Shown here: positions 1-10,154 of the stretch, one piece after another
Numbering within the stretch: the stretch's first letter is position 1
How the letters are laid out: the number at the start of each line of letters is the position of its first letter
Origin: a virus
Virus genome (UHGV): UHGV-1550841
Reading direction: 5' to 3' (one strand)
Length of the DNA stretch: 10,154 bases
The notes under the pieces: model-generated
Told to the model about the DNA's origin: nothing
The model's input: the letters and a program-made list of their open reading frames with translations, nothing else
Databases searched by the model: none
Position numbers and translations under genes: made by a program

Positions 1-351
1 GCACAGGCAGAACAGAAAGAGGCCGATGCAAAATTGCGTTCGCTGAAAGAACAGGAGAAAGCGACCAATGAACGTGAATCGCAGCGTGCTCTCGATAAGG
101 CGCGCAATGATGCTCTTGATGCTGCCGCTCGCGCTGGCAGGTTGCAGCAACAGCTCGTTGCCATCCGTGAGCAGCTCATGCAGTATAACGCCACTGTCGG
201 CGCTGGGTCGTCAGCCGCAGACACCGGGGTTTTGCTTGCCGACGTGCTCAGCAAATCTCTCGAGCGAAACCGACAGCTGGCAGAGTACGCTGACCGGGCC
301 GCCGAAGCCGGACGAGTCTGTGAAAAGCAGTACGATTCACTGACCAGGTGA
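1..351 (+). CDS. Rz-like inner-membrane spanin (i-spanin), C-terminal part; 5' end lies outside the window
   Basis: Frame 1 is open from the window edge to TGA at 349-351. Ala/Gln/Glu/Arg-rich coiled-coil-like sequence with a Cys near the C-terminus (RVCEKQY), as in lambda Rz. Contains an embedded out-of-frame lipoprotein ORF (68-343), the characteristic Rz/Rz1 arrangement. Confidence 0.45.
   Translation, partial: AQAEQKEADAKLRSLKEQEKATNERESQRALDKARNDALDAAARAGRLQQQLVAIREQLMQYNATVGAGSSAADTGVLLADVLSKSLERNRQLAEYADRAAEAGRVCEKQYDSLTR
68..343 (+). CDS. Rz1-like outer-membrane lipoprotein spanin (o-spanin), embedded in the Rz-like gene in another frame
   Basis: Translation has a hydrophobic signal peptide ending in the lipobox LAGC (MMLLMLPLALAGC), then a Ser/Pro-rich mature region. 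Entirely nested within the 1-351 ORF. Start is uncertain: 68, or the internal ATGs at 107/110. Confidence 0.45.
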   Translation: MNVNRSVLSIRRAMMLLMLPLALAGCSNSSLPSVSSSCSITPLSALGRQPQTPGFCLPTCSANLSSETDSWQSTLTGPPKPDESVKSSTIH

Positions 352-380
352 CATGGCATTTTTCATGGTACTGATTTCCG

Positions 381-390
381 GTGACGGTAT
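381..390 (+). repeat. GTGACGGTAT 10-mer copy 1 (candidate integrase arm-type site)
   Basis: Exact 10-mer. Further exact copies at 603-612 (+), 838-847 (+), 928-937 (+) and 1181-1190 (-), plus a 9/10 copy at 633-642 (-). Confidence 0.4.
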
Positions 391-432
391 ATAAAACGGT
401 ACGGTGAAAAGCGGCTGTGATAAACTTGTTAT

Positions 433-469
433 CACTCAATTGGTTATGTCTATCGTAAATAATTGAGTG
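433..469. repeat. Perfect 9-bp inverted repeat CACTCAATT-N19-AATTGAGTG (candidate att core or protein-binding site)
   Basis: Arms at 433-441 and 461-469 are exact reverse complements. Lies between the lysis cassette and the integrase, flanked by GTGACGGTAT repeats. Confidence 0.35.
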
Positions 470-523
470 GGAATGATTAACAGCTAACTCATAGCAAATC
501 ATTTCTATTCAGATGTCAACTTA

Positions 524-555
524 ACCCTCTGTTTTTGCAGAGGGTTTTTGTTTTT
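524..555 (+). terminator. Rho-independent terminator downstream of the Rz/Rz1 cassette
   Basis: Perfect 8-bp stem ACCCTCTG (524-531) / CAGAGGGT (538-545), 6-nt loop, then TTTTTGTTTTT. Confidence 0.6.
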
Positions 556-602
556 ATGTATTCATTTCTATTCACTCTACACCATATTTTTTGGCGGTAC
601 AG

Positions 603-612
603 GTGACGGTAT
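603..612 (+). repeat. GTGACGGTAT 10-mer copy 2 (candidate integrase arm-type site)
   Basis: Exact 10-mer, 57 bp upstream of the integrase GTG start and abutting an operator-like palindrome. Confidence 0.4.
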
Positions 613-626
613 TACCTTAAAGGTAT
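612..626. promoter_or_regulatory. Operator-like palindrome TTACC-TTAAA-GGTAT (9/10 to TTACC-N5-GGTAA) upstream of int
   Basis: Overlaps a possible -10 (TATACT, 624-629) about 40 bp upstream of the integrase start. Confidence 0.3.
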
Positions 627-632
627 ACTCTC

Positions 633-642
633 ATACCGTCAT
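633..642 (-). repeat. ATGACGGTAT (9/10 copy of the GTGACGGTAT motif, inverted orientation)
   Basis: Plus strand reads ATACCGTCAT. Forms an inverted pair with the copy at 603-612. Confidence 0.3.
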
Positions 643-668
643 GAAAATGGTTTCTATACGGGTGAATT

Positions 669-1925
669 GTGCTTACCGATACAAAATTAAAAAACCTCAA
701 GCCACAGGACAAACTGTACAAAGTTTCCGATCGTGACGGGCTGTATGTGGCTGTGCTTACGTCAGGCACGGTCTCGTTTCGCTACGACTACCGTATCAAC
801 GGTCGCCGCGAAACGCTGGTAATCGGGCAGTATGGGCGTGACGGTATCAGTCTGGCAGAAGCGCGAGAAGAACTGATTGCTGCAAAGAAGCTGCTTAAAG
901 CAGGCCAGTCACCGGCTGCGGCTAAACGTGACGGTATCAAAAAGATTCGTGGTGCCGAGACGTTTGCGGTACATACCGACAGTTATATGAAACACGTCAT
1001 CCTGGCTGACAGTACCCGCGCAATGAAACAGGCGGTGATCGACCGTGACATACTTCCGGTTCTTGGCAATAAAATGATGGCTGAAATTACCACATCGATG
1101 GTTCGTGATTTGTGTGACCGGATTGTCGAACGCGGTGGCCGGGCAACAGCAGTGCAGGCCAGGGAGATCATCAGCAGCGTATACCGTCACGCCAATGACC
1201 GTGGTCATGGTTTGTTTAATCCTGCGGCTGACATTAAACCTTCGTCTATCGCCATATTTAAACCACGAGAGCGAACACTGACACCAGAAGAAATTGGCCT
1301 GTTCTTCCGCACGCTGGATGCCATTGGTGCTATGGGCACTATGAAAATGGCTTTAAAGCTGGTGCTTATCACTATGGTTCGTAAAGGCGAATTCACCAAC
1401 GCAACGTGGGATGAAATAGATTTTAAAAAATGGACATGGACAATTCCTTCAGACCGCATGAAGGGAAGCCGGGCGCACGTTATTTACCTGCCTAAACAGG
1501 CTCAGGATATATTGGTCGGGTTGCAGATGTGCGCTGGTGGAAGTGAATATCTGGTTCCTGGTCGTTACAATTTCCGGAAGCCATTATCTAATGCCGCGCT
1601 GAACTCTCTGATCGACAGAACGGTGAAAATAATAAATGAAGATGGTGAGCATATTCAGGGCTTCACCGTACACGATATGCGCCGTACAGCCAGTACGTTG
1701 TTGCATGAGGCTGGTTATCCTTCAGACTGGATTGAAAAGGCTCTGGCACATGAGCAGAAAGGTGTGCGCGCCGTATATAACAAAGCGGAATACGCCAGAC
1801 AGCGCGCCTACATGTTGCAGCAGTGGGCCGATATGATTGATTCCTGGATTAACGGGGAGCATACGGATCTGATTCCGTTCTCCCCGTCGAAGTTTGAGAG
1901 GTGGATGGAAGACAGTAATAAATAA
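669..1925 (+). CDS. int: Tyrosine site-specific integrase, P4-type (arm-binding N-terminal domain plus catalytic domain)
   Basis: 418 aa. N-terminus LTDTKLKNLKP...GLYVAV...SFRYDYR fits the P4-type integrase arm-binding domain. C-terminal region has the HxxR motif (VHDMRRTAST) and conserved Tyr region. GTG at 669 is the only start available (in-frame TGA at 663-665); SD is weak. Stop TAA 1923-1925. Confidence 0.9.
   Translation: MLTDTKLKNLKPQDKLYKVSDRDGLYVAVLTSGTVSFRYDYRINGRRETLVIGQYGRDGISLAEAREELIAAKKLLKAGQSPAAAKRDGIKKIRGAETFAVHTDSYMKHVILADSTRAMKQAVIDRDILPVLGNKMMAEITTSMVRDLCDRIVERGGRATAVQAREIISSVYRHANDRGHGLFNPAADIKPSSIAIFKPRERTLTPEEIGLFFRTLDAIGAMGTMKMALKLVLITMVRKGEFTNATWDEIDFKKWTWTIPSDRMKGSRAHVIYLPKQAQDILVGLQMCAGGSEYLVPGRYNFRKPLSNAALNSLIDRTVKIINEDGEHIQGFTVHDMRRTASTLLHEAGYPSDWIEKALAHEQKGVRAVYNKAEYARQRAYMLQQWADMIDSWINGEHTDLIPFSPSKFERWMEDSNK
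838..847 (+). repeat. GTGACGGTAT 10-mer copy 3, inside the integrase coding sequence
   Basis: Exact 10-mer; extended match GTGACGGTATCA shared with the copy at 928. Confidence 0.35.
928..937 (+). repeat. GTGACGGTAT 10-mer copy 4, inside the integrase coding sequence
   Basis: Exact 10-mer; extended 12-mer GTGACGGTATCA identical to the copy at 838. Confidence 0.35.
1181..1190 (-). repeat. GTGACGGTAT 10-mer copy 5 (inverted), inside the integrase coding sequence
   Basis: Plus strand reads ATACCGTCAC. It encodes different amino acids from the other in-gene copies, so the repeat is a DNA-level feature. Confidence 0.35.
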
Positions 1926-1927
1926 TT

Positions 1928-2587
1928 CTATCCTTCCTGGACTTTGGTAAGCGTCAGATTTCCGCAGAACACTGCGCCGGTGTCGATGTACATTTGGTTT
2001 GCATACACCAGTGGGTGATGTGCTGGCGTATGACCGAAGATGAACAAATCGGCACCGGTTATCTCCGAGACAATACCGTCCTGCGCGTCGCTAACCCGCT
2101 CACGATTCCATATCACCATTTCTTCCGGTACTGGCTTATCGAATGCGTATTCGTTGTGCGGGTAGTCTGCGTGGCAGATGACGACCTTCTTATTGCCGGT
2201 AACCAGTTCGATAATCATCGGGAGGTTGGCAACCTTTGGCAGAAGGTATTTGATTTGCACATCCTGCTCAGAATCAAGTTGGTGCCACCATCCACCGCCG
2301 TTTGACATCCAATGTCCGAAACTTCCGCCGTTGACCAGTGCATCCAGCATCATCTGCTCATGGTTGCCACGAACAGCTCGGAACCACGGCATAGTAATCA
2401 AATCCAGGCATTCGACGTTTTCAGCGCCGCGGTCAACAAGGTCACCAACGGAAATAAGTAAATCGCGCGCCGGGTCGAATGAAACTTTGTCGAGTTCGTT
2501 CATCAGCAGCGTGTAGCACCCATGCAGATCGCCGACGACGAAGATATTGCACCAGTCAGCGCCATTGATGCGTTGATATAGGTTCAT
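1928..2587 (-). CDS. Ser/Thr protein phosphatase, PP-lambda-like metallophosphoesterase
   Basis: Translation from ATG 2587 ([12 protein letters not shown]...) shows the three phosphoesterase signature motifs GDLHG, GDLVDRG and GNHE. The longer ORF start at 2707 is rejected because ATG 2587 overlaps the upstream gene stop (ATGA). Confidence 0.85.
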
Positions 2588-3234
2588 GCTGCACGCTCCC
2601 GCCCCTGGTTGTCTATTGGTGACACCGGAGCATTGCTGAATGCATTTGTTAATCCTCCAATATCCAACGCGTATCCAGGGTGTAGTTGCACTGCCGGGTC
2701 TTCGCACTGATTACCCCAAACATCGAAGCCATGAGACGTCTGGCGGGCGAACAGTTCAATGCGAGAAACATCGCCTAACAATTGCACAAGTTTTTCACGA
2801 ACGATATCTGGTTTTCTTGAATGCTCAAGCCGCGGTGCGGTAAATGACTGAACGATCCCTGCATTAATGCGCGTAGGTAGTTTTCCCTTTACCGCAAACA
2901 GGCAATCTTCACTATTGGCGCGAGTCATGTGCCCCATACCCATAACCAGTTTATCTGGTTGTCGACTACCACATTTTATCCACGTGAAGCCCTTCATGGT
3001 CATCAGACGGAATCCCCAGGCTTCAACAACTTTTAGTGCTTCGAGTGGTTGTGTTGGCACCCACCACATGGCCAACAGACAGTTTTCATCGGCCAAATCC
3101 CACACAGGAAGGCGGCAGATATCCAGCACACTCATAACCGGATATTTAAAACCGGCACCGCGATTACCATCTGCGGCTTTGTCCCGGTATACCCAGGGTG
3201 GATCTGCATAGATTAGTGTGTATTTCTTAGTCAT
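2584..3234 (-). CDS. MT-A70 family N6-adenine DNA methyltransferase (DPPW motif), orphan, no adjacent restriction gene
   Basis: Translation [14 protein letters not shown]... carries the DPPW catalytic motif near the N-terminus typical of MT-A70/phage adenine methyltransferases. ATG at 3234 is preceded by a G-rich SD-like sequence; the alternative GTG at 3246 is less likely. Stop overlaps the phosphatase start. Confidence 0.8.
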
Positions 3235-3526
3235 AAACCACCCCACAACATCCTATGCCGCTATAGTCGCCACGGCGAAGGCCGTTACCTTTTGTGATAC
3301 ATTGGTCCCTGCGAACCGCGATCCTTGCACGTTCAACATCACCAGAAGCAACATCCATACACTGAAGCCAAAGGTGAGCGGCAATGCGGAATTGCCCTTT
3401 TTTCTCTCTTTCAATCGCGCGTTTTTCGATCTCTATCGCCGCAGGAGTAACGGCGACAATCTTTGACGGACTGCGCATTGAAACCTTATTCATGTGATAT
3501 TTTTCAAGTCGGCTTAACTTTCTCAC
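3227..3526 (-). CDS. Hypothetical protein (99 aa from GTG 3526; alternative ATG start at 3493)
   Basis: ORF in operon orientation filling the gap between the AlpA-like gene and the methyltransferase; its 3' end overlaps the methyltransferase start by 8 nt. GGGGG SD-like sequence upstream of GTG 3526. No recognisable family. Confidence 0.3.
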   Translation of the reverse strand: MRKLSRLEKYHMNKVSMRSPSKIVAVTPAAIEIEKRAIEREKKGQFRIAAHLWLQCMDVASGDVERARIAVRRDQCITKGNGLRRGDYSGIGCCGVVYD

Positions 3527-3635
3527 TTAATCCAACCCCCTCTGAAAATTAATGCCAGCAGATAAAGCCATGCTGAAACAGAGGCCAGGAATAAGTACCA
3601 TCCTGACCATTTGCTCCAGTGCCTTAGCAGCGCAC

Positions 3636-3884
3636 TCATGCAGCGTTGCTCACGGGACGATATACACGTTGCTGAACAGGAGGCTTTTTACCCTGGAACT
3701 CTGCCGGGCTTGCTGCCTGACGTTCATCAAGCCAACGCTCAACTTCATCACGGTTCCATGCGCAGCGTTTATCGGTGATATACCAGCGTTTAGGAAATTC
3801 CCCTGCGCGCTCCATACGGTCGATAGTGCTCCATGACAGTGGCACCACCGCCAGGAGTTCTTTCTTACCTAATGCACCTTTCAT
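3636..3884 (-). CDS. AlpA/Xis-like small DNA-binding protein (putative excisionase or prophage regulator)
   Basis: 82 aa. The segment LLAVVPLSWSTIDRMERAGEFPKRWYITDKRCAWNRDEVERWLDE matches the AlpA/excisionase-type winged-helix pattern. Good SD (AGAGGT) 5-6 nt upstream of ATG 3884. Confidence 0.65.
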   Translation of the reverse strand: MKGALGKKELLAVVPLSWSTIDRMERAGEFPKRWYITDKRCAWNRDEVERWLDERQAASPAEFQGKKPPVQQRVYRPVSNAA

Positions 3885-3933
3885 GAATACCTCTCTTGGT
3901 TGCAGTGCGGCGCACGTGGCGCCGCGGTGGTGG

Positions 3934-4851
3934 TTACATAGATGTTTCGTTTAATTCTTCCCGACGAACGCTGTAAACGTCGGTGGCTTTTGCCAGCAGT
4001 TCGTCATCATCTGAAAGTTTTTGTGCAATGTATTTGTAAGCCTTATCCAGTTCGGAGACAGTGCTGTAATTCATCGCTGCGCTGGTAAAGGCCATCAGCA
4101 TTTCTTCTGGATCACGGCTATCCGCTTTACGCGTTTGCTCATCATGCTTTTTCACTGGTTTAGCGTTGATCAGACTGTTCATGCTGGATGCTGTGCCGTG
4201 CTTTGCCTGACTTCTTGGAGTTACGTCACGTTCAATAATGTCAGGTGAGTCGATATATTTACCTTCCATTTCCTCAGCTGTGGCTTGTTGACCAATCTCC
4301 GGCCATGCTTTACGTAATGCCTGTGCCTCTGCGCATTTTGCCAACTGCGCATAAGGGCGCTTTTTCCACATGGCATTTGGTGCCGATGTGTCACGCCCCC
4401 CAGTTGCATAGTTCTCAATCCAGTATTCTTTGGCGCTAAACTCTACGATTTCCCCGCTTGCCATTCGCTTGCTGACGGTGTACTTACACCACTGAGGGAA
4501 GGTAACCTCCACGCCTGAAAGCGTTTGTGTTACATCTGGACCGAACTCAGGTTCATTAGCGCCTGCGTAATCGCCGGAACGGTAGGCCTGAATGCGATAA
4601 AGTCCAATGCCAGGCATGACCACGTCGCGCCATTCATTCTTTCCACTCTTCGAGTCTTTAACACTCATTGGTACCAGGTGTACCGGCTTAAGAAGAGGAT
4701 CGAGTTGACGCGCCCGGCAGTAATCGACTGCCATCATTACCGATTCATCTTTTGCCCCAGGGTAAATACTGTTTTTCAGAGCGCTCCATGTAACTTCATC
4801 GATTCCCCGAATAGCCAACACATCATTGGTGATTGCAATTTCGTTGCTCAT
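3934..4851 (-). CDS. recT: RecT/Bet-family single-strand annealing recombinase
   Basis: Translation from ATG 4851 (MSNEIAITND...). The region NAMWKKRPYAQLAKCAEAQALRKAWPE resembles the conserved RecT/Bet C-terminal core. ATG overlaps the TGA of the upstream exonuclease gene (ATGA), the classic exo-recT pairing. Confidence 0.8.
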   Translation of the reverse strand: MSNEIAITNDVLAIRGIDEVTWSALKNSIYPGAKDESVMMAVDYCRARQLDPLLKPVHLVPMSVKDSKSGKNEWRDVVMPGIGLYRIQAYRSGDYAGANEPEFGPDVTQTLSGVEVTFPQWCKYTVSKRMASGEIVEFSAKEYWIENYATGGRDTSAPNAMWKKRPYAQLAKCAEAQALRKAWPEIGQQATAEEMEGKYIDSPDIIERDVTPRSQAKHGTASSMNSLINAKPVKKHDEQTRKADSRDPEEMLMAFTSAAMNYSTVSELDKAYKYIAQKLSDDDELLAKATDVYSVRREELNETSM

Positions 4852-5669
4852 ACGTACATATCCTGTTTGCGTGCCCACTCAGGGCGTTTAATAATTTCCA
4901 CGCCGCCCCATTCATCGCTGATGCGGCATTCGTGATAGGTATTCAGATCCCGGCGGAACAGAGCGTGCCCGGCATCGACATCCGGCGCATCCAGCTCGAA
5001 CACGCGTACCGGATACCGACCACAATCAATGCTTTCGCTCACGGCAAGAAAGAAAAAACCATGCGGCTGACCAGTAACCCTCATTGCGCCTTCGCGGTAC
5101 ATTGCGTCCTGCACGTGGTAGCGGAATTCCTCGATGTGACGTGCAAAACGGTCCATATCTGCAACCTTTTTCACGTCGATGATCACGTTGTGCTCGTTCA
5201 GCCATTTGTCTGGACGAATTCGGCACAACTCACCAGTCTCTTCATCGTTCCAGTACATTGATGCTTCGCAGTAACCAGGTGCTTCCAGCATCCAGCGTGC
5301 CGCCGGGTGAGCCATTGCGCTATCACGCATCAGCTCCAGTTTCCGCCACTGCTCGGCATCAAGTACCGCAATCCCCATATCCGCTACATCACGAAGAAAT
5401 GCTTCTTCGTCAGCTTTACCTTGTTTCGTCCGACGATCGAACTTTGGTGAAACAATGAAGCGTTTGTCGAATTCTCCAGGCTCCAGAAGCAGACAGTGCA
5501 ATGCAGTTCCCATATCTAGTGCAGACTTTTTCTCTTCGTCTTCTGGTGCTGCCTGAACCCATTTAAGAAGCGCCGGATTCTTGGCAACCATGTCCAGTTG
5601 CGACTTACTCACGCCGTCACCGGCGTGGTAGTCCTCATTGCTGATGTCGAAATAGATGCCAGTATTCAT
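4848..5669 (-). CDS. RecE-like PD-(D/E)xK exonuclease (partner of RecT)
   Basis: 273 aa. N-terminus FDISNEDYHAGDGVSKSQLDM is typical of RecE-like/PDDEXK exonuclease domains, with an IIDVKK-type motif downstream. Translationally coupled to recT. Confidence 0.75.
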   Translation of the reverse strand: MNTGIYFDISNEDYHAGDGVSKSQLDMVAKNPALLKWVQAAPEDEEKKSALDMGTALHCLLLEPGEFDKRFIVSPKFDRRTKQGKADEEAFLRDVADMGIAVLDAEQWRKLELMRDSAMAHPAARWMLEAPGYCEASMYWNDEETGELCRIRPDKWLNEHNVIIDVKKVADMDRFARHIEEFRYHVQDAMYREGAMRVTGQPHGFFFLAVSESIDCGRYPVRVFELDAPDVDAGHALFRRDLNTYHECRISDEWGGVEIIKRPEWARKQDMYV

Positions 5670-5872
5670 AACTTAACCTTGTATTCGTTCTGCTTGTTGG
5701 AACGGGTTCCATCGTGGAAATATATTGCGCTCCTGGTTACCTCTACCCATTTGCGACGTTCAAGCTCAGCGATGAACCAAGAAACCTTCGATCTTGAGAT
5801 ACCAAGAATCTTTGCCATATCTCGGATGCTGTGTTTTCCACCTCGCAGCAATGAGAGGAGTGTTGGTTTCAT
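5666..5872 (-). CDS. Small helix-turn-helix (winged-helix-like) DNA-binding protein, unknown role
   Basis: 68 aa. HTH-like segment SIRDMAKILGISRSKVSWFIAELERRKWVE. SD GAGGGA 7 nt upstream of ATG 5872. ATGA overlaps with both neighbouring genes. Confidence 0.5.
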   Translation of the reverse strand: MKPTLLSLLRGGKHSIRDMAKILGISRSKVSWFIAELERRKWVEVTRSAIYFHDGTRSNKQNEYKVKL

Positions 5873-6168
5873 GCCGCGTCCCTCTGTCCATCAAGCTGAT
5901 CCGCCAGATCCCAGCGGGCGATAATTACCATTGCCTCTCGCCGATAGGCATCCATCAGTTCTTCGAACTCAGGGCTGTCTTTAGCAGCCTCCAGTACTTC
6001 CTGGCGAACGCCTTTGCCTGTTACAACGTCGAAAGTTGAGGACAGTTGATGAAGTCGGATGCTCTCAATCAGTTCAACTTGTCGGTCATATAGCTGTTCT
6101 GACAGGCGGTAGTCCTTGTCGAATGCCAGCATGATTTTTTGAAGATTTTTCTGCTGATTAACGTCCAT
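5869..6168 (-). CDS. Hypothetical protein (about 99 aa), occupies the position of Gam/Kil-type accessory genes upstream of the recombination genes
   Basis: ATG 6168 has a strong SD (GGAGGG, 6175-6180) and is preferred over ATG 6183. Stop overlaps the start of the HTH gene. No recognisable family. Confidence 0.5.
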   Translation of the reverse strand: MDVNQQKNLQKIMLAFDKDYRLSEQLYDRQVELIESIRLHQLSSTFDVVTGKGVRQEVLEAAKDSPEFEELMDAYRREAMVIIARWDLADQLDGQRDAA

Positions 6169-6170
6169 TA

Positions 6171-6323
6171 TCAGCCCTCCCATATCTCGTTATCGTTGGC
6201 CACATCGCGAGCTTCTTTGCTGACGAAAGCCCACTTAATGCCTTCCTGTAAGGTGCGGAACTTCCAGCTCATGAATCCGCATGCAGTAACGCAGTACCAA
6301 CCGTTGATGATTTTCCACTGCAT
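6171..6323 (-). CDS. Small ORF (50 aa), first gene of the leftward early operon; not N-like
   Basis: Manually translated (below the size cut-off of the ORF track): MQWKIINGWYCVTACGFMSWKFRTLQEGIKWAFVSKEARDVANDNEIWEG. ATG 6323 preceded by GAGGT; stop TGA 6171-6173 sits immediately before the next gene's SD and ATG. Confidence 0.3.
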   Translation of the reverse strand: MQWKIINGWYCVTACGFMSWKFRTLQEGIKWAFVSKEARDVANDNEIWEG

Positions 6324-6342
6324 AACTTGTTACCTCGGTTTG

Positions 6343-6357
6343 TTACCGTTGGGGTAA
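6343..6357. promoter_or_regulatory. Operator OL-proximal: perfect palindrome TTACC-GTTGG-GGTAA
   Basis: Perfect half-sites. Abuts the proposed -10 of the leftward early promoter. Confidence 0.5.
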
Positions 6358-6385
6358 TAATTATGCGTATCTGGTTTGATGTCAA
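6357..6385 (-). promoter_or_regulatory. PL-like sigma70 promoter for the leftward early operon (-35 TTGACA at 6385-6380, 17-bp spacer, -10 AATTAT at 6362-6357)
   Basis: Consensus -35 hexamer read on the minus strand; 17-bp spacer; moderate -10. Bracketed by two operator palindromes. Confidence 0.4.
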
Positions 6386-6404
6386 TAGATATGAGTTAAA
6401 AAAA

Positions 6405-6419
6405 TTACCCGTTAGGTAA
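6405..6419. promoter_or_regulatory. Operator OL-distal: perfect palindrome TTACC-CGTTA-GGTAA
   Basis: Perfect half-sites, 19 bp upstream of the -35 of the PL-like promoter; centre-to-centre 62 bp from the site at 6343-6357. Confidence 0.5.
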
Positions 6420-6430
6420 TCTAACAGGCA

Positions 6431-6455
6431 ATAAAAAAGCCGCCAGAAGGCGGCT
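6431..6455 (-). terminator. Rho-independent terminator downstream of the repressor gene (minus strand)
   Basis: Stem AGCCGCC (6438-6444) / GGCGGCT (6449-6455) with AGAA loop; on the minus strand it is followed by a run of T (plus-strand AAAAAA at 6433-6438). Confidence 0.6.
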
Positions 6456-6476
6456 TACTTACTGAAAAATATGATT

Positions 6477-7061
6477 TTATTGTTTGTTTTTTTCGTTCTG
6501 GTTGATGACAAATTCAATGTAACTTTCGATCTTTGCTTTCTCGGTTTCGGGTAACAATGCGTAGCGCGAGCGGTCATAGTTGATAGTCGCAGGGTCGTGC
6601 GGGTGAATCAGTAGTTCATAGCCGTGACGCCCGAATGCGGATGCAACATTCTCCAGGGTGGAAATGGAAACGCTGACCTCATTGTTTAACAGGCGGCTGA
6701 TTGTCACCTGGGCGACGCCGGATGCGCGGTGAAGTTTTCCCTGTGTTGAAAGGTCGCGGCTTTCGCTCATCCAGCGTTCCAGGTTGTGAGCCGCCAGCTG
6801 ACCTATATCGCTCGGGCCGACAGGCTGAAAACCCTCCTGAGAAAGCGAACGATCAATATCAAGCCAGTTACGGGGTTTATTGGCGGCAGCTTCAATTTTT
6901 CGCGCAACCTGGTCGCCGATAACCTTCTTGCCAAGAGCCCAGCGGTTTACCAGATTTGCCTGAGTTCCAAGTTTTTCTGCCATCCGCGTCTGAACACCAT
7001 TGAATTCACGGTCGATCAAGTCGTTGAGATTTTGCCTGCGGACGTCCTGGATACTTTTCAT
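6477..7061 (-). CDS. Immunity repressor candidate with two tandem HTH (XRE-like) domains and no recognisable LexA/S24-type autocleavage domain
   Basis: 194 aa. N-terminal HTH-like segment (TRMAEKLGTQANLVNRW) and a second HTH-like segment (LHRASGVAQVTISRLLNNEVSVSISTLENVASAFG). Transcribed divergently from the Cro-like gene; flanked by operator palindromes on both sides and followed by a hairpin terminator. Confidence 0.75.
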   Translation of the reverse strand: MKSIQDVRRQNLNDLIDREFNGVQTRMAEKLGTQANLVNRWALGKKVIGDQVARKIEAAANKPRNWLDIDRSLSQEGFQPVGPSDIGQLAAHNLERWMSESRDLSTQGKLHRASGVAQVTISRLLNNEVSVSISTLENVASAFGRHGYELLIHPHDPATINYDRSRYALLPETEKAKIESYIEFVINQNEKNKQ

Positions 7062-7116
7062 TTTCTGGAAAATCGCCTCATATATGAATCAGTAGATGAT
7101 TCAATTTAAAGCAATA

Positions 7117-7131
7117 TTACCCAACAGGTAA
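7117..7131. promoter_or_regulatory. Operator OR site 1: perfect palindrome TTACC-CAACA-GGTAA
   Basis: Perfect half-sites in the divergent repressor / Cro-like intergenic region. Confidence 0.5.
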
Positions 7132-7133
7132 AT

Positions 7134-7148
7134 GCACCTCATAGGTAA
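7134..7148. promoter_or_regulatory. Operator OR site 2 (imperfect): GCACC-TCATA-GGTAA
   Basis: 8/10 match to the half-site consensus, 2 bp from site 1. Confidence 0.3.
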
Positions 7149-7164
7149 CTATCCTTGATTTTTG

Positions 7165-7179
7165 TTACCTTATGGGTGA
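7165..7179. promoter_or_regulatory. Operator OR site 3 (imperfect): TTACC-TTATG-GGTGA
   Basis: 9/10 match; lies between a -35-like TTGATT (7155-7160) and the Cro-like start. Confidence 0.3.
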
Positions 7180-7215
7180 ATATTTATTATCTGAAATAAA
7201 TATCAGGCAATAGCT

Positions 7216-7446
7216 ATGAGCGATAACGGACATTTCGATTTCAAAAAGCACTGGCTTGCACTTACTCCGGATGAGCGTGAAGCCTTCGCACAGGAAGCCG
7301 GAACGACGAGTCACTATATCCAGACTCACTTAACAGGTAAGCGCAAAATGCCAGGTAAAGTATTGATGAATGGGCTTTTTAAAGCCTGTAAAACAAGACA
7401 ATGGTTGCGCTCAAAAGCAGAACTGGCATACTTCTTCTACTCATGA
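7216..7446 (+). CDS. Cro-like (possibly CII-like) small HTH regulator, first gene of the rightward operon
   Basis: 76 aa. HTH-like segment EAFAQEAGTTSHYIQTHLTGKRKMPGKVLMNG. Position directly divergent from the repressor across the operator cluster. Confidence 0.55.
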   Translation: MSDNGHFDFKKHWLALTPDEREAFAQEAGTTSHYIQTHLTGKRKMPGKVLMNGLFKACKTRQWLRSKAELAYFFYS

Positions 7447-7468
7447 TATCCAGCTACACCCCTCTGTA

Positions 7469-7490
7469 GACCGCCACCCGGCGGTCTTTT
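7469..7490 (+). terminator. tR1-like rho-independent terminator after the Cro-like gene
   Basis: Stem GACCGCC (7469-7475) / GGCGGTC (7480-7486), loop ACCC, then TTTT. Confidence 0.5.
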
Positions 7491-7501
7491 CATATCTATT
7501 C

Positions 7502-7516
7502 GCACCTTAAAGGTAA
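7502..7516. promoter_or_regulatory. Operator-like palindrome (imperfect): GCACC-TTAAA-GGTAA, upstream of the replication genes
   Basis: 8/10 match; same TTAAA spacer as the site at 612-626 and same GCACC left half as OR site 2. Confidence 0.3.
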
Positions 7517-7597
7517 TAAAAAACCAAATATGGTTGATCTTTTTTTTGTGTCAGCACAAAATAACCGTAATCCCAATACTAATAACAGGGCTTACCA

Positions 7598-7797
7598 TGG
7601 AAATCATTACACGTATTGATGCCGCAAAGCGCGGACTTAAACGCTACTACACCGGAAAAACATGTAAGCACGGACATGACAGTGAACGCTGGGTTTACAA
7701 TGGACACTGTGTTGAGTGCACCATGGAATCAAACCGTCGTATCAGGGCAGAGATTAAGCAGATCATGATTAATTCCTCCCCACAACATTCAAGCTGA
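7598..7797 (+). CDS. Small Cys/His-rich (putative zinc-binding) protein at the cII position
   Basis: 66 aa from ATG 7598 (MEIITRIDAAKRGLKRYYTGKTCKHGHDSERWVYNGHCVEC...), motif C-x-H-x-H...C-x2-C. The longer ORF in the track starts at TTG 7534 and would run through the operator and terminator region, so the ATG is preferred. Confidence 0.4.
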
Positions 7798-7812
7798 TAG
7801 CGGAGATTAATC

Positions 7813-8628
7813 ATGAGCAGACATGCAACAGATTGGGCCTGGGAGACAGATCCAGGTAGCTCGTCATTAAAGCTCATACTGCTCTCGATGGCTGACAGAG
7901 CCGATGAATATAACCTCTGCTACCCCAGCATAGAACGCCTCGTTAAAGACACTTGCCTGAATAAAAAAACCGTGCAGGCCGGGCTTATATCGCTCATGAA
8001 AATGGGGCTTATTTCAGATACCGGAGAGAGAAAGGGAGCGACGAAAAGAGTGCGGGTTTTCTCTCTTAATATAACCAAAAACGGGAACATTAAAGGCAAC
8101 CGGGAAGGGGGTAACGAACCCGAAAACGGTAATGTTACCGAAAACGGGAATATACCCAAAAACGGGATGTTGAATGATCCCAAAAACGGGATGTTGAATG
8201 ATCCCAAAAACGGGATCCAGAACCAGTCATATAACCAGTCATTTAACCAAGAGAGGGAGAGCAGGACAAAAAGCGGGGATTCTGTGCCTCATGACCCCGG
8301 AGCAAACAACGCCGTGATGAATAACTTTGTTCCTCCTGGTGGGCCAGGGCAATTAGGCAAATTTGTCATGCATGAACAATGGCAGCCATCAGATGACTTT
8401 CTTCGGAAAAGCTCATTGCAGGGGATCTACCTGGACAGTCTGCCAACGGCACAGGAACTTGCAGAGTTCAGAATTTACTGGATGGCTGAGGGTAAGGCAT
8501 ACCATCAGGCACAGTGGGAGCAGAAGCTGGCAAGGCGGCTGCAGATTAGCAGACAGAAGCAATCAACATTACCTGATAACAACGTTCCGCACTGGAACAG
8601 CCCTGAAGCATGGGAGGATTTCTTGTGA
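7813..8628 (+). CDS. Replication initiator, lambda-O-like in organisation (N-terminal winged-helix, internal iteron-encoded repeat linker, C-terminal domain)
   Basis: 271 aa. GGAG SD 8 nt upstream of ATG 7813. N-terminal HTH-like region (LKLILLSMADRADEYNLCYPSIERLVKDTCLNKKTVQAGLISLMKMGLI). The central part is encoded by direct DNA repeats (iterons). Directly followed by a lambda-P-like gene. Confidence 0.75.
   Translation: MSRHATDWAWETDPGSSSLKLILLSMADRADEYNLCYPSIERLVKDTCLNKKTVQAGLISLMKMGLISDTGERKGATKRVRVFSLNITKNGNIKGNREGGNEPENGNVTENGNIPKNGMLNDPKNGMLNDPKNGIQNQSYNQSFNQERESRTKSGDSVPHDPGANNAVMNNFVPPGGPGQLGKFVMHEQWQPSDDFLRKSSLQGIYLDSLPTAQELAEFRIYWMAEGKAYHQAQWEQKLARRLQISRQKQSTLPDNNVPHWNSPEAWEDFL
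8076..8218. repeat. Origin-type iterons inside the O-like gene: six copies of an AAAACGG(G) core, including a perfect 24-bp tandem repeat
   Basis: Cores start at 8078, 8123, 8141, 8159, 8183 and 8207. CCCAAAAACGGGATGTTGAATGAT occurs at 8155-8178 and 8179-8202, with a partial third copy at 8203-8218. Followed by the direct repeat AACCAGTCAT x2 (8221-8242). Confidence 0.6.
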
Positions 8629-9410
8629 ACAACGTTTTTACCGCGATACAAAACCGTGACGGAGAAGCCCTTTCTCGCATGTCAGGTTATGAGCATCAGT
8701 ACGTCAACAATGACAATGTGGTGAACATGTCAGCAGAGAGGCTTGTTGATGCCCTTTTTAAACAGCTGAAACAACTGTTTCCGGCGGCAGTGGTAACCAA
8801 CCTGAAGACGCCAGAGCAGGAAGTTGCTGCAAAACAGCAGTGGATTGCTGCGTTTGCCGAAGGGGGGATCCGAACCCGTGAACAGGTTTCTGCTGGTATG
8901 CGCCACGCCCGCGCCAGTGAATCTCCGTTCTGGCCGTCTCCAGGGCAATTTATCAAGTGGTGCAAAGACAGCAAGATGGTTCTTGGCGTCACCATTGACG
9001 ATGTGATGGCGGAGTTTCACCGGTACAGCAAGGAAAAAAGTTTATATCCTGGTGGTCCCGAAAGATTCCCGTGGCGACATCCGGTTATGTACTGGGTCGT
9101 ATGTGATACCCGCCGTGCAATGTATCAGCGCCAGCTTAGCGAGATTGAGGTTGAGAAACACGCACGCAGGCTGCTCGATGATTGGGCGAAAAAGGTGGCT
9201 TCCGGACAGCAGATACCCGATCCGGTGATCAGCATACAGGCAAAGCCAGAGCCCATGAGTACGCCTCCGGACACAGGGAGAGACGTTTACCATCCACCAG
9301 GGCGAAGTTTCGGGTGCATGCCTAACGCCGCCACCCTTGGGGGAATAACACCGGCGCAGTGGCTGATGGAGGAATACAGGCGGGGAAAGGCGGCAGGATT
9401 TATCAAGTAA
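8625..9410 (+). CDS. Lambda-P-like replication protein (helicase loader)
   Basis: Translation aligns by eye with lambda P as I recall it (FPA...QW.AAF.E.GI.T.EQV.AGMR.AR....PF.PSPGQF..WC, and LYP....PW...YW). GTG 8625 has a GGGAGGA SD at 8612-8618 and overlaps the O-like stop; ATG 8610 is an alternative start. Confidence 0.8.
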   Translation: MNNVFTAIQNRDGEALSRMSGYEHQYVNNDNVVNMSAERLVDALFKQLKQLFPAAVVTNLKTPEQEVAAKQQWIAAFAEGGIRTREQVSAGMRHARASESPFWPSPGQFIKWCKDSKMVLGVTIDDVMAEFHRYSKEKSLYPGGPERFPWRHPVMYWVVCDTRRAMYQRQLSEIEVEKHARRLLDDWAKKVASGQQIPDPVISIQAKPEPMSTPPDTGRDVYHPPGRSFGCMPNAATLGGITPAQWLMEEYRRGKAAGFIK

Positions 9411-9415
9411 TACCA

Positions 9416-9435
9416 GCGCGATAGCGCATTTTTTT
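9416..9435 (+). terminator. Weak hairpin plus T-tract after the P-like gene
   Basis: GCGC-GATA-GCGC followed by ATTTTTTT. Stem is only 4 bp, so strength is doubtful. Confidence 0.25.
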
Positions 9436-9447
9436 ACGTCTCAATAA

Positions 9448-9462
9448 TTACCTATCAGGTAA
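9448..9462. promoter_or_regulatory. Operator: perfect palindrome TTACC-TATCA-GGTAA
   Basis: Perfect half-sites, 19 bp upstream of a -35-like TTGATT. Confidence 0.5.
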
Positions 9463-9481
9463 CAAAACATTCTAAAATCTA

Positions 9482-9510
9482 TTGATTTCGTGTCTTATGT
9501 GGTTTTTAAT
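9482..9510 (+). promoter_or_regulatory. Sigma70-like promoter (-35 TTGATT at 9482-9487, 17-bp spacer, -10 TTTAAT at 9505-9510) bracketed by two operators
   Basis: Hexamers and spacing read directly; geometry relative to the flanking palindromes is identical to the PL-like promoter. Confidence 0.4.
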
Positions 9511-9524
9511 TACCTTAGAGGTAA
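9510..9524. promoter_or_regulatory. Operator: perfect palindrome TTACC-TTAGA-GGTAA overlapping the -10, start region and SD of the DUF1064-like gene
   Basis: Perfect half-sites; centre-to-centre 62 bp from the site at 9448-9462. Confidence 0.5.
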
Positions 9525-9527
9525 ATC

Positions 9528-9872
9528 ATGAGAAAACAGATACAGGCTCTTGGTCGACTCAAAACAGGCCAGATGAACAAAACAGAATCTGCGTATTGCC
9601 AGCACCTTGAGCAGCGTAAACGTGCAGGGGAAATCGCCTGGTATCGATTCGAGGGTATCAAGTTGCGGTTAGCTGACAACACGTTCTATACGCCCGATTT
9701 TGCTGTGATGCTCGCCACCGGCGAGATGGAACTGCACGAAGTGAAAGGTTTCTGGACCGACGACGCCAGGGTGAAAACCAAAGTCGCCGCAGATCAGTAT
9801 CCGTTCCGAATCATCGGGGTAACGGTTAAGCCAAAGAAAGCAGGTGGTGGCTGGAACATCGAAGAGTTCTGA
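9528..9872 (+). CDS. DUF1064-like phage protein (small, possibly nuclease-fold)
   Basis: 114 aa. Pattern KTESAY..HLEQRKRAGEI..YRFEGIKLRLADNTFYTPDF...HEVKGFWT resembles what I recall of the DUF1064 prophage family. AGAGGT SD 5 nt upstream of ATG. Confidence 0.5.
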   Translation: MRKQIQALGRLKTGQMNKTESAYCQHLEQRKRAGEIAWYRFEGIKLRLADNTFYTPDFAVMLATGEMELHEVKGFWTDDARVKTKVAADQYPFRIIGVTVKPKKAGGGWNIEEF

Positions 9873-9933
9873 ATCGACGATCTTTTTAGTTATCAATGTA
9901 ATCAATAAGTTATGTGGATAAGCGAGGGTAAAG

Positions 9934-10154
9934 ATGGAAAGTAATATCAAAGGGTTAGTTGCCGCCGGGCATGAGATGGCTTCGGAACTGAAAGCAGAAT
10001 GTGGTGCCGTTGATATGCGCAGTGTGGCAAAGCTGATCAGCGATTTGGCAACGCAACTGGAAGTGCAACTGGTGCGTGCTAATGCGCTGGCCGAAGACCA
10101 CCAGAGAGCGATTGAGTCAATTAAGCAGGCTGATTCGGCTGTTAAGTTGGCACA
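9934..10154 (+). CDS. Hypothetical protein, 5' part only (continues beyond window end)
   Basis: ATG 9934 preceded by GAGGG (9924-9928). Frame stays open to the window edge (MESNIKGLVAAGHEMASELKAECGAVDMRSVAKLISDLATQLEVQLVRANALAEDHQRAIESIKQADSAVKLA...). Confidence 0.4.
   Translation, partial: MESNIKGLVAAGHEMASELKAECGAVDMRSVAKLISDLATQLEVQLVRANALAEDHQRAIESIKQADSAVKLA

Follow-up and report, generated by a model that had tools for sequence, protein, structure and literature searches.

Work on the spanins of phages lambda, T7 and P2 has been summarised previously (PMC6139136). In lambda Rz/Rz1, as in the pair described here, the gene for an outer-membrane lipoprotein lies wholly within the gene for an inner-membrane coiled-coil protein and is read in the +1 frame. 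The spanins likewise come last in the lysis cassette, and both subunits carry periplasmic cysteines. The 2018 spanin census (Kongari et al., 2018; PMC6139136) placed the 'Lambda' and 'Bcep176' spanins in separate families and described embedded spanins as typically running from 0.4-0.5 to 0.9-1.0 of the i-spanin length. The embedded 'Bcep176' i- and o-spanin families of that census include those of epsilon15, phiV10, TL-2011b and SPN1S, with SPN9TCW, SPC32H/N, Bcep176, KS9, BcepC6B and eiAU-183 as further members.

The RefSeq genomes of epsilon15 and phiV10 share the gene order membrane protein, holin, endolysin, Rz with an embedded Rz1, attP sites, terminator and integrase. In both, a 483-nt Rz-like spanin gene contains a 276-nt Rz-like spanin gene that starts at nt 200 in the +1 frame (gp26/Rz1 in epsilon15, PhiV10p30/p30a in phiV10), an arrangement that matches the locus studied here. 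Bcep176 resembles the relatives of this locus in having a holin, an endolysin and an Rz gene with an embedded Rz1, but its endolysin is of the SAR type and its cassette is followed by other genes and not by attP-int. Enterobacter phage Tyrion carries two holin-like genes, an endolysin and a spanin with an embedded o-spanin, and its gene at the int position is annotated only as a hypothetical protein.

Identity and Gene Order of the Locus

The stretch of DNA analysed (hereafter the window) comprises 10,154 nt of the virus genome UHGV-1550841, and its left edge cuts through an i-spanin gene, upstream of which a holin and an endolysin are expected from its relatives. By nucleotide comparison phiV10, BP9 and PAS61 were ~97% identical to the window over 49-10091. 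A megablast search with window positions 1-700 matched 62 phage records, 21 of which, including phiV10, epsilon15, SPN1S, vB_EcoP_ZX5 and BP9, were colinear with it over 49-700. Judged by this identity and colinearity, the window is from an epsilon15/phiV10-like temperate podophage of the genus Uetakevirus.

The comparison covered 82 related loci, two from RefSeq phages and 80 from IMG/VR contigs, all of which contained both spanin frames. These reduced to 71 distinct Rz sequences, one of which was an anchoring artefact, leaving 70; the 67 ungapped 483-nt Rz genes served for the comparison of residues and starts. The original prediction called for holin and endolysin genes to be sought upstream and for gene order to be compared with related phages. 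The window is cut before it reaches that region, but among the relatives these genes were found directly upstream of the spanins in 81/82 and 80/82 loci, respectively, so that their absence, named in the prediction as refuting, is contradicted at the related loci. The spanin ORFs of the window lie at coordinates equivalent to the annotated Rz and Rz1 of epsilon15 and phiV10. We regard it as nearly certain that window positions 1-351 are the end of a late lysis cassette, an embedded two-component spanin of an epsilon15/phiV10-like phage, lying next to attP-int. Membership of the window copy in that cassette is suggested by the gene order of its relatives.

Downstream of the spanin pair, the plus strand encodes a P4-type tyrosine integrase of 418 aa (669-1925) with Arm-DNA-bind_3, Phage_int_M and Phage_integrase domains. 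A profile search matched it to PHROG 1 (E 4.5e-87), and it is 87% identical to epsilon15 Int. Two observations were made elsewhere in the window. Translation of the ORF at 7813-8628 gave a DnaT-like replication protein with an Asn/Gly-rich run of short repeats (…NGNVTENGNIPKNGMLNDPKNGMLNDPKNGIQNQSYNQSFNQ…). On the minus strand, a Ser/Thr phosphatase ORF (1928-2707) and an MT-A70 methyltransferase ORF (2584-3246) share ~120 nt; because the phosphatase gene is annotated at 660 nt in one related prophage, its start in the window is probably an internal codon.

The Outer Gene Encodes an i-Spanin of the DUF2514 Family

The first stop codon in frame 1 of the plus strand is a TGA at 349-351. It is preceded by 116 codons that reach back to nt 1, where the window cuts the ORF off. 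This ORF (1-351, +) was identified as the 3' part of an i-spanin gene, codons 45-160 and the stop. It matched Pfam PF10721 DUF2514 (E 2.2e-31; profile positions 45-161 of 161) and the PHROG 312 'Rz-like spanin' family (E 7.7e-35), and its product has 87% amino-acid identity to epsilon15 Rz. A tblastn search with the Rz fragment also found Bcep176 gp56/gp57 and eiAU-183. Pfam matches at E up to 1 returned DUF2514 alone, with the lambda-type Rz family absent, and the census treats the two families as separate; membership of the lambda Rz family was rejected on these grounds.

In a single-sequence AlphaFold2 model made with no alignment (mean pLDDT 84.8), the Rz fragment formed a helix at residues 2-66, a GAGSS loop at 67-71 and a second helix at 72-115, and two long helices with a short Gly/Ser loop between them are accordingly predicted for the periplasmic part of the i-spanin. 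The window does not include the first 44 codons of this gene, which contain the membrane anchor. A hydrophobic stretch opened the N-terminus in all five of the full-length homologues inspected (e.g., WKQLLIVSMLAALVAGGVVAW), and one transmembrane domain is annotated in epsilon15 Rz. A cysteine near the C-terminus, Rz C151, is present in the window and in 67/67 homologues.

The Embedded Gene Encodes a Putative Outer-Membrane Lipoprotein

Within the i-spanin gene, in frame 2 (+1 relative to the outer ORF), an ORF on the plus strand starts with ATG 68 and ends with a stop at 341-343. This o-spanin gene (68-343) encodes a lipoprotein of 91 aa, MNVNRSVLSIRRAMMLLMLPLALAGC followed by 65 more residues, that matched PHROG 11621, 'Rz-like spanin', over positions 3-88 of 88 (E 4.6e-38) and is 87% identical in amino-acid sequence to epsilon15 Rz1, so that both spanins of the window stand at ~87% amino-acid identity to those of epsilon15. 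The nested Rz/Rz1-type pair put forward in the original prediction is therefore matched by DUF2514, PHROG 312 and PHROG 11621 and is annotated as such in epsilon15 and phiV10. In full-length homologues the inner gene occupies nt 200-475 of 483, that is 0.41-0.98 of the i-spanin length.

The signal peptide with an LAGC lipobox that had been read from the sequence was confirmed by a regular expression and by PROSITE PS00013. The lipobox L-A-G-C (aa 23-26) is encoded at 134-145 (+), with the Cys26 codon at 143-145. Read from Met1, the product conforms to PS00013: the cysteine falls in the range 15-35, Arg5 is among the first seven residues, and the six positions ahead of the lipobox are uncharged. 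Cys26 and compliance with PS00013 were found in 67/67 o-spanin homologues and a serine at position +2 in 66/67. Under the Lol sorting rule, lipoproteins with a +2 residue other than Asp go to the outer membrane. Since the +2 residue here is Ser and not Asp, an outer-membrane location is predicted for the o-spanin.

The mature o-spanin of 66 aa contains 17 Ser, 7 Thr, 8 Pro and 4 Cys, with Ser, Thr and Pro together making up 48%. The Pro/Ser-rich tail of the original prediction is thus Ser(/Thr)-rich, as claimed, but with 8 Pro in 66 aa it is not strongly Pro-rich; mature lambda Rz1, by comparison, has 10 Pro in 40 aa (PMC6139136). Two cysteines, Rz1 C56 and C60, are shared by the window and 67/67 homologues. 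Residue 38 (window 179-181) is a Cys in the window and a Gly in 66/67 homologues, the change to Cys being shared by 1/67. It gives the mature o-spanin a fourth cysteine, and the Rz frame accommodates the same nucleotide substitution.

The sequence AGGAG at 53-57 (+), 10 nt before ATG 68, is the likely Shine-Dalgarno sequence of the o-spanin gene; in the 67 homologues, the upstream variants that are common keep CAGGAGAAAG ahead of the o-spanin start. An internal start at Met14/15 was considered and rejected. With this start the cysteine would be residue 13 and a basic n-region would be lacking, contrary to PS00013; it is also disfavoured by the conservation of ATG 68 and AGGAG.

Conservation of the Nested Frame

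The +1 ORF could in principle be an unexpressed chance frame in an Ala/Gln/Arg-rich coiled-coil gene, with the DUF2514 protein acting alone. We resampled the Rz fragment with synonymous codons in 20,000 trials, and an open run of at least 91 codons in the +1 frame arose in 10% of the resamplings, which lends this explanation some support and makes ORF length alone weak evidence. The full arrangement of Met, lipobox and tail arose in 1.6%. Automatic NCBI annotations of E. coli carry the DUF2514 protein only, as a chance frame would lead one to expect, but the spanin census notes that embedded o-spanin genes often go unannotated as CDSs and lists 196/528 two-component systems with no identified o-spanin (PMC6139136).

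Conservation also speaks against a chance frame. The +1 frame was open in 70/70 distinct homologues, with LAGC in 67 and LVGC in three. The ATG at nt 200 was present in 67/67 ungapped homologues, as were the signal peptide, Cys26 and Cys56/Cys60, with no stop in any of them, and AGGAG was retained in the common upstream variants. An embedded o-spanin gene also occurs in the distant phages Bcep176 and Tyrion. Together with the match to PHROG 11621, the conservation in 70 distinct homologues settles the question, and a chance origin of the frame appears very improbable.

Nucleotide diversity at third codon positions of Rz was 0.268 upstream of the overlap compared to 0.094 within it. This reduction fits dual coding but is partly confounded by conservation at the protein level, as the amino-acid sequence, too, varies less in the C-terminal half of Rz (amino-acid diversity of 0.053 compared to 0.221).

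The attP Region Separates the Lysis Cassette From int

The 317 nt between the lysis cassette and int (352-668) form the attP region, within which prophage records break: their Rz-side matches stop at 478 and their int-side matches begin at 462-478. In the equivalent spacer of epsilon15, Int, IHF and RNase III sites and a terminator are annotated. The 17-bp attP core, ATTGAGTGGGAATGATT, occurs at 462-478 (+) as a single exact match in the window, with 0 expected by chance. An identical core is known from the published attP of phiV10, epsilon15 and vB_EcoP_ZX5, phages that use the 3' end of guaA as their integration site (PMC9782041); epsilon15 and phiV10 further resemble the window in having a terminator and a P4-type integrase downstream of it. 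The core includes ATT GAG TGG GAA TGA, which reads IEWE-stop and is the last four codons and stop of host guaA, so that integration preserves guaA.

The int start at 669 lies about 190 bp past the core. In an E. coli EC2 lysogen, the end of guaA coincides with the core and int begins 193 nt beyond it, a spacing as in the window. At attL of EC2 the prophage differs at the 17th core base and the end of guaA reads ATTGAGTGGGAATGA, as expected; owing to this difference, a string search for the exact 17-bp core gave no match at EC2 attL. On the attR side, the Rz end of the prophage stops at the core and adjoins yfgI.

A Rho-independent terminator-like hairpin and T tract lie at 523-556 (+), with a 10-bp stem and a 4-nt loop (hairpin 523-546), and a terminator is annotated at the equivalent place in epsilon15 and phiV10. 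This terminator sits on the int side of the core, between the core and int. In a lysogen it would therefore lie behind guaA, while the lysis operon at attR would lose its terminator and face yfgI.

A repeat search found the arm-type repeat GTGACGGTAT on the plus strand at 381-390, 603-612, 838-847 and 928-937, with the first of these as the P-arm copy, and on the minus strand at 633-642 (1 mismatch) and 1181-1190. These six matches compare to 0.35 expected, and six were reached in 0/200 shuffles. Three copies lie in the spacer and three within the int coding sequence, and the equivalent repeat positions in epsilon15 are annotated as integrase binding sites. With this core, a P4-type integrase and the guaA 3' end as its apparent target, the window carries what by sequence is a Uetakevirus attP-int module.

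In Uetakevirus, attP follows the last late gene and precedes int, which is why the lysis cassette adjoins int; by comparison with its relatives this adjacency is the normal vegetative map of the genus. The lambda cassette follows Q and is far from int, whereas that of the window ends the late operon beside attP-int. Of the explanations first offered for the position of the spanins, a genome architecture different from that of lambda was the correct general one, the order holin, endolysin, Rz/Rz1, attP, int being that of Uetakevirus. Integration at guaA splits Rz and int to opposite ends of the prophage, so that an intact Rz-attP-int stretch indicates a tandem prophage or else a genome in phage or excised form.

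Tandem Lysogens and Allelic Exchange at the Junction

Among 567 matching E. coli genomes, 562 had no single match across the junction, and among the matches listed the Rz side ended at 478; the unspanned junction is explained by single prophages. In the other five genomes the stretch 49-700 was contiguous in the chromosome, and each of these had three places in the record. In one of them, E. coli Z1323CEC0007, the capsid proteins WP_000012377.1 and WP_000424495.1 occur on both sides of the junction, at a distance of ~40 kb, which identifies it as a tandem Uetakevirus double lysogen. Upstream of the intact Rz-attP-int junction of this strain, the holin gene contains an internal stop and is labelled a pseudogene.

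These five genomes, and the duplicated capsid proteins of Z1323CEC0007 in particular, give substance to the possibility that the adjacency in the window stems from a chromosomal tandem lysogen in which head-to-tail prophages recreate an attP-like junction. The tandem junction raised in the original prediction is to this extent a real chromosomal route, and the 10 kb of the window fit either origin, holding nothing that separates a phage from a tandem. Against this, 21 phage records have the same contiguous stretch as their normal map, and tandems are far fewer than the single prophages that break at 462-478. We therefore think a tandem origin of the window unlikely, and it would leave the reading of the spanins unchanged.

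The original prediction also mentioned a mosaic prophage junction. Such a mosaic or degraded joint would fuse a lysis-gene remnant of one prophage to the integration module of an unrelated one. Identity to phiV10 does vary along the window in a way that a mosaic joint could produce, at 58% over 1-48 and 89% over 49-351, against 98% on the int side. Rz, attP and int are nevertheless colinear in 21 phage records, which contradicts a joint between unrelated prophages. The published attP core, the arm-type repeats, the terminator and both spanin frames are also intact, and the divergent positions 1-48 match other Uetakevirus prophages at 90%. Such a mosaic is extremely improbable.

The variation in identity has a narrower explanation. 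Window positions 1-48 have 58% identity to phiV10 and epsilon15 and 90% identity to the allele of the E. coli EC2 prophage, and thus represent a different allele of the Rz middle region from that of phiV10 and epsilon15. Positions 49-351 are 89-94% identical to phiV10, epsilon15 and the EC2 prophage. This contrast points to allelic exchange within the i-spanin gene, at a point immediately ahead of the ribosome-binding site of Rz1. The low-identity lysis end indicates recombination within the genus, with the cassette apparently the same. We prefer the reading of the junction as the vegetative map of a Uetakevirus. That the window is a tandem double lysogen, or that Cys38 alters the disulfide pattern of the spanins, has a low probability, and the identity of the element would be unaffected in either case.

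Proposed Mechanism of Lysis

The lysis function of the epsilon15-type pair is deduced from work on the non-homologous spanins of lambda, T7 and P2, and we found no experiments on spanins of the epsilon15/Bcep176 family in the literature examined. By analogy to lambda, the i-spanin would be anchored in the inner membrane by its N-terminal helix, which the window edge cuts off. The o-spanin would be translated in the +1 frame from ATG 68, its signal of 25 residues would be cleaved before Cys26, and this cysteine would be lipidated, with the +2 Ser directing the protein to the outer membrane. The mature o-spanin would then be a Ser/Thr/Pro-rich periplasmic chain of 66 residues that is probably largely unstructured.

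As in lambda Rz/Rz1, the C-terminal parts of the i- and o-spanin may bind to each other across the periplasm. The cysteines of both proteins appear suited to intermolecular disulfide bonds, the bonding itself being predicted, and Rz C151 together with Rz1 C56 and C60 may stabilise the complex covalently. Once the peptidoglycan has been cleared through the action of holin and endolysin, fusion of the inner and outer membranes by the complex would complete lysis. The window pair is thus expected to work like lambda Rz/Rz1 while belonging to the Bcep176/epsilon15 sequence family.

Implications for Annotation of Uetakevirus Genomes

The pair is already known: reference genomes carry its annotation, and the spanin census assigns it to a family. 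The closest of the 67 homologues have Rz and Rz1 each 93% identical to those of the window, with a best nucleotide identity of 95% over 1-351. The significance of the locus beyond correct annotation is small, as it is a textbook-style embedded spanin of a described genus. In the NCBI annotation of two E. coli chromosomal loci (L083, 2869-3351; L084, from the Z1323CEC0007 chromosome, 19821-20303), a 'DUF2514 domain-containing protein' stands alone and the evident +1 o-spanin gene is omitted. In practical terms, automatic annotation of E. coli by NCBI still misses the embedded o-spanin gene. An intact Rz-attP-int stretch, in turn, is a handy marker of Uetakevirus genomes that are free or excised and of tandem lysogens, in contrast to single prophages.

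Follow-up and report, generated by a model that had tools for sequence, protein, structure and literature searches.

Genes and features at the locus

The window, which is the whole stretch of 10,154 nucleotides that we analyzed from a viral genome (UHGV-1550841), begins within a lysis gene. This is the 3′ part of an Rz-like i-spanin gene (1-351, + strand; Pfam DUF2514, E = 1.3e-31; an Rz-like spanin in phiV10 and epsilon15). Its stop codon lies at 349-351, and it is the last gene of the late/lysis operon and is transcribed towards the attP region that we describe below. An Rz1-like o-spanin gene is embedded within it in the +1 frame (68-343, + strand); it encodes a signal peptide and a lipobox (LAGC), and its position is that of phiV10p30a. 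A gap of 317 bp (352-668) follows, and then int (669-1925, + strand), which encodes a tyrosine integrase and starts with GTG at 669. The original prediction held that this gap has phage DNA on both flanks, and this is correct: Rz/Rz1 lies to the left and int to the right. We rejected the idea that an antisense open reading frame across the left edge of the gap (248-502, − strand) is a hidden gene, for example for an excisionase, because Pfam gives no match to it, the records of relatives do not annotate it, and a patch of poor conservation lies within it.

By megablast against phage records, phiV10, vB_EcoP_ZX5, the O157 typing phages 9 and 10, PAS61, and others are 96-97% identical to the window (for phiV10, vB_EcoP_ZX5, and related phages, this holds from Rz through attP to int and in the early region), epsilon15 and SPN1S are about 84% identical, and Uetakeviruses of Enterobacter and Klebsiella are 77-80% identical. 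The phiV10-like phages cover 84-91% of the window at 97% identity, and across the stretch from Rz through the gap to int the nucleotide identity is 96% for phiV10 and 84% for epsilon15. Judging from these matches, the window is DNA of a Uetakevirus, that is, a temperate podophage of the phiV10/epsilon15 type. (Positions 1-48, within Rz, fall outside the match to phiV10-type phages, which indicates a mosaic boundary inside the spanin gene.) The annotated relatives have the order endolysin, Rz/Rz1, a gap with a terminator, int, and early genes, and the order in the window is identical. As the records of phiV10 and epsilon15 show the same arrangement, lysis-att-int is the normal order for Uetakeviruses.

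The integrase has the Pfam domains Arm-DNA-bind_3 (E = 4e-20, at the N terminus), Phage_int_M, and Phage_integrase; the gene is about 96% identical to phiV10 int at the nucleotide level, and the matches in the PDB are the N-terminal domains of CP4-like integrases and lambda Int. With arm-binding, central, and catalytic domains, it is by its domain content a heterobivalent integrase of the lambda/P4 kind. A consensus scan of positions 1-2000 found no sigma-70 promoter for int. (By eye there is a weak candidate, for which we make no claim, with a −10 element TATACT at 624-629 and a poor −35 element that overlaps an arm site at a spacing of 15 bp.) About 1.7 kb past the int stop codon, between a PerC-like gene and recT, an open reading frame (3636-3884, − strand) encodes a small HTH DNA-binding protein of the AlpA family (Pfam Phage_AlpA, 24.2 bits against a cut-off of 21), and we consider it a plausible candidate for the excisionase (recombination directionality factor). 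Relatives of the integrase in IMG/VR were of little use for studying divergence: the 80 loci that we kept are 98-100% identical and most of them begin at int. Some of them have the attP configuration and others the attL one, and one is a deletion variant.

A 17-bp core shared with the end of guaA

The original prediction placed an attP between the lysis cassette and int and left it to alignment with host genomes to find the block of identity with attB. We ran this alignment, and the block lies inside the gap, at 462-478 (+ strand), and corresponds to the 3′ end of guaA. More precisely, we aligned four sequences: the window, one guaA-int junction from E. coli (attL), one Rz-yfgI junction from E. 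coli (attR), and the empty site of E. coli K-12 (attB). A single block, the 17-mer ATTGAGTGGGAATGATT, is common to all four, with mismatches directly outside both of its edges. It contains the codons ATT GAG TGG GAA (which encode IEWE, the last four residues of GuaA), the TGA stop codon at 474-476, and then TT, and 190 bp lie between its end at 478 and the start of int at 669. On this alignment, strand exchange must fall inside 462-478.

The element is present in about 570 of 5426 complete E. coli genomes (about 10%), and its junctions are consistent. On the int side, the match to the window starts at 462 and guaA lies directly upstream, ending at window position 476. On the Rz side, the match stops at 478 and is followed by the normal downstream region of guaA and by yfgI, which is the usual downstream neighbor of guaA in E. 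coli. The mapping of the core to 462-478 rests on the point inside the region at which host homology begins in about 560 E. coli lysogens. In a Klebsiella prophage, the junction likewise lies beside the GMP synthase gene. GuaA should be unchanged after insertion, as the phage copy supplies its last four codons and the stop codon.

These results agree with what has been reported for a close relative. In vB_EcoP_ZX5, the same 17-mer, 190 bp upstream of int, is the attP; the attB is the 3′ end of guaA; and attB, attL, and attR were verified by PCR and Sanger sequencing (PMC9782041). The same site is stated there to be proven for phiV10 and epsilon15 (PMC9782041). We are therefore highly confident that 352-668 is the attP region of a Uetakevirus, and that its integrase recombines the 17-bp core with the identical end of guaA; none of our results speaks against this assignment. 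The original prediction did not locate the core, and the inverted repeat that it singled out instead overlaps the core by its right arm only.

Within the core, we propose a layout with core-type half-sites (458-478): C would be AATAATT (458-464), the 7-bp overlap GAGTGGG (465-471), and C′ AATGATT (472-478). The position of the overlap is inferred from the half-sites, which by eye match as inverted repeats at 6 of 7 positions in attP and 5 of 7 in attB (chance alone could produce such a match with non-negligible probability), and by analogy to GIsul2. The layout is consistent with three observations: 455-461 is invariant, the right half-site lies wholly inside the block of identity, and GIsul2 recombines at GAGTGGGA. 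Indeed, all of 455-477 is invariant in eight phages, though 455-461 is not shared with attB.

Because the integrase resembles those of P4, one might expect that the phage inserts into a tRNA or tmRNA gene and that the true core lies elsewhere, and the conserved-domain annotation of the phiV10 integrase is indeed INT_P4-like. But ARAGORN finds no tRNA or tmRNA gene in the window, an Rfam scan at a permissive threshold gives a single match at chance level (25.7 bits against a gathering score of 141), and all of the mapped junctions are at guaA, as in the literature (PMC9782041; PMC8138268), so we give this idea almost no weight. The original prediction had found no tRNA-like 3′ end here and had suggested a tRNA search; the ARAGORN run bears out the first point, and attB is the 3′ end of a protein-coding gene. 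Annotators may take from this that tRNA genes are not the only targets of P4-like integrases.

Putative arm-type sites

The motif GTGACGGTAT is a good candidate for the arm-type sites of this integrase. It has 6 matches in the window where 0.35 are expected, and none of 200 shuffled sequences reached 6. Exact copies lie at 381-390 and 603-612, an inverted copy with one mismatch lies at 633-642, and int itself contains three more, at 838-847, 928-937, and 1181-1190. The original prediction had remarked on repeats in the gap, and the three copies there are the repeats of an enriched motif.

We also examined conservation, in an alignment of nine sequences (the window, phiV10, epsilon15, SPN1S, PAT1, Tyrion, BUCT554, BUCT711, and a Klebsiella attL). 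Outside of coding sequence, the longest blocks without any variation are 455-477, 381-401, 604-616, 568-579, and the stem of the terminator that is discussed below. Of these, 381-401, 455-477, and 604-616 are invariant across eight attP sequences from phages of four host genera. Among the E. coli phages, the divergent patch is at about 403-428, in the P arm, and the other differences are single substitutions.

Based on the enrichment, the invariance, and the placement of the copies, we conclude that the GTGACGGTAT repeats on either side of the core are putative arm-type sites for the N-terminal domain of the integrase. The P arm would have one such site (378-401, + strand), which comprises the copy at 381-390 and a half-copy, ACGGTA, at 396-401. 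The P′ arm would have a site at 603-612 (+ strand) and an inverted site, ATGACGGTAT on the minus strand, at 633-642; these two form a palindrome just upstream of int. The GenBank record of epsilon15 (AY150271.2) has an integrase-binding annotation at the equivalent of 378-401. Indeed, that record already marks integrase, IHF, and terminator sites, and two of its integrase sites are inside int.

The copies inside int may also be under selection as DNA. The first (838-849, + strand) extends to GTGACGGTATCA, which encodes RDGI and is a 12-nucleotide run that is invariant in all nine sequences; it is an integrase site in the epsilon15 record. The second (928-937, + strand) is invariant at 930-937 and is also annotated in epsilon15. 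Finally, a palindromic pair of half-motifs, CGGTACATACCGAC (967-980), is the longest invariant run (14 nucleotides) in the first 552 nucleotides of int. In other words, the two longest invariant runs in that part of the gene, CGGTACATACCGAC and GTGACGGTATCA, both contain the arm motif. Only 22% of the third-codon positions there are invariant among the nine sequences, and in a permutation test, two runs with at least four invariant third positions had P of about 0.03. This suggests that the copies inside int may be functional and constrained at the level of DNA, possibly for additional binding of integrase or for autoregulation.

The inverted repeat and the predicted hairpins

The original prediction drew attention to a perfect 9-bp inverted repeat with a 19-bp spacer at 433-469, and its coordinates are exact: CACTCAATT at 433-441 and AATTGAGTG at 461-469. 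The repeat can be extended to 14 nucleotides at 86% complementarity. Both of its arms bear IHF-like motifs with one mismatch to WATCAANNNNTTR, and the right arm overlaps the core. In all, three overlapping IHF-like motifs (430-442, 434-446, and 456-468) lie at the repeat, so that the feature as a whole spans 430-469. IHF-like matches are not enriched across the window (14 versus 10.6 expected), but three of them cluster at 430-468; this clustering alone is suggestive. The epsilon15 record has IHF sites, as an unproven annotation, at the equivalents of 430-452 and 450-472. The left arm is partly conserved, as CAGTCAATT or AATTCAATA, in relatives. As the left arm of epsilon15 is degenerate (AATTCAATA), only the E. 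coli phages have the repeat in its perfect 9-bp form. We read the inverted repeat as protein-binding DNA beside the core and not as the site of crossover. If IHF binds to the motifs next to the core, then it would probably bend the DNA to build the intasome. (In one IMG/VR genome, UViG_3300007747_000006, at about 1260-1310, roughly 57 bp are missing between the P-arm site, which ends in AACGGTACTAGAAAAAT, and the core. Without this stretch, neither the left arm of the repeat nor the IHF-like motifs are present; the loss may have happened in nature or in the assembly.)

To the right of the core are two conserved copies of TCATTTCTATTCA, one on each side of the terminator, both of which resemble the core in inverted orientation, though imperfectly. 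The first (at 499-511, within an element at 497-511, + strand) matches at 12 of 15 positions and can pair with 464-478; the element is conserved as TCATWTCTAYTCA in relatives. The resulting hairpin (464-511) has 15 pairs and covers the core and the guaA stop codon. The second copy (562-574) is followed by an invariant CTCTA, and the feature (562-579, + strand) is invariant at 568-579.

An alternative view is that the inverted repeat at 433-469 or the hairpins (its own or that of 464-511) are the functional center of the region, either as the place of crossover or as a structure for RNA processing or regulation. The predicted folds are strong: as RNA, the inverted repeat folds with −15.4 kcal/mol (z = −5.05) and the 464-511 hairpin with −18.3 kcal/mol (z = −4.7). 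Both hairpins use the core, and integration separates them; the epsilon15 record also places RNase III sites at positions that correspond to 483-519 and 604-642. Nevertheless, we consider this unlikely. First, crossover is confined to the 17 bp of identity, and the left arm at 433-441 lies outside of it. Second, a spacer of 19 bp does not fit the core of a tyrosine recombinase. Third, the left arm varies without compensation, as its partner in the core is fixed, and the substitutions in the right hairpin among relatives improve some pairs and break others. Finally, the RNase III annotations of epsilon15 are predictions.

Free phage genome or prophage

An intact attP such as that of the window has two possible sources, a phage genome in free or circular form and the boundary of two prophages in tandem; the site is an attP either way. 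The original prediction had offered a free-phage attP or a lysis-att-int order as alternatives, and both hold together: the attP is unrecombined and the order is standard for a Uetakevirus.

Could the window come from the internal junction of two prophages that are integrated in tandem at guaA? The sequence of such a junction would be exactly attP. Tandem arrangements do exist, as six E. coli chromosomes have an uninterrupted Rz-attP-int, and NZ_CP148463.1 can be read through as yfgI-attR-prophage-attP-prophage-attL-guaA. But these are rare (about 6 of 570 lysogen genomes), and genomes sequenced from virions are in many cases contiguous here in the same way, so we think that a tandem origin is improbable. 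In any case, the sequence is the same for both origins, and the site is attP in both. (In the chromosome that we read through, from E. coli Z1323CEC0007, two prophage copies lie in tandem at 3,557,200-3,637,400 and are annotated with identical sets of protein accessions; the strain is a double lysogen.)

The window is almost certainly not a prophage end, either attL or attR, with host DNA starting inside 352-668: the core does equal host guaA sequence, but to the left of 462 are the phage P arm and Rz, not guaA, and to the right of 478 are the P′ arm and int, not the yfgI side. The original prediction had named host homology that begins inside the gap, with no phage sequence beyond it, as the mark of an attL, and the window has phage sequence on both sides of the core.

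The phage terminator and its proposed swap with that of guaA

The P′ arm contains a Rho-independent terminator (523-556, + strand), with a stem of 10 pairs at 523-546 and a run of T to 556, which is annotated in phiV10 and epsilon15 as well. Its predicted fold has −16.2 kcal/mol (z = −5.9; none of 200 shuffled sequences folded as well), and it is the strong terminator that had been noted at 524-555.

Integration should swap terminators because guaA and the late operon both read into the core in the same direction. At attL, the phage terminator lies 47 nucleotides past the guaA stop codon, and at attR, the host's guaA terminator follows Rz. So, the terminator at 523-556 would stop transcription of the late operon before integration and that of guaBA after it, and the host's guaA terminator would end the lysis operon at attR.

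The two strands of the phage terminator stem, AACCCTCTG and CAGAGGGTT, are identical to those of the guaA terminator of E. coli K-12, and the stem is kept in all of the Uetakeviruses that we examined. In contrast, the sampled genomes of Citrobacter, Enterobacter, and Raoultella have a different stem after guaA (AAGCCCGCG...). Phages of Klebsiella, Enterobacter, and Salmonella keep the phage stem, whereas the sampled relatives of the first two host genera differ downstream of guaA (Salmonella hosts were not in the sample). We rejected the idea that the likeness is a general property of guaA terminators because words of more than low complexity (CAGAGGGTTTTT and AACCCTCTGTT) are shared by E. coli K-12 alone among 114 sampled regions past the core; the others share only T-rich words. 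By a rough estimate, which is itself an inference, a 10-mer match between two windows of about 80 nucleotides would arise by chance less than 1% of the time.

The likeness of the stems hints at an ancient capture of a host guaA 3′ region. A broader version of this idea is that the P′ arm is a captured and diverged guaA 3′ UTR of the host, that the terminator swap is a designed feature, and that the copies of the motif inside int serve to autoregulate the integrase. We view this combination as possible, although we would sooner bet against it. If the P′ arm was captured, then swapping equivalent terminators would leave neither guaBA nor the phage late operon without a proper terminator. Under the same reading, the arm also has the inverted copies resembling the core, which fold back onto the stop codon of guaA.

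guaA as a target in other genomes

To see how widely the core is available, we scanned for exact matches to the 17-mer, with one genome per species, and found at least 120 loci. The 17-mer is the end of a GuaA homolog (...TIEWE*) in at least 105 of the 120 matches listed. Among the matches listed, those that end guaA span the Gamma-, Beta-, and Alphaproteobacteria, Clostridia, cyanobacteria, and archaea, and the C-terminus IEWE closes guaA in every guaA-flanked one. Because the 17-mer ends guaA in many phyla, the target of the phage is about as conserved as a tRNA gene. Its constancy across phyla would also explain why guaA is a recurrent hotspot for the insertion of phages, islands, and ICEs.

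In 31 of the 120 species listed, a homolog of the window's integrase starts about 300 bp downstream of the 17-mer. These homologs are 43-69% identical over the aligned stretch (some of the matches are partial). The epsilon15 integrase has been placed in an "epsilon15 cluster" of tyrosine recombinases of the IntSXT type, all of which target the 3′ flank of guaA (PMC8138268), and integrases of this cluster adjoin guaA across the Proteobacteria. Streptococcal ICEs also use the 3′ end of guaA.

Part of the arm motif recurs in some guaA islands. ACGGTAT starts 127 bp past the core in the window and at the same offset in guaA islands of alpha-proteobacteria whose integrases are 44-51% identical; the inverted copy is at +164 in related islands versus +154 in the window. 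Across the 30 integrase-bearing guaA loci that we tested, ACGGTAT is enriched 29-fold in the 420 bp after the core, and 12 of the 30 have it at recurrent fixed offsets (+115, +127, −164, +191, and others). The loci with fixed offsets are a subset from the Alpha- and Betaproteobacteria.

A separate observation concerns four loci in metagenome-assembled genomes of Beta- and Gammaproteobacteria, where a copy of the 17-mer has a left flank that is not guaA; the right flank is of the host type in three of the four. At two of the four loci (one of them with a host-type right flank), guaA lies 1.2-1.7 kb upstream of the copy. The copies that are not flanked by guaA look like the attR ends of small or decayed guaA islands.

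Comparison with known systems

Publications on phiV10, epsilon15, and vB_EcoP_ZX5 have already described the core of this attP, its target in guaA, and the order of the genes. One paper reports the same site (PMC9782041) and another the targeting of the guaA 3′ flank (PMC8138268), and the epsilon15 record marks the sub-sites. So, the site is of little importance as a discovery, and the terminator that resembles the host's, like the copies of the motif within int, is a detail of a well-understood kind of system. The practical use is in annotation: the exact boundaries of these prophages, a family that is found in about 10% of complete E. coli genomes, are the direct repeats of ATTGAGTGGGAATGATT at guaA and yfgI.

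The closest systems are phiV10 and vB_EcoP_ZX5, whose attP has the same core (attgagtgggaatgatt), the same 190 bp to int, an attB in guaA, and the order Rz/Rz1-attP-int. At about 96% identity, they differ from the window only at the strain level, by the patch at about 403-428 and single substitutions. The epsilon15 attP has reportedly been treated by Kropinski et al. in 2007. It has the same core, terminator stem, and arm repeats at equivalent positions, including two inside int (AY150271.2), but it is about 84% identical to the window and the left arm of its inverted repeat is degenerate.

Among the mobile elements of the epsilon15 cluster, GIsul2 recombines at GAGTGGGA in the end of guaA, a sequence that lies inside the window's core. 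GIsul2, CMGI-3, and similar elements of the epsilon15 cluster are islands or ICEs and not podophages, and many lack the arm motif GACGGTAT.

The attP of lambda resembles the window in having a heterobivalent integrase, a short block of identity with the proposed overlap within it, AT-rich IHF-like sites beside the core, and arm-type repeats on both arms, which in the window extend over about 265 bp. Unlike in lambda, int in the window is read away from attP, attB is in the end of a gene, and the arm motif is different. The window also differs in having copies of the motif inside int and an AlpA-type candidate excisionase about 1.7 kb past the int stop codon. Finally, the modules of P4 and CP4-57 are like the window in that attP is just upstream of int, the arm-binding domain is of the DUF4102 type, and there is a small regulator of the AlpA/Vis type, but the target in the window is guaA and not a tRNA or tmRNA gene.

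Follow-up and report, generated by a model that had tools for sequence, protein, structure and literature searches.

We conclude that the 10-mer GTGACGGTAT, which recurs around and within a phage integrase gene, is probably the arm-type binding site of the integrase that this gene encodes (669-1925), a guaA-targeting enzyme of the P4/SXT type. Among the observations behind this reading, the motif lies on both arms of the attachment core, and its sequence switches together with the arm-binding domain of the integrase. The stretch of DNA analysed here (the window; 10,154 nucleotides) is the attP–int region of a Uetakevirus, a phiV10/epsilon15-like phage. Its features are listed in Table 1.

Copies of the repeat are confined to the att–int region

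Exact copies of GTGACGGTAT were located by motif scan at 381-390, 603-612, 838-847 and 928-937 on the plus strand and at 1181-1190 on the minus strand, and a minus-strand copy at 633-642, ATGACGGTAT, matches at 9 of 10 positions. These positions are as given in a preliminary description of this DNA. When the whole window was scanned, every match with no or one mismatch fell within 381-1190. Allowing up to two mismatches yielded 19 matches, compared with 6.9 ± 2.6 in shuffled sequences, and none of 200 shuffles reached 19. The preliminary description had also counted an imperfect copy starting at 2073 as a member of the set; this sequence, AGGACGGTAT (2073-2082, minus strand), matches at just 8 of 10 positions, lies inside a phosphatase gene and lacks comparative support, and we treat it as a chance match. 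The earlier list lacked four degenerate copies (394-403, 591-600, 617-626 and 963-972) and one inverted copy that is conserved (973-981, minus strand, 8/9). The putative functional unit is the 9-mer TGACGGTAT (nTGACGGTAT) rather than the 10-mer.

The motif is not common in the host DNA sampled: neither the 10-mer nor the 9-mer occurs in 50 kb of the E. coli chromosome. The complete phiV10 genome (39.1 kb) carries five exact 10-mers, all of them in the homologous 810 bp of its att–int region. When the 10-mer was searched for in full-text literature, none of the matches listed was evidently a phage paper.

The motif lies on both arms of a guaA core

Comparison with lysogen junctions, proposed in the preliminary description, located the crossover core at the 3' end of guaA: in E. 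coli lysogens, attL matches begin at 462 and attR matches finish at 478. These bounds agree with the identical 17-mer core given as attP/attB of ZX5, phiV10 and epsilon15 (PMC9782041). A tRNA-type attachment site was rejected, as the window contains no tRNA genes and the core is the guaA 3' end.

A short motif unlike the core is found on either side of it, at 381 and 394 on the P arm and at 591-642 on the P' arm, as is typical of arm-type sites. On the P arm, the block GTGACGGTATATAAAACGGTA is unchanged in eight of eight aligned phages, and its flanks have diverged. On the P' arm, different genera keep the same layout relative to the guaA stop codon, with sites at +116 and +128 and an inverted one at +157 to +169. 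The equivalent of the 591 site in Klebsiella and Proteus relatives is an exact or near-exact TGACGGTAT, also at +116. The 603 site stands at +128 in those loci of the DYR integrase clade (see below) in which the guaA stop could be mapped, some copies being near-exact, and is absent from loci L027 and L082. The 617 site reads ATTACGGTAT in Klebsiella phage BUCT711. Nearly all loci of the DYR clade have the inverted site at +157 to +169; Tyrion has a degenerate form of it, BUCT554 has lost it and P. lundensis lacks it.

The P and proximal P' sites all lie within ~170 bp of the core, and the in-gene sites at +363 to +505 from the guaA stop. Classical attP sites measure ~240-420 bp. The in-gene sites, 360-500 bp from the core, thus fall outside the classical attP size, which counts against the arm-type reading.

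Several other signals share this region. The epsilon15 record annotates IHF sites at positions homologous to the 430-468 cluster. In the phage, the terminator at 523-546 closes the late (Rz) operon; in a lysogen, it would act as the terminator of guaA. The interval from the core to the P' sites also holds a conserved 13-bp direct repeat, TCATTTCTATTCA (499-511 and 562-574). A conserved -10-like hexamer, TATACT (624-629; TATAAT in epsilon15), is found between the 603 and 633 sites. A scan of 340-1300 found no consensus sigma-70 promoter, so we infer the int promoter from this hexamer alone.

Table 1. Features of the attP–int region (positions in the window)
Feature	Position	Strand	Remarks
P-arm arm-type site, putative, exact GTGACGGTAT	381-390	+	unchanged in 8 related phages, the lowest nucleotide identity being 78%
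Second P-arm site, putative, degenerate AAAACGGTAC	394-403	+	core ACGGTA; 13 bp after the 381 site
Three IHF-consensus-like matches, one mismatch each	430-468		adjoin the core; consensus match only
attP crossover core ATTGAGTGGGAATGATT	462-478	+	last codons and stop codon of guaA
Intrinsic terminator between core and int	523-546	+	annotated in phiV10 and epsilon15; conserved in phage alignment
P'-arm site, putative, degenerate TTGGCGGTAC	591-600	+	in tandem with the 603 site, 12-bp step
P'-arm site, putative, exact GTGACGGTAT	603-612	+	annotated integrase site in epsilon15
P'-arm site, putative, weak TTAAAGGTAT	617-626	+	overlaps -10-like TATACT at 624-629
P'-arm inverted site, putative, ATGACGGTAT	633-642	-	9/10
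Integrase gene (int)	669-1925	+	PF13356 (aa 2-87, E=4e-20), PF22022, PF00589
In-gene site 1, exact	838-847	+	codons R57-D58-G59-I60; annotated integrase site in epsilon15
In-gene site 2, exact	928-937	+	codons R87-D88-G89-I90; annotated integrase site in epsilon15
In-gene degenerate site TTTGCGGTAC	963-972	+	11-mer 963-973 matches P' 591-601 at 10/11 positions
In-gene inverted site TGTCGGTAT	973-981	-	8/9; conserved among relatives
In-gene inverted exact copy	1181-1190	-	codons Y172-R173-H174; lineage-specific
AlpA-family protein, candidate excisionase (RDF)	3636-3884	-	PF05930, E=3e-5; phiV10p36 annotated likewise

The motif covaries with the arm-binding domain of the integrase

The N-terminal domain of the integrase matches the arm-binding domains of PDB entries 3JU0 and 3JTZ (E ~1e-13), the solved domains of HPI and HAI7. 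No report of direct binding of the motif by this domain was found among the papers searched. Diverse relatives were collected by a genome-contig scan and alignment, the protein homologue search having given only matches of ~98-100% identity. Among 20 loci whose integrase carries a DYR..RRET domain, 2.4-4.5 copies of GACGGTA are found upstream of int and CATGGTA never occurs. The 60 loci with an NY[SAT]..RQET domain show 2.5-5 copies of CATGGTA upstream of int, and GACGGTA appears there as one copy at one locus. In this sister integrase clade, TGACGGTAT is replaced by CATGGTAT. The covariation amounts to a single phylogenetic split and is therefore statistically weak; any clade-specific protein, such as an RDF, would covary equally.

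Three in-gene sites are conserved at the DNA level

Comparison among relatives indicates that the copies at 838, 928 and 973-981 are under selection at the DNA level, as judged from invariant nucleotide runs, frozen synonymous positions and the behaviour of residue 57. The longest invariant runs of int are 839-847 and 930-936; the 838 site falls within the longest of these in both comparison sets, and the 928 site makes up the second longest in the wider set. The GAC and GGT codons of the 838 site are unchanged in 16 of 16 sequences, and residue 57 is R, C, P, A, Y or S across relatives, yet its third base is T every time. Only five of 126 conserved degenerate columns use a single codon throughout the 16 genes, and D58, G59 and D88 account for three of the five (hypergeometric p ~3e-5). 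The codons that carry the motif at 838, 928 and 973 are the same throughout Enterobacteriaceae, Pantoea, Pseudomonas, Proteus and Tolumonas, whereas flanking codons are free to vary.

Synonymous-codon permutation, which keeps both protein sequence and codon usage, led us to expect 0.03-0.24 copies of the 9-mer in each gene, where 2-3 were observed, and 1.7 copies over 23 genes, where 39 were observed. At the degenerate 963 site, the codons xCG GTA are unchanged in 16 of 16 Enterobacteriaceae-type rows (15 distinct genes), and flanking codons vary. The 973 site retains an invariant xAT ACC GAC and is an exact TGACGGTAT at the same position in Proteus (+304 from the int start). Some of the in-gene copies in Proteus use another reading frame or the opposite strand. 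In-gene sites recur more widely: both Proteus and a betaproteobacterial element have additional copies, and an inverted copy shifts among six positions.

The 1181 copy differs from these. Close relatives encode the same residues there with CGA or CGG and CAT, so the site is not conserved, and other lineages have exact inverted 9-mers at five further positions within the gene. The earlier view that the in-gene copies are a DNA-level signal, when checked by conservation at synonymous positions among related phages, is borne out for 838 and 928 and fails for 1181. It had been argued from the different peptides that the copies encode. That argument holds for 1181 alone, because 838 and 928 share a reading frame and both encode R-D-G-I. 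Of the ~500 bp over which the sites were said to reach into int, ~310 bp (to 981) are conserved, and the remainder hangs on the non-conserved 1181 copy. An origin of the two RDGI copies by duplication within the protein was rejected, because their flanks show no similarity beyond CGTGACGGTATCA.

Other readings of the repeat

The preliminary description offered both the integrase and the AlpA/Xis-like protein as candidate binders. We consider it unlikely that the 10-mer is bound by the AlpA-family RDF rather than by the integrase. The sites of lambda Xis are closely spaced tandem repeats on one arm, a layout that is not found here: the copies are spread over the two arms and the two strands, at spacings of 12 to 250 bp. 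TorI sites in KplE1 likewise form closely spaced tandem repeats on one arm (PMC2951348). The motif switch also coincides with substitutions in the arm-binding domain of the integrase, and TCATTTCTATTCA is a better candidate for RDF or IHF binding. An AlpA-family gene is nevertheless present in the module, RDFs do bind repeated att-arm sites and can act as repressors of int promoters, TorI of KplE1 being an example (PMC2951348), and covariation by clade cannot tell an integrase from a co-inherited RDF. Flanking sites and covariation together point to the integrase, and the AlpA/Xis candidate fits the layout worse.

The remaining readings are still less probable. One holds that only the intergenic copies function and that the in-gene copies are a by-product of a conserved protein, codon preference and ancestry; we regard it as very improbable, although the N-terminal 100 residues of the integrase are highly conserved and the codons CGT, GAC, GGT and ATC, all preferred in E. 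coli, would favour it. It suits the 1181 copy, whose synonymous positions drift among close relatives. At 838, 928 and 973 it is largely refuted by invariant motif codons amid varying flanks, and it is further opposed by the permutation, which expects ~0.1 copies per gene, by the retention of the motif base as residue 57 changes, and by Aggregatibacter, where PDGI persists through other codons and the motif is absent. Equally slight is the prospect of an RNA-level element controlling int mRNA processing or translation, either through a 603-612/633-642 hairpin (predicted at -16.1 kcal/mol, z = -2.7), at which the epsilon15 record annotates RNase III sites, or through long-range pairing between 835-847 and 1181-1193, which form a perfect inverted repeat of 13 nt. 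The hairpin is predicted in other relatives, but its stem is broken in Tyrion and BUCT554 without compensatory change, the 1181 pairing partner is not conserved, and a search of Rfam gave no match for the element. Some copies of the motif are moreover direct repeats, and some lie on the P arm, upstream of the terminator and outside any int transcript. A dispersed host-wide or phage-wide repeat unconnected with recombination found no support and has next to no probability, as the DNA sampled (50 kb of the E. coli chromosome and the phiV10 genome) refutes it.

A model for integrase binding and autoregulation

Under the integrase arm-type reading, the N-terminal domain would dock on two sites of the P arm (381 and 394) and, on the P' arm, on a cluster near the putative promoter (591, 603 and 617 direct, 633 inverted), the C-terminal domains would hold the core at 462-478, and IHF-type bends beside the core would fold the arms back to form an intasome. 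An int promoter appears to have room only between 546, where the terminator ends, and the int start codon (669), a stretch that the proximal P' cluster would straddle. Integrase occupancy of this cluster should repress transcription of its own gene, an effect demonstrated for KplE1 IntS and reported for P4 Int.

A second cluster, also direct–direct–inverted in layout, would be formed in the first 310 bp of int by the direct sites at 838, 928 and 963 and the inverted site at 973. The same domain may bind these as additional P'-arm sites or as auxiliary operators, in the service of recombination, autoregulation or both. The in-gene and proximal clusters might co-operate by looping over 235-370 bp, and the in-gene sites could replace two distal sites (+193 and +263 from the guaA stop) of relatives with a longer guaA–int spacer. 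Such compensation is not universal, as Aggregatibacter has a short guaA–int spacer yet no in-gene sites, and Advenella, in which the guaA stop is not mappable, has none either. Our tentative proposal, which we hold to be possible but somewhat doubtful, is that the first 310 bp of int, which code for the arm-binding domain, serve as a second integrase-binding module (two to three direct sites and one inverted) mirroring the proximal P' cluster. Integrase on both clusters would loop out its promoter and the 5' part of its coding region, creating an auto-operator and/or an attP/attL complex of >600 bp, and the in-gene sites would recur where the spacer is short.

The attP of phiV10/epsilon15-type phages may extend past the int start codon. 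Minimal attP cassettes or a codon-optimised int would drop three conserved sites. Phages of this type serve as reporter and typing phages for O157 and Salmonella. The arrangement would also be a case of overlapping codes, in which some of the most conserved nucleotides of int are putative binding sites for the very domain they encode. It would extend the idea of KplE1/P4 integrase autoregulation to sites within the ORF and implies no new class of system.

Comparison with known systems

The closest known case is epsilon15 (AY150271.2; Kropinski et al. 2007), which has the same 10-mer, guaA core, IHF sites and terminator at homologous positions. Its record annotates the homologues of 381, 603, 838 and 928 as 'protein_bind: integrase', and since all four exact plus-strand copies are already marked there, the basic finding is known. 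That annotation is a sequence-based prediction and omits the inverted copies (633, 973 and 1181) and the degenerate ones. The integrase family and its guaA 3'-end target are those of the guaA-targeting 'epsilon15 cluster' of IntSXT-type integrases, which includes CMGI-3 (Smyshlyaev et al. 2021, PMC8138268). The large sister clade has CATGGTAT, a guaA–int spacer ~115 bp longer and no in-gene sites.

In KplE1 (CPS-53), the arm sites of IntS act as operators in negative autoregulation (PMC2951348), and in both KplE1 (IntS/TorI) and P4 (Int/Vis), negative autoregulation goes with an attL that overlaps the int promoter. The region studied here resembles these systems: int lies beside the core and is transcribed away from it, probably from its own promoter, the putative arm sites would fall in the promoter region, and int is uncoupled from the RDF gene, the AlpA gene being on the opposite strand 1.7 kb off. 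In the KplE1 construct described, however, four P' sites lie upstream of the ATG (PMC2951348), whereas here a second cluster lies within the ORF.

There is also a likeness to lambda attP (P1, P2, P'1-P'3), in which a heterobivalent tyrosine integrase recognises a short repeated motif that is present on each arm and has no relation to the core, with tandem P' sites and IHF-type sites beside the core. Lambda attP spans ~240 bp and lies outside int. Here, in contrast, conserved sites are found 360-500 bp from the core inside the integrase ORF, and the arm-binding domain belongs to another Pfam family, PF13356. Recombination sites that overlap integrase coding sequence are shared with Mx8 and SSV1, whose attP lies within int. 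In those elements int contains the crossover core and is altered by integration; the ORF studied here holds accessory sites alone, and the gene stays intact.

Distribution of the repeat

Comparison of related sequences indicates that the 10-mer repeat is a real feature under selection at the DNA level. It most likely comprises integrase arm-type sites, a conserved part of which lies, unusually, within the integrase ORF. With phiV10-type Uetakevirus phages the window shares 96–97% identity, with epsilon15 about 84%. Scanning it for GTGACGGTAT recovered all five exact and both near copies of the preliminary description (see table); the near-match count exceeds that in every shuffle of the window, and every match with no or one mismatch lies within 381–1190. 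The concern that the motif might be common throughout the host is not borne out: the five exact copies of the complete phiV10 genome are confined to the corresponding 810 bp, and none occurs in 50 kb of E. coli chromosome, which at the scale sampled rules out a host repeat. The conserved unit is the 9-mer TGACGGTAT, the first base of the 10-mer being free, as seen both in an alignment of eight phages with identities as low as 78% and in 80 guaA-linked integrase loci scanned in other species.

Features of the attP–int region in window coordinates
Feature	Position	Strand	Remark
Rz/DUF2514 gene	ends at 351
GTGACGGTAT, exact	381, 603, 838, 928	+
GTGACGGTAT, exact	1181	-
GTGACGGTAT, near	633-642	-	9/10
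GTGACGGTAT, near	2073-2082	-	8/10
P-arm block GTGACGGTATATAAAACGGTA	381-402
IHF-consensus-like matches (three)	clustered 430-468		IHF sites annotated there in epsilon15
14-nt inverted repeat CACTCAATTGGTTA / TAAATAATTGAGTG	433-446, 456-469		86% complementary
Common core ATTGAGTGGGAATGATT	462-478
13-bp direct repeat TCATTTCTATTCA	499-511, 562-574		perfect
Terminator	523-546		conserved, 3' of core
P' sites	591 + 603; 617; 633		tandem pair; weak third; inverted
-10-like TATACT	624-629		TATAAT in epsilon15
int	669-1925
13-nt perfect inverted repeat GGCGTGACGGTAT	835-847, 1181-1193		333 nt apart
Inverted copy TGTCGGTAT	run at 973	-	8/9
Calcineurin-like Ser/Thr phosphatase gene	1928-2707	-	adjoins int 3' end

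The integrase has arm-DNA-binding (PF13356, aa 2–87), central and catalytic domains; at the N-terminus it matches arm-binding domains of known structure, those of the HPI and HAI7 integrases. Minus-strand genes downstream encode a metallophosphatase, an MT-A70 methylase, a PerC-like protein, an AlpA-family protein, RecT and a repressor. In phiV10 a DUF1382 gene takes the place of the phosphatase gene. The window shares its arrangement with phages BP9 and PAS61, so the end of int is a mosaic junction.

Crossover core and intergenic sites

Comparison with lysogen junctions, as suggested earlier, located the core: the int-side match to hundreds of E. coli genomes starts at 462, at the end of guaA, and the Rz-side match stops at 478. 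The common core therefore covers the interval between these positions, spanning the last codons and stop codon of guaA, and is identical to that reported for ZX5, phiV10 and epsilon15 (PMC9782041). Since the final four guaA codons and stop (IEWE*) are part of the phage core and a strong terminator follows 45 bp later, the prophage restores both the gene end and a terminator for guaA. The 14-nt inverted repeat runs across the left core edge and overlaps the IHF-like matches; relatives conserve it only in part. Five E. coli chromosomes, including NZ_CM142769.1 and NZ_CP148463.1, contain Rz, attP and int uninterrupted, at 95% coverage and in three places of each record, which suggests tandem or polylysogenic prophages at guaA.

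On the P arm (Rz side of the core), the 381–402 block is invariant in the eight phages, giving two sites. The four P' sites (int side) lie +116, +128, +142 and +157 bp past the guaA stop. At the same spacings, the tandem pair and an inverted site (+157 to +169) are found in almost every mapped locus of Klebsiella, Pantoea, Pseudomonas lundensis, Proteus, Chromobacterium, Aquitalea, Cupriavidus and Tolumonas; among these loci, the inverted site is missing from P. lundensis and BUCT554, and the weak third site is found only in Klebsiella relatives.

Selection on the in-gene sites

The copies at 838 and 928 share a reading frame and both encode RDGI, correcting the earlier statement that in-gene copies encode different peptides. 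The proposal that they are a DNA-level signal holds up, as judged from codon usage, for 838, 928 and an additional site at 973. Among 16 int genes (59–100% amino-acid identity), a degenerate amino acid is conserved in 126 columns, and only five of these use a single codon throughout; three of the five, D58 (GAC), G59 (GGT) and D88 (GAC), are all the motif columns of that set (hypergeometric p about 3e-5). Synonymous positions of the motif codons at 838 and 928 are frozen in relatives. Lineages differ at residue 57 (R, C, P, A, Y or S), yet the third base of its codon is always T, keeping the 9-mer; adjacent codons vary freely. In epsilon15 this codon is Cys (TGT) versus Arg (CGT) in others, a change just outside the intact 10-mer. 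Aggregatibacter encodes PDGI as CCG GAC GGC ATC, with no motif, so the amino acids do not by themselves dictate the nucleotide sequence.

When synonymous codons were permuted gene by gene, 0.03–0.24 copies of the 9-mer were expected per gene versus 2–3 observed (1.7 versus 39 in total over 23 genes). In an unbiased scan of 13 Enterobacteriaceae-type genes, the longest invariant nucleotide run was 838–849; in a wider gene set, 839–847 ranked first and 930–936 second. The run 973–980 (974–978 in the wider set), also near the top, contains an inverted copy that had not been listed and that, at an unchanged position, is an exact 9-mer in Proteus. Just before it, TTTGCGGTACA matches the P' site TTGGCGGTACA (591–601) at 10/11 positions. 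Proteus int genes (L020–L022) carry four motif copies within 145 bp of coding sequence (int +169 to +313), at +169, +259, +285 (other reading frame, encoding G-T-V) and +304 (opposite strand).

The copy at 1181 does not share this status: close relatives with identical V-Y-R-H residues use other codons, and it is therefore lineage-specific. An exact inverted 9-mer is nevertheless present in 11 of 23 genes versus about 0.46 expected (including the window, L001, L005, L006, L008, L011, L014, L020, L023 and L024), at six in-gene positions (+304, +384, +512, +559, +649 and +774). This scatter hints at possible turnover of a distal inverted site. The 13-nt repeat shared by the 838 and 1181 sites probably extends beyond the motif by chance, since Tyrion does not keep the extension.

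The likely binding protein

All 80 integrases lie downstream of guaA and fall into two groups by arm-binding domain. Upstream of int, the 20 loci with a DYR..RRET domain carry GACGGTA and never CATGGTA, whereas the 60 with NY[SAT]..RQET carry CATGGTAT and almost never GACGGTA (one copy, one locus). Relative to int, CATGGTAT is fixed at -130 (inverted), -102 and -33, and sometimes occurs at -180 or -167. The integrases of this large sister clade (L028–L090; region of about 310 bp upstream of int) are 53–55% identical and come from Alpha-, Beta- and Gammaproteobacteria; they are probably of the CMGI-3 type, belonging to ICEs or genomic islands.

The change from GAC to CAT coincides with substitutions in the arm-binding domain, a co-switch that, in these sequence comparisons, is the expected signature of arm-type sites. 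It represents one evolutionary split only, and a co-inherited recombination directionality factor (RDF) of the Xis type, the other binder proposed in the preliminary description, would fit too. We favour the RDF less: the 10-mer sites occur on the two arms, lie in either orientation and are far apart, a layout that favours integrase, and the separate 13-bp repeat TCATTTCTATTCA is a better candidate site for an AlpA-type RDF or IHF. One copy lies on each side of the terminator, in the interval from the core to the P' sites, and both are largely conserved across the eight phages. An RNA hairpin, predicted by folding between 603 and 642, could also have been the conserved element; it is disfavoured, being lost without compensation in two relatives, and Rfam families gave no match.

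Spacer length and site position

Relatives whose int starts 297–299 bp past the guaA stop have extra direct sites at +193 and +263 and lack sites corresponding to 838 and 928. The phiV10 clade, with its int start at +193, lacks the +193/+263 sites and has the in-gene cluster. In-gene sites also occur in most lineages whose int starts at +201 to +224; Aggregatibacter (+201) has none. The sister clade has a spacer of about 308 bp and no in-gene copies. We infer that the ORF may have encroached on the P' arm, with sites re-established inside it. The in-gene sites fall in substitution-tolerant segments of the arm-binding domain (variable residue 57; residues 87–90 at the domain end).

Relation to known systems

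Both the motif and the main reading of it have been recorded before, as predictions, given the epsilon15 annotation, the published guaA core and the described guaA-targeting 'epsilon15 cluster' of integrases (PMC8138268). The epsilon15 record (AY150271.2) annotates 'protein_bind: integrase' four times, at the exact counterparts of 381, 603, 838 and 928, so that the arm-type set is already annotated in this close relative, along with IHF sites, a terminator and putative RNase III sites. A literature search, which did not reach the primary papers, found no binding experiment for the motif sites. Our analysis adds the synonymous-site and covariation evidence, extra sites at 394, 591, 617, 963 and 973, the demotion of 1181 and 2073, and the spacer-length correlation.

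Classical arm-type binding, in which integrase on these sites would assemble the intasome, is the best-supported reading. The proximal P' cluster also lies over the one stretch in which an int promoter could be placed, with its -10-like element, although a promoter scan found no consensus promoter for int. The in-gene cluster may provide distal arm sites, auxiliary operators looping to the proximal cluster, or both. A layout like that of the proximal P' cluster is known from KplE1, where arm sites lie over the int promoter and IntS represses its own promoter, and from P4, whose Int reportedly does the same (PMC2951348).

Follow-up and report, generated by a model that had tools for sequence, protein, structure and literature searches.

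Candidate weak Rep operators upstream of int and behind the cro-like gene of a phiV10/epsilon15-like podophage

The stretch of DNA analyzed in this study (the window, 10,154 nucleotides of virus genome UHGV-1550841, read on one strand) shares about 97% identity with phage phiV10 of Escherichia and with related phages of the genus Uetakevirus (epsilon15-like podophages), and comprises attP, int, and the early, immunity and replication regions of a phage of this type. A search of 5,426 complete E. coli genomes gave prophage matches in several hundred of them; these prophages are located at guaA, and the matches start at window position 462. The following features were recognized in the window.

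1–351: end of the Rz/Rz1 region
462–478: attP core ATTGAGTGGGAATGATT, from sequence reading; integration at the 3′ end of guaA
523–552: terminator, called strong
669–1925, plus strand: int, an open reading frame with the Pfam domains Arm-DNA-bind_3, Phage_int_M and Phage_integrase, about 99% identical to phiV10 Int
1928–6323, minus strand: leftward early operon, including a gene for an AlpA-family excisionase at 3636–3884
about 6437–6456: terminator
6477–7061, minus strand: Rep, immunity repressor with two HTH domains (PDB 5D50 match, Pfam HTH_3)
7216–7446, plus strand: cro-like gene
7468–7494, plus strand: terminator-like hairpin (7468–7487) with a T tract, situated behind the cro-like gene; the phiV10 annotation has a terminator here
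7597–7797, plus strand: small open reading frame of 66 amino acids, from the phiV10 annotation, the first gene downstream of the presumed promoter Pc (see below)
7813–9410: DnaT-like and P-like replication genes
9528–9872: DUF1064 gene

The attP core has been determined experimentally in phages ZX5, phiV10 and epsilon15, with the 3′ end of guaA as the integration site (PMC9782041). A Pfam search with the product of 7597–7797 gave no match. Next to int, positions 1928–3246 form a mosaic region with a gene content unlike that of phiV10, in which two longer minus-strand open reading frames (1928–2707 and 2584–3246) were found, one of them overlapping an annotation of the metallophosphatase type in relatives. 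RecE and RecT correspond to separate open reading frames in the window, versus a fused annotation in the phiV10 record. Tandem repeats were observed within the DnaT-like gene at 8118–8249 (an 18-bp unit repeated 2.8 times, a 24-bp unit repeated 2.6 times with 100% identity, and a 12-bp unit repeated 2.4 times); these may be iteron-like and mark a replication origin inside the initiator gene, as in lambda.

The 10-mer GTGACGGTAT was found in six copies (one mismatched) within 381–1190, against 0.35 expected. These copies are presumably Int arm-type sites, and the GenBank record of epsilon15 assigns integrase binding to the same 10-mers. Their positions, obtained by a 10-mer search, were as follows.

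381–390: arm-type copy
603–612, plus strand: arm-type 10-mer GTGACGGTAT of the integrase, adjoining the left half of a dyad at 612–626
633–642, minus strand: inverted, slightly degenerate arm-type 10-mer ATGACGGTAT
838–847: arm-type copy
928–937: arm-type copy
1181–1190, minus strand: arm-type copy

Three copies lie inside the int coding sequence, and the cluster spans attP and the first 520 bp of int. The inverted copies at 603–612 and 633–642 bracket the dyad together with a −10-like hexamer, and the copy at 633–642 decays in Enterobacter relatives without compensating changes. By analogy with phage P4, the positions of the arm sites suggest that Int regulates its own gene. A palindrome, GTGATAA-ACTTG-TTATCAC, was also noted at 416–434 in the P arm, directly beside the attP core on its left; it is not preserved in epsilon15, whose corresponding stretch carries annotated IHF sites.

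Rep (6477–7061) matched the repressor of phage SPC32H (PDB 5D50) over its full length with E = 4e-42. In the work of Kim and Ryu from 2013 and of Kim et al. from 2016, Rep is reportedly left uncleaved during the SOS response and is disassembled by a small antirepressor, the gene of which is under LexA repression. According to PMC9638917, SPC32H Rep binds DNA as a tetramer with two DNA-binding pairs, formed across dimers, and good DNA binding is reported there for the tetramer only, the dimeric form being weak. Three groups of operators with the consensus TTACC-N5-GGTAA were delimited in the window.

6343–6419, minus strand: PL module, with operator 6419–6405 TTACCTAACGGGTAA, 19 nt, TTGACA, 17 nt, AATTAT, and operator 6357–6343 TTACCCCAACGGTAA
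7117–7179: OR cluster, with operators 7117–7131, 7134–7148 (GCACC variant) and 7165–7179 (inside PR)
9448–9524, plus strand: P3 module upstream of the DUF1064 gene, with TTACCTATCAGGTAA, 19 nt, TTGATT, 17 nt, TTTAAT and TTACCTTAGAGGTAA

The clearly functional sites of PL, OR and P3 occur in pairs, 17 or 62 bp apart. PL and P3 follow an identical 77-bp plan in the direction of transcription. The spacing of 62 bp between operator centres at PL and P3 was kept in almost all the relatives examined (63 bp at PL of the Klebsiella phages), and it fits a single Rep tetramer placed across the promoter on both operators.

Five perfect matches to TTACC-N5-GGTAA were found in the window (6343, 6405, 7117, 9448 and 9510) against 0.01 expected. 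Allowing one mismatch added 7165 and 612–626, with 0.20 sites of at most one mismatch expected per window, and allowing two mismatches added 7134 and 7502–7516 (both GCACC..GGTAA) as well as five intragenic sites; two-mismatch matches alone are not rare (14 seen versus 3.3 expected). A weight matrix was constructed from 291 distinct operator sites of relatives, the window and both candidate site classes being excluded. With this matrix the seven clear operators of the window scored 16.6–26.8 bits (16.6 for OR2 at 7134), 7502–7516 ranked eighth with 15.8 bits, 612–626 ranked ninth with 14.1 bits, and the best remaining 15-mer of the window reached 4.9 bits. Both 612–626 and 7502–7516 are far outside the motif background.

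Scanning of the epsilon15 genome with the same motif gave four one-mismatch sites and 11 perfect sites (fewer than 0.6 expected), and the perfect sites precede the packaging, head, antirepressor/tailspike, lysis, PL, PR and post-replication units. This spread indicates that Rep appears to hold nearly every transcription unit directly, and int would be the sole transcription unit without a motif site if 612–626 were discounted. The GenBank record of epsilon15 lists seven repressor sites; it omits the OR sites at 33341, 33358 and 33388, as well as 24704 (lysis genes) and 35969. The counterparts of both candidate sites are absent from the repressor sites annotated in that record, and for the stretch upstream of int its authors annotated an integrase site and an RNase III site, not a repressor site.

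The preliminary description of this DNA had called 612–626 a degenerate copy of the operator, which proved correct: the site reads TTACCTTAAAGGTAT, with one mismatch to TTACC-N5-GGTAA. Two features were recorded upstream of int.

612–626: candidate weak Rep operator, TTACC-TTAAA-GGTAT; one mismatch, 14.1 bits, conserved dyad
624–629, plus strand: −10-like hexamer TATACT of the presumed int promoter; TATACT, TATAAT or TATATT in all relatives

The same description had placed the site over a possible int −10. The overlap with TATACT at 624–629 stands, but the hexamer is just −10-like: no −35 was found at 16–18 nt from TATACT, and the promoter consensus scan called neither a −35/−10 pair nor any other promoter here. 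GTGACG was considered as the −35 of this promoter and judged unconvincing at a spacing of 15 nt, and the combination of TTGGCG with TACCTT was discarded as not conserved. A second operator near the int site was likewise rejected: TTACC at 672–676 (60 bp downstream, at the start of int) is TTACT in Salmonella relatives and its right half is missing.

TTACC-N5-GGTAT was always found upstream of int in ten annotated phages (of Escherichia, Salmonella, Enterobacter and Klebsiella), and it was also found there in prophages of Pseudocitrobacter, Kluyvera and Citrobacter. A larger set was assembled from the IMG/VR contigs carrying both outside anchors, CTATTCACTCTA and ACGGGTGAA, plus the loci already collected, resulting in 107 loci with 36 distinct sequences from at least six host genera. 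The pattern aTTACC-N5-GGTATa was present in 36/36 distinct sequences with 10 spacer forms: all ten half-site columns were invariant and all five spacer columns variable, with 36 invariant columns among the 78 between the anchors. Under random placement, P is about 2e-4 for the invariant half-sites and 1.6e-5 for the full dyad pattern; the site lies in a block that is highly conserved anyway, with the attP arm sites and the −10 hexamer. Conserved half-sites flanking a drifting spacer are the signature of a dyad bound by a dimeric protein, with contacts in the half-sites and not in the spacer. In one IMG/VR contig (L099, positions 1415–1524), a 13-bp insertion, ATATGTGAAATAC, separates the Int arm site from ATTACC; the spacer, CAATG, differs, and the dyad and the −10 hexamer are intact. 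Since the dyad is kept despite the insertion, its left half-site does not depend on the Int arm site and is more than the tail of it.

The single mismatch of the dyad (GGTAT, not GGTAA) is also the T at the third position of the −10-like hexamer, and it is probably kept because that T serves the hexamer as well, a double constraint. T at operator position 15 (equivalently, A at position 1) occurs in 0/291 training operators, so the int site is probably weak. No partner operator at either of the distances seen in OR, PL and P3 (17 or 62 bp) was found for 612–626; lone perfect motif sites are present in epsilon15 at 2932, 19896 and 24704. Both candidate sites do share the TTAAA spacer in the window, as had been pointed out in the preliminary description, but the spacer is not conserved, with 10 forms at the int site and 18 at the other site in relatives (TCAAA at the post-cro site of phiV10). 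These operators have a general T-N-W-N-A spacer preference, and the sharing of TTAAA is a coincidence or at most a reflection of that preference.

A specificity swap (the same int/attP with another repressor, or the reverse) was not found among the homologues retrieved. Int homologues of at least 80% identity were confined to Uetakeviruses, the next ones reaching at most 33%, and the Rep homologues retrieved, which had identities as low as 42% and came in part from other genera (five genomes), were without exception accompanied by the same TTACC/GGTAA half-sites and the same int.

The second site, which had been described as lying after the terminator, was confirmed at 7502–7516 as GCACCTTAAAGGTAA, with two mismatches to the consensus; it begins 15 nt past the hairpin at 7468–7487, which is followed by the T tract. 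Its GCACC..GGTAA variant is also present in the bona fide OR cluster, at 7134. The region behind the cro-like gene contains the following elements.

7502–7516: GCACC-TTAAA-GGTAA, candidate for a weak operator upstream of an internal promoter; two mismatches, 15.8 bits
7534–7562, plus strand: presumed internal promoter Pc, with −35 TTGATC (7534–7539), 17 nt and −10 CAAAAT (7557–7562)
7562–7576: decayed downstream operator position TAACCGTAATCCCAA, four mismatches
Pc module as a whole: GCACCTTAAAGGTAA, 17 nt, TTGATC, 17 nt, CAAAAT, TAACCGTAATCCCAA (four mismatches)

A post-cro set anchored solely on the hexamers TTGATC and AAAAT gave 119 occurrences with 66 distinct sequences. In all 66 the right half GGTAA was invariant, with 18 spacer forms between the halves. 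The left half was GTACC in 24, GCACC in 17, ACACC in 13, AGTCC in seven, ATACC in four and TCACC in one; nnACC was thus kept in 59/66 and a perfect TTACC left half was seen in 0/66. The distance from the end of the site to TTGATC was 17 nt, and 16 or 18 nt in two sequences. The Pc hexamers match 8/12 consensus positions, under the threshold of the promoter scan, and CAAAAT is conserved while the 17-nt Pc spacer varies, even where a mosaic junction introduces another downstream gene. Directly after CAAAAT, most Salmonella, Klebsiella and Enterobacter relatives have a perfect TTACC half-site, and one relative has TTACCGTAATAGTAA, with one mismatch, at the downstream operator position.

The post-cro region aligns with the PL and P3 modules, the gap between upstream operator and −35 being 17 nt, and the downstream operator of the PL, P3 and Pc modules begins in each case with the final T of the −10. 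This alignment and the fixed spacing point to 7502–7516 as the upstream operator of an internal promoter of the replication genes. The site is best read, on comparison of these sequences, as part of a third copy of the PL/P3 module, which refines the earlier description of its position after a terminator. The hairpin after the cro-like gene is kept in all relatives with compensating changes in the stem (e.g., at 33695–33725 of epsilon15). Its T tract was found in the E. coli and Enterobacter types only, the Salmonella and Klebsiella types having TCCTTCC or TCCTGCC; the hairpin may not be a simple intrinsic terminator everywhere. In addition, a second dyad, AACCA-AATA-TGGTT (7522–7535), overlaps the presumed −35 of Pc. 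In relatives its outer (A/T)(A/T)CC...GGTT is kept and its centre is variable, and its ACC/GGT core has a 6-bp spacer versus the 5-bp spacer of the operator; it could be a site of the cro-like protein or a variant Rep site.

Because 612–626 lies within the P′ arm, at a distance of 134 bp from the attP core, and is flanked by inverted GTGACGGTAT arm sites, it can be read as an architectural element of attP for Int, the AlpA-family excisionase or a host factor, the operator likeness being coincidental and due to a shared GGTA. In agreement with this reading, CGGTA, CGGTA and AGGTA repeat every 13–14 bp, the spacer ATTAC of the Klebsiella phages makes the right half ACGGTAT, near the arm-site sequence, and an integrase site is annotated at the homologous place in the epsilon15 record. 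We nevertheless regard it as unlikely. GGTAT is preceded by A in most variants, by G in one and by C in the Klebsiella type only, whereas true arm sites always have C, and a search for GTGACGGTAT with at most one mismatch did not return 617–626, which shares GGTAT only. The left half ATTACC is invariant, is not arm-like and survives the 13-bp insertion in L099, and the other arm sites have no accompanying dyad. Chance matches to the operator with at most one mismatch amount to about 0.2 per 10 kb, hence about 0.002 in the interval of about 115 bp. The inverted repeat 603–642 was also evaluated as an RNA hairpin, with TACC/GGTA as its inner stem, that would form an RNase III site in late-operon readthrough and control the stability of the int mRNA. 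The RNA fold is good (−16.1 kcal/mol, z = −3.9 versus shuffles) and RNase III is annotated at the homologous place in the epsilon15 record. However, the covariation score was no better than that of shuffles, with one pair changing on both sides while mostly unpaired, the pair 606–639 was broken in 8/18 sequences and the pair 617–621 in 10/18, the strong terminator at 523–552 stands upstream of the hairpin, and an int mRNA starting downstream of TATACT would exclude it. A good fold with no compensatory covariation makes the hairpin reading highly improbable, and it was rejected. Finally, Rep in the P′ arm, which stays beside int in attL, might block or reshape the Int–arm complex and so gate excision directly, independently of int and xis expression. 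We give this little credence; if it were the case, recombination competence would be coupled to the LexA–Ant–Rep switch.

For 7502–7516, the competing explanation is that of an auxiliary operator aiding PR/PRM repression through looping of the Rep tetramer, comparable to lac O2/O3 and the flanking sites of 186 CI, or of a non-functional remnant of the module. The two DNA-binding pairs of the tetramer, as described in PMC9638917, would permit such looping, and the downstream operator of the Pc module is decayed in the window phage and most relatives, Pc agrees with the consensus at 8/12 positions, and the left half of the site is always imperfect. Against this, the distance to TTGATC is fixed among the 66 distinct sequences and CAAAAT is kept across the mosaic junction, which argues for a local promoter–operator unit, and a pure remnant would not hold GGTAA invariant amid 18 evolving spacers. 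Both forms of this explanation are accordingly doubtful, and a local upstream operator of Pc remains the preferred reading of 7502–7516.

Taken over both loci, the reading that we consider probable is that 612–626 and 7502–7516 are low-affinity operators of the phage's own Rep, a homologue of the SPC32H/epsilon15 Rep tetramer. Almost all transcription units examined in this genus carry operators of the Rep type. The proposal in the preliminary description of weaker operators tying int and the replication genes to one regulator is supported, at the level of sequence, by the conservation of the dyads across the genus, the match to the Rep consensus and the putative promoter contexts. From the same data we infer that Rep binds both sites, that the promoters are active, and in which direction and how strongly they are regulated.

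Rep bound to 612–626 would hinder RNA polymerase at the int −10-like hexamer, so that int expression would be kept low in the lysogen until the LexA-controlled antirepressor dismantles Rep, at which point int would be released along with xis (from PL). Pc, as an internal promoter directly behind the cro hairpin, would drive the replication genes, and its repression would probably depend either solely on the weak upstream site or on assistance by a Rep tetramer held at OR, through the second DNA-binding pair of that tetramer. Looping by this second pair could fill lone weak sites, e.g., between OR and 7502, which are 340–385 bp apart. Upon infection, Rep being absent, int would be expressed, and accumulating Rep would then damp int and replication; upon SOS induction, the antirepressor would free the operators of Rep, and int, xis and the replication genes would come on together. 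The Rep of phage ZX5 is reported to be identical in sequence to phiV10 Rep (PMC9782041). In a published ZX5 infection with over-produced Rep, free phage was gone and all phage DNA was still integrated. Integration under excess Rep makes a tight block of int unlikely, suggesting that repression of int is leaky or slow; the ZX5 result agrees with a weak int operator and equally with no operator.

The closest known system is the Rep–operator system of epsilon15-like phages (epsilon15 gp38; SPC32H Rep, PDB 5D4Z/5D50, with the antirepressor Ant), with the same repressor family, the same TTACC-N5-GGTAA consensus and the same spread over many units; compared with the epsilon15 and SPC32H operators, 612 and 7502 are imperfect and in effect unpaired. 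In lambda (CI at OR3 and OL3) and coliphage 186 (CI at FL and FR), weak or auxiliary immunity-repressor sites are filled by cooperativity or by looping of the multimeric repressor. The likeness to these auxiliary sites lies in the low affinity for the immunity repressor, and Rep has a different fold and oligomer. In lambda, control of int is exerted by CII (at PI) and by PL, N and sib, and we know of no operator control at the int promoter itself. In phage P4, the int promoter is repressed by Int itself and by Vis. The window phage resembles P4 in its P4-type integrase, in arm-type sites that flank or overlap the integrase's own promoter in attP, and in an AlpA/Vis-family protein encoded nearby; compared with P4, Int autoregulation in the window phage is suggested by site positions only. 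To our knowledge, no immunity-repressor operator is found at P4 Pint. The stoperators of mycobacteriophage L5, bound by gp71, are asymmetric, orientation-dependent sites that affect elongation. Many repressor sites throughout the genome, including sites downstream of an early promoter, are a feature in common with L5; identity of 612 and 7502 with L5-type stoperators was rejected, both being dyads in intergenic, putative promoter regions. Integron integrase promoters carry LexA boxes (PMC3108266): as proposed here, the promoter of a tyrosine recombinase gene is overlapped by a repressor site, with expression following SOS. The repressor and the motif differ from those of integrons, and LexA acts directly there and would be two steps removed here (LexA to Ant to Rep).

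On this sequence evidence, 612 and 7502 most likely add weaker operators to a repressor system that is already known, and the resulting operator map has practical value and changes no concept. Phages of the phiV10 type serve as reporter phages for E. coli O157, and a map of the operators and the internal promoter is useful for their engineering. If Rep binds both sites, every transcription unit of this phage type, including int and a separate replication promoter, would answer directly to one repressor that is removed by a LexA-controlled antirepressor. This would be a simpler logic than the CII/N/sib control of int in lambda, and it would explain the joint onset of excision and replication at induction.

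Follow-up and report, generated by a model that had tools for sequence, protein, structure and literature searches.

A methyltransferase gene and a lambda-type phosphatase gene that overlap at the end of a phiV10-like early operon are probably independent accessory genes

Where the leftward early operon of a temperate phage ends, the stop codon of an adenine methyltransferase gene overlaps the start codon of a phosphatase gene, which raises the question of whether the two products work together or merely became neighbors. A first-pass annotation of this locus had proposed the former, suggesting that a translationally coupled orphan methyltransferase and Ser/Thr phosphatase may act jointly in host takeover or anti-restriction. 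The analysis covered the whole stretch of 10,154 nucleotides of virus genome UHGV-1550841 (hereafter the window), the relevant features of which are collected in Table 1. The most probable answer, held with good confidence, is that these are two independent accessory genes whose adjacency resulted from cassette exchange, with no joint function.

Table 1. Features of the window bearing on the methyltransferase - phosphatase locus
Feature	Position	Strand	Remarks
attP core region	462..476	plus	ATTGAGTGGGAATGA; same as the 3' end of guaA
P4-type tyrosine integrase gene (int)	669..1925	plus	Pfam Arm-DNA-bind_3, Phage_int_M, Phage_integrase
Segment swapped relative to phiV10	1909..2581		phosphatase gene and last ~17 nt of int; blastn
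Lambda-type (NinI-like) binuclear metallophosphatase gene	2587->1928	minus	219 aa; ATG...TAG; all catalytic motifs
ATGA stop/start overlap	2584..2587	minus	methyltransferase TGA (2586-2584) on phosphatase ATG (2587-2585)
Group-specific C-terminal methyltransferase tail	2587..2691	minus	aa ~182-216; diverges from the PA8 enzyme past aa 187
GGGAG, putative Shine-Dalgarno-like element	2596..2600	minus	8 nt upstream of phosphatase ATG, within methyltransferase CDS
MT-A70 family (class beta) N6-adenine methyltransferase gene	3234->2584	minus	216 aa; ATG...TGA
DPPW motif of methyltransferase	3193-3204	minus	residues 11-14
PerC-family small protein gene	3227..3526	minus	99 aa; stop overlaps methyltransferase start by 8 nt
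38-aa membrane protein ORF	3523..3639	minus	PHROG 17484, E=6.8e-26; annotated in phiV10 and PAS61
AlpA-family regulator / excisionase-like protein gene	3636..3884	minus	Pfam PF05930
Predicted promoter-like site, TTGACA-17-AATTAT	6357..6385	minus	consensus scan, 10/12 matches; heads leftward string
Terminator-like hairpin	6437..6456	minus	just past repressor gene; 8-bp stem, 6 GC pairs, T run (consensus scan)

The window belongs to a phiV10/epsilon15-like (Uetakevirus) temperate phage of E. coli. Its nucleotide identity with annotated phage and E. coli prophage records was 98.7-99.3%, and the group formed by phiV10, TL-2011b and PAS61 was 96-99% identical to it over int, methyltransferase, PerC, AlpA, repressor and early genes. 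The Uetakevirus podophage PAS61 carries the same phosphatase cargo as the window, which differs from it in the RecT segment (4183-4828) and by an extra 68-aa wHTH gene (5666-5872). The remaining ORFs of the window encode the integrase, PerC, AlpA, RecT, a DUF3799 nuclease, the repressor, DnaT-like and lambda-P-like replication proteins and a DUF1064 protein. No restriction endonuclease gene was found among these ORFs by profile searches and PADLOC, the methyltransferase neighbors being PerC and the phosphatase, and the first-pass statement that the methyltransferase lacks a cognate restriction gene was thus borne out. The locus is not a Type II restriction-modification system, since it has no restriction-type nuclease and only the methyltransferase is matched by PADLOC, through generic Type II methyltransferase models. 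Neither the phosphatase nor PerC matched a PADLOC model, in a library that consists of defence systems and does not extend to anti-defence genes.

Assignment of the methyltransferase to the MT-A70 (DPPW) family, already made in the first-pass annotation, was well founded. Pfam profile PF05063 matched over positions 1-172 of 172 (E=2.6e-22; 80 bits vs a cut-off of 23.9), and PHROG 359 'DNA methyltransferase' gave a further match (E=3.5e-120). Motif IV lies near the N-terminus, in the permuted beta order, and aligns with the DPPW of ciliate MT-A70 PDB chains; PDB sequence matches included ciliate MTA1-type MT-A70 proteins (E=4e-13) and METTL3 (E=6e-6). The protein was full length in 77/80 related loci and the motif was found in all 80. 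SAM-dependent methyl transfer to adenine N6 would be expected from this family membership. Class beta methyltransferases function as dimers, and targeting by METTL3-METTL14 and MTA1-MTA9 needs a partner subunit (PMC7544214). The window enzyme shares Pfam family and motif order with these complexes and has significant matches to their solved structures, but it is a bare 216-aa catalytic domain devoid of RNA-binding or partner-binding extensions, and no gene for an inactive paralogous subunit lies close by.

The phosphatase likewise fell into the PP-lambda type to which it had been attributed on account of its GDxHG, GDxxDRG and GNHE motifs. It was matched by Pfam Metallophos (E=1.1e-15) and by PHROG 246 'NinI-like serine-threonine phosphatase' (E=9e-108), and it was collinear with lambda phosphatase (NinI / ORF221; PDB 1g5b) over residues 1-217, with 66.8% identity (E=9e-100) and all motifs shared. 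These are GDLHG at residue 19, GDLVDRG at 48, GNHE at 74, HAD at 139 and GH at 185, with metal-binding and catalytic residues D20/H22, D49, R53, N75/H76, H139 and H186; motifs, the two downstream histidines and full-length similarity together make the protein a lambda-type Ser/Thr phosphatase. For both proteins the family matches are much stronger than chance could produce. NCBIfam models PRK11439 (266.6 bits vs an equivalog cut-off of 326) and PRK09968 (222.1 vs 332) matched below their thresholds; the enzyme is a relative of chromosomal E. coli PrpA/PrpB and no equivalog of them. A maximal ORF of 259 aa, from a GTG at 2707, was rejected as the gene: alignment with lambda phosphatase begins at the ATG at 2587, and near-identical phage and RefSeq copies are annotated as a 660-nt gene.

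Both genes are contained in a tightly packed leftward string. Overlaps occurred at 7/8 of the consecutive junctions tallied (4, 4, 31, 4, 4, 8 and 4 nt), using ORF coordinates together with the 38-aa ORF taken from the phiV10/PAS61 annotation, which overlaps its neighbors by 4 nt at each end. In the phiV10 annotation, a terminator separates the repressor gene from the leftward gene that follows it, and no minus-strand terminator-like site was predicted between the promoter-like site and the phosphatase stop at 1928. The first-pass placement at the distal end of an early operon is in agreement with this organization, and so is the overlap that it had described, the interval 1928-3234 spanning both genes exactly. 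Both features of a translationally coupled pair, namely a stop/start overlap and a candidate ribosome-binding site within the upstream gene, are present. The GGGAG element was conserved across all cargo variants, and its position suggests that it may serve as Shine-Dalgarno sequence for the downstream gene; transcription and translational coupling of the whole string can likewise be proposed from the gene layout. The 4-nt overlap is real, but it is not distinctive. Among 36 species-level methyltransferase loci, counted as those with an intact ORF, overlaps of 1-10 nt occurred upstream in 28/36 and downstream in 20/36, whichever the neighbor.

Comparison with phiV10 located the variable part of this arrangement. 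By blastn, window positions 49-1908 and 2582-4182 aligned with phiV10 and the intervening stretch did not, phiV10 having there 203 nt with DUF1382. All cargo types begin at a common GCAGCATGA boundary; the GGAGCGTGCAGCATGA boundary precedes the phosphatase here, DUF1382 in phiV10 and an 82-aa ORF in a third arrangement (locus L100). In other phages the slot contains DUF1382 or an orf82+AntA cassette. The C-terminal methyltransferase tail, which is matched by PHROG 16888, was common to all three cargo variants. On the other side the slot is closed by int, convergent with the phosphatase gene and separated from it by 2 nt between stop codons. The pair had been described as lying next to int and att in a typical accessory-cargo position. 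Proximity to int is correct, but the att core (~462-476) is on the far side of int; the guaA stop lies 15 nt beyond position 462, where homology to the E. coli chromosome starts, and the prophage is located directly downstream of guaA. Similarly, the cargo position applies to the phosphatase, which occupies the swapped slot, and not to the methyltransferase, which is a backbone gene.

The distribution of the phosphatase among related loci bears on the question of pairing. It was found in 143 of ~561 closely related E. coli loci (>=80% identity), or about 25%. A set of 80 IMG/VR loci gave DUF1382 in 46, the phosphatase in 29 (36%) and AntA-type or other cargo in 4, one contig ending within the methyltransferase. 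The phosphatase is hence missing from about 64-75% of near-identical phages, in which unrelated genes stand at the same boundary. None of the 36 loci from other species had a phosphatase next to the methyltransferase; genes found downstream included, among others, RusA, NinH, Q, a LexA DNA-binding domain and DUF968. Conversely, lambda-type phosphatases normally reside in nin regions without this methyltransferase, and all 24 phosphatase alleles with <84% identity lay away from any methyltransferase. Lambda NinI itself has its gene between ninH and Q, within the nin region of the rightward operon, whereas the window gene closes a leftward operon by int, and the nin-type alleles retrieved were 222 aa long as against 219 aa here.

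A functional pair of orphan DNA adenine methyltransferase and phosphatase, co-translated for host takeover or anti-restriction, therefore seems very unlikely in view of this patchy occurrence and of the generic nature of the overlap; for the phosphatase, the absence of any PADLOC match points the same way, within the scope of that library. Some observations would nevertheless fit such a pair, namely the ATGA overlap with its upstream Shine-Dalgarno-like element, the absence of a restriction gene from the window and the integrity of both genes, which are under purifying selection (phosphatase dN/dS 0.08-0.15 vs diverged alleles; motifs intact in 79/80 loci). Moreover, three more diverged relatives (L172, L177 and L178) kept the methyltransferase-phosphatase-int order and the overlap, with methyltransferases 51-81% and phosphatases 84-95% identical to those of the window; for one of them, L177, E. 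coli genomes contained nothing closely similar. Because order and overlap were kept in these relatives, the juxtaposition is not a single recent accident and could be mildly favored. Gene overlap in the last part of a phage early operon should not be taken for functional pairing: three or more unrelated cargos can follow this one ATGA boundary.

Since the phosphatase is one of several interchangeable inserts behind the methyltransferase, we regard the arrangement as ordinary phage mosaicism and not as a two-gene system. Both genes come from well-described families, and near-identical copies already bear the same annotation in phage PAS61 as well as in E. coli prophages numbering in the hundreds. 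The methyltransferase is a fixed backbone gene, always preceded by a PerC-family gene in this phage group, and the slot from its stop to the convergent int stop is a recombination hot spot. The phosphatase gene resembles lambdoid ninI, with 79% DNA identity to that of phi80 and HK225, and it starts at a short boundary, CAGCATGA, common to the methyltransferase 3' end and to nin-type ninI starts; nin-type phosphatase genes begin at ...CAGCATGAGC. A likely course of expression can be proposed from this layout. After induction or infection, transcription from the leftward promoter would cross the recombination genes and AlpA, continue over the 38-aa ORF and PerC, and end with the methyltransferase and the cargo. 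Ribosomes stopping at the methyltransferase UGA could reinitiate at the overlapping AUG, aided by GGGAG, and such reinitiation would express any gene present in the slot. The phosphatase would presumably act as a Mn2+-dependent phosphoprotein phosphatase on host or phage phosphoproteins and may be dispensable for growth, as is lambda ninI (PMC10695390). Apart from this non-essentiality, a literature search on the biological role of NinI-type phosphatases gave unrelated phage metallophosphoesterase and kinase papers. Near-isogenic natural phages with and without the phosphatase, such as those compared here, could show what purpose a lambda-type phosphatase serves in a phage.

The methylation target had been given as unknown in the first-pass annotation, within an anti-restriction framing that overlooked a published relative. 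Methyltransferase M.EcoPA8orf6770P (gp5 of Stx2a phage PA8) is 83% identical (90% positives) to the window enzyme over aa 1-187. This group of methyltransferases has a disputed substrate, GATC in DNA or 16S rRNA. The GATC assignment of M.EcoGV, from E. coli O104:H4, reportedly originates from Fang et al. 2012. GATC was methylated upon overproduction of that enzyme, according to its quotation in PMC10810198 and PMC6602927. By homology with M.EcoGV, DNA methylation at Dam-like GATC sites is the likeliest activity of the window enzyme, with roughly even chances of being the correct one. GATC frequency was rejected as a clue to the target, the window containing 35 sites vs 40.6 +/- 5.8 expected. 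By itself, the PA8 enzyme showed hardly any activity on DNA, whether or not this came from a dam- host, and together with PNB-2 (gp6), the product of an overlapping gene upstream, it preferred 16S rRNA >13-fold over DNA; DPPW was required for its phenotype (PMC10810198). By analogy, 16S rRNA is a real alternative target for the window enzyme, though a minority one in our estimation.

A more specific proposal would be that the window enzyme is mainly a 16S rRNA m6A methyltransferase, that the upstream PerC protein replaces PNB-2 as targeting subunit, and that the activity tunes prophage induction without protecting DNA. The two systems share, besides the similar catalytic subunit, a leftward early region near int, DPPW near the N-terminus of an MT-A70 protein and an upstream gene overlapping the methyltransferase start, and DUF1382 lies downstream of the PA8 methyltransferase as it does in phiV10. 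PerC was found directly upstream of the methyltransferase in 80/80 PerC-seeded phiV10-type loci, and the adjacency recurred in 5 further species-representative genomes of four other genera, including a different, nin-like context. The PerC assignment rests on Pfam PF06069 (30.1 bits vs a cut-off of 22.6) and on PHROG 868, which covers positions 1-99 of 99, whereas PNB-2 belongs to PHROG 1680. No relationship between PerC and PNB-2 was detected, BLASTP giving no alignment and hhalign a probability of 0.2% (8-sequence PerC alignment vs PNB-2); a longer PerC-like protein from Buttiauxella also gave no BLASTP alignment with PNB-2. Known PerC/Pch proteins are activators of transcription, which argues against a role as targeting subunit, as does the extra ORF between PerC and the methyltransferase in L172 and L178.

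The C-terminal tails point in the same direction. The C-terminal ~27 residues of the PA8 enzyme were suggested by its authors to be needed for PNB-2 binding, and even for that enzyme the modified rRNA base is unmapped (PMC10810198). In the window enzyme the alignment ends at residue 187 and the last ~29 residues are unrelated, so that the suspected PNB-2-binding tail is replaced, and an adjacent PNB-2 homologue is likewise missing. The window tail was nearly unchanged in L178 despite 51% core identity there. Covariation gave no support to a tail-PerC interface: tails at other PerC-associated loci were unrelated to the window tail, and methyltransferase tails did not co-vary with PerC presence. 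Differences in downstream gene (the phosphatase in the window) and in phage type (PA8 is a Stx Sepvirinae phage, the window phage a Uetakevirus podophage) complete the comparison. An rRNA enzyme steered by PerC is consequently an unlikely reading. We consider it rather doubtful, too, that PerC and not the phosphatase is the partner of the MT-A70 protein, with small upstream proteins (PNB-2, PerC-like) acting as exchangeable targeting subunits. If this were true, such subunits would steer one shared catalytic core towards rRNA or specific DNA sites, tuning prophage induction or host expression, and the phosphatase, by its known side activity as a 2',3'-cyclic phosphodiesterase, might contribute a function directed at RNA in the phages carrying it. 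With another upstream protein and another C-terminal tail, the window phage is in any event a natural variant for studying how targeting is set.

Such a side activity leads to a last possibility, namely that the phosphatase acts on nucleic acids or nucleotides, for example by healing RNA 2',3'-cyclic phosphate ends after attack by a host anticodon nuclease. Both bis-pNPP and nucleoside 2',3'-cyclic phosphates are substrates that lambda phosphatase can hydrolyse (PMC2190708). However, no kinase or ligase module was found near the phosphatase among the window ORFs and the gene is optional cargo, which makes this extremely improbable. The same very low probability covers its extension to a nucleic-acid phosphatase combined with an RNA-directed methyltransferase, loosely parallel to the bacterial Pnkp-Hen1 repair pair, the more so as the methyltransferase family makes N6-methyladenine whereas the Hen1 mark is a 2'-O-methyl group. 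In favor of such a reading, the phosphatase weakly resembles the phosphatase module of bacterial Pnkp (NCBIfam TIGR04075, E=1e-10) and PDB 4j6o ('Metallophosphoesterase', E=8e-9).

The association of the methyltransferase and phosphatase genes was found to be a case of ordinary mosaicism among phages, located at a cargo slot (the stretch between the methyltransferase stop and the int stop), and both genes were already known. The DNA of the window represents the early region of a temperate podophage of the phiV10/epsilon15-like type (Uetakevirus). Window 1800-3600, queried against phage and E. coli records, shared 98.7% identity with Escherichia phage vB_EcoP_PAS61, and E. coli chromosomal prophages reached 99.3%. 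The records of both already name a 'serine/threonine protein phosphatase', an 'MT-A70 family methyltransferase' and a 'PerC family transcriptional regulator'.

Translation of the window bore out the coordinates and motifs (DPPW; GDxHG / GDxxDRG / GNHE) of the first-pass annotation. The methyltransferase carries DPPW at residues 11-14, matches the entire Pfam MT-A70 profile (E=2.6e-22) and is treated here as a putative N6-adenine enzyme. The phosphatase, with GDLHG, GDLVDRG, GNHE, H139 and H186, matches lambda protein phosphatase from one end to the other (PDB 1g5b; E=9e-100, 66.8% identity) and is predicted to be a lambda-type Mn2+ phosphatase; it fell below the NCBIfam equivalog cut-offs of chromosomal PrpA and PrpB. 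As had been noted, no restriction endonuclease gene was present among the ORFs anywhere in the window. The assignment of both genes to the distal end of a leftward early operon seems fair, no terminator-like site being predicted on the minus strand from the promoter-like site to the phosphatase stop.

Features of the window and PerC-family genes upstream of MT-A70 genes in prophages of other genera
Feature	Coordinates	Strand	Remarks
Rz tail	34-351	+	
attP	between Rz and int	+	
int	669-1925	+	
phosphatase	2587-1928	-	219 aa
methyltransferase	3234-2584	-	216 aa, ATG...TGA
PerC	3227-3526	-	
38-aa membrane ORF	3523-3639	-	
AlpA	3636-3884	-	
RecT, DUF3799 nuclease, small wHTH protein, orf104	in that order after AlpA	-	
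promoter-like site	6385-6357	-	
terminator-like hairpin	6456-6437	-	
repressor	6477-7061	-	
PerC-family gene	L020:3567-4010		
PerC-family gene	L022:3546-4004		
PerC-family gene	L023:3492-4004		
PerC-family gene	L024:3637-4002		
PerC-family gene	L030:3756-4001		

In blastn, phiV10 aligned with window 49-1908 and 2582-4182 but not with 1909-2581, which is replaced there by 203 nt. These 203 nt encode a DUF1382 protein of 64 aa, and here too the start shares 4 nt with the methyltransferase stop. The region had matches in 642 records of E. coli complete genomes; identity was at least 80% in about 561, of which only 143 covered the phosphatase. All 80 IMG/VR loci retrieved using the PerC protein held PerC and the methyltransferase, and their cargo was DUF1382 (46 loci), the phosphatase (29) or a third or other type (4), one contig stopping within the methyltransferase. 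The third cargo, examined in locus L100 (L100:3440-4663) and also present in L105, L106 and L114, comprises an 82-aa ORF (PHROG 9805) followed by a 216-aa AntA-type antirepressor. The 82-aa ORF of L100 starts at the same ATGA boundary as the window phosphatase, and GGAGCGTGCAGCATGA directly precedes the start of all three cargos. The methyltransferase was full length in 77/80 loci, with DPPW in 80/80; phosphatase motifs were intact in 79/80 loci, and its dN/dS against diverged alleles was 0.08-0.15. The accessory-cargo position proposed for the pair thus held for the phosphatase, swapped for DUF1382 or the AntA cassette, but not for the methyltransferase, present in every locus.

Phosphatase alleles at least 95% identical to that of the window occurred only in the methyltransferase-int slot context, and 24 alleles below 84% identity lay beside none of the tested neighbour genes. 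The starts of these 24 read ...CAGCATGAGC, the CAGCATGA boundary being common with the slot cargos. At the DNA level, the window phosphatase shares 79% identity with ninI of phi80 and HK225. The simplest reading is that recombination at this short conserved gene-boundary sequence would have moved a nin-type phosphatase gene between the methyltransferase and int.

The methyltransferase-phosphatase-int order and the overlap were also found in three more diverged phages (L172, L177 and L178; 51-81% identity to the window for the methyltransferase, 84-95% for the phosphatase), and no close counterpart of L177 was found in E. coli genomes. The gene order is therefore of some evolutionary age. In L178 (L178:1791-2504), the methyltransferase core is a different, 51%-identical allele, yet the last ~35 residues of the enzyme are nearly those of the window. 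Such a pattern suggests recombination within the methyltransferase gene and a conserved tail-plus-boundary segment rather than a co-inherited methyltransferase-phosphatase unit, and implies a putative joint near the WGNQC motif. The tail, which contains the Shine-Dalgarno-like element of the downstream gene, matches a PHROG of its own (16888, without annotated function). It is worth noting that this C-terminal tail (~35 aa, window 2587-2691) is conserved throughout this phage group.

The junction itself is an ATGA, the methyltransferase TGA overlapping the phosphatase ATG, with GGGAG 8 nt upstream of this ATG, within the methyltransferase coding sequence. Overlaps occurred at 7/8 consecutive junctions of the leftward gene string, tallied from ORF coordinates plus the 38-aa ORF. 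One genome per species was also scanned, giving 40 methyltransferase loci, 36 with an intact ORF. Overlaps of 1-10 nt were found with the upstream gene in 28 of these 36 and with the downstream gene in 20, and a ...AA* ending was common among the methyltransferase genes. The families of the neighbours were numerous and unrelated (upstream: PerC, DUF1317, NinB, DndB, YbcO, HNH and others; downstream: RusA, NinH, Q, LexA DNA-binding domain, DUF968, C5 methylase and others), and a phosphatase was the neighbour in none of the 36. The methyltransferase-phosphatase overlap is generic. Ahead of its ATG, the phosphatase frame continues without a stop for a further 120 nt (2588-2707, minus strand), where it runs across the methyltransferase tail in a different frame. 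An equivalent open frame precedes the downstream gene of L100 and that of L178; composition probably accounts for this.

With a swappable phosphatase, a generic overlap and no such neighbour in the species scan, nothing indicated that the two enzymes act together, as had been suggested in terms of host takeover or anti-restriction; the observation of an overlapping pair was confirmed and its interpretation partly supported. Lambda ninI is non-essential (PMC10695390), and no established role of NinI-type phosphatases in phage biology was found in the literature searched. Nucleoside 2',3'-cyclic phosphates are further substrates of lambda phosphatase (PMC2190708), so an action on nucleic acids is conceivable, but nothing in our data supports it.

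The closest studied relative of the methyltransferase is M.EcoPA8orf6770P of Stx2a phage PA8 (83% identity over residues 1-187). Alone, this enzyme showed near-background activity on DNA, dam- DNA included; in purification it is accompanied 1:1 by PNB-2, which the overlapping upstream gene encodes, and this holoenzyme prefers RNA over DNA by more than 13-fold and favours 16S rRNA in 30S subunits, the modified base being unmapped (Gong, Chakraborty and Koudelka, PMC10810198). The enzyme also raised spontaneous prophage induction, for which DPPW was required, and its tail was suspected to contact PNB-2 (PMC10810198). The related M.EcoGV methylated GATC in vivo on overproduction, according to the passages citing it in PMC10810198 and PMC6602927. 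The last ~29 residues of the window enzyme are unrelated to the PA8 tail, and the upstream PerC-family protein had no detectable similarity to PNB-2. With tail and upstream protein both different, the chances that the target is DNA, at a GATC-like site, are put at about even, and rRNA appears rather improbable. GATC frequency in the window was as expected and thus gave no pointer. What this group of methyltransferases really modifies, and with which partner, is a question already raised in PMC10810198.

A PerC-family gene directly upstream of and overlapping an MT-A70 gene is found again in prophages of Dryocola, Buttiauxella, Lonsdalea and Acerihabitans, in a nin-like context with RusA or a LexA-type DNA-binding protein downstream; in three of five such loci from other genera, the PerC-like protein bears an extra N-terminal wHTH-like domain. 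Since PerC alone among upstream families recurs widely in the sampled loci, it can be speculated that PerC, and not the phosphatase, is the methyltransferase partner; however, another ORF lies between the two in L172 and L178.

Regarding integration, prophages in E. coli chromosomes sit directly downstream of guaA. Chromosomal homology starts at window 462, 15 nt ahead of the guaA stop, which places the attP core upstream of int at ~462-476, matching the final 15 nt of E. coli guaA. The window has the circular or virion layout, Rz, attP and int lying side by side. The claimed proximity to int and att was correct for int, whose 3' end adjoins the phosphatase (stop codons 2 nt apart), but not for att, ~1.45 kb away with int between. 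A terminator-like hairpin (523-546, plus strand) lies between attP and int, within the stretch 352-668.

Further differences were observed elsewhere in the early region. For the N-terminal two-thirds of RecT (4183-4828), blastn gave no match in phiV10 or PAS61, although the flanks are 96-98% identical. Nuclease and RecT are annotated as a single fused 1761-nt gene in phiV10, whereas in the window they are separate ORFs with a 31-nt overlap. A 68-aa MarR-like wHTH ORF (5666-5872, minus strand), with a 4-nt overlap at either end, is missing from phiV10 and PAS61 (no homology to window 5670-5864) and looks like a further small cassette inserted at ATGA-type boundaries.

Follow-up and report, generated by a model that had tools for sequence, protein, structure and literature searches.

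The window (our term for the whole stretch of DNA analysed, 10,154 nucleotides of the virus genome UHGV-1550841) belongs to a Uetakevirus, a temperate podophage of the phiV10/epsilon15 type whose host is Escherichia coli. Phages of the phiV10 type and prophages at guaA share 97–99% DNA identity with it, and in near-identical E. coli prophages beside guaA the same three small genes discussed below are annotated in RefSeq. In the early-left region, all on the minus strand, a PL-type promoter is followed by genes for proteins of 50, 99, and 68 amino acids (p50, p99, and p68) and then by an exonuclease/RecT pair. The features of the region, in the order of leftward transcription, are as follows:

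6477–7061, minus strand: prophage repressor, 194 aa, with two HTH_3-type motifs (Pfam HTH_3, 1.2e-9); homologue of phiV10 p40 and epsilon15 gp38
6437–6456, minus strand: intrinsic terminator ending the repressor transcript (8-bp stem with 6 GC pairs, then a T run); a terminator is annotated at the same phiV10 position
6405–6419, no strand assigned: operator palindrome upstream of the -35 hexamer, a perfect TTACC-N5-GGTAA
6357–6385, minus strand: PL-type early-left promoter (TTGACA, 17 nt, AATTAT), 10 of 12 consensus positions, the top sigma-70 match within 5400–7600
6343–6357, no strand assigned: operator palindrome adjoining the -10 hexamer, over the stretch where PL transcription probably starts, a perfect TTACC-N5-GGTAA
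6171–6323, minus strand: p50, conserved 50-aa orphan protein (phrog_898; phiV10 p39, epsilon15 gp37); PHROG match at 1.9e-38 to a family without assigned function
5869–6168, minus strand: p99, 99 aa, divergent Gam-type protein (phrog_856; phiV10 p38, epsilon15 gp36), probable inhibitor of a RecBCD-type nuclease, judged from profiles and context
5666–5872, minus strand: p68, minimal winged-helix (MarR/ArsR-like) DNA-binding protein, 68 aa (Pfam HTH_24, MarR_2)
4848–5669, minus strand: RecE-like PD-(D/E)XK exonuclease (DUF3799; Pfam PF12684, 1.4e-21), with an ATGA overlap with p68
3934–4851, minus strand: RecT single-strand annealing protein (Pfam RecT, 1.1e-28)

The three open reading frames of the original prediction are confirmed at these positions, as is its placement of them next to PL, since transcription from the best sigma-70 match, which is flanked by operators, would reach them before any other gene. 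The final base of the -10 hexamer is common to the promoter and the palindrome at 6343–6357. A scan for the TTACC-N5-GGTAA pattern gave 14 matches versus 3.3 expected. Epsilon15 has a promoter layout equivalent to that at 6357–6385 (minus strand), where its annotation gives this 17-bp motif, ATTACCAAAATGGTAAT, as a repressor binding site. Both phiV10 p40 and epsilon15 gp38 are annotated as repressor, and in phage ZX5 over-expression of a repressor identical in protein to that of the window blocked lytic growth (PMC9782041).

The genes p50 and p99 are separated by 2 nt, with GGAGGG preceding the p99 ATG, and ATGA overlaps lie at the p99/p68 and p68/exonuclease junctions; p50, p99, and p68 are translationally coupled. 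The RecT gene likely starts at the ATG at 4851, which overlaps the exonuclease stop, its longest open reading frame beginning at 4878.

The original prediction had regarded the trio as uncharacterized, and this is borne out. Both p50 and p99 are annotated as "hypothetical protein" in RefSeq and GenBank, phrog_898 and phrog_856 have no assigned function, and neither protein has a match in Pfam (for the p99 of the window, nothing at E <= 1), NCBIfam, or PADLOC. In the literature, we found no paper mentioning the accessions of the three proteins or their PHROG identifiers.

The orphan protein p50 and the winged-helix protein p68

The 50 residues of p50 include five Trp and two Cys. Among 47 distinct DNA versions, residues 1–25 are invariant at the protein level, while codons 2, 6, 8, 13, 14, 16, 24, and 25 vary synonymously; because the residues stay constant while the codons change, p50 is a genuine gene under strong purifying selection on its protein. 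Its relatives are confined to Enterobacteriaceae phages of the phiV10/epsilon15 type, and in all of the further loci (79/79) p50 is followed by p99. An AF2 model gave no confident fold (pLDDT 54).

Several known families were considered for p50 and rejected. By eye, it resembles cIII in the patterns MQ[YW]xIxGW and RxL[RQ][DE]G; BLASTP returned no alignment, and neither hhalign (0.5%) nor shuffling (P 0.31) gave support. For lambda Kil there was again no BLASTP alignment (shuffle P 0.35), and tests were negative for KilR, P22 Kil, YdaF, YdaG, phi80 Kil, and phi80 gp44. Taken over lambda cIII, P22 C3, lambda Kil, P22 Kil, KilR, and phi80 Kil, HMM comparisons gave E values of 0.7–3 and shuffles P values of 0.3–0.95.

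It is conceivable, if doubtful, that p50 does the work of the small host-directed proteins of lambdoid PL operons without being homologous to them, as a Kil-type inhibitor of FtsZ or a cIII-type inhibitor of FtsH, expressed first after derepression. At 50 aa, and lying just ahead of a Gam-type gene, it mirrors the lambda cIII-kil-gam arrangement, and it is under the strong constraint described above. Since the Kil proteins of lambda, P22, and Rac share no sequence relationship with one another, the absence of homology between p50 and Kil is not decisive. On the contrary side, p50 has no statistical similarity to any of the six proteins just listed, and no confident structure. The idea that p50 is a small effector acting on the host as Kil or cIII do is a guess from its position.

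The original prediction had recognized a helix-turn-helix (HTH) protein in p68, correctly: it exceeds the Pfam cut-offs for HTH_24 (26.1 bits, cut-off 21.9) and MarR_2 (27.1 bits, cut-off 27). Residues 5–50 match HTH_24, MarR_2, ArsR, and Csa3-type winged-HTH models, the pI is 10.5, and the best PDB sequence matches are partial winged HTHs (E 4e-4 to 0.2). The match covers profile positions 11–56 of 61, and the protein falls short of the full MarR architecture of about 140–150 aa, with its N- and C-terminal dimerization helices. The gene is absent from phiV10. Of the related viral loci, 12 of 125 carry it, as do 34 of 5426 complete E. coli genomes, 561 of which have the region (~6%). Elsewhere in phages, its homologues are flanked by RecT and exo, or by ParB-like and RusA genes. 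Judged by this distribution, p68 is an optional accessory gene inserted ahead of the exonuclease, behind p99, and not a conserved member of the operon.

Probable relationship of p99 to lambda Gam

With 99 aa, a net charge of -7, and a pI of 4.6, p99 is close in these properties to GamS (98 aa, net charge -10, pI 5.0). An HMM search over 1.84 billion representatives returned 32 proteins, all of one small family. Full-length relatives of p99 extend down to 29% identity, which marks it, too, as a genuine gene. The p99 of the window lies below the gathering threshold of PF06064 and scores only 8.5 bits against a lambda Gam HMM. Gam is reached by way of profiles and of intermediates, among them P0087, the one family member whose best Pfam family is Gam at E 0.0042 (PF06064, under the Pfam gathering threshold).

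The main evidence is a comparison of two profiles. A p99 family profile built from 16 sequences, reaching down to that 29% identity, was aligned by hhalign with a lambda Gam profile of 94 sequences, giving a probability of 81.6% (E 1.1e-5) and a co-linear match of residues 32–86 with GamS residues 34–90. With looser settings the match widens to residues 17–96, including a common C-terminal IDS motif, so that it spans 55–78 columns across the two settings. The real score was 33.7, as compared with a mean of 11.4 (sd 2.4, max 25.0) for 300 column shuffles, 18.6 for a reversed-alignment control, and maxima of 22.9 and 30.9 for block shuffles (n=240) with 7-column and 11-column blocks, respectively; none of the 540 shuffled controls (0/300 column, 0/240 block) matched it. 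A first hhalign run, in which a shallow p99 alignment was compared with a single Gam sequence, had given a non-co-linear match at 11.8%, and was superseded by the diverse alignment.

Other searches lead to the same family. When the p99 profile was run by hmmsearch against 25 early-left proteins of lambda, P22, and Rac, Gam ranked first with 14.1 bits, a score attained by 1 in 20,000 shuffles of Gam. In a PDB search with the diverse profile, Gam (5mbv/2uuz) was the top non-repeat match (E 0.07), the nominal top matches, designer PPR repeats, being discounted as sums of 3-bit repeat matches. Among PHROGs, phrog_259 (Gam) ranked second and was the best real match outside the family (E 0.016), and in tblastn searches of a six-frame phage database Gam genes were the only non-family matches. 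The accepted link between lambda Gam and phi80 GamL is of the same strength, at 14.7–14.8 bits. The helices predicted for p99, a long N-terminal one and C-terminal ones, are in line with the description of GamS (PMC5218532). [quoted passage not shown]

The gene context agrees. An exonuclease gene directly follows p99 in 114 of 125 loci (RecE-like in 87, YqaJ-type in 27), the remainder being incomplete loci, and the p99 of the window lies upstream of the exonuclease/annealase genes like its relatives, save for the p68 insert. In 18–20 of the 125 loci (~16%), including the phi80-like early region L076, a homologue of Mog (344–366 aa) lies directly upstream of p99, with 58% and 50% identity to phi80 Mog (E 2e-94 and 2.5e-75). 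In phi80, according to the notes in its GenBank record, which are our source on Mog, this "modifier of Gam" precedes gamL in the same way. The window contains no Mog gene. It should be mentioned that, among 79 phi80-like contigs, GamL follows Mog in 49 and a different 65-aa protein in about 24, and the adjacency to Mog is therefore suggestive and not diagnostic.

Because the profile–profile comparison and the genomic context agree, p99 is most likely a very divergent protein of the lambda Gam lineage. This overturns the original prediction on one point: the trio had been thought to stand in place of a Gam-type gene, whereas p99 is most likely itself that gene, occupying the usual Gam position just ahead of the exonuclease and annealase genes.

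The alternative is that p99 is unrelated to Gam and is a helical or coiled-coil accessory of the exonuclease/RecT pair, an adaptor or chaperone with a role like that of P22 Arf or Abc1, the match being due to convergence in helical, acidic composition. The weak direct score of the window's p99 and the lack of a Pfam match would fit this, as would the earlier non-co-linear alignment, fold searches that found no Gam match, and a conserved C-terminal WDLADQIDSAR-AA motif with only a partial counterpart in Gam. We consider it unlikely: controls that preserve composition and periodicity never attain the real score, four independent library-wide searches converge on Gam among tens of thousands of families, p99 and Gam share length and gene slot, and a Mog homologue adjoins p99. 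Searches for a relationship of p99 to Arf, Abc1, Abc2, or RacC gave no signal.

A further observation on the side of that alternative concerns Chi sites. In published surveys, phages bearing Gam or Abc2 avoid Chi and inhibitor-less phages enrich it (PMC3784561, PMC12315714). There are eight Chi sites in phiV10 (2.7 +/- 1.7 expected) and six in epsilon15 (2.9 +/- 1.7 expected), and all 14 are co-oriented on one strand. Such over-representation and co-orientation are unusual for phages with a RecBCD inhibitor, and this is a caveat to the identification of p99 as Gam. The trend of avoidance is not absolute, because a 10-kb part of the GamL-positive phi80 carries two Chi sites.

A model of the PL operon and its implications

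Our preferred reading of the operon, to which we give a probability of about 70%, is that p99 is a diverged Gam, p68 an accessory winged-helix protein, and p50 a conserved protein specific to this phage group. When the repressor leaves the TTACC-N5-GGTAA operators, one transcript would give p50, p99, p68, the RecE-like exonuclease, and RecT by translational coupling. The acidic and probably all-helical p99 would then act as an inhibitor of a host RecBCD-type nuclease; its homology and position come from the comparisons above, and from them we infer binding and inhibition. Its action would shield phage DNA in linear and rolling-circle form and leave end-processing to the phage's own exonuclease/RecT pair. 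In the minority of operons into which it is inserted, p68 is a stand-alone DNA-binding protein coupled on both sides.

It is very improbable that p50 or p99 is a functional stand-in for lambda N, a non-arginine-rich antiterminator for full early transcription: the position first after PL is that of N, an intrinsic terminator at 7468–7487 directly follows the cro-like gene on the right arm (annotated in phiV10 too), and searches for N, nut, and put elements were negative, but no minus-strand terminator is predicted from 6400 to 1900, an arginine-rich motif is absent from all three proteins and an RNA-binding signature from p50 and p99, a Gam-type identity accounts better for p99, which also occurs without p50 in L076/phi80-type contexts, in phages with their own N, and p50 is probably too small and hydrophobic for known antiterminators. 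The original prediction had found the trio unlike N, and comparisons with lambda N and P22 gp24 agree (HMM E > 2). An Rfam search of the window gave no match. The leftward region encodes no N-type antiterminator, and no leftward terminator that would need one is predicted.

The original prediction had also proposed all three proteins as candidates for undescribed host-interaction functions. This stands for p50, which falls in no characterized family; it does not for p99, assigned remotely to Gam, or for p68, a generic winged HTH and an optional insert. Compact and strongly constrained, the orphan p50 would be the first product of the operon after derepression.

RecBCD inhibitors are short proteins that evolve rapidly. 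In surveys of how the recombination strategy of phages relates to their Chi content, the classes of inhibitor-plus and inhibitor-minus phages rest on matches to Pfam Gam and Abc2 (PMC3784561) or on four known types (PMC12315714). The region bearing p99 is widespread in enterobacterial prophages, being present in about 10% of complete E. coli genomes (561/5426). If p99 is a hidden Gam, this common prophage group of the phiV10/epsilon15 type would move to the other survey class, and would be an exception to the avoidance of Chi by inhibitor phages. Several bacterial defence systems, Gabija, Kiwa, and OLD among them, are either set off or blocked by Gam-type proteins, and a divergent variant would be a useful probe of what such systems recognize.

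One may go further and speculate, at rather long odds, that p99 represents a third, hitherto unrecognized sequence type of the Gam fold that does not simply shut down RecBCD, having instead a different target (SbcCD or a defence nuclease) or modulating RecBCD in a Chi-permissive way, and that the invariant p50 is a new early host-directed effector. The bases for such a changed action are the diverged "plug" helix, the occurrence with or without Mog, and the over-represented, co-oriented Chi sites. The layout of the operon is otherwise conventional, with no sign of a new kind of system.

Comparison with known systems

By position, the analogues of p50 are small PL-proximal proteins: N, cIII, and Kil of lambda, and YdaF, YdaG, KilR, and RacC of Rac. 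Neither p50 nor p99 has detectable similarity to them by BLASTP, HMM, hhalign, or shuffles. With MarR/ArsR-type regulators, p68 has in common the helix-turn-helix and the wing; true MarR proteins have dimerization helices and a ligand pocket, both of which the 68-aa protein lacks, and p68 is an optional insert within phage recombination and DNA-metabolism modules.

P22 Abc2 and Abc1 (anti-RecBCD) and Arf are small and, like p99, belong to the recombination module of a temperate phage of enterobacteria, but show no sequence or profile similarity to it. Abc2 alters RecBCD via RecC and does not block the DNA site (PMC9836394).

The closest counterpart is lambda Gam (GamS, PF06064, PDB 2UUZ and 5MBV), a dimeric DNA-mimic inhibitor of RecBCD and SbcCD. 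The two are alike in length (about 98–99 aa), in acidity, and in occupying the PL-operon slot immediately upstream of the exonuclease and annealase, and p99 is predicted to be all-helical as GamS is, its first helix being a long one. The C-terminal two thirds are co-linear, with the motifs VEFQE/EFEE, IA-H/IA-W, and IDS. In contrast, the identity is only about 20%, and databases call p99 hypothetical because it falls under every curated threshold; the channel-plugging N-terminal helix is not detectably conserved, p99 bears its own invariant C-terminal WDLADQIDSAR motif, and its phages retain over-represented, co-oriented Chi sites.

Phage phi80 (Lula) has GamL and its partner Mog/Agt in the same slot, in the order mog, gam, Rec genes (GenBank JX871397, PHI80_39 and PHI80_40; phrog_1050), and GamL is toxic without Mog according to the phi80 record. 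GamL differs from p99 in having no direct similarity to it (E 0.14). It is like p99 in being a separate sequence type, weakly linked to lambda Gam, and close relatives of the window have, immediately ahead of their own p99 (about 95% identity to that of the window), a Mog homologue with 58% identity.

The early-left region and its control

The three small genes considered here encode proteins of 50, 99, and 68 amino acids (p50, p99, and p68). Their region is 97-99% identical in DNA to phiV10-type phages (genus Uetakevirus) and to E. coli prophages integrated beside guaA, and the gene layout of the window was drawn from the list of open reading frames and from annotated relatives.

Genes and signals of the window
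start of window: Rz spanin gene, end only
669-1925, plus: integrase
1928-2590, minus: calcineurin-like metallophosphatase (Pfam Metallophos 1.1e-15; motifs GDLHG/GDLVDRG/GNHE)
following, minus: MT-A70 methylase, PerC-like, and AlpA-like genes
3934-4851, minus: RecT
4848-5669, minus: RecE-like DUF3799 exonuclease
5666-5872, minus: p68
5869-6168, minus: p99
6171-6323, minus: p50
6343-6357 and 6405-6419: perfect TTACC-N5-GGTAA palindromes
6385-6357, upstream of the trio: best sigma-70 match of the region, TTGACA-17-AATTAT
6456-6437, upstream of the trio: terminator of the repressor gene
6477-7061: repressor
7216-7446, rightward: cro-like gene
7468-7487, plus: strong intrinsic terminator directly 3' of the cro-like gene, annotated in phiV10 too
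following, rightward: small zinc-ribbon gene and DnaT-like replication gene
8610-9410, rightward: lambda-P-like replication gene
9448-9462 and 9510-9524: two more perfect TTACC-N5-GGTAA palindromes, between the lambda-P-like and DUF1064 genes
9528-9872, rightward: DUF1064 gene

All three small genes of the original prediction are present on the minus strand, and the same three are called by RefSeq in sister prophages. The label "PL-like promoter" is fair, because the sigma-70 match is accompanied by operator palindromes as in the related phage epsilon15, whose curated record marks the same 17-bp motif as repressor binding sites around the equivalent promoter, and because over-expressed repressor blocks lytic development in the near-identical phage ZX5 (PMC9782041). 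A scan for the TTACC-N5-GGTAA pattern gave 14 matches against 3.3 expected. The pair of palindromes beyond the lambda-P-like gene, together with a repressor site likewise marked downstream of the replication gene in the epsilon15 record, suggests a third repressor-controlled site or promoter between the lambda-P-like and DUF1064 genes.

The trio is tightly coupled: p50 and p99 are separated by a 2-nt spacer, with a GGAGGG Shine-Dalgarno sequence ahead of p99, and the p99/p68 and p68/exonuclease junctions are ATGA overlaps. No intrinsic terminator was predicted on the minus strand from PL to position 1900, an Rfam scan returned no match, and no N, nut or put-like element was found. The operon design is conventional. 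As had been claimed, the trio is not N-like: arginine-rich motifs are missing from all three proteins, and HMM comparison with lambda N and P22 gp24 showed no similarity.

Exonuclease and RecT are encoded separately, with an ATGA overlap, in the window (3934-5669) and in the RefSeq prophages; phiV10 p37 (L001:1810-3570) is annotated as a single RecE-RecT fusion. The metallophosphatase gene, apparently a moron coding for a Ser/Thr phosphatase of the lambda type, adjoins the integrase gene, where phiV10 has a DUF1382 gene.

The accessory gene p68 and the orphan peptide p50

The description of the trio as unknowns survives for p50, to which no match was convincing, and is lost for p99, a probable Gam, and for p68, an optional winged-helix add-on. 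It is true that p50 and p99 carry no function in databases: Pfam, NCBIfam, and PADLOC gave no match to either, their PHROGs (898 for p50, 856 for p99) are both of unknown function, and the epsilon15 counterparts gp37 and gp36 are still hypothetical in the curated record, though its annotators applied HHpred to other genes. A literature search by accession found no paper citing these proteins. Homologues of both are restricted to Enterobacteriaceae phages and prophages of the phiV10/epsilon15 type, and when 1.84 billion representative proteins were searched exhaustively by HMM, p99 had no more than 32 relatives, about 10 of them full-length, down to 29% identity.

p68 scores above the cut-offs for HTH_24 (26.1 bits; cut-off 21.9) and MarR_2 (27.1 bits; cut-off 27) and also matches ArsR and Csa3 wHTH domains; its 68 residues are predicted to be a DNA-binding module alone. 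Most relatives, phiV10 among them, lack it: it is present in 12 of 125 related viral loci (the reference loci plus 120 IMG/VR contigs retrieved with a degenerate pattern), and 34 complete E. coli genomes have it, against 561 with the region as a whole; in these 34 its place is invariably between p99 and the exonuclease gene. Homologues of 52-81% identity occur in unrelated phages. In Saltrevirus sal3 the homologue lies between a ParB-like gene and RusA, and in Cronobacter phage ENT47670 an unannotated ORF (L137:3501-3695), 52% identical to p68, separates the annotated genes for RecT and exonuclease. The best description of p68 is a putative mobile, accessory gene for a DNA-binding protein, with a habit of settling in modules of DNA metabolism.

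That p50 is a genuine gene rather than a chance ORF follows from residues 1-25, which are invariant over 47 distinct DNA versions although eight of their codons vary synonymously. Throughout this phage group p50 comes first after PL, and p99 lies directly behind it in all 79 additional loci. The peptide has five tryptophans, an invariant core NGWYCVTACG, a pI of 6.1, and an AF2 model with a pLDDT of 54; Pfam models gave no convincing match to any family member. A resemblance by eye to cIII or Kil was rejected (no BLASTP match, hhalign 0.5%, HMM E-values 0.7-3, shuffle P >= 0.3), and our guess is that p50 may be analogous to them by position.

p99 as a probable divergent Gam

Because p99 lies directly upstream of an exonuclease and an annealase, a Gam- or Abc2-type function was suggested, and was therefore tested. 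When a profile of the diverse p99 family alignment was compared with 25 early-left proteins of lambda, P22, and Rac, lambda Gam ranked first in a co-linear match (14.1 bits, E 5.8e-5), a score that only one shuffled Gam sequence in 20,000 attained. An hhalign comparison with 94 aligned Gam sequences had a probability of 81.6% (E 1.1e-5) and paired p99 residues 32-86 with residues 34-90 of GamS, the 98-residue form of lambda Gam; looser settings widened the match to residues 17-96, with a C-terminal IDS motif common to both. The real score of 33.7 was equalled by none of the controls: 300 column shuffles (mean 11.4, SD 2.4, maximum 25.0), the reversed alignment (18.6), and 120 block shuffles each with 7-column (mean 14.6, SD 2.9, maximum 22.9) and 11-column blocks (mean 17.2, SD 3.8, maximum 30.9). 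Four independent library-wide searches, in part with the family member P0087, agree on Gam.

Library-wide searches
Pfam, 24,736 models; each member of the p99 alignment: lowest E-value for PF06064 Gam, 0.0042, with P0087
PDB, 177,635 sequences; p99 profile: best non-repeat matches are Gam chains 5mbv_A and 2uuz_A, E 0.07
PHROGs, 38,880 families; P0087: second after its own family, phrog_259 "gam-like host nuclease inhibitor", E 0.016
phage records, 2.3 Gb, six-frame tblastn; P0087: outside the family, annotated Gam genes only

P0087 scores 21.9 bits with the Gam HMM that we built. It weighs against the Gam assignment, or limits it, that the p99 of the window reaches only 8.5 bits with a Gam HMM, although it and phiV10 p38 come out on top when all 658 six-frame ORFs of the window, phiV10, and epsilon15 are ranked. 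In gross features p99 resembles GamS (99 versus 98 residues, net charge -7 versus -10), and is predicted to have one long helix at the N-terminus and shorter ones towards the C-terminus; dimeric GamS is described as having extended N-terminal helices and an acidic surface that mimics DNA (PMC5218532). A further limit on the assignment concerns the N-terminal helix, the part of lambda Gam that inserts into the RecB ssDNA channel: its conservation is not detectable in p99.

We put the probability that p99 is a divergent Gam homologue at roughly 80%; that it inhibits RecBCD in the lambda manner is likely too, at somewhat lower odds. The idea that the trio stands in place of a Gam-type gene is thus not borne out, since the profile matches and gene context indicate that p99 is probably this function in diverged form. 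The underlying observation is sound and its earlier interpretation partly supported: p68 is an optional add-on, and p50 is the only true unknown of the three.

The Chi content also weighs against the Gam assignment or limits it, as published surveys report that Chi is avoided by phages carrying Gam or Abc2 and enriched in those lacking an inhibitor (PMC3784561; PMC12315714). The phiV10 genome has eight Chi sites (GCTGGTGG) where 2.7 +/- 1.7 are expected, every one on the plus strand (none of 150 simulations reached eight), and epsilon15 has six, also all plus, against 2.9 +/- 1.7; the window has one, at 1533, within the integrase gene. This excess may mean that p99 blocks RecBCD less than completely, that the avoidance trend fails in this group, or that codon usage and gene orientation bias the counts. 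Two Chi sites also occur within 10 kb of phi80, a phage that carries GamL.

Gene context and comparison with phi80

The gene context supports the Gam assignment. An exonuclease gene immediately follows p99 in 114 of the 125 loci, the others being truncated; it is RecE-like DUF3799 in 87 and of the unrelated YqaJ type in 27, where it overlaps p99 by 4 bp. While p50-p99 is kept in relatives, the exonuclease and the RecT allele (about 28-40% identity) are swapped.

In 18 of the 125 loci, p50 and p99 are separated by a gene of about 1 kb, and in L076, a more distant phi80-like early region, the same gene precedes the p99 homologue and p50 is absent. The insertion (L040:465-1499, L076:5400-6500, and 16 other IMG/VR loci) encodes a coiled-coil protein of 344-366 residues, assigned to phrog_1376 ("unknown function") with no Pfam match. 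It is a clear homologue of phi80 Agt/Mog (58% identity in L040, E 2e-94; 50% in L076), which GenBank labels "modifier of Gam / anti-toxin for Gam". As p50 and Mog occur together in these variants, p50 is no substitute for Mog.

In phi80, Mog is directly followed by gamL ("host RecBCD/SbcCD enzymes inhibitor; toxic without Mog") and then by recT and exo (GenBank), so that p99, where it lies directly behind a Mog homologue, holds the gamL slot. This adjacency is supportive and not diagnostic, because among 79 Mog-carrying phi80-like contigs GamL comes next in 49 and a different, 65-residue protein in about 24. The latter (MNITCECVDMRTSVGPHNTIKVEMEGVV...HQERAA; L225, L226, L247, and about 21 other phi80-like IMG/VR loci) is undetected at that position by the lambda Gam, GamL, and p99 models and might be yet another anti-nuclease type.

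New here are one conserved orphan peptide, p50, and what is probably a previously unrecognised Gam sequence type, carried by Chi-rich phages and, in some relatives, accompanied by Mog. PMC12315714 classes lambda Gam and phi80 GamL as different sequence types with a similar predicted fold, and the link between these two, at 14.7-14.8 bits, is equal in strength to the p99-Gam signal.

Follow-up and report, generated by a model that had tools for sequence, protein, structure and literature searches.

The palindrome TTACC-N5-GGTAA that recurs around the repressor gene of the window, i.e. the whole 10,154-nucleotide stretch of viral DNA analyzed here, very probably constitutes the operator of the maintenance repressor Rep, which is encoded on the minus strand at positions 6477-7061. 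This reading, drawn from sequence, is preferred because the sites match what operators would show in position, symmetry, conservation and overlap with promoters; together with the homology of the protein to Rep of phage SPC32H, these features support the preliminary description, in which operators of the repressor (or of the Cro-like protein) were given as the simplest reading. The operator finding is thus correct but already known, since epsilon15 has been annotated with the same motif: its GenBank record (NC_004775; Kropinski et al. 2007, Virology 369:234) labels seven ATTACC-N5-GGTAAT sites as ‘protein_bind’ for repressor / lysogeny, an annotation that is itself a prediction, and the annotated 17-mers match the motif. 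The only points possibly undescribed are the pairing of operators at a distance of 62 bp and the family-wide invariance of the operator. In the literature reached, to which the primary SPC32H and epsilon15 papers did not belong, no description of either point was found, nor any operator-mapping paper for phiV10, Uetakevirus or SPC32H.

An exact search returned all five perfect copies listed earlier (6343-6357, 6405-6419, 7117-7131, 9448-9462 and 9510-9524), and the two near-copies likewise lie where they had been placed, at 7134-7148 (GCACCTCATAGGTAA, two mismatches) and 7165-7179 (TTACCTTATGGGTGA, one mismatch). The chance expectation of about 0.01 was reproduced with 200 dinucleotide-preserving shuffles of the window, which gave a mean of 0.01 against the five observed and a maximum of one in any shuffle. 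When all palindromes with half-sites of 5 or 6 nt and gaps of 0-10 were enumerated without bias, TTACC with a gap of 5 ranked first in the window (five copies, with at most three for every other palindrome), and scans of three independent loci, likewise unbiased, also placed it first among recurring palindromes. As to whether the palindrome might be equally frequent in unrelated host DNA, 200 kb of E. coli chromosome sampled at four distant places contained no perfect and five one-mismatch sites; a resident prophage of the phiV10 type holds 10 perfect sites in ~39 kb. The consensus of 69 distinct sites reads A-TTACC-nnWnn-GGTAA-T, with the leading A present in 60% and the central W in 96%.

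The window comprises the early region of a Uetakevirus of the phiV10 type, which is a podovirus resembling epsilon15. Phages of this type reside as prophages at guaA in many E. coli genomes, and at least 80% of the window is carried by 236 of 5426 complete E. coli genomes; DNA methyltransferases are among the proteins that the phage encodes. The relatives compared include phiV10, the Salmonella phages epsilon15 (NC_004775) and SPC32H, Tyrion, the Klebsiella phage BUCT711, ZX5 and the WWCOL prophage. The motif scan of the phage and related genomes proposed at the outset revealed syntenic TTACC-N5-GGTAA sites in every relative examined (8 perfect sites in phiV10, 11 in epsilon15, similar numbers in SPC32H, Tyrion and BUCT711), the bearers being associated with E. 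coli, Salmonella, Enterobacter and Klebsiella, in addition to a contig known from a Serratia-named protein. All 11 epsilon15 sites and seven of the eight phiV10 sites fall between annotated genes, and across seven genomes the distance of a site to the rep start codon agrees within a few bases. Genome alignments show conserved promoter hexamers overlapped by the operators, with diverged sequence in between, and further copies precede the terminase, the head genes, the ant/tail fibre region and the lysis genes. The centre-to-centre distances between neighbouring perfect sites are confined to a few values: paired sites, drawn from 10 sources, lie 62 bp apart in 17 of 18 cases and 63 bp apart in the remaining one, and spacings of 17 bp and of 75-76 bp were each found three times.

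What kind of protein is Rep? The assignment of this 194-residue product rests on homology, Pfam and predicted structure. It is 100% identical to the repressors of phiV10 and ZX5, and a phmmer search of the PDB aligned its residues 1-190 with SPC32H Rep (5D50_A, E 4e-42), to which it is 42% identical overall and 54% identical in the DNA-binding domain; Foldseek, run on an AlphaFold2 model, ranked 5D50 and 5D4Z at the top. The model comprises an N-terminal four-helix HTH with helix 3 at residues 35-43, a disordered linker (73-84) and a helical C-terminal part. The predicted DNA-binding domain is accordingly the N-terminal HTH (residues 1-70) with the recognition helix ANLVNRWAL (35-43), and the part following the linker would, by the scheme of PMC9986798, consist of a middle dimerisation domain and a C-terminal tetramerisation/Ant-binding domain. 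The label ‘two-HTH repressor’ given in the preliminary description therefore holds for the sequence but not for function, as only the N-terminal HTH is DNA-binding and the second, Pfam HTH_3 (106-147), corresponds to the middle dimerisation domain (PMC9986798). A Pfam scan of Rep returned HTH families only, Peptidase_S24 being absent, and we propose that Rep is an SPC32H-type repressor without SOS cleavage. Phe187 and Phe190, which lie at the tetramer interface of SPC32H Rep, align with Tyr181 and Phe184; all of 30 homologues have Phe at the position of Phe184, and its partner position varies conservatively between Phe and Tyr.

SPC32H Rep binds palindromic DNA as a tetramer in which different dimers supply the DNA-binding domains (PMC9638917), and its domains follow the order DNA-binding, dimerisation and tetramerisation, with the pairs of dimerisation domains ~100 Å apart (PMC9986798). 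Its tie to the exact motif is made via GenBank annotation and secondary descriptions; that Rep of the window would physically bind the palindromes is suggested by two sources, PMC9638917 and the epsilon15 GenBank annotation. In ZX5, overexpression of the identical repressor lowered holin and endolysin transcripts by >99.9% (PMC9782041). The antirepressor also has its counterpart: phiV10, whose repressor is identical to that of the window, carries in p24 a gene with 88% identity to SPC32H Ant, preceded 22 bp upstream by a LexA box (CTGTATAAATACACAG), just as SPC32H has one ahead of ant; the ant gene itself is located outside the window.

The recognition helix has changed little. Its NLVNRW core is invariant in the five phages compared despite an overall Rep identity of only 43%, and among 86 Rep homologues reaching down to 52% identity the sole helix variants were N39S, V38I and L37V. 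Three loci with variant helices, one of them found via a protein that NCBI names Serratia ficaria, keep TTACC-N5-GGTAA; a changed helix with a matching changed palindrome was looked for and not encountered. As the recognition helix of Rep is near-invariant and the HTH of the neighbouring Cro-like protein equally so, sequence alone does not tell which of the two proteins reads the sites.

To the left of rep, two perfect sites accompany a predicted promoter, PL, whose core occupies 6357-6385 on the minus strand (-35 TTGACA at 6385-6380, a 17-nt spacer and -10 AATTAT at 6362-6357, all from a promoter scan). Judged by its consensus and conservation, PL presumably drives the leftward operon, of which the first gene lies at 6171-6323 on the minus strand. 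The proximal operator (6343-6357) shares its first minus-strand T with the last base of the -10 hexamer and would cover the transcription start of PL; in seven genomes neither the block ATTATTACC nor the -35 TTGACA varies. The distal operator (6405-6419) lies 62 bp away, centre to centre, and 19 nt upstream of the -35, and its position is kept in the seven-genome alignment though the flanking sequence diverges. An intrinsic terminator of the repressor transcript, detected by a scan at 6437-6456 on the minus strand (an 8-bp stem with six GC pairs, followed by a T run) and annotated as a terminator in phiV10, separates rep from PL. In the OL / repressor / OR layout envisaged earlier, the left sites do not form a lambda-style tandem array; they are a proximal/distal pair bracketing PL.

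The cluster on the other side of rep comprises three sites whose centres are 17 and 31 bp apart. OR1 (7117-7131) is perfect, lies nearest to the rep start (56 nt from its ATG) and forms part of a block, AATATTACC...GGTAAA, that is invariant in seven genomes. OR2 (7134-7148), 17 bp from OR1, is degenerate in the window (GCACC...GGTAA), and the site in its position is perfect in epsilon15, SPC32H and BUCT711. OR3 (7165-7179), with its one mismatch, occupies the spacer and overlaps the -10 of PR, the predicted plus-strand promoter (7155-7183) of the Cro-like gene, for which we propose -35 TTGATT at 7155-7160, a 17-nt spacer and -10 GAATAT at 7178-7183. This probable assignment draws on the alignment of seven genomes, in which the -35 region TTGATTTTT is invariant, and on the promoter scan, which itself prefers an overlapping candidate, TTGTTA-17-TATTAT, at 7162-7190. 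No convincing sigma-70 promoter for rep was found on the minus strand of 7062-7215, where an invariant TAATAT over OR1 has no usable -35. The Cro-like gene (7216-7446, plus strand) is the first of the rightward operon and encodes 76 residues.

The PL arrangement appears to recur near the right end of the window. A third promoter, predicted from alignment at 9482-9510 on the plus strand (-35 TTGATT at 9482-9487, a 17-nt spacer and -10 TTTAAT at 9505-9510), has a perfect distal operator at 9448-9462 and, 62 bp from it, a perfect proximal operator at 9510-9524, the first T of which is common to the -10; the pair is conserved in all genomes compared. This promoter would drive the DUF1064 gene (9528-9872) and the genes beyond, and the right half of the proximal site reaches into the ribosome-binding site of that gene.

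How might Rep act on such sites? According to PMC9986798, the way in which Rep represses genes ‘has not been extensively characterized’. Tetrameric binding to palindromes and inactivation by Ant are taken from the literature on Rep; the reality of the promoter elements, the bridging of 62-bp pairs by one tetramer and the roles of OR1 and OR2 are what we infer. Two N-terminal HTH domains would read the two half-sites, the centres of which are 10 bp apart, so that a tetramer would offer two DNA-reading units. In the case of PL and of the third promoter, one unit could occupy the proximal operator over the start site, where operator and -10 have a base in common, and the second could bind the distal operator, which lies exactly 62 bp further upstream, such that the promoter would be clamped and RNA polymerase excluded. 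At PR, OR3 would take the spacer and the -10 region, and OR1 and OR2, 17 bp apart and placed toward rep, probably set rep autoregulation. Copies elsewhere would extend direct repression to most phage promoters, and induction would come about when the LexA-controlled small antirepressor Ant, encoded outside the window, disassembles the Rep tetramer.

Generalized, the model holds that one Rep tetramer clamps each strongly repressed lytic promoter via in-phase operators placed 62 bp apart (at the start site and at about -62), that this module occurs at no fewer than two promoters per genome and has stayed constant to the base pair from E. coli to Klebsiella phages, and that operator and recognition helix are invariant family-wide. 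We advance it tentatively, at slightly less than even confidence; a loop as short as 62 bp would require either strongly bent DNA or a flexible protein. Should the invariance of operator and recognition helix be true, immunity specificity would not have been diversified at the level of DNA recognition, unlike in the lambdoid phages. The rigid 62-bp pairing is the one part that could add knowledge, as it offers a concrete, testable DNA geometry for the unusual mode of binding proposed for the Rep tetramer.

Might the palindromes instead be read by the Cro-like protein, either in place of Rep or alongside it with a different order of affinities, as in lambda? This small HTH protein matches PHROG 35 ‘transcriptional repressor’ (E 5.6e-13), its gene diverges from rep across the OR cluster, and its HTH segment (AGTTSHYIQ.HLT), invariant in five phages save for one T/V position, is almost as constant genus-wide as the operator itself; if it binds too, the graded quality of the OR sites would make for a two-protein switch. 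It also shows weak HTH-to-HTH similarity to the N-terminal domain of Rep, with which its HTH can be aligned, but the aligned recognition helices are unlike (NLVNRW in Rep versus HYIQTH), the spread of sites over late, lysis and ant promoters fits a maintenance repressor better than Cro, and the published evidence is about Rep. The Cro-like protein is unlikely as sole binder and may be a second one, and the reading as a whole has a fairly low probability. The distal sites invite another thought, namely that the motif serves a different regulator, e.g. an activator of the PerC-like or gp49/p55 type. At PL, at the third promoter and at a weaker site at 7502 considered below, their centres lie ~60-62 bp upstream of the inferred starts, with the distal sites near -61/-62 corresponding to class-I-type activator positions, and the motif is also found ahead of late operons. 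Class I activators such as CRP use such a position. The proximal partners, however, extend over the -10 and the start site, where binding represses, the density of sites is highest around rep, palindromic sites are attributed to Rep both by the epsilon15 annotators and in the SPC32H work, and nothing ties any other regulator to the motif, all of which makes a different regulator very improbable.

Readings in which the repeats bind no regulator at all (chance, RNA hairpins or terminators, restriction-modification or methylation targets) deserve almost no credence. A hairpin is not without appeal at the distal PL site, which lies within a terminator-like hairpin with a T run (6404-6432, minus strand), but the 5-bp stem and 5-nt loop of the palindrome are too weak for a stable hairpin; similarly, the phage-encoded methyltransferases would suit methylation targets, but the repeats keep a fixed register with promoter hexamers, are almost only intergenic and occur in phages of at least four host genera. 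Chance is contradicted by the expectation of just 0.01 per window and by the absence of perfect sites from 200 kb of host DNA. Geometry and distribution led us to reject the RNA hairpin, terminator and restriction-target readings, and statistics and conservation effectively refute the idea that the repeats are not protein-binding sites.

With Rep as the preferred reader of the palindromes, the window can be set beside better-known systems. It shares with epsilon15 the motif ATTACC-N5-GGTAAT, the genus Uetakevirus and the gene order, as well as a 62-bp pair at the leftward promoter, a site ahead of the gene that follows the replication genes, and sites ahead of the terminase, the head genes and the ant/tail-fibre region. 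The epsilon15 record marks seven of the 11 perfect sites; left unmarked are the two that lie between rep and the cro-like gene and, in the third pair, the proximal member. The window differs from epsilon15 in its degenerate OR2, in the absence of a third leftward site a further 76 bp out, and in its repressor, which is only 42% identical to that of epsilon15. The likeness to the SPC32H Rep/Ant system (Kim & Ryu 2013, J Virol 87:11775; Kim et al. 2016, PNAS 113:E2480; PDB 5D50, 5D4Z) extends from the full-length homologous repressor, with its three-domain layout and no autocleavage domain, to the same palindrome at the same positions of the SPC32H genome and, in phiV10-type relatives, to the 88% identical Ant homologue with its LexA box; one tetramer-interface phenylalanine is replaced by tyrosine in Rep of the window.

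The divergent repressor and cro-like genes with three graded operators between them, the second operator set, which lies past the repressor gene at an early promoter pointing leftward, and the overlap of sites with promoter cores are all reminiscent of lambda CI/Cro. In contrast to CI, Rep has no RecA-stimulated self-cleavage domain, its C-terminal half matching the Rep dimerisation and tetramerisation domains instead, and repressors of the Rep type are inactivated by an antirepressor; moreover, the leftward promoter has a 62-bp pair rather than three tandem sites (OR does have three), operators are found at many other promoters, late and lysis ones included, and Rep is a tetramer with DNA-reading pairs from different dimers (PMC9638917). 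A further system for comparison is Rco of the Bacillus plasmid pLS20, an HTH repressor that works as a tetramer and forms a DNA loop between operators spaced by 75 bp (PMC9986798). Rco and Rep have in common an N-terminal HTH and a p53-like tetramerisation domain, which the Rco authors also see in SPC32H Rep, two operator regions a short distance apart, and an anti-repressor that relieves repression (PMC9986798). The Rco sites are, however, multiple direct repeats and not single palindromes, Rco has no middle dimerisation domain, and looping by Rep is here conjectural.

The map carries the knowledge gained with epsilon15 and SPC32H over to the phiV10 group, where it suggests three to four repressor-controlled promoters in the window and ~10 sites per genome; the public phiV10 record has no operator or promoter annotation, and the ZX5 study merely speculated on a PL operator (PMC9782041). 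The mapped sites offer defined targets for non-lysogenic or inducible derivatives. Engineered phiV10 is in use as a reporter phage that detects E. coli O157.

Two further conserved sites were not on the earlier list, 7502-7516 and 612-626, and an Rfam scan of the whole window gave no matches. The former (GCACCTTAAAGGTAA), which follows the cro terminator, has two mismatches in the window and one in phiV10, and lies 441-443 nt from the rep ATG, with one or two mismatches, in seven of seven genomes. Ahead of the replication genes there is a conserved promoter-like element (TTGATC at 7534-7539 and CAAAAT at 7557-7562), the inferred start of which is ~60 bp downstream of the site; GGTTGATCTTTTTT is invariant, and nothing acceptable as a proximal partner was found 62 bp downstream of the site. 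The latter (TTACCTTAAAGGTAT), a possible extra site with one mismatch, lies ~45 bp upstream of the integrase ORF and recurs, identically placed and with an identical mismatch, in the WWCOL prophage and in all five of the phage genomes examined; the epsilon15 record reads the matching stretch as an RNase III/integrase-binding region.

The window shares 98% identity with Escherichia phage phiV10, ZX5, PAS61, TL-2011b and other relatives, members of the genus Uetakevirus (epsilon15-like podoviruses). Many E. coli genomes carry a prophage of the phiV10 type at the guaA 3' end, and at least 80% of the window is present in 236 of 5426 complete E. coli genomes. Its genes run from a leftmost integrase gene through a leftward early operon (methylase, PerC-like, AlpA-like and recombination genes) to the repressor gene rep (6477-7061, minus strand), followed by a Cro-like gene (7216-7446), a small ORF to its right, the replication genes (DnaT-like, 7813-8628, and lambda-P-like) and a DUF1064 gene starting at 9528.

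All five perfect copies of TTACC-N5-GGTAA claimed in the preliminary description were recovered by exact search of the window (starts 6343, 6405, 7117, 9448 and 9510), against a mean of 0.01 per window and a maximum of one in any of 200 dinucleotide-preserving shuffles. An unbiased listing of short-armed palindromes in the window likewise placed TTACC with a gap of 5 at the top (5 copies, every other palindrome having at most three), which bears out the claim that the sites are not due to chance. Allowing mismatches returned both near-copies already proposed, OR2 (7134-7148, GCACC...GGTAA, two mismatches) and OR3 (7165-7179, TTACC...GGTGA, one), as well as further ones at 7502-7516 (two mismatches) and 612-626 (TTACCTTAAAGGTAT, one mismatch, some 45 bp ahead of the integrase ORF).

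Is this motif a property of the phage family or of its surroundings? Equal frequency in host DNA, which by the preliminary description would have spoken against the operators, is not seen: four 50-kb pieces of the E. coli host chromosome contained no perfect site. The RefSeq record of epsilon15 lists seven features as 'protein_bind: repressor / lysogeny', all of which, once extracted, read ATTACC-N5-GGTAAT, i.e. the window motif. Four perfect epsilon15 palindromes fall outside these features (33341-33372, 35969-35983 and 24704-24718), among them the two that separate rep from the cro-like gene. Whole genomes hold 8 (phiV10) or 11 (epsilon15) perfect sites, with similar counts in SPC32H, Enterobacter phage Tyrion, Klebsiella phage BUCT711 and one guaA prophage; relative to annotated genes, 7 of the 8 and all 11, respectively, are intergenic. 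Sites recur at nearly the same distances from the rep start codon in seven genomes: the leftward pair at about -718 and -656 nt, OR1 (7117-7131) at +54 to +56, OR2 at +71 to +73 (a perfect copy in epsilon15, SPC32H and BUCT711 but a degenerate one in the phiV10 group), OR3 at +101 to +104 (one or two mismatches in every genome), the weak 7502-7516 site at +441 to +443, and the rightward pair at +1637 to +2621 depending on the genome, always with a spacing of 62 bp. Further copies lie upstream of the terminase gene, head operon, ant/tail-fibre divergent region and lysis genes. The 612-626 site, found in the same one-mismatch form and place in phiV10, epsilon15, SPC32H, Tyrion and BUCT711, may serve Rep as a weak binding site for control of int; the corresponding region of epsilon15 is annotated as an RNase III and integrase-binding region. 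The consensus of 69 distinct sites is A(60%)-TTACC-nnW(96% A/T at centre)nn-GGTAA-T.

In alignments of the seven genomes, operators and promoter hexamers are conserved and the intervening sequence drifts. The putative leftward promoter PL (6357-6385, minus strand) reads distal operator, 19 nt, invariant TTGACA, 17 nt, A/GATTAT and proximal operator, the first T of the latter being the last base of the -10, so that the start site would be covered. The same layout recurs at a third putative promoter (9448 site, 19 nt, TTGATT at 9482-9487, 17 nt, TTTAAT at 9505-9510, 9510 site), where the right half of the 9510 site also extends into the ribosome-binding site of the 9528 gene. At the putative rightward promoter PR (TTGATTTTT, invariant; -35 at 7155-7160), OR3 occupies the spacer and runs into the -10. 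A conserved GGTTGATC...CAAAAT element precedes the replication genes, and the 7502 site is as far from it as a 'distal' operator would be; no proximal partner was found for this site. Neighbouring perfect sites from ten sources are spaced by 62 bp (n=17), 63 bp (n=1), 17 bp (n=3) or 75-76 bp (n=3); since 62 bp is about six helical turns, paired sites lie on the same face of the helix. In outline the region is organised as in lambda: the repressor and cro genes diverge, the operators are graded in quality, and another set of operators stands at the leftward promoter. The 62-bp leftward pair and the type of repressor are unlike lambda. A promoter scan and the seven-genome alignment gave no convincing candidate for the rep promoter.

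Two further elements accompany these sites. A terminator-like hairpin on the minus strand (6404-6432; 12-bp imperfect stem, then T7) contains the distal PL operator and follows closely on the strong rep terminator (6437-6456). It may act as a second, back-up terminator, or may be a mere by-product of the palindrome and a conserved T run. A 16-bp palindrome (7191-7206, CTGAAATAAATATCAG; CTG-N10-CAG, LexA-box-like), downstream of the PR -10 and ahead of the cro-like start codon, could be a second regulatory site, for Cro or LexA; it occurs also in phiV10, in the guaA prophage and in Tyrion (CTGACATAAATATCAG), but not in the epsilon15 group.

The 194-aa Rep is 100% identical to the phiV10 and ZX5 repressors and matches SPC32H Rep over its full length (PDB 5D50, E 4e-42). 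An AlphaFold2 model built on 30 homologues (mean pLDDT 76) has an N-terminal four-helix HTH domain (helices 4-19, 24-31, 35-43 and 50-59), from which a disordered linker (73-84) leads to a C-terminal half made up of helices, its closest PDB structures being 5D50 and 5D4Z. Pfam finds HTH_3 only at residues 106-147, a YdaS-type HTH at 21-61 below threshold, and no self-cleavage domain. Rep is organized into N-terminal DNA-binding, middle dimerisation and C-terminal tetramerisation domains, the last also binding the antirepressor Ant (PMC9986798). The 'two-HTH repressor' of the preliminary description thus does have a second HTH match, but under this scheme it is the dimerisation domain and not a second DNA reader. 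Tetrameric Rep binds palindromic sites and dimers bind weakly, the DNA-binding domains that read one palindrome coming from different dimers, and Ant, itself a tetramer, breaks the Rep tetramer (PMC9638917, summarising primary work). In ZX5, overexpression of the identical repressor abolished free phage and lowered endolysin and holin transcripts by 99.99% and 99.97%, in a study without operator mapping (PMC9782041).

The system is the Rep/Ant switch of epsilon15-like phages, and the reading of the sites as repressor operators is supported with refinements: their number exceeds chance, they are conserved, nearly all of them lie between genes, they keep register with promoters, and they stand beside the gene of a Rep homologue. 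One Rep tetramer, which carries two DNA-reading units and is removed by Ant (PMC9638917, PMC9986798), may hold each 62-bp pair and thereby enclose its promoter; OR3 would block PR, OR1 and OR2 would govern rep expression, and direct repression would reach late and lysis promoters through the many further sites. Within the tetramer, about 100 A separates the paired dimerisation domains (PMC9986798), and 62 bp of straight DNA measures about 210 A, so the predicted bridging would need DNA bending and the flexible linker. The induction arm (Ant plus LexA box) is present in close relatives: phiV10 gene p24 is 88% identical to SPC32H Ant, though the repressors of the two phages are just 42% identical, and a LexA box precedes the p24 start by 22 bp. 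In both phages (phiV10 20543-20891, SPC32H 19676-20027) the ant gene is closely preceded by a LexA box and, about 55 bp farther out, by a Rep-type palindrome, so that ant may be under dual LexA and Rep control.

Could another protein read these sites? The Cro-like protein (PHROG 35) has an HTH nearly as invariant as the operator, and may be a second binder sharing sites with Rep, as lambda Cro does with its repressor; that it is the sole reader is unlikely, however, because its recognition helix differs from that of Rep and the genome-wide spread of sites better suits a maintenance repressor. That an activator binds at -62 conflicts with the placing of the proximal sites, which overlap start points. 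Chance, RNA structure and restriction targets were also considered as readings of the palindromes, and are ruled out by statistics and geometry.

Covariation of motif and helix is uninformative here because the motif is invariant, and the helix nearly so, in the homologues and loci compared. Helix 3 has N..RW in every one of the 86 Rep homologues, the most distant being 52% identical, and three divergent rep-homologue loci (L012, L013 and L014), one found via a protein NCBI-named Serratia ficaria, carry the same palindrome and usually the 62-bp pairs. Across these loci and genomes L002-L007 (epsilon15, phiV10 and SPC32H among them), the recognition helix is almost invariant, a single operator sequence prevails and no heteroimmune operator variants were found; lambdoid phages, by contrast, have such variants. 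Family members bear the NCBI names Escherichia, Citrobacter, Lelliottia, Raoultella and Serratia, and their phages infect E. coli, Salmonella, Klebsiella and Enterobacter.

The finding of these predicted operators is correct and already known at family level: the epsilon15 annotation predicts the same motif, and the SPC32H repressor, a homologue of Rep, is structurally characterised. Public records of the phiV10 group carry no operator annotation. The base-pair-exact 62-bp pairing at two promoters per genome and the lack of operator diversification across the family might be undescribed, and neither is claimed as new.

Inside the DnaT-like replication gene, an iteron-like tandem array (8118-8249) combines repeats 18, 24 and 12 bp long, of which the 24-bp one, CCCAAAAACGGGATGTTGAATGAT, is present in 2.6 copies at 100% identity; the array is probably the phage replication origin, placed within the initiator gene as in lambda.

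Follow-up and report, generated by a model that had tools for sequence, protein, structure and literature searches.

The window, a stretch of 10,154 nt from the virus genome UHGV-1550841, is the unintegrated early and immunity region of a lambdoid-style temperate podophage. It corresponds approximately to coordinates 26,300-35,700 of phage phiV10 and is mosaic relative to that genome (~84% coverage, 97% identity). The Rz/Rz1 spanin genes lie at the window start (34-351), followed by an intact attP core (ATTGAGTGGGAATGATT, 462-478) and a P4-type integrase gene, int (669-1925). A leftward operon encodes a metallophosphatase, an MT-A70 methylase, PerC/ANR-like and AlpA-like proteins, RecT, a PDDEXK exonuclease and the products of three small genes; the rightward operon comprises a cro-like gene, a small gene, a DnaT/O-like initiator gene, a lambda-P-like loader gene and a DUF1064 gene. 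A scan of the window for tRNAs returned none. The preliminary description had placed a 194-aa ORF at the immunity position, and this gene, here called rep (6477..7061), is real: it runs on the minus strand from an ATG at 7061 to a stop codon at 6477-6479, flanked by the leftward early operon with its RecT and exonuclease genes on one side and the rightward cro-like/O/P operon on the other. Its start codon is secure, as the first residues M1-K2-S3-I4 are invariant across 26 homologues. The cro-like gene (7216..7446, plus strand), which diverges from rep, codes for a small HTH protein of 76 aa matching the transcriptional repressor family phrog_35 (E=5.6e-13). On the minus strand an intrinsic terminator, annotated as such in phiV10, lies at 6437..6456, 21 nt past the rep stop codon.

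The rep product is a lysogeny repressor of the SPC32H Rep family, and its sequence is 100% identical to gp40 of the coliphage phiV10, ORF21 of vB_EcoP_ZX5 (ZX5) and the repressors of the E. coli O157 typing phages 9 and 10. A tblastn search of phage genomes found the identical protein in at least 11 phage records besides those of phiV10 gp40 and ZX5 ORF21, and more distant relatives in Enterobacter phages (75-78% identity), Klebsiella phages (~45%), epsilon15 (~42%) and SPC32H (41.8% over 98% of the length). A wider protein search gave 86 clusters, each of ~194 aa, from Escherichia, Citrobacter, Lelliottia, Serratia, Raoultella and other genera. Among PDB sequences, phmmer aligned Rep aa 1-190 of 194 with 5D50_A, named 'Repressor' (E=4e-42), and aa 89-190 with 5D4Z (E=4e-20). 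Existing annotation points the same way: the phiV10 record describes 'two helix-turn-helix motifs; similar to putative repressor epsilon15p38', and the epsilon15 RefSeq record lists the HHpred match 5d50_A for its orthologue. The identical protein has also been studied in vivo. Overexpression of ZX5 ORF21 reduced free phage to zero, with endolysin transcripts lowered by 99.99% and holin transcripts by 99.97% (Li et al. 2022, PMC9782041). It is thus already known that repressors of this type exist, have been structurally characterised and are represented by annotated and functionally tested phage proteins with the very sequence found here.

Two HTH domains had been proposed for Rep, and both were detected. 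The Pfam family HTH_3 matches in two stretches (E=1.2e-9; the better one at aa 106-147), a Cro/YdaS-like HTH is found at aa 21-61 (E=3e-4), and PHROG repressor families match both halves of the protein, with aa 1-76 covered. The proposal failed in its implied function for the second of these, which by homology is a dimerisation domain and not a DNA reader, and it missed a third, C-terminal element at aa ~152-194. Secondary literature divides SPC32H Rep into a DNA-binding domain (DBD) at the N-terminus, a dimerisation domain in the middle (MDD) and the CAD at the C-terminus, a p53-like TetDloop that serves tetramerisation and Ant binding (PMC9986798). This three-part architecture of DBD, HTH-fold MDD and C-terminal CAD/TetDloop is present in the window's Rep. 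Its N-terminal HTH domain (aa 1-72; 6846..7061, minus strand), to which we give the DBD role on the basis of PMC9986798, is 53% identical to that of SPC32H Rep and keeps the recognition-helix motif NLVNRW. The second HTH_3-fold domain (aa 83-151; 6609..6815, minus strand), the MDD by homology and with its role taken from the same source, is 34% identical, and the C-terminal CAD/TetDloop element (aa 152-194; 6480..6608, minus strand; role again from PMC9986798) is 45% identical; the linker is unrelated and shorter in the window's Rep. Assigned by this homology, tetramerisation and Ant binding would reside in aa ~152-194.

An AlphaFold2 model of Rep, built from 26 homologues (mean pLDDT 78), agrees with this division. 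It shows a four-helix N-terminal domain at aa 4-59 followed by a disordered linker, and a C-terminal half made up of five helices (aa 83-151), a low-confidence stretch and a long helix (aa 172-193). Searched against the PDB with Foldseek, the model matched best to 5D50 (E=7e-11) and 5D4Z (TM 0.72); the entry 5D50 is titled as the crystal structure of a Rep-Ant complex from a Salmonella-temperate phage. As a side observation, the second HTH domain has kept the conserved signature SQxTINR of a LacI-like recognition helix, in which Q118 and R123 never vary. That this domain still contacts DNA is a speculative idea to which we give roughly a one-in-ten standing.

The preliminary description had further recognised no LexA/S24-type protease domain and no Ser-Lys context in this protein, and had named profile search and structure prediction among the means of checking; both bear it out. 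Neither Pfam (E<=1) nor NCBIfam (E<=0.1) detects an S24 peptidase or any other catalytic domain in Rep, and PF00717 in particular gives no match at E<=1. The dipeptides Ala-Gly and Cys-Gly are absent from all 194 residues, and a motif search found neither a GDSM-like serine motif nor a Ser-Lys motif. The Foldseek matches, led by the Rep-Ant complex, include no LexA/CI catalytic domain or S24 structure, LexA being represented by its N-terminal HTH alone (E=0.25). Likewise, the 86 database homologues contain exclusively HTH families among their Pfam domains and not one protease domain, and the 17 window ORFs that were scanned contain no ImmA/IrrE-like or other protease domain. Membership of Rep in the S24 class of LexA and lambda CI is excluded.

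For the binding sites of Rep we searched the window for the palindrome TTACC-N5-GGTAA (in its longer form ATTACC-N5-GGTAAT), allowing at most one mismatch. Seven copies were found against 0.2 expected, and every one of them is intergenic; whole genomes contain eight (phiV10) and ten (SPC32H) exact copies, compared to none in Markov simulations. That this motif belongs to the repressor is already known, the epsilon15 RefSeq record annotating seven 'repressor' binding sites, each of the form ATTACC-N5-GGTAAT. Between rep and the cro-like gene lie an exact OR3-like palindrome (TTACCCAACAGGTAA, 7117..7131), an OR2-like site with two mismatches (GCACCTCATAGGTAA, 7135..7149), which aligns with exact sites in SPC32H and epsilon15, and an OR1-like site with one mismatch (TTACCTTATGGGTGA, 7165..7179) that overlaps the candidate PR. 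Two OL operators bracket a strong PL-like promoter, one 5' of the PL -35 (TTACCCGTTAGGTAA, 6405..6419) and one abutting the PL -10/+1 (TTACCGTTGGGGTAA, 6343..6357), with a centre-to-centre distance of 62 bp. The same spacing of 62 bp separates two palindromes in the interval between gene P and the DUF1064 gene: TTACCTATCAGGTAA (9448..9462), whose epsilon15 equivalent is annotated 'repressor', and TTACCTTAGAGGTAA (9510..9524), which lies 4 nt 5' of the DUF1064 gene start. Finally, an operator-like site with one mismatch lies 5' of int (TTACCTTAAAGGTAT, 612..626) and occurs as the same variant in phiV10, SPC32H and epsilon15. Window operators align with the SPC32H and epsilon15 sites, and the spacing within both pairs is kept in phiV10 and SPC32H. 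As 62 bp correspond to ~6 helical turns, this distance would suit one Rep tetramer bridging two sites. The binding of Rep to the ATTACC-N5-GGTAAT sites, like its binding to Ant, is predicted here from sequence.

When five phages with Reps of 42-100% identity are aligned across the rep-cro interval, the three operator blocks are seen to be kept, together with a AAAAATCAA block and, on the rep strand, the element TTTACC-N18-TAAATT. We infer that this element is the rep promoter, a candidate at 7103..7132 (minus strand) with a -35 TTTACC (7132-7127), an 18-nt spacer and a -10 TAAATT (7108-7103); it scores below the threshold of the promoter scanner and is called from conservation. Its -35 overlaps the OR3-like operator, and it would give a leader of ~35 nt. 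A candidate PR (TTGTTA-17-TATTAT, 9/12; 7162..7190, plus strand) would drive the cro-like gene, and a candidate PL (TTGACA-17-AATTAT, 10/12; 6357..6385, minus strand) the leftward early operon. The earlier suggestion that rep is translated from a near-leaderless message or with a very weak SD holds for its second half. The sole SD-like element is a GAGG at 7079-7076, 14 nt from the ATG, and a well-placed SD is found 5' of rep in none of the five aligned phages; a weak SD is a family trait of rep genes. A leaderless rep mRNA, on the other hand, is disfavoured by the conserved promoter-like element ~35-40 nt upstream, and the message is probably not of this kind.

If Rep is not cut, induction would need another trigger, and the preliminary description had considered an antirepressor while seeing none in the window. 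The window indeed lacks one: tblastn at E<=10 for homologues of Ant or Bro-N antirepressors returned noise only, and no LexA box of the form CTGT-N8-ACAG is present, the best CTG-N10-CAG sites matching 8-10 of 20 consensus positions. Complete relatives explain why both are missing: ant would lie ~5.5-6 kb beyond the left end of the window, the distance at which it is found in them next to the tailspike gene, with an Ant that is 80-100% identical and behind a canonical LexA box. In SPC32H, ant (86 aa) is flanked by the last virion gene and the tailspike gene and is divergent from the latter. The phiV10 gene p24, annotated 'hypothetical', occupies the same position, and its product shares 88% identity with SPC32H Ant. 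In phiV10 (CTGTGTATTTATACAG), SPC32H, epsilon15 and ZX5 the ant start codon is preceded, at 20-40 nt, by a canonical LexA box. Ant together with its LexA box is therefore present in phages carrying the identical Rep (phiV10, ZX5), and, judging from these relatives, the window's own phage would carry ant as well. Ant homologues occur in 35 phage records, nearly the same set as the 36 with a full-length Rep; the identical-Rep record of BP9 gave no match in the Ant homologue search. In the ant-tailspike intergenic region of phiV10, SPC32H, epsilon15 and ZX5 we also noticed an operator-type palindrome 5' of ant, and Rep may act on the ant or the tailspike promoter too.

The genomes of SPC32H and its sibling SPC32N differ at exactly two bases, one of which changes CTGT to CTTT in the ant-proximal LexA box. 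Kim and Ryu, in 2013, reportedly linked this point mutation in SPC32N to constitutive Ant, and are said to have found that SPC32H Rep stays uncleaved during SOS. Ant is far better conserved than Rep (88% versus 42% between phiV10 and SPC32H), and the two proteins show no co-variation across the family; within Rep, the DBD and the CAD have diverged less than the MDD. This suggests that one type of Ant can serve diverged Reps, so that cross-induction would be possible. In a 2026 preprint, a DNA-damaging microcin raised the induction of phiV10-species prophages 21- and 47-fold (bioRxiv 10.64898/2026.05.26.727859), which fits coupling to the SOS response.

From these elements the following course of events can be proposed. 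By homology, Rep would form dimers via its middle HTH-fold domain and tetramers via the CAD element at its C-terminus, and a tetramer would use its N-terminal HTH domains to bind pairs of ATTACC-N5-GGTAAT palindromes. For SPC32H Rep, two secondary sources describe reversible dimers and tetramers and DNA binding as a tetramer in which the DBD pairs come from different dimers (PMC9638917, PMC9986798). Sitting at PR/P_rep, PL and several other promoters, Rep would keep the lytic genes off. Having no protease domain, it would remain uncut upon SOS induction. DNA damage would instead inactivate host LexA, which would leave the CTGT-N8-ACAG box in the ant promoter, and an Ant tetramer (85 aa) would bind the C-terminal domains of Rep and take it off the DNA in a reversible manner. 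The corresponding sequence of LexA self-cleavage, antirepressor production and inhibition of the repressor by protein-protein interaction is given in a secondary source (PMC7380047, citing Kim & Ryu 2013), and further secondary literature, including bioRxiv 2025.11.27.690993, likewise covers tetramer formation, the way Ant works and the path from SOS via LexA to Ant. With Rep ~42% identical to SPC32H Rep overall, Ant binding by the window's orthologue is what the homology predicts, and the initial idea of a non-self-cleaving repressor paired with an antirepressor finds support in the homologous and structurally solved SPC32H Rep/Ant system. We are therefore confident, if short of certain, that rep encodes the antirepressor-controlled immunity repressor of a phiV10-type Uetakevirus (an epsilon15-like podophage) and is the orthologue of SPC32H Rep.

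Three other readings have to be weighed against this one. Rep might be inactivated by proteolysis after all, through cryptic RecA-stimulated autocleavage or an ImmA/IrrE-type partner protease. Apart from this being the default for lambdoid repressors at such a genome position, nothing positive speaks for it; the lack of an S24 domain, of an AG/CG site and of a Ser-Lys motif in Rep, the 86 homologues free of protease Pfam domains and the 17 scanned window ORFs with neither an ImmA/IrrE-like nor any other protease domain all argue against it, as does the inhibition by protein-protein interaction that is described for the SPC32H orthologue (PMC7380047). We regard it as very improbable. Even less credit can be given to Rep being an XRE-type antitoxin or accessory regulator in place of the immunity repressor. 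The BP9 record does label the protein 'plasmid maintenance system antidote protein VapI', and there is a weak match to the HigA antitoxin family TIGR02607; at 18.7 bits, however, it falls far under the cut-off of 47.7, and the neighbours are the terminator and PL operon on one side and the cro-like gene on the other, with no toxin domains. A tripartite operator between divergent rep and cro genes, the classical layout, is at odds with an antitoxin, too, and so is the block of the lytic cycle upon overexpression of the identical protein, ZX5 ORF21 (PMC9782041). With a score below the cut-off and no adjacent toxin gene, we rejected the HigA/VapI label.

More can be said for the view that induction proceeds mainly via a larger Bro-N 'anti-repressor' (the lineage of ZX5 ORF4 and phiV10p23) and not via the small, LexA-controlled Ant, though we still consider it unlikely. 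Overexpression of ZX5 ORF4 lowered the prophage titre ~1000-fold, and anti-repression was credited to this protein (PMC9782041). ORF4 has a Bro-N domain and resembles Ant over its last ~75 residues (38-44% identity, E~1e-14), which would make binding to Rep plausible. The ZX5 interval from ant to ORF4 showed no LexA box, however, which leaves the Bro-N route with no evident tie to SOS. In phiV10 the p23 protein is shorter and a single Ant-like place is seen, yet DNA damage does induce prophages of the phiV10 species. Conservation of the stand-alone Ant behind its LexA box, moreover, is universal, and the two routes are not mutually exclusive. ZX5 in fact has both proteins, a separate Ant under a LexA box as well as a Bro-N-Ant fusion. 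In the ZX5 study of the identical protein, no connection is drawn to the SPC32H Rep/Ant system, and neither the separate ant gene nor the resemblance of the 'ORF4 anti-repressor' C-terminus to Ant was noticed (PMC9782041). Several relatives likewise have two to three Ant-like places. A tentative extension is that in phiV10-type phages a single Rep is subject to two-key antirepression, by the LexA-gated small Ant and by a Bro-N-Ant fusion without a LexA box; we hold this to be possible but rather doubtful. If it were true, the near-invariant Ant (80-88%) would act as a 'master key' that cross-induces heteroimmune Uetakeviruses with ~42%-identical Reps, and the Bro-N-Ant fusion as an SOS-independent trigger.

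Control of Rep by the LexA-gated Ant, which we favour, adds little in itself, as the mechanism, here re-derived from raw sequence, is known from SPC32H publications of 2013 and 2016. Its practical value lies in the use of phiV10-type phages as reporter and typing phages for E. coli O157, whose induction by SOS-triggering antibiotics or bacteriocins would hinge on ant and LexA and not on repressor cleavage.

Set beside the classical repressors lambda CI, P22 C2 and LexA, the system shares the immunity position, divergent promoters at a three-site OR with additional OL sites, and a repressor that has its HTH at the N-terminus and is weakly translated from its message. In contrast to them, the window's Rep has no S24 domain, cleavage site or Ser-Lys dyad, would oligomerise by an HTH-fold domain and a p53-like TetDloop, and has operators of its type at many other promoters genome-wide. 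Closer in logic are coliphage 186 CI/Tum and the Salmonella Gifsy/Fels-2 pairs, with a non-cleavable repressor, a LexA-repressed antirepressor and SOS-coupled induction (PMC7380047). None of the searches performed here returned a sequence relationship of Rep to the 186 CI/Tum or Gifsy/Fels-2 families, and Rep does not belong to them. Kim and Ryu are also said to have described, in 2013, the SPC32H Ant as structurally distinct from the antirepressors of 186, Gifsy and Fels-2. The Rco/Rap system of plasmid pLS20 resembles Rep in its N-terminal HTH DBD, C-terminal TetDloop and protein antirepressor (PMC9986798); unlike Rep, Rco has no middle HTH-fold dimerisation domain, and it controls plasmid conjugation with quorum sensing, not SOS, as the trigger.

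The closest structurally solved counterpart is that of SPC32H, a Salmonella Uetakevirus (PDB 5D50, Rep-Ant complex; 5D4Z, Rep 92-198), which matches in full-length homology, three-part architecture and genome position, in the ATTACC-N5-GGTAAT half-sites, the tripartite OR and the 62-bp-spaced site pairs, and in a partner Ant that is 88% identical and lies behind a LexA box in phages with the window's exact Rep. It differs in that the central 5 bp of the operators are A/T-rich in SPC32H and G/C-containing in the window, where OR1 and OR2 are also more degenerate. Tetramer formation, Ant binding and non-cleavage are described for SPC32H Rep in secondary citations and are predicted for the window's Rep by homology. 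The repressors of phiV10 (gp40), ZX5 (ORF21) and the O157 typing phages 9 and 10, finally, do not differ from the window's Rep in any residue.

The block AAAAATCAA (TTGATTTTT on the plus strand; window 7150-7164), which lies between the operator palindromes OR1 and OR2, is unchanged in all five phages of our alignment of the rep-cro intergenic region (columns 65-73), a diverged set whose Rep repressors are 42-100% identical. It may be a conserved -35 element (TTGATT) of PR, the candidate promoter of the cro-like gene, or an UP-like element. Two alternative PR assignments are thus left in the window. Between the candidate PR -10 element and the start codon of the cro-like gene we also found a CTGA-N8-TCAG palindrome, CTGAAATAAATATCAG (7191-7206). 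As a LexA box it matches only 8 of the 20 consensus positions and it is not conserved in phage SPC32H; the weak resemblance is therefore probably due to chance.

The divergence of Rep (window 6477-7061) was compared with that of Ant, the small LexA-gated antirepressor. Between phiV10 (Ant gene at 20543-20800) and SPC32H (19676-19936) the Ant proteins are 88% identical, but the Reps only about 42%; for Klebsiella phages the values are 65% for Ant and 45% for Rep. The two divergences do not co-vary across the family, which suggests that modules have been shuffled and that Ant tolerates diverged Reps. Ant-like sequences are found at two to three places per genome in several relatives. In phage ZX5, the stand-alone Ant (2089-2346) is preceded by a LexA box and is 97.6% identical to its phiV10 homologue phiV10p24, annotated as ‘hypothetical’. 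In addition, the C-terminal domain (~75 aa) of ZX5 ORF4 (1078-1773, minus strand), the Bro-N ‘anti-repressor’ already tested by experiment in that phage, is homologous to the SPC32H-type Ant (38-44% identity, E~1e-14). The SPC32H and SPC32N genomes differ by exactly two bases (positions 19960 and 20147); one of the changes turns CTGT of the ant LexA box into CTTT, and the other falls where the tailspike gene begins.

The attP core ATTGAGTGGGAATGATT (462-478; attP was reported in PMC9782041) is intact. It precedes int by 190 bp, and the Rz/Rz1 genes adjoin it on the left. Therefore, the window is not a prophage junction and derives from an unintegrated form of the genome (virion or circular). 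Its relation to phiV10 is mosaic, with differences at 1928-2587, where a calcineurin-like metallophosphatase gene takes the place of the phiV10 DUF1382 gene beside int, and at 5666-5872, where an extra 68-aa winged-helix (MarR/ArsR-like) gene lies between the exonuclease and phrog_856 genes. RecT (314 aa; 3934-4878) and the PDDEXK exonuclease (273 aa; 4848-5669) are separate overlapping ORFs, whereas phiV10 is annotated with a single 587-aa ‘RecE-RecT fusion’. The lengths add up exactly (314+273=587), which points to a frameshift difference, or else to one record carrying an artefact of sequencing or annotation.

The O/DnaT-like replication gene contains tandem repeats at 8118-8249 (18 bp x2.8; 24 bp x2.6, perfect; 12 bp x2.4) that encode a repeated NGN/PKNGMLND peptide. 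As in the lambda O gene, they are probably origin iterons. Rep-type palindromes also occur outside OR and OL: one precedes int (612-626), and a pair precedes the DUF1064 gene (9448-9462 and 9510-9524), 62 bp apart as in the OL pair. Further copies are found in phiV10, SPC32H and epsilon15 before terS, the head genes, ant/tailspike and the lysis cassette. With palindromes before so many genes, Rep seems to reach almost all transcription units and in this would differ from lambda CI.

Follow-up and report, generated by a model that had tools for sequence, protein, structure and literature searches.

Genes and features of the locus

The window, i.e. the whole stretch of 10,154 nt analysed here, is a phiV10-like (Uetakevirus) E. 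coli prophage, and prophages of the phiV10/Uetakevirus type reside in 424 of 5426 complete E. coli genomes (about 8%). Genes follow each other in the order repressor, cro-like gene, small ORF, initiator and lambda-P homologue; no tRNA was found by scanning the window. Repeated DNA lies within the initiator gene, and the features discussed in this work are the following:

7813..8628, + strand: replication initiator gene, 271 aa; HTH_36 N-domain, predicted disordered repeat-encoding linker, DnaT-like C-domain
7813..8070, + strand: coding region of the winged-helix N-domain, presumed to bind the iterons; conserved in phages and prophages of many genera
8056..8095, no strand: first candidate unwinding region; 40-mer with the lowest stability in the gene, 70% AT; abuts/overlaps iteron 1
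8069..8086, + strand: iteron 1, ATATAACCAAAAACGGGA; core 8075-8084
8114..8131, + strand: iteron 2, ACGAACCCGAAAACGGTA; core 8120-8129
8132..8149, + strand: iteron 3, ATGTTACCGAAAACGGGA; core 8138-8147; 18-nt unit
8150..8173, + strand: iteron 4, ATATACCCAAAAACGGGATGTTGA; core 8156-8165; first 24-nt unit
8174..8197, + strand: iteron 5, ATGATCCCAAAAACGGGATGTTGA; core 8180-8189; dyad ATCCC-N6-GGGAT at 8177-8192
8198..8215, + strand: iteron 6, ATGATCCCAAAAACGGGA; core 8204-8213; dyad ATCCC-N6-GGGAT
8221..8256, + strand: second repeat element; three 12-nt units, AACCAGTCATAT, AACCAGTCATTT and AACCAAGAGAGG (TRF)
8350..8607, + strand: coding region of the DnaT-like C-domain, aa 180-265 (phmmer against PDB)
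8625..9410, + strand: lambda-P-family helicase-loader gene; the GTG start overlaps the initiator stop codon

A Pfam scan of the initiator detected HTH_36 (aa 18-67) and DnaT (aa 184-252; C-domain family PF17948, E = 1.2e-15), and nothing else at E <= 0.01, neither Phage_rep_O nor Rep_3. In a phmmer search against PDB, aa 180-265 matched the C-terminal domain (CTD) of E. coli DnaT (E = 7e-21; 9zbt, 4ou6, 2ru8). Homology is limited to this segment, equivalent to DnaT residues 85-170; the N-terminal oligomerisation domain and the PriB-docking linker of DnaT are absent, and the N-terminal half of the initiator is made of HTH_36 and the repeat linker. In the AF2 model, aa 1-89 (pLDDT 84-92) form a helix-turn-helix plus a beta-hairpin, i.e. 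a single winged helix, and the linker (aa 90-180, pLDDT about 30) is predicted to be disordered. The input alignment was shallow, because searching with the full-length protein gave only near-identical E. coli proteins (279-311 aa, carrying more repeats), and the C-domain was modelled poorly; a search with the N-domain alone returned truncated fragments only. Fold matches of the N-domain in BFVD include proteins named replication protein O, and PDB Foldseek retrieved only generic winged helices with E at least 0.004, a staphylococcal Rep-DNA complex among them. The phiV10 orthologue is named 'replication initiation protein' in RefSeq. The gene downstream belongs to the Pfam family Phage_lambda_P (PF06992, E = 1.5e-56), its product shares 31% identity with lambda P (E = 5e-36), and the same GTG start is annotated in relatives. 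The first-pass annotation had called the initiator gene O-like; the term is appropriate as far as architecture and fold are concerned, but not for the family, the protein being a combination of HTH_36 and DnaT-CTD, not a member of Phage_rep_O.

The repeat array and its flanks

The window contains eight AAAACGG matches, against 1.8 expected over 10 kb. Six of them, starting at 8078, 8123, 8141, 8159, 8183 and 8207, constitute the array, with core-to-core distances of 45, 18, 18, 24 and 24 nt. The longer motif CCRAAAACGG has six exact sites (8075-8213), all on the + strand, and the same six remain the only ones in the 10,154-nt window when one mismatch is allowed; six sites were reached in none of 200 shuffles. 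Such a specific, co-oriented array, found nowhere else in the window, counts in favor of an origin. TRF identified an 18-nt unit repeated 2.8 times (8118-8167), a 24-nt unit repeated 2.6 times with 100% identity (8155-8216), and a 12-nt unit repeated 2.4 times (8221-8249). Six cores spaced by 18-45 bp, a perfect 24-bp tandem duplication, and the coding of an initiator linker by the repeats had all been noted in the first-pass annotation, and each was found again here, the array being placed after the DNA-binding N-domain and before the C-domain. The N-domain extends to about aa 86 and the C-domain begins near aa 180; the six CCRAAAACGG units correspond to aa 88-134, all in one reading frame, and the repeats encode the peptide ...ITKNGNIKGNREGGNEPENGNVTENGNIPKNGMLNDPKNGMLNDPKNGIQNQSYNQSFNQ... 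Dyads are internal to the units, with arms ATCCC-N6-GGGAT in units 5 and 6, and arms of 3 bp (CCC/GGG or CCG/CGG) in the others. A seventh, degenerate iteron at 8100-8109 (CCGGGAAGGG) was rejected, the stretch being not conserved in close relatives. Similarly, minus-strand 'terminators' at 8163-8206 were discarded as by-products of the alternating ATCCC/GGGAT arms, their number being at chance level.

With a nearest-neighbour stability of -45.6 kcal/mol, 8056-8095 is the least stable 40-mer within the gene (z = 3.1), and the known AT-rich tract of lambda O is recovered at the expected place by the same calculation. The stability profile shows no strong tract of AT-rich DNA, comparable to that of lambda, right of the last iteron, where 40-mers lie between -49.5 and -51 kcal/mol (85th-90th percentile for the window). 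Intergenic DNA holds all of the window's most AT-rich and least stable segments (7080-7204, 7508-7547, 9443-9542). An AT-rich intergenic region, 9420-9520, follows the P-like gene. By position, the 12-nt repeats at 8221-8256, three in number, correspond to a triplet of GAAYC 12/13-mers of relatives; they are a second candidate unwinding or accessory site. Two or three GAAYC at 10-13 nt spacing directly follow the last iteron in 69 of 85 loci of relatives, the element being about 40-fold enriched, and in 57 loci its copies are spread over more than one frame; the 30 nt beyond the triplet average 68% AT. phiV10 has one extra copy in its 12-nt repeat element. The 12-mers had been also considered as IHF-like sites, a reading dismissed because of inconsistency among relatives.

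The possibility that copy number varies, raised in the first-pass annotation, was borne out by the comparison of 94 close relatives, in which 4 to 9 iterons (mode 6) were counted. The one exception is YDC107_2, where only 2 iterons are counted because of apparent homopolymer errors. The 18-nt unit (iteron 3 type) occurs in 1-5 copies, and the length of the repeat region is in all close relatives a multiple of 3, so that the frame is always kept. Variability of cores and spacers was compared in 63 relatives of modal length, but the comparison is confounded and uninformative, 58% of all gene positions scoring as variable because sequences of equal length differ in unit architecture and mosaic divergence.

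Conservation of the DNA motif in distant relatives

Distant relatives of the initiator span Alpha-, Beta- and Gammaproteobacteria and Desulfovibrio, and carry the same DNA motif directly after the same N-domain (36-87% identity). The survey included 84 loci from different species plus four phages, and the 420 nt following the N-domain were compared to 231 kb of flanking DNA. In the 420-nt regions of the 84 loci, the coding strand has 134 occurrences of CCRAAAACGG, against just 4 forward and 2 reverse in the flanks; the motif is thus strand-specific and about 220-fold enriched. Occurrences are distributed 96/27/11 among the three frames, which encode PKNG/PENG, T/S/PQKR and PKTE peptides, and more than one frame is used in 25 of the 40 motif-carrying loci. 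Since the motif is read in all three frames, selection must act on DNA, and not on the peptide; the excess of one frame (72% of the copies) is what in-frame slippage of a coding repeat would also give. Iteron variants in the family include CCAAAAACGG, CCAACAATGG (Acinetobacter), CCAAAAGTGG and CCAAAATTGG. Inheritance is modular. N-domain and repeats travel together, and C-domains vary, being DnaT-like, lambda-O-like or of other types. In Tyrion and epsilon15, the DnaT-like C-domain is retained together with a different N-domain and other repeats, and CCRAAAACGG is absent from both. In the Edwardsiella phage GF-2, aa 1-135 of the initiator make up an N-domain and iterons of the window type, aa 137-280 share 62% identity with aa 156-299 of lambda O (the half following ori-lambda), and a P gene comes next. 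GF-2 is a natural chimera, a swap of modules right at the origin, in which the N-domain of lambda O and the ori-lambda segment have been replaced. Additional, weak support for an origin comes from circular records. In one of 8.46 kb from E. coli, a member of the initiator family of the PPompW type and P are the only annotated replication genes, and two phiV10-like 'plasmid' records measure 41 kb; the 8.46-kb record was assembled from a single cell, and may be an artefact.

Could the repeats be simply a low-complexity protein linker grown by replication slippage, the DNA having no function of its own? All six copies of the window are in one frame, copy number shifts by whole in-frame units, and the encoded region is predicted to be disordered. 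Yet, one and the same 10-nt word persists in different proteobacterial classes, the peptide being another one in each frame (PKNG, TQKR, PKTE), the enrichment is confined to one strand, the adjoining GAAYC repeats shift frame too, at 12/13-nt spacing, and GGG, the codon that the dyad calls for, encodes Gly in 5 of 6 copies. That the array is a protein linker and nothing more is hardly credible. Only slightly less improbable is that some other protein, of the host or of the phage, binds the motif, and that co-occurrence with the N-domain merely denotes linkage. The GAAYC 12/13-mers could be a host-factor site, but the motif is found after the N-domain in hosts as distant as Sphingomonadales, Polaromonas, Vibrio, Acinetobacter and E. 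coli, irrespective of C-domain or gene neighbourhood, and is gone where the N-domain has been replaced, as in Tyrion and epsilon15.

Alternatively, the repeats may be initiator sites involved in autoregulation, copy control or incompatibility (by titration or handcuffing), and replication may start elsewhere, for example in the AT-rich 9420-9520 region. Plasmid iterons have control roles as well. The lack of a strong AT tract right of the array, and the intergenic location of the least stable segments of the window, would be in line with such a role. Intergenic AT-rich regions, however, carry a 15-bp palindrome, TTACCTNNNAGGTAA (10 sites, 0.28 expected), and in the epsilon15 record a repressor site is annotated at the corresponding place; these regions thus look like operators. 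It is moreover precisely the N-domain of lambda O and the ori-lambda segment that GF-2 exchanges for this module, and the array is directly followed by a conserved second element and, in relatives, by an A-rich tract. On the whole, a mere control function is unlikely, albeit the least unlikely of the alternatives. The array at 8069-8256 is in all probability the replication origin of a phiV10-like temperate phage, set inside the linker-coding part of the initiator gene, as sequence comparisons indicate. The first-pass proposal of a lambda arrangement, with ori inside the initiator gene, is supported on comparative grounds by gene order, the placement of the repeats, dyads, variable copy number, DNA conservation in three frames, the second conserved element and the GF-2 chimera.

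A model for the probable origin, and its relation to known systems

In the model proposed, the winged helix at the N-terminus of the initiator would bind the six CCRAAAACGG iterons, probably as dimers, because each iteron has a short internal dyad. Bound initiators would form a nucleoprotein complex resembling the lambda 'O-some', which may destabilise an adjacent stretch, either the 70%-AT left flank (8056-8095) or the 12-nt repeats (8221-8256). The clustered DnaT-like C-domains may then hold the single strand and/or dock the P-like protein encoded by the next gene, which would deliver the host DnaB helicase. The DNA element yields the Asn/Gly/Pro-rich peptide as a side effect, which the protein tolerates since this portion of it is a disordered tether. 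A broader scenario, which we put forward only tentatively, is that iterons, GAAYC triplet and HTH_36 are one portable origin cassette. Its DNA specificity would be nearly constant across phages of Alpha-, Beta- and Gammaproteobacteria and Desulfovibrio, and the cassette would freely recombine with C-domains of various kinds that recruit the helicase (DnaT-like, lambda-O-like, others). For the phiV10 type, the binding of initiators to iterons would gather DnaT-like domains in one place; these would filament on the melted strand, and firing would share the ssDNA-handoff chemistry of PriA/PriB/DnaT replication restart. According to the same scenario, cellular DnaT would be a relative of the phage initiator domain.

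Experimental work on the origin of this phage group was not found in the searchable literature. Searches there for iterons in connection with phiV10, epsilon15, Uetakevirus or DnaT turned up no account of this origin, genome papers in subscription journals lying outside this coverage, and searching the literature by sequence returned unrelated matches only (HPV E2 sites, Cas13 repeats). The origin type is widespread, and apparently undescribed. The analysis offers a concrete origin annotation for phiV10/Uetakevirus-type prophages, which extends to a large family of phage initiators labelled 'helix-turn-helix protein' or 'primosomal protein I / DnaT'. Odd but conserved low-complexity peptides (PKNG..., QNQSLEP...) may be seen as the shadow of DNA signals, and the array explains the frequent broken gene calls in the region. 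The array is also a copy-number-variable marker for typing, and the 10-nt motif could be used together with the N-domain as a small orthogonal pair of origin and initiator. Finally, the DnaT-like domain ties the firing of a phage origin to the replication-restart machinery.

The C-terminal domain of E. coli DnaT (primosomal protein I) is clearly homologous to initiator aa 180-265. On ssDNA, the DnaT domain assembles into a filament, and a role of DnaT in recruiting DnaB/DnaC is assumed (PMC13377028). The N-terminal halves are unrelated, a winged helix (presumably sequence-specific) and an iteron-encoding linker being found here, and targeting would rely on DNA sequence for the phage initiator, and not on PriA/PriB as for DnaT. 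The database names 'primosomal protein I' and 'DnaT' are misleading for the phage protein. The GF-2 'DNA replication protein O' and the initiators of Vibrio H20, Acinetobacter AP22 and the PPompW prophage share the N-domain (36-50% identity), which is immediately followed by the same type of iteron, and also have the ...QNQS / GAAYC element trailing the array. C-domains differ, GF-2 having the C-terminal half of lambda O, H20 and AP22 other domains, and in AP22 a DnaB-like helicase gene, not P, follows. Iteron plasmids of the Rep_3 type (RepA, pi, RepE) similarly combine a winged-helix initiator with direct iterons beside an unwinding region. In contrast, the phage protein has no Rep_3 or two-WH (WH1-WH2) architecture, iterons are inside the initiator coding sequence, and a lambda-P-type loader would be needed.

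A close parallel is offered by lambda and Stx phages, in which co-oriented iterons with an internal dyad and an A-tract core also lie within the initiator gene, between N- and C-domain. Iterons are 4 in lambda and 6 in Stx phages, and their number differs between relatives there too (PMC7466680). As in the family described here, lambda iterons are read in different frames (0, 2, 2, 1), and a P-family loader gene comes next, with overlapping stop and start codons. Iteron sequences resemble each other (ATCCC-AAAAAC-GGGAT here, ATCCCTC-AAAAC-GAGGGA in lambda), and the strand has a similar composition, rich in A (0.42 here, 0.44 in lambda) and in purines (0.66 and 0.62, respectively). Units have a 10-16 bp core and 18/24-nt spacing, whereas those of lambda measure 18-19 bp and are spaced by 20-24 nt, and dyad arms are shorter than the 6-7 bp arms of lambda. 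The N-domain is HTH_36 and not Phage_rep_O (PF04492), a family matched by lambda O at 5.7e-36 in a scan of the same type; BLASTP of the initiator against lambda O gave nothing significant, and the resemblance is at the fold level only. The C-domain is DnaT-like, not lambda-O-like. Lambda has an AT-rich tract right of the iterons; here three 12-nt repeats take that place, with the least stable stretch lying to the left. The array would thus be an ordinary kind of feature, a lambda-type origin by virtue of embedded co-oriented dyad repeats and a P loader, rather than by O family or right-hand AT tract.

The iteron array and the initiator

Between 7700 and 9500 the sequence shares 97-99% identity with Escherichia phages phiV10, EC.W1-9, phiv142-3 and PAS61, epsilon15-like podoviruses of the genus Uetakevirus. 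Of 5426 complete E. coli genomes, 424 carry the initiator gene. Genes and repeats of the prophage segment are listed below.

Features of the window
669-1925, integrase
minus strand, RecT gene and PDDEXK recombination gene
1928-2707, minus, calcineurin-like phosphoesterase, adjoining the PerC and MT-A70 genes
2584-3246 and 3227-3526, minus, early-left region, MT-A70 DNA methyltransferase and PerC-family transcriptional activator homologue (listed jointly)
6477-7061, minus, double-HTH repressor
between repressor and initiator, small rightward ORFs
7813-8628, plus, initiator gene
8221-8256, 12-nt repeat AACCAGTCATAT / AACCAGTCATTT / AACCAAGAGAGG, the window's version of the GAAYC element
8625-9410, plus, lambda-P-family gene
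612, 6343, 6405, 7117, 7134, 7165, 7326, 7502, 9448 and 9510, sites of the palindrome TTACCTNNNAGGTAA

AAAACGG motifs start within the initiator gene at 8078, 8123, 8141, 8159, 8183 and 8207. At one mismatch or less, matches to CCRAAAACGG are confined in the window to these six sites, all exact and on the plus strand, a number reached in 0 of 200 shuffles. TRF detected an 18-nt unit (2.8 copies), a 24-nt unit (2.6 copies, 100% identity) and a 12-nt unit (2.4 copies, 8221-8249). The first-pass annotation had described six AAAACGG(G) cores at 18-45 bp spacing with a perfect 24-bp tandem duplication, and both motif count and TRF bear it out. The array (A 0.42, purine 0.66 on the coding strand) is translated as ...ITKNG...EPENGNVTENGNIPKNGMLNDPKNGMLNDPKNGIQNQSYNQSFNQ... 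Units 5 and 6 carry the dyad ATCCC-AAAAAC-GGGAT, the arms being 3 bp long in the remaining units. Minus-strand hairpins GGGAT-N8-ATCCC with a T-run, formed by neighbouring 24-nt units at 8163-8182 and 8187-8206, were flagged by a terminator scan; they probably arise as a side effect of the iteron arms, and could form hairpins or cruciforms upon origin unwinding. The E-form units ACCGAAAACGGG (8120-8131) and CCCGAAAACGGT (8138-8149) nearly match the papillomavirus E2 consensus ACCG-N4-CGGT, and a paper on HPV E2 and its origin (PMC10095481) came up when the literature was queried by sequence. The likeness is almost certainly a coincidence.

Pfam assigns HTH_36 to aa 18-67 and the DnaT DNA-binding domain to aa 184-252 of the initiator, with no match to Phage_rep_O. 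Residues 180-265 are similar to the E. coli DnaT C-terminal domain (E = 7e-21), and the product of the adjoining P homologue aligns with lambda P across 203 aa at 31% identity (E = 5e-36). In the AlphaFold model, obtained from a shallow alignment, aa 1-89 form a confident winged helix (pLDDT 84-92; 3-4 helices and a beta-hairpin). Since aa 90-180 are modelled as unstructured (pLDDT ~30), the repeats are predicted to encode a disordered tether, starting two residues past the wing. By fold, the model matches BFVD entries such as 'Putative replication protein O [phage Min27]' and one named 'lambda GpO N-terminal'; its matches in PDB are limited to generic winged helices.

Conservation and variation of the repeats

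By tblastn against phages, the winged-helix N-domain has been found at 36-50% identity in Edwardsiella GF-2, the Vibrio H20 group, Acinetobacter AP22 and AB1, and PPompW prophages. In all of them repeats of the same type follow the N-domain directly, despite differing C-domains; the array is thus co-inherited with the winged helix. Across phages CCCAAAAACGG is read in all three frames: CCC AAA AAC GG gives P-K-N-G in the window, ACC CAA AAA CGG gives T-Q-K-R in the first copies of GF-2 and PPompW, GAC CCA AAA ACG G gives D-P-K-T in Vibrio H20. Scanning the N-domain alignment against one genome per species yielded 80 loci (40-87% identity) from Enterobacterales, Vibrio, Pseudoalteromonas, Marinomonas, Acinetobacter, Polaromonas, Burkholderiaceae, Sphingomonadales, Erythrobacter and Desulfovibrio. 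Motifs were counted in these and four phages, 84 loci altogether, over the 420 nt past the N-domain (34.7 kb overall). CCRAAAACGG has 134 coding-strand matches and one reverse match in these linkers, and 4 forward and 2 reverse matches in 231.5 kb of flanks. The 134 matches are split 96/27/11 among frames, and 25 of the 40 loci having the exact motif use more than one. Variants occur elsewhere in the family, as CCAAAATTGG, CCAACAATGG (Acinetobacter) and CCAAAAGTGG.

Right after the last iteron, 69 of 85 loci carry a second element, made of 2-3 GAAYC pentamers at a spacing of 12-13 nt, or of 10-11 nt in a few loci, and enriched about 40-fold over flanks. It is found in more than one reading frame (57 loci), encodes the stretch seen as the conserved peptides QNQSLEPxIE and RNLSKNLxxESKNKK, and in most cases precedes an A/T-rich stretch (mean 68% AT). 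PhiV10 has one additional 12-nt copy relative to the window. With this element included, the functional unit reaches beyond 8242, the right edge of the span 8076-8242 proposed at first pass.

The same annotation had anticipated a variable copy number, which is what was observed when the region between fixed anchors was compared across 94 close relatives, drawn from phage records, from E. coli chromosomes and from IMG/VR contigs. CCRAAAACGG units range from 4 to 9, with 6 units in 62 relatives; one further record, YDC107_2, gives a count of 2 owing to apparent homopolymer errors. Units of 18, 24 and 12 nt number 1-5, 1-5 and 1-3, respectively, and region length is divisible by three in every close relative examined. 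Still longer arrays reside in proteins of 279-311 aa in a large protein database. Gene calls are frequently broken inside the array. In YDC107_2 (1300-1600 of the compared record) A6 replaces A5 runs in several units and the gene is split, and many database entries are N-terminal fragments stopping in the repeats (clusters P0001 and P0002, 97-119 aa, 48-62 members). Homopolymer sequencing errors or true slippage could be responsible.

Module exchange and unusual records

Tyrion and epsilon15 are Uetakeviruses sharing the DnaT-like C-domain, joined to a different N-domain, and both lack CCRAAAACGG. Tyrion carries GGATCAGGGA twice. The epsilon15 initiator gene hosts two GTCCGCA/GCGGAC clusters in both orientations (1236-1287 and 1515-1555 of the compared record), presumably a separate iteron set. 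The reverse combination is found in GF-2 (initiator at 1501-2343 of the compared record), where aa 1-135 comprise a window-type HTH_36 domain and iterons, aa 137-280 match lambda O aa 156-299 at 62% identity (E = 2e-67), and a P gene comes after. The GF-2 initiator is a natural chimera with its junction exactly at the end of ori-lambda: the HTH_36 domain plus CCRAAAACGG array has replaced the lambda O N-domain plus ori-lambda, the same P-interacting half being kept. The exchange agrees with the classical lambdoid rule that origin specificity is set by the iterons together with the N-terminal half of O, and that the C-terminal half contacts P (PMC7466680).

PLSDB contains an 8,461-bp circular record from E. 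coli (NZ_CP148379.1, to be read with caution as a single-cell assembly) that has, as annotated replication genes, only a PPompW-type O-like initiator and a short P gene, along with hokD, rem, an HNH endonuclease and an ATP-binding protein. NZ_CP079768.1 and NZ_CP079771.1 are circular, complete phiV10-like genomes of 41,027 bp from duck E. coli, filed as plasmids. All three, weak hints in favour of the array being an origin, could be episomal forms or else artefacts of assembly. A Klebsiella record of 8.6 kb, being linear, gives no such hint. PhiV10-type immunity/replication segments also reside in Escherichia phage BP9 (PP488543.1, 138 kb; 97.6% identity, at its end, 133.8-138.3 kb), classed in Vequintavirus, a genus of lytic myoviruses, and in the unannotated 115-kb phage PH444 (PP350014.1). 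Both look like products of chimeric assembly or of contamination by a prophage.

The candidate origin and ori-lambda

The array is very likely the replication origin. N-domain dimers would fill the iterons, wrapping or bending the A-tract-rich DNA, and a neighbouring segment would melt. The tethered DnaT-like domains would seize the single strand, the P-like protein or both, and host DnaB would be handed over by P. That the array is purely a peptide repeat is highly improbable: the units do encode a repetitive linker, and on sequence grounds the multi-frame, strand-biased pattern cannot be given any peptide-level explanation, selection on the array as DNA being established. Binding by some other factor is improbable given the co-inheritance with the winged helix. 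Alternatively, the array may contain initiator sites with a control role, the origin lying elsewhere. This is unlikely, though AT-rich intergenic stretches are possible competing origins. Against them, these stretches carry TTACCTNNNAGGTAA, which at 2 mismatches or less over 15 bp has 10 sites in the window, 0.28 being expected. These sites are concentrated in the repressor/cro intergenic region and also flank the initiator-P module, with one at 7502 ahead of it and perfect copies at 9448 and 9510 behind it. They look like operators, because the epsilon15 record marks a repressor site at the corresponding position, just downstream of the replication gene, and are probably bound by the repressor.

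In the literature that could be searched, no paper joined 'iteron' with phiV10, epsilon15 or Uetakevirus, and no description of such an origin was found for this initiator family. GenBank/RefSeq records inspected carry no origin annotation at the initiator gene; that of phiV10 annotates terminators, that of epsilon15 the repressor and IHF sites. The points of note are the multi-frame conservation, the breadth of the family, the additional GAAYC element and the connection to DnaT, none of which would astonish a specialist of phage replication.

Lambdoid phages are the textbook case of an origin within the initiator gene. The array composition is lambda-like, and the experimentally defined lambda iterons are likewise multi-frame (0, 2, 2, 1). 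In contrast, the initiator belongs to a Pfam family other than that of lambda O, to which it has no BLAST similarity, and the repeat units are shorter than those of lambda and spaced 18/24 nt apart. By nearest-neighbour stability, the least stable 40-mer of lambda O (-43.0 kcal/mol, 78% AT) is the known AT-rich tract right of iteron 4, whereas that of the window initiator gene (8056-8095, -45.6 kcal/mol, 70% AT) lies left of the array and overlaps iteron 1, the right side being only mildly unstable. The left flank and the 12-mer triplet are both candidate unwinding sites. The proposed origin would work like ori-lambda, without homology between its initiator/iteron pair and that of lambda O and ori-lambda.

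Follow-up and report, generated by a model that had tools for sequence, protein, structure and literature searches.

In phage lambda, no CI operators are known after the P gene, and it is N-dependent read-through that carries transcription into the nin region and Q. The region at positions 9416–9527 of the virus genome UHGV-1550841 raises the question of whether the genes after P are reached in the same way in this phage, or are started by a promoter of their own that answers directly to the repressor. The whole stretch of DNA that was analysed, 10,154 nt in length, is called the window throughout. An earlier reading of its sequence, referred to here as the original prediction, had placed at 9416–9527 a second operator-flanked promoter with the geometry of the leftward (PL-like) early promoter, and had proposed cooperative or looped repression and direct repressor control rather than N-type antitermination.

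The phage, its repressor, and the operator motif

The right 4.2 kb of the window is 96.9–98.3% identical to the Escherichia phages PH444, vB_EcoP_PAS61, phiv142-3, phiV10, and TL-2011b, and approximately 78% identical to the Enterobacter phages BUCT554 and Tyrion. The window belongs to a temperate podophage of the genus Uetakevirus, the group of epsilon15, phiV10, and SPC32H, and not to a lambdoid phage. Because a Uetakevirus has a Rep/antirepressor switch, framing the window on lambda is loose.

The window contains an integrase gene (669–1925, plus strand) and a leftward early operon that ends at 6323 (minus strand). The repressor (Rep) gene (6477–7061, minus strand) encodes a 194-aa protein with an HTH_3 domain. 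Its terminator at 6437–6456 (minus strand; 8-bp stem, −17.5 kcal/mol, with a T-run) lies directly upstream, in the sense of transcription, of the leftward promoter module. The cro-like gene (7216–7446) is followed by a strong hairpin (7468–7487, −15 kcal/mol), a small gene (7597–7797), the gene for an O/DnaT-like initiator (7813–8628), and the P gene for a lambda-P-like helicase loader (8610–9410, stop codon at 9408–9410). The first gene of the third operon (9528–9872, plus strand) encodes a 114-aa DUF1064 or Holliday-junction-resolvase-like protein (PF06356, phrog_190).

Rep matches the SPC32H repressor over its full length (PDB 5D50, E = 4e-42), and its C-terminal half matches the tetramer-forming fragment that was crystallised alone (5D4Z). 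It aligns with the Reps of epsilon15, SPC32H, and Klebsiella and Enterobacter phages, with 42–44% identity to the Rep of epsilon15 or SPC32H. According to a later paper that sums up the work on SPC32H, its Rep binds DNA as a tetramer, and each palindrome is read by a pair of DNA-binding domains contributed by different dimers; the dimer is a weak DNA binder, and one tetramer is enough for repression (PMC9638917).

The motif TTACC-N5-GGTAA occurs seven times in the window with at most one mismatch, where 0.20 copies are expected, and none of 200 shuffled sequences reached seven. All seven copies are intergenic. Exact matches start at 9448, 9510, 6343, 6405, and 7117. The last of these (7117–7131, perfect) belongs to a set of three operators between the repressor and cro-like genes (7117–7179), together with a degenerate copy at 7134–7148 (GCACC...GGTAA) and a copy at 7165–7179 (TTACC...GGTGA) that sits between the −35 and −10 elements of the rightward promoter. 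Their 17/30–31-bp arrangement is the same in epsilon15 and SPC32H, and this intergenic region should be the place of the primary operators. One further copy (612–626) lies upstream of the integrase gene.

Epsilon15, SPC32H, and phiV10 have a homologous Rep and the same TTACC-N5-GGTAA operator, and some of the sites are already annotated in epsilon15. The GenBank record AY150271.2 carries 'repressor' protein_bind features, three of them at the leftward promoter and others upstream of the terminase, portal, and tailspike operons; all of the annotated sites contain TTACC-N5-GGTAA. One such site (35906–35922) stands just upstream of the first post-replication gene and is the positional homologue of 9448–9462 in the window. 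It is the only site annotated at the third promoter of epsilon15; its proximal partner (35969–35983) is present in the sequence without annotation, and the record has no repressor site between the repressor and cro-like genes. The distal operator is thus prior art at the level of annotation, whereas the paired geometry that the third promoter shares with the leftward promoter is un-annotated in the GenBank records examined. A keyword search of the literature, outside the primary epsilon15 and SPC32H papers, returned no operator mapping for the epsilon15/phiV10/SPC32H group. A paper on vB_EcoP_ZX5 reports predicted promoters and qPCR of lysis genes under repressor overexpression and does not treat the third promoter.

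Anatomy and conservation of the proposed third promoter module

Direct reading and a pattern search confirmed the sequence anatomy of the predicted operator-flanked promoter after the replication genes, and every figure given for it proved exact. The module opens on the plus strand with a terminator-like element (9416–9435) that closes the replication operon, beginning 6 bp past the stop codon of P. It consists of a GCGC/GATA/GCGC hairpin (9416–9427), an A, and a run of seven T (9429–9435), and its predicted fold has a free energy of −7.4 kcal/mol (z = −2.5). The stem has only four pairs and falls under the threshold of the terminator scan. The stem and T-run show no variation across 77 loci of close relatives and are kept in 13 diverse relatives save for single-base changes, while the loop varies. 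The phiV10 record annotates a terminator at the equivalent position. A linker (9436–9447, plus strand) connects the T-run to the distal operator and is variable, with a nucleotide diversity of 0.22 over 9437–9447 versus 0.046 at four-fold degenerate sites.

The predicted distal operator, TTACCTATCAGGTAA, is an exact palindrome at 9448–9462 (centre 9455, near −62). It starts 12 bp past the T-run, and its arms are invariant while its centre is hypervariable. The −35 element TTGATT (9482–9487, plus strand) starts 19 bp after this palindrome, lies inside a conserved CTATTGA, and is invariant in the 77 loci. So is the spacer motif CTTATGTGGTT (9494–9504, plus strand), which is situated just upstream of the −10 region. 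The −10 region (9505–9511, plus strand) can be read as TTTAAT (9505–9510) with a 17-bp spacing or as TTAATT (9506–9511) with an 18-bp spacing, and its 3′ end extends by one or two bases into the proximal operator; the TAAATT hexamers of epsilon15, Klebsiella phage Kp4865-1, and the Scandinavium prophage described below bear this overlap out. The predicted proximal operator, TTACCTTAGAGGTAA, is again an exact palindrome (9510–9524, centre 9517). It would cover the start of transcription, which is predicted at about 9517–9518 from the position of the −10 region, and it contains the Shine-Dalgarno sequence GAGG (9518–9521), which is separated by 6 nt from the ATG (9528).

The leftward early promoter is built in the same manner. 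Its core (6357–6385, minus strand) consists of TTGACA (6385–6380), 17 bp, and AATTAT (6362–6357); it matches the consensus at 10 of 12 positions in the promoter scan and is conserved in relatives. The proximal operator TTACCGTTGGGGTAA occupies 6343–6357 (centre 6350) and the distal operator TTACCCGTTAGGTAA 6405–6419 (centre 6412), and the homologous sites in epsilon15 are annotated as repressor-binding. The −35 element is 19 bp from the distal palindrome, and the last T of the −10 element is common to the −10 and the proximal palindrome. The original prediction had stated that at both promoters one palindrome lies 19 bp before the −35 and the other abuts the −10, with centres exactly 62 bp apart (9455/9517 and 6350/6412). 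Both statements hold on direct reading, and at the two promoters alike the final T of the −10 is also a base of the proximal palindrome. The order of terminator, operator, promoter, and operator is also common to the two modules, the leftward one following the repressor gene's own terminator. This common order, together with the upstream hairpin and T-run with their conserved stem and variable loop, argues that the leftward and third modules are each built as an independent, insulated start point.

We compared 13 diverse elements, comprising seven GenBank phages and six prophages that were retrieved by repressor-protein homology alone (from Superficieibacter, Erwinia, Klebsiella, two Citrobacter species, and Scandinavium). 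The hosts of the 13 elements are Escherichia, Salmonella, Klebsiella, Enterobacter, Citrobacter, Erwinia, Superficieibacter, and Scandinavium. The operator pair after the replication genes is present in all 13, with a spacing of 62 bp in 12 and 61 bp in one; the pair at the leftward promoter is spaced by 61–63 bp in every element scanned for it. In all 13, the distance from the distal operator to the −35 (TTGATT, TTGAAA, or TTGATA) is 19 bp, and sequences anchored on the distal operator line up without gaps. From its 5′ end, the common module reads GCGC-N4-GCGC-A-T7, some 12 nt of variable linker, the distal operator, 19 bp whose last three bases are CTA, and the −35. There follow a 17-bp spacer, whose 3′ half TRTGGWT is kept, a −10 of TTTAAT, TTAAAT, or ATAAAT, the second operator, 2–5 nt, and the ATG. 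The sigma-70 consensus scan calls the homologous promoter as TTGAAA-18-TAAATT in epsilon15 and as TTGATA-18-TAAATT in Kp4865-1; in Scandinavium, the spacing is one base shorter, with TAAATT at 17 bp. In IMG/VR, a pattern scan detected the arrangement 172 times (125 unique), and the instances separate cleanly into two classes, the leftward-promoter type (TTGACA/T ... AATTAT/GATTAT) and the third-promoter type.

The window, SPC32H, and BUCT554 have a DUF1064-type gene behind the module; epsilon15 and Tyrion have a RusA-like one. Since the downstream gene has been swapped and the module kept, the regulatory module is the conserved unit at a mosaic joint.

The composition of the operator centres differs between two clades of Rep, with identical arms. 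The phiV10-clade Rep accepts centres that contain G or C (Y-N-N-N-R), whereas the epsilon15/SPC32H/Klebsiella clade keeps A/T-rich, AAAAR-like ones. The distal-operator centre of the third promoter obeys the rule of its own clade, as the other operators do. This covariation of centre composition with clade points to one protein binding all of these operators, and we infer that Rep would bind both palindromes at the third promoter. Covariation of the half-sites was also sought, but every full-length Rep homologue found uses TTACC/GGTAA; more distant Rep matches cover the N-terminal part only and have no comparable palindromes. In complete relatives, operators head every major operon. Because the late operons are included, the pair at the third promoter is one part of a genome-wide regulon and not a special second site.

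Proposed repression, read-through, and alternative readings

Judging from sequence, 9416–9527 is likely to be the region that controls a third early transcription unit, gated by Rep, in a temperate podophage of the phiV10/epsilon15 type. An independent Rep-gated promoter is the most economical reading of the shared motif, the epsilon15 annotation, the conserved geometry, and the upstream hairpin with its T-run, and direct repressor control of the third early operon appears well supported.

The following course of events is proposed. Transcription from the rightward promoter would pass through the cro-like, O-like, and P-like genes and meet the hairpin and T-run at 9416–9435, and a separate sigma-70-type promoter would start the next operon, with the DUF1064 gene first. 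In the lysogen, Rep would sit on the two perfect 15-bp palindromes, near −62 and on the predicted start, and occupancy of the proximal site would block RNA polymerase directly. Most likely, one tetramer would bind both sites and hold the core promoter within a small loop; the same outcome could be reached by two units that cooperate. The leftward early promoter would be repressed by the same design. Upon induction, a LexA-controlled antirepressor (Ant) would lift repression, by analogy with SPC32H.

The spacing of 62 bp corresponds to 5.9 helical turns at 10.5 bp per turn and is held within 1 bp at the third promoter across genera. Therefore, both operators should face the same side of the helix, and such a fixed spacing makes sense if one multivalent repressor holds both sites. 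The cooperative or looped repression of the original prediction is accordingly plausible for a single tetramer, given this spacing and the tetramer of the homologue. However, a 62-bp loop is tight. Inspection of the DNA between the operators revealed no IHF consensus; the nearest sequence, AATCAATAGATTT on the minus strand, has the last base wrong.

The original prediction had further reasoned that the genes after P are controlled by the repressor rather than by an N-type antiterminator, and had noted the lack of an N-like, Arg-rich protein at the head of the leftward operon. The latter observation is correct, as the 50-aa first product of this operon has two Arg residues; the first two products belong to PHROGs of unknown function and have no Pfam match. 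Of the nut-like elements for which a search had been suggested, boxA gave a single match in the window, with three mismatches and located within the P gene; more such matches would be expected by chance. No Rfam family reached its threshold in the window. Control by Rep and not by N is consistent with these data, which do not amount to proof of it. Some read-through must occur at the hairpin at 7468–7487, which transcription from the rightward promoter has to cross on its way to the replication genes. At 9416–9435, where the hairpin is weak with its 4-bp stem, read-through from the rightward promoter may likewise contribute to expression of the third operon.

The main weak point of an independent promoter is its −10 region. 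The sigma-70 consensus scan of the window did not call the third promoter, which has T instead of A at position 2 of the −10 hexamer. An A at −11 is nearly universal in −10 elements. Neither TTTAAT nor TTAATT has it, and this state is fixed in 77 of 77 close relatives. Direct reading revealed no extended −10 (TG at −15/−14) at either candidate hexamer. In view of this −10, the third promoter of the E. coli clade may have little strength or depend on an activator. Motifs related to CTTATGTGGTT are found at late-operon promoters of PAS61 and epsilon15 (portal, tailspike, and lysis), which have no −35, and in inverted orientation at 7521–7532 of the window. The recurrence of the motif at −35-less late promoters hints at an additional factor.

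These features could be read as those of an activator-dependent promoter of the middle or late type, in which a phage factor would recognise CTTATGTGGTT upstream of the weak −10 and Rep would only add silencing in the lysogen. Expression after induction would then need more than the loss of Rep. The invariance of CTTATGTGGTT in the 77 loci and its recurrence at the late promoters agree with such a factor, as does the −10 without A at −11, and candidates exist among the regulators that the phage encodes (PerC-like, AlpA-like, and a conserved 112-aa protein, phrog_536). However, the third promoter, unlike the late ones, has a good and invariant −35 at the same distance as in the leftward promoter, and the sigma-70 scan passes the homologous promoter in epsilon15 and the Klebsiella relatives. 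Moreover, a related spacer motif is also present in the leftward promoter of some relatives, so that common ancestry, rather than a role as an activator site, may account for it. On balance, we regard dependence on an activator as unlikely.

The same 112-aa regulator bears on what an independent Rep-gated promoter would control. In complete relatives, the third operon continues through nin-like genes as far as the phrog_536 'transcriptional regulator' gene, directly before the terminase genes. This position suggests, speculatively, that the third promoter also controls entry into late expression. The regulator, which lies outside the window, gave no PDB or Pfam match.

It is considerably less probable that the operators serve chiefly as a roadblock or insulator, with little or no promoter between them. 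Rep bound past a leaky terminator would then halt polymerases that come through from the rightward promoter, or would serve as an anchor for long-range loops with the operators at a distance of 2.3 kb. The weakness of the upstream hairpin, the start of the distal operator 12 bp after the T-run, and the recurrence of the terminator-then-operator order at the leftward promoter are compatible with this function. Nevertheless, a roadblock would not require an invariant CTATTGA at a constant 19 bp from the operator or a −10 that runs into the second operator. These features are kept in 13 of the 13 relatives and mirror the leftward promoter, which is a bona fide consensus promoter.

Chance palindromes or a recombination linker without regulatory role, which the mosaic junction and the differing downstream genes might recall, are scarcely credible in view of seven motif copies against 0.2 expected, invariant arms beside variable centres and linkers, the identity of the motif with that of the repressor/cro operators, and a spacing fixed across genera.

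Variable operator centres and comparison with known systems

We also examined 80 IMG/VR prophage loci whose Rep is 100% identical to that of the window. The arms, −35, spacer, and −10 are essentially invariant in these loci, while the centre of the distal operator has 27 alleles in 70 loci at the third promoter and 14 alleles at the leftward promoter. TGTTA, TATAA, TGATG, and TATCA are among the natural alleles of the hypervariable centres. Nucleotide diversity is 0.44 at 9453–9457 (0.54 for the middle three bases) and 0.27 at 6410–6414 (0.37 for the middle three bases), compared with 0.22 in the two linkers and a mean of 0.046 at 600 four-fold degenerate sites. The distal-operator centres are thus 8–12 times more variable than four-fold degenerate sites, and, of all 5-bp segments in the whole 10 kb, the most diverse coincide with the two distal operators or adjoin them. 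Among the operators of the repressor/cro intergenic region, the centres hardly vary, and in the other Rep clade the distal centre is constrained to AAAAR.

Several origins of this variability were considered and rejected. Pairs of loci with less than 0.2% divergence in their flanks have identical centres, which speaks against phase variation. Gene conversion between the two promoters is not supported, as distal centres are shared within a genome in 0 of 70 cases versus 0.9 expected, and the allele set is not closed under reverse complementation, contrary to a flip-flop inversion of the centre. Relaxed constraint by itself should not produce a diversity 8–12 times that of four-fold degenerate sites. 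Speculatively, diversifying selection could act on centres that are not contacted by the protein, tuning the stability of the loop and the set-point of spontaneous induction. Alternatively, the centres could be a protein-bound or hairpin-associated mutational hotspot.

The proposed organisation can be compared with known repressor systems. It resembles OL/PL and OR/PR of lambda in its divergent early promoters, single repressor, and overlap of palindromic operators with the promoters. Further points of likeness are the graded three-part operator in the repressor/cro intergenic region and the O-like and P-like genes downstream of cro. Unlike lambda, the window would have a third Rep-gated promoter after a terminator, and it yielded no boxA-like element above chance and no N-like protein heading the leftward operon. 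In addition, each of the two paired promoters has two operators 62 bp apart instead of three adjacent ones, and the repressor family and the induction route differ.

The direct control of many separate operons by one repressor recalls C1 of phage P1, whose regulon includes the gene for a late-promoter activator. This is a functional analogy only; the P1 repressor is unrelated to Rep, and its operator is asymmetric. In lac (O1–O3), gal (OE–OI), and the lambda CI loops (5–6 turns), as here, operators on the same face of the helix bracket a promoter at a conserved spacing of integral turns. Those loops are held by a multivalent repressor, and 62 bp is at the short end of known loops. Unlike in those systems, looping at the present module is deduced from the spacing and from the tetramer of the homologue.

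The module is a phiV10-clade instance of a conserved and partly annotated family feature, and the finding is sound but fairly ordinary. Apart from its paired geometry, it represents conventional operator-promoter control, a part of which is already annotated in epsilon15. Phages of this group are used as reporter or typing phages for O157 and Salmonella and are common as enterobacterial prophages. For them, the analysis offers a testable wiring diagram in which each of three early operons would be gated by Rep, two of them by an identical design with the promoter between two operators. The operator pairs with their fixed 62-bp spacing are a natural substrate for asking whether one tetramer of the structurally unusual SPC32H type bridges two sites.

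A more far-reaching picture, which we put forward tentatively and hold to be rather unlikely as it stands, is a 'flat' lysis-lysogeny circuit in Uetakevirus. It would have no antitermination cascade, and one tetramer would gate every operon. The two strongest early promoters would carry 62-bp micro-loops with heads assembled in trans, and the distal centres would either tune the loop and the induction set-point or represent a mutational hotspot. The analysis also indicates that dependence of the post-P genes on N, as in the lambda template, should not be assumed for Uetakevirus phages.

Elements around the replication genes

A strong hairpin of 8 bp (7468-7487, -15 kcal/mol) with a poor T-run is located between the cro-like gene (7216-7446) and the replication genes, and the phiV10 annotation lists this hairpin as a terminator. 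No N/nut system that could carry expression past this hairpin was found in the window. Downstream of the cro-like gene, within 7502-7554, the minus strand contains a promoter-like element, CTGACA-16-CATATT, which matches the consensus at 9 of 12 positions and is directed back through the cro-like gene toward the repressor gene. Its position is similar to that of the establishment promoter of lambda. Over 27 nt, the element shows 85% complementarity to the third-promoter core (within the control region 9416-9527). Past the element lies a degenerate operator, GCACCTTAAAGGTAA (7502-7516), which is also found in the relatives.

The O/DnaT-like initiator gene contains 24-nt direct repeats arrayed over 8067-8219, with the consensus GAATRWWCCCAAAAACGGGAT... 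By their appearance, these repeats look like origin iterons of the kind found in a lambda-type ori.

Sequence diversity of the distal operators

The diversity of the window was examined in 80 prophage loci whose repressor is 100% identical to that of the window. Across the 10 kb, diversity is highest at the centres of the distal operators of the third promoter (9453-9457) and the leftward early promoter (6410-6414), together with the adjoining linkers (9437-9447 and 6420-6430). The centres have diversity values of 0.27-0.54 and the linkers a value of 0.22, compared with 0.046 at four-fold degenerate sites, and 27 and 14 alleles were observed at 9453-9457 and 6410-6414, respectively. Unlike the centres, the operator arms and the promoter elements are invariant across the same loci. 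Phase variation and conversion between the two distal sites were both rejected as sources of this diversity.

The third operon and the late promoters

Directly 5' of the -10 element of the third promoter, we observed a motif, C(A/T)TATGTGGTT (9494-9504). The relatives carry the same motif at their promoters for the portal, tailspike, and lysis operons, with copies at approximately 15667, 33088, and 37402 in PAS61 and 2988 and 24751 in epsilon15. These promoters have a single upstream repressor operator and a downstream GGTAAT half-site, without a -35 element. A phage transcription factor may bind this motif.

Upstream of the gene following DUF1064 (9528-9872), the sequence AATCAATAAGTTA resembles the IHF consensus, and after it come ATGTGGAT, then GGGTAAAG and an ATG (9885-9935); an IHF site is annotated at the equivalent place in epsilon15. 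In every complete relative, the last gene of the third-promoter operon encodes a conserved 112-aa protein and is located directly 5' of the terminase genes (15157-15495 in phiV10, with equivalents in the others). This protein belongs to phrog_536, 'transcriptional regulator', and has no match in Pfam or PDB. It is a candidate late-gene regulator.

Operators across the genome

A near-perfect operator, TTACCTTAAAGGTAT (612-626), is located 43 bp 5' of the integrase start, within a 7-bp inverted repeat (ACGGTAT...ATACCGT). This operator is unchanged among close relatives and also occurs in phiV10, PAS61, and epsilon15; the epsilon15 record annotates integrase and RNase III sites in the equivalent region. 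A LexA-box-like palindrome adjoins the tailspike-side operator of the relatives, 5' of a small leftward gene that presumably encodes an antirepressor. The tailspike-side operator is one of the remaining copies in the relatives (12433, 15611, and 33044 in PAS61; 12, 2932, 19896, and 24704 in epsilon15), which are all intergenic and head the operons for terminase, portal, tailspike, and lysis. Judging from these positions, the repressor seems to exert direct control over each transcription unit.
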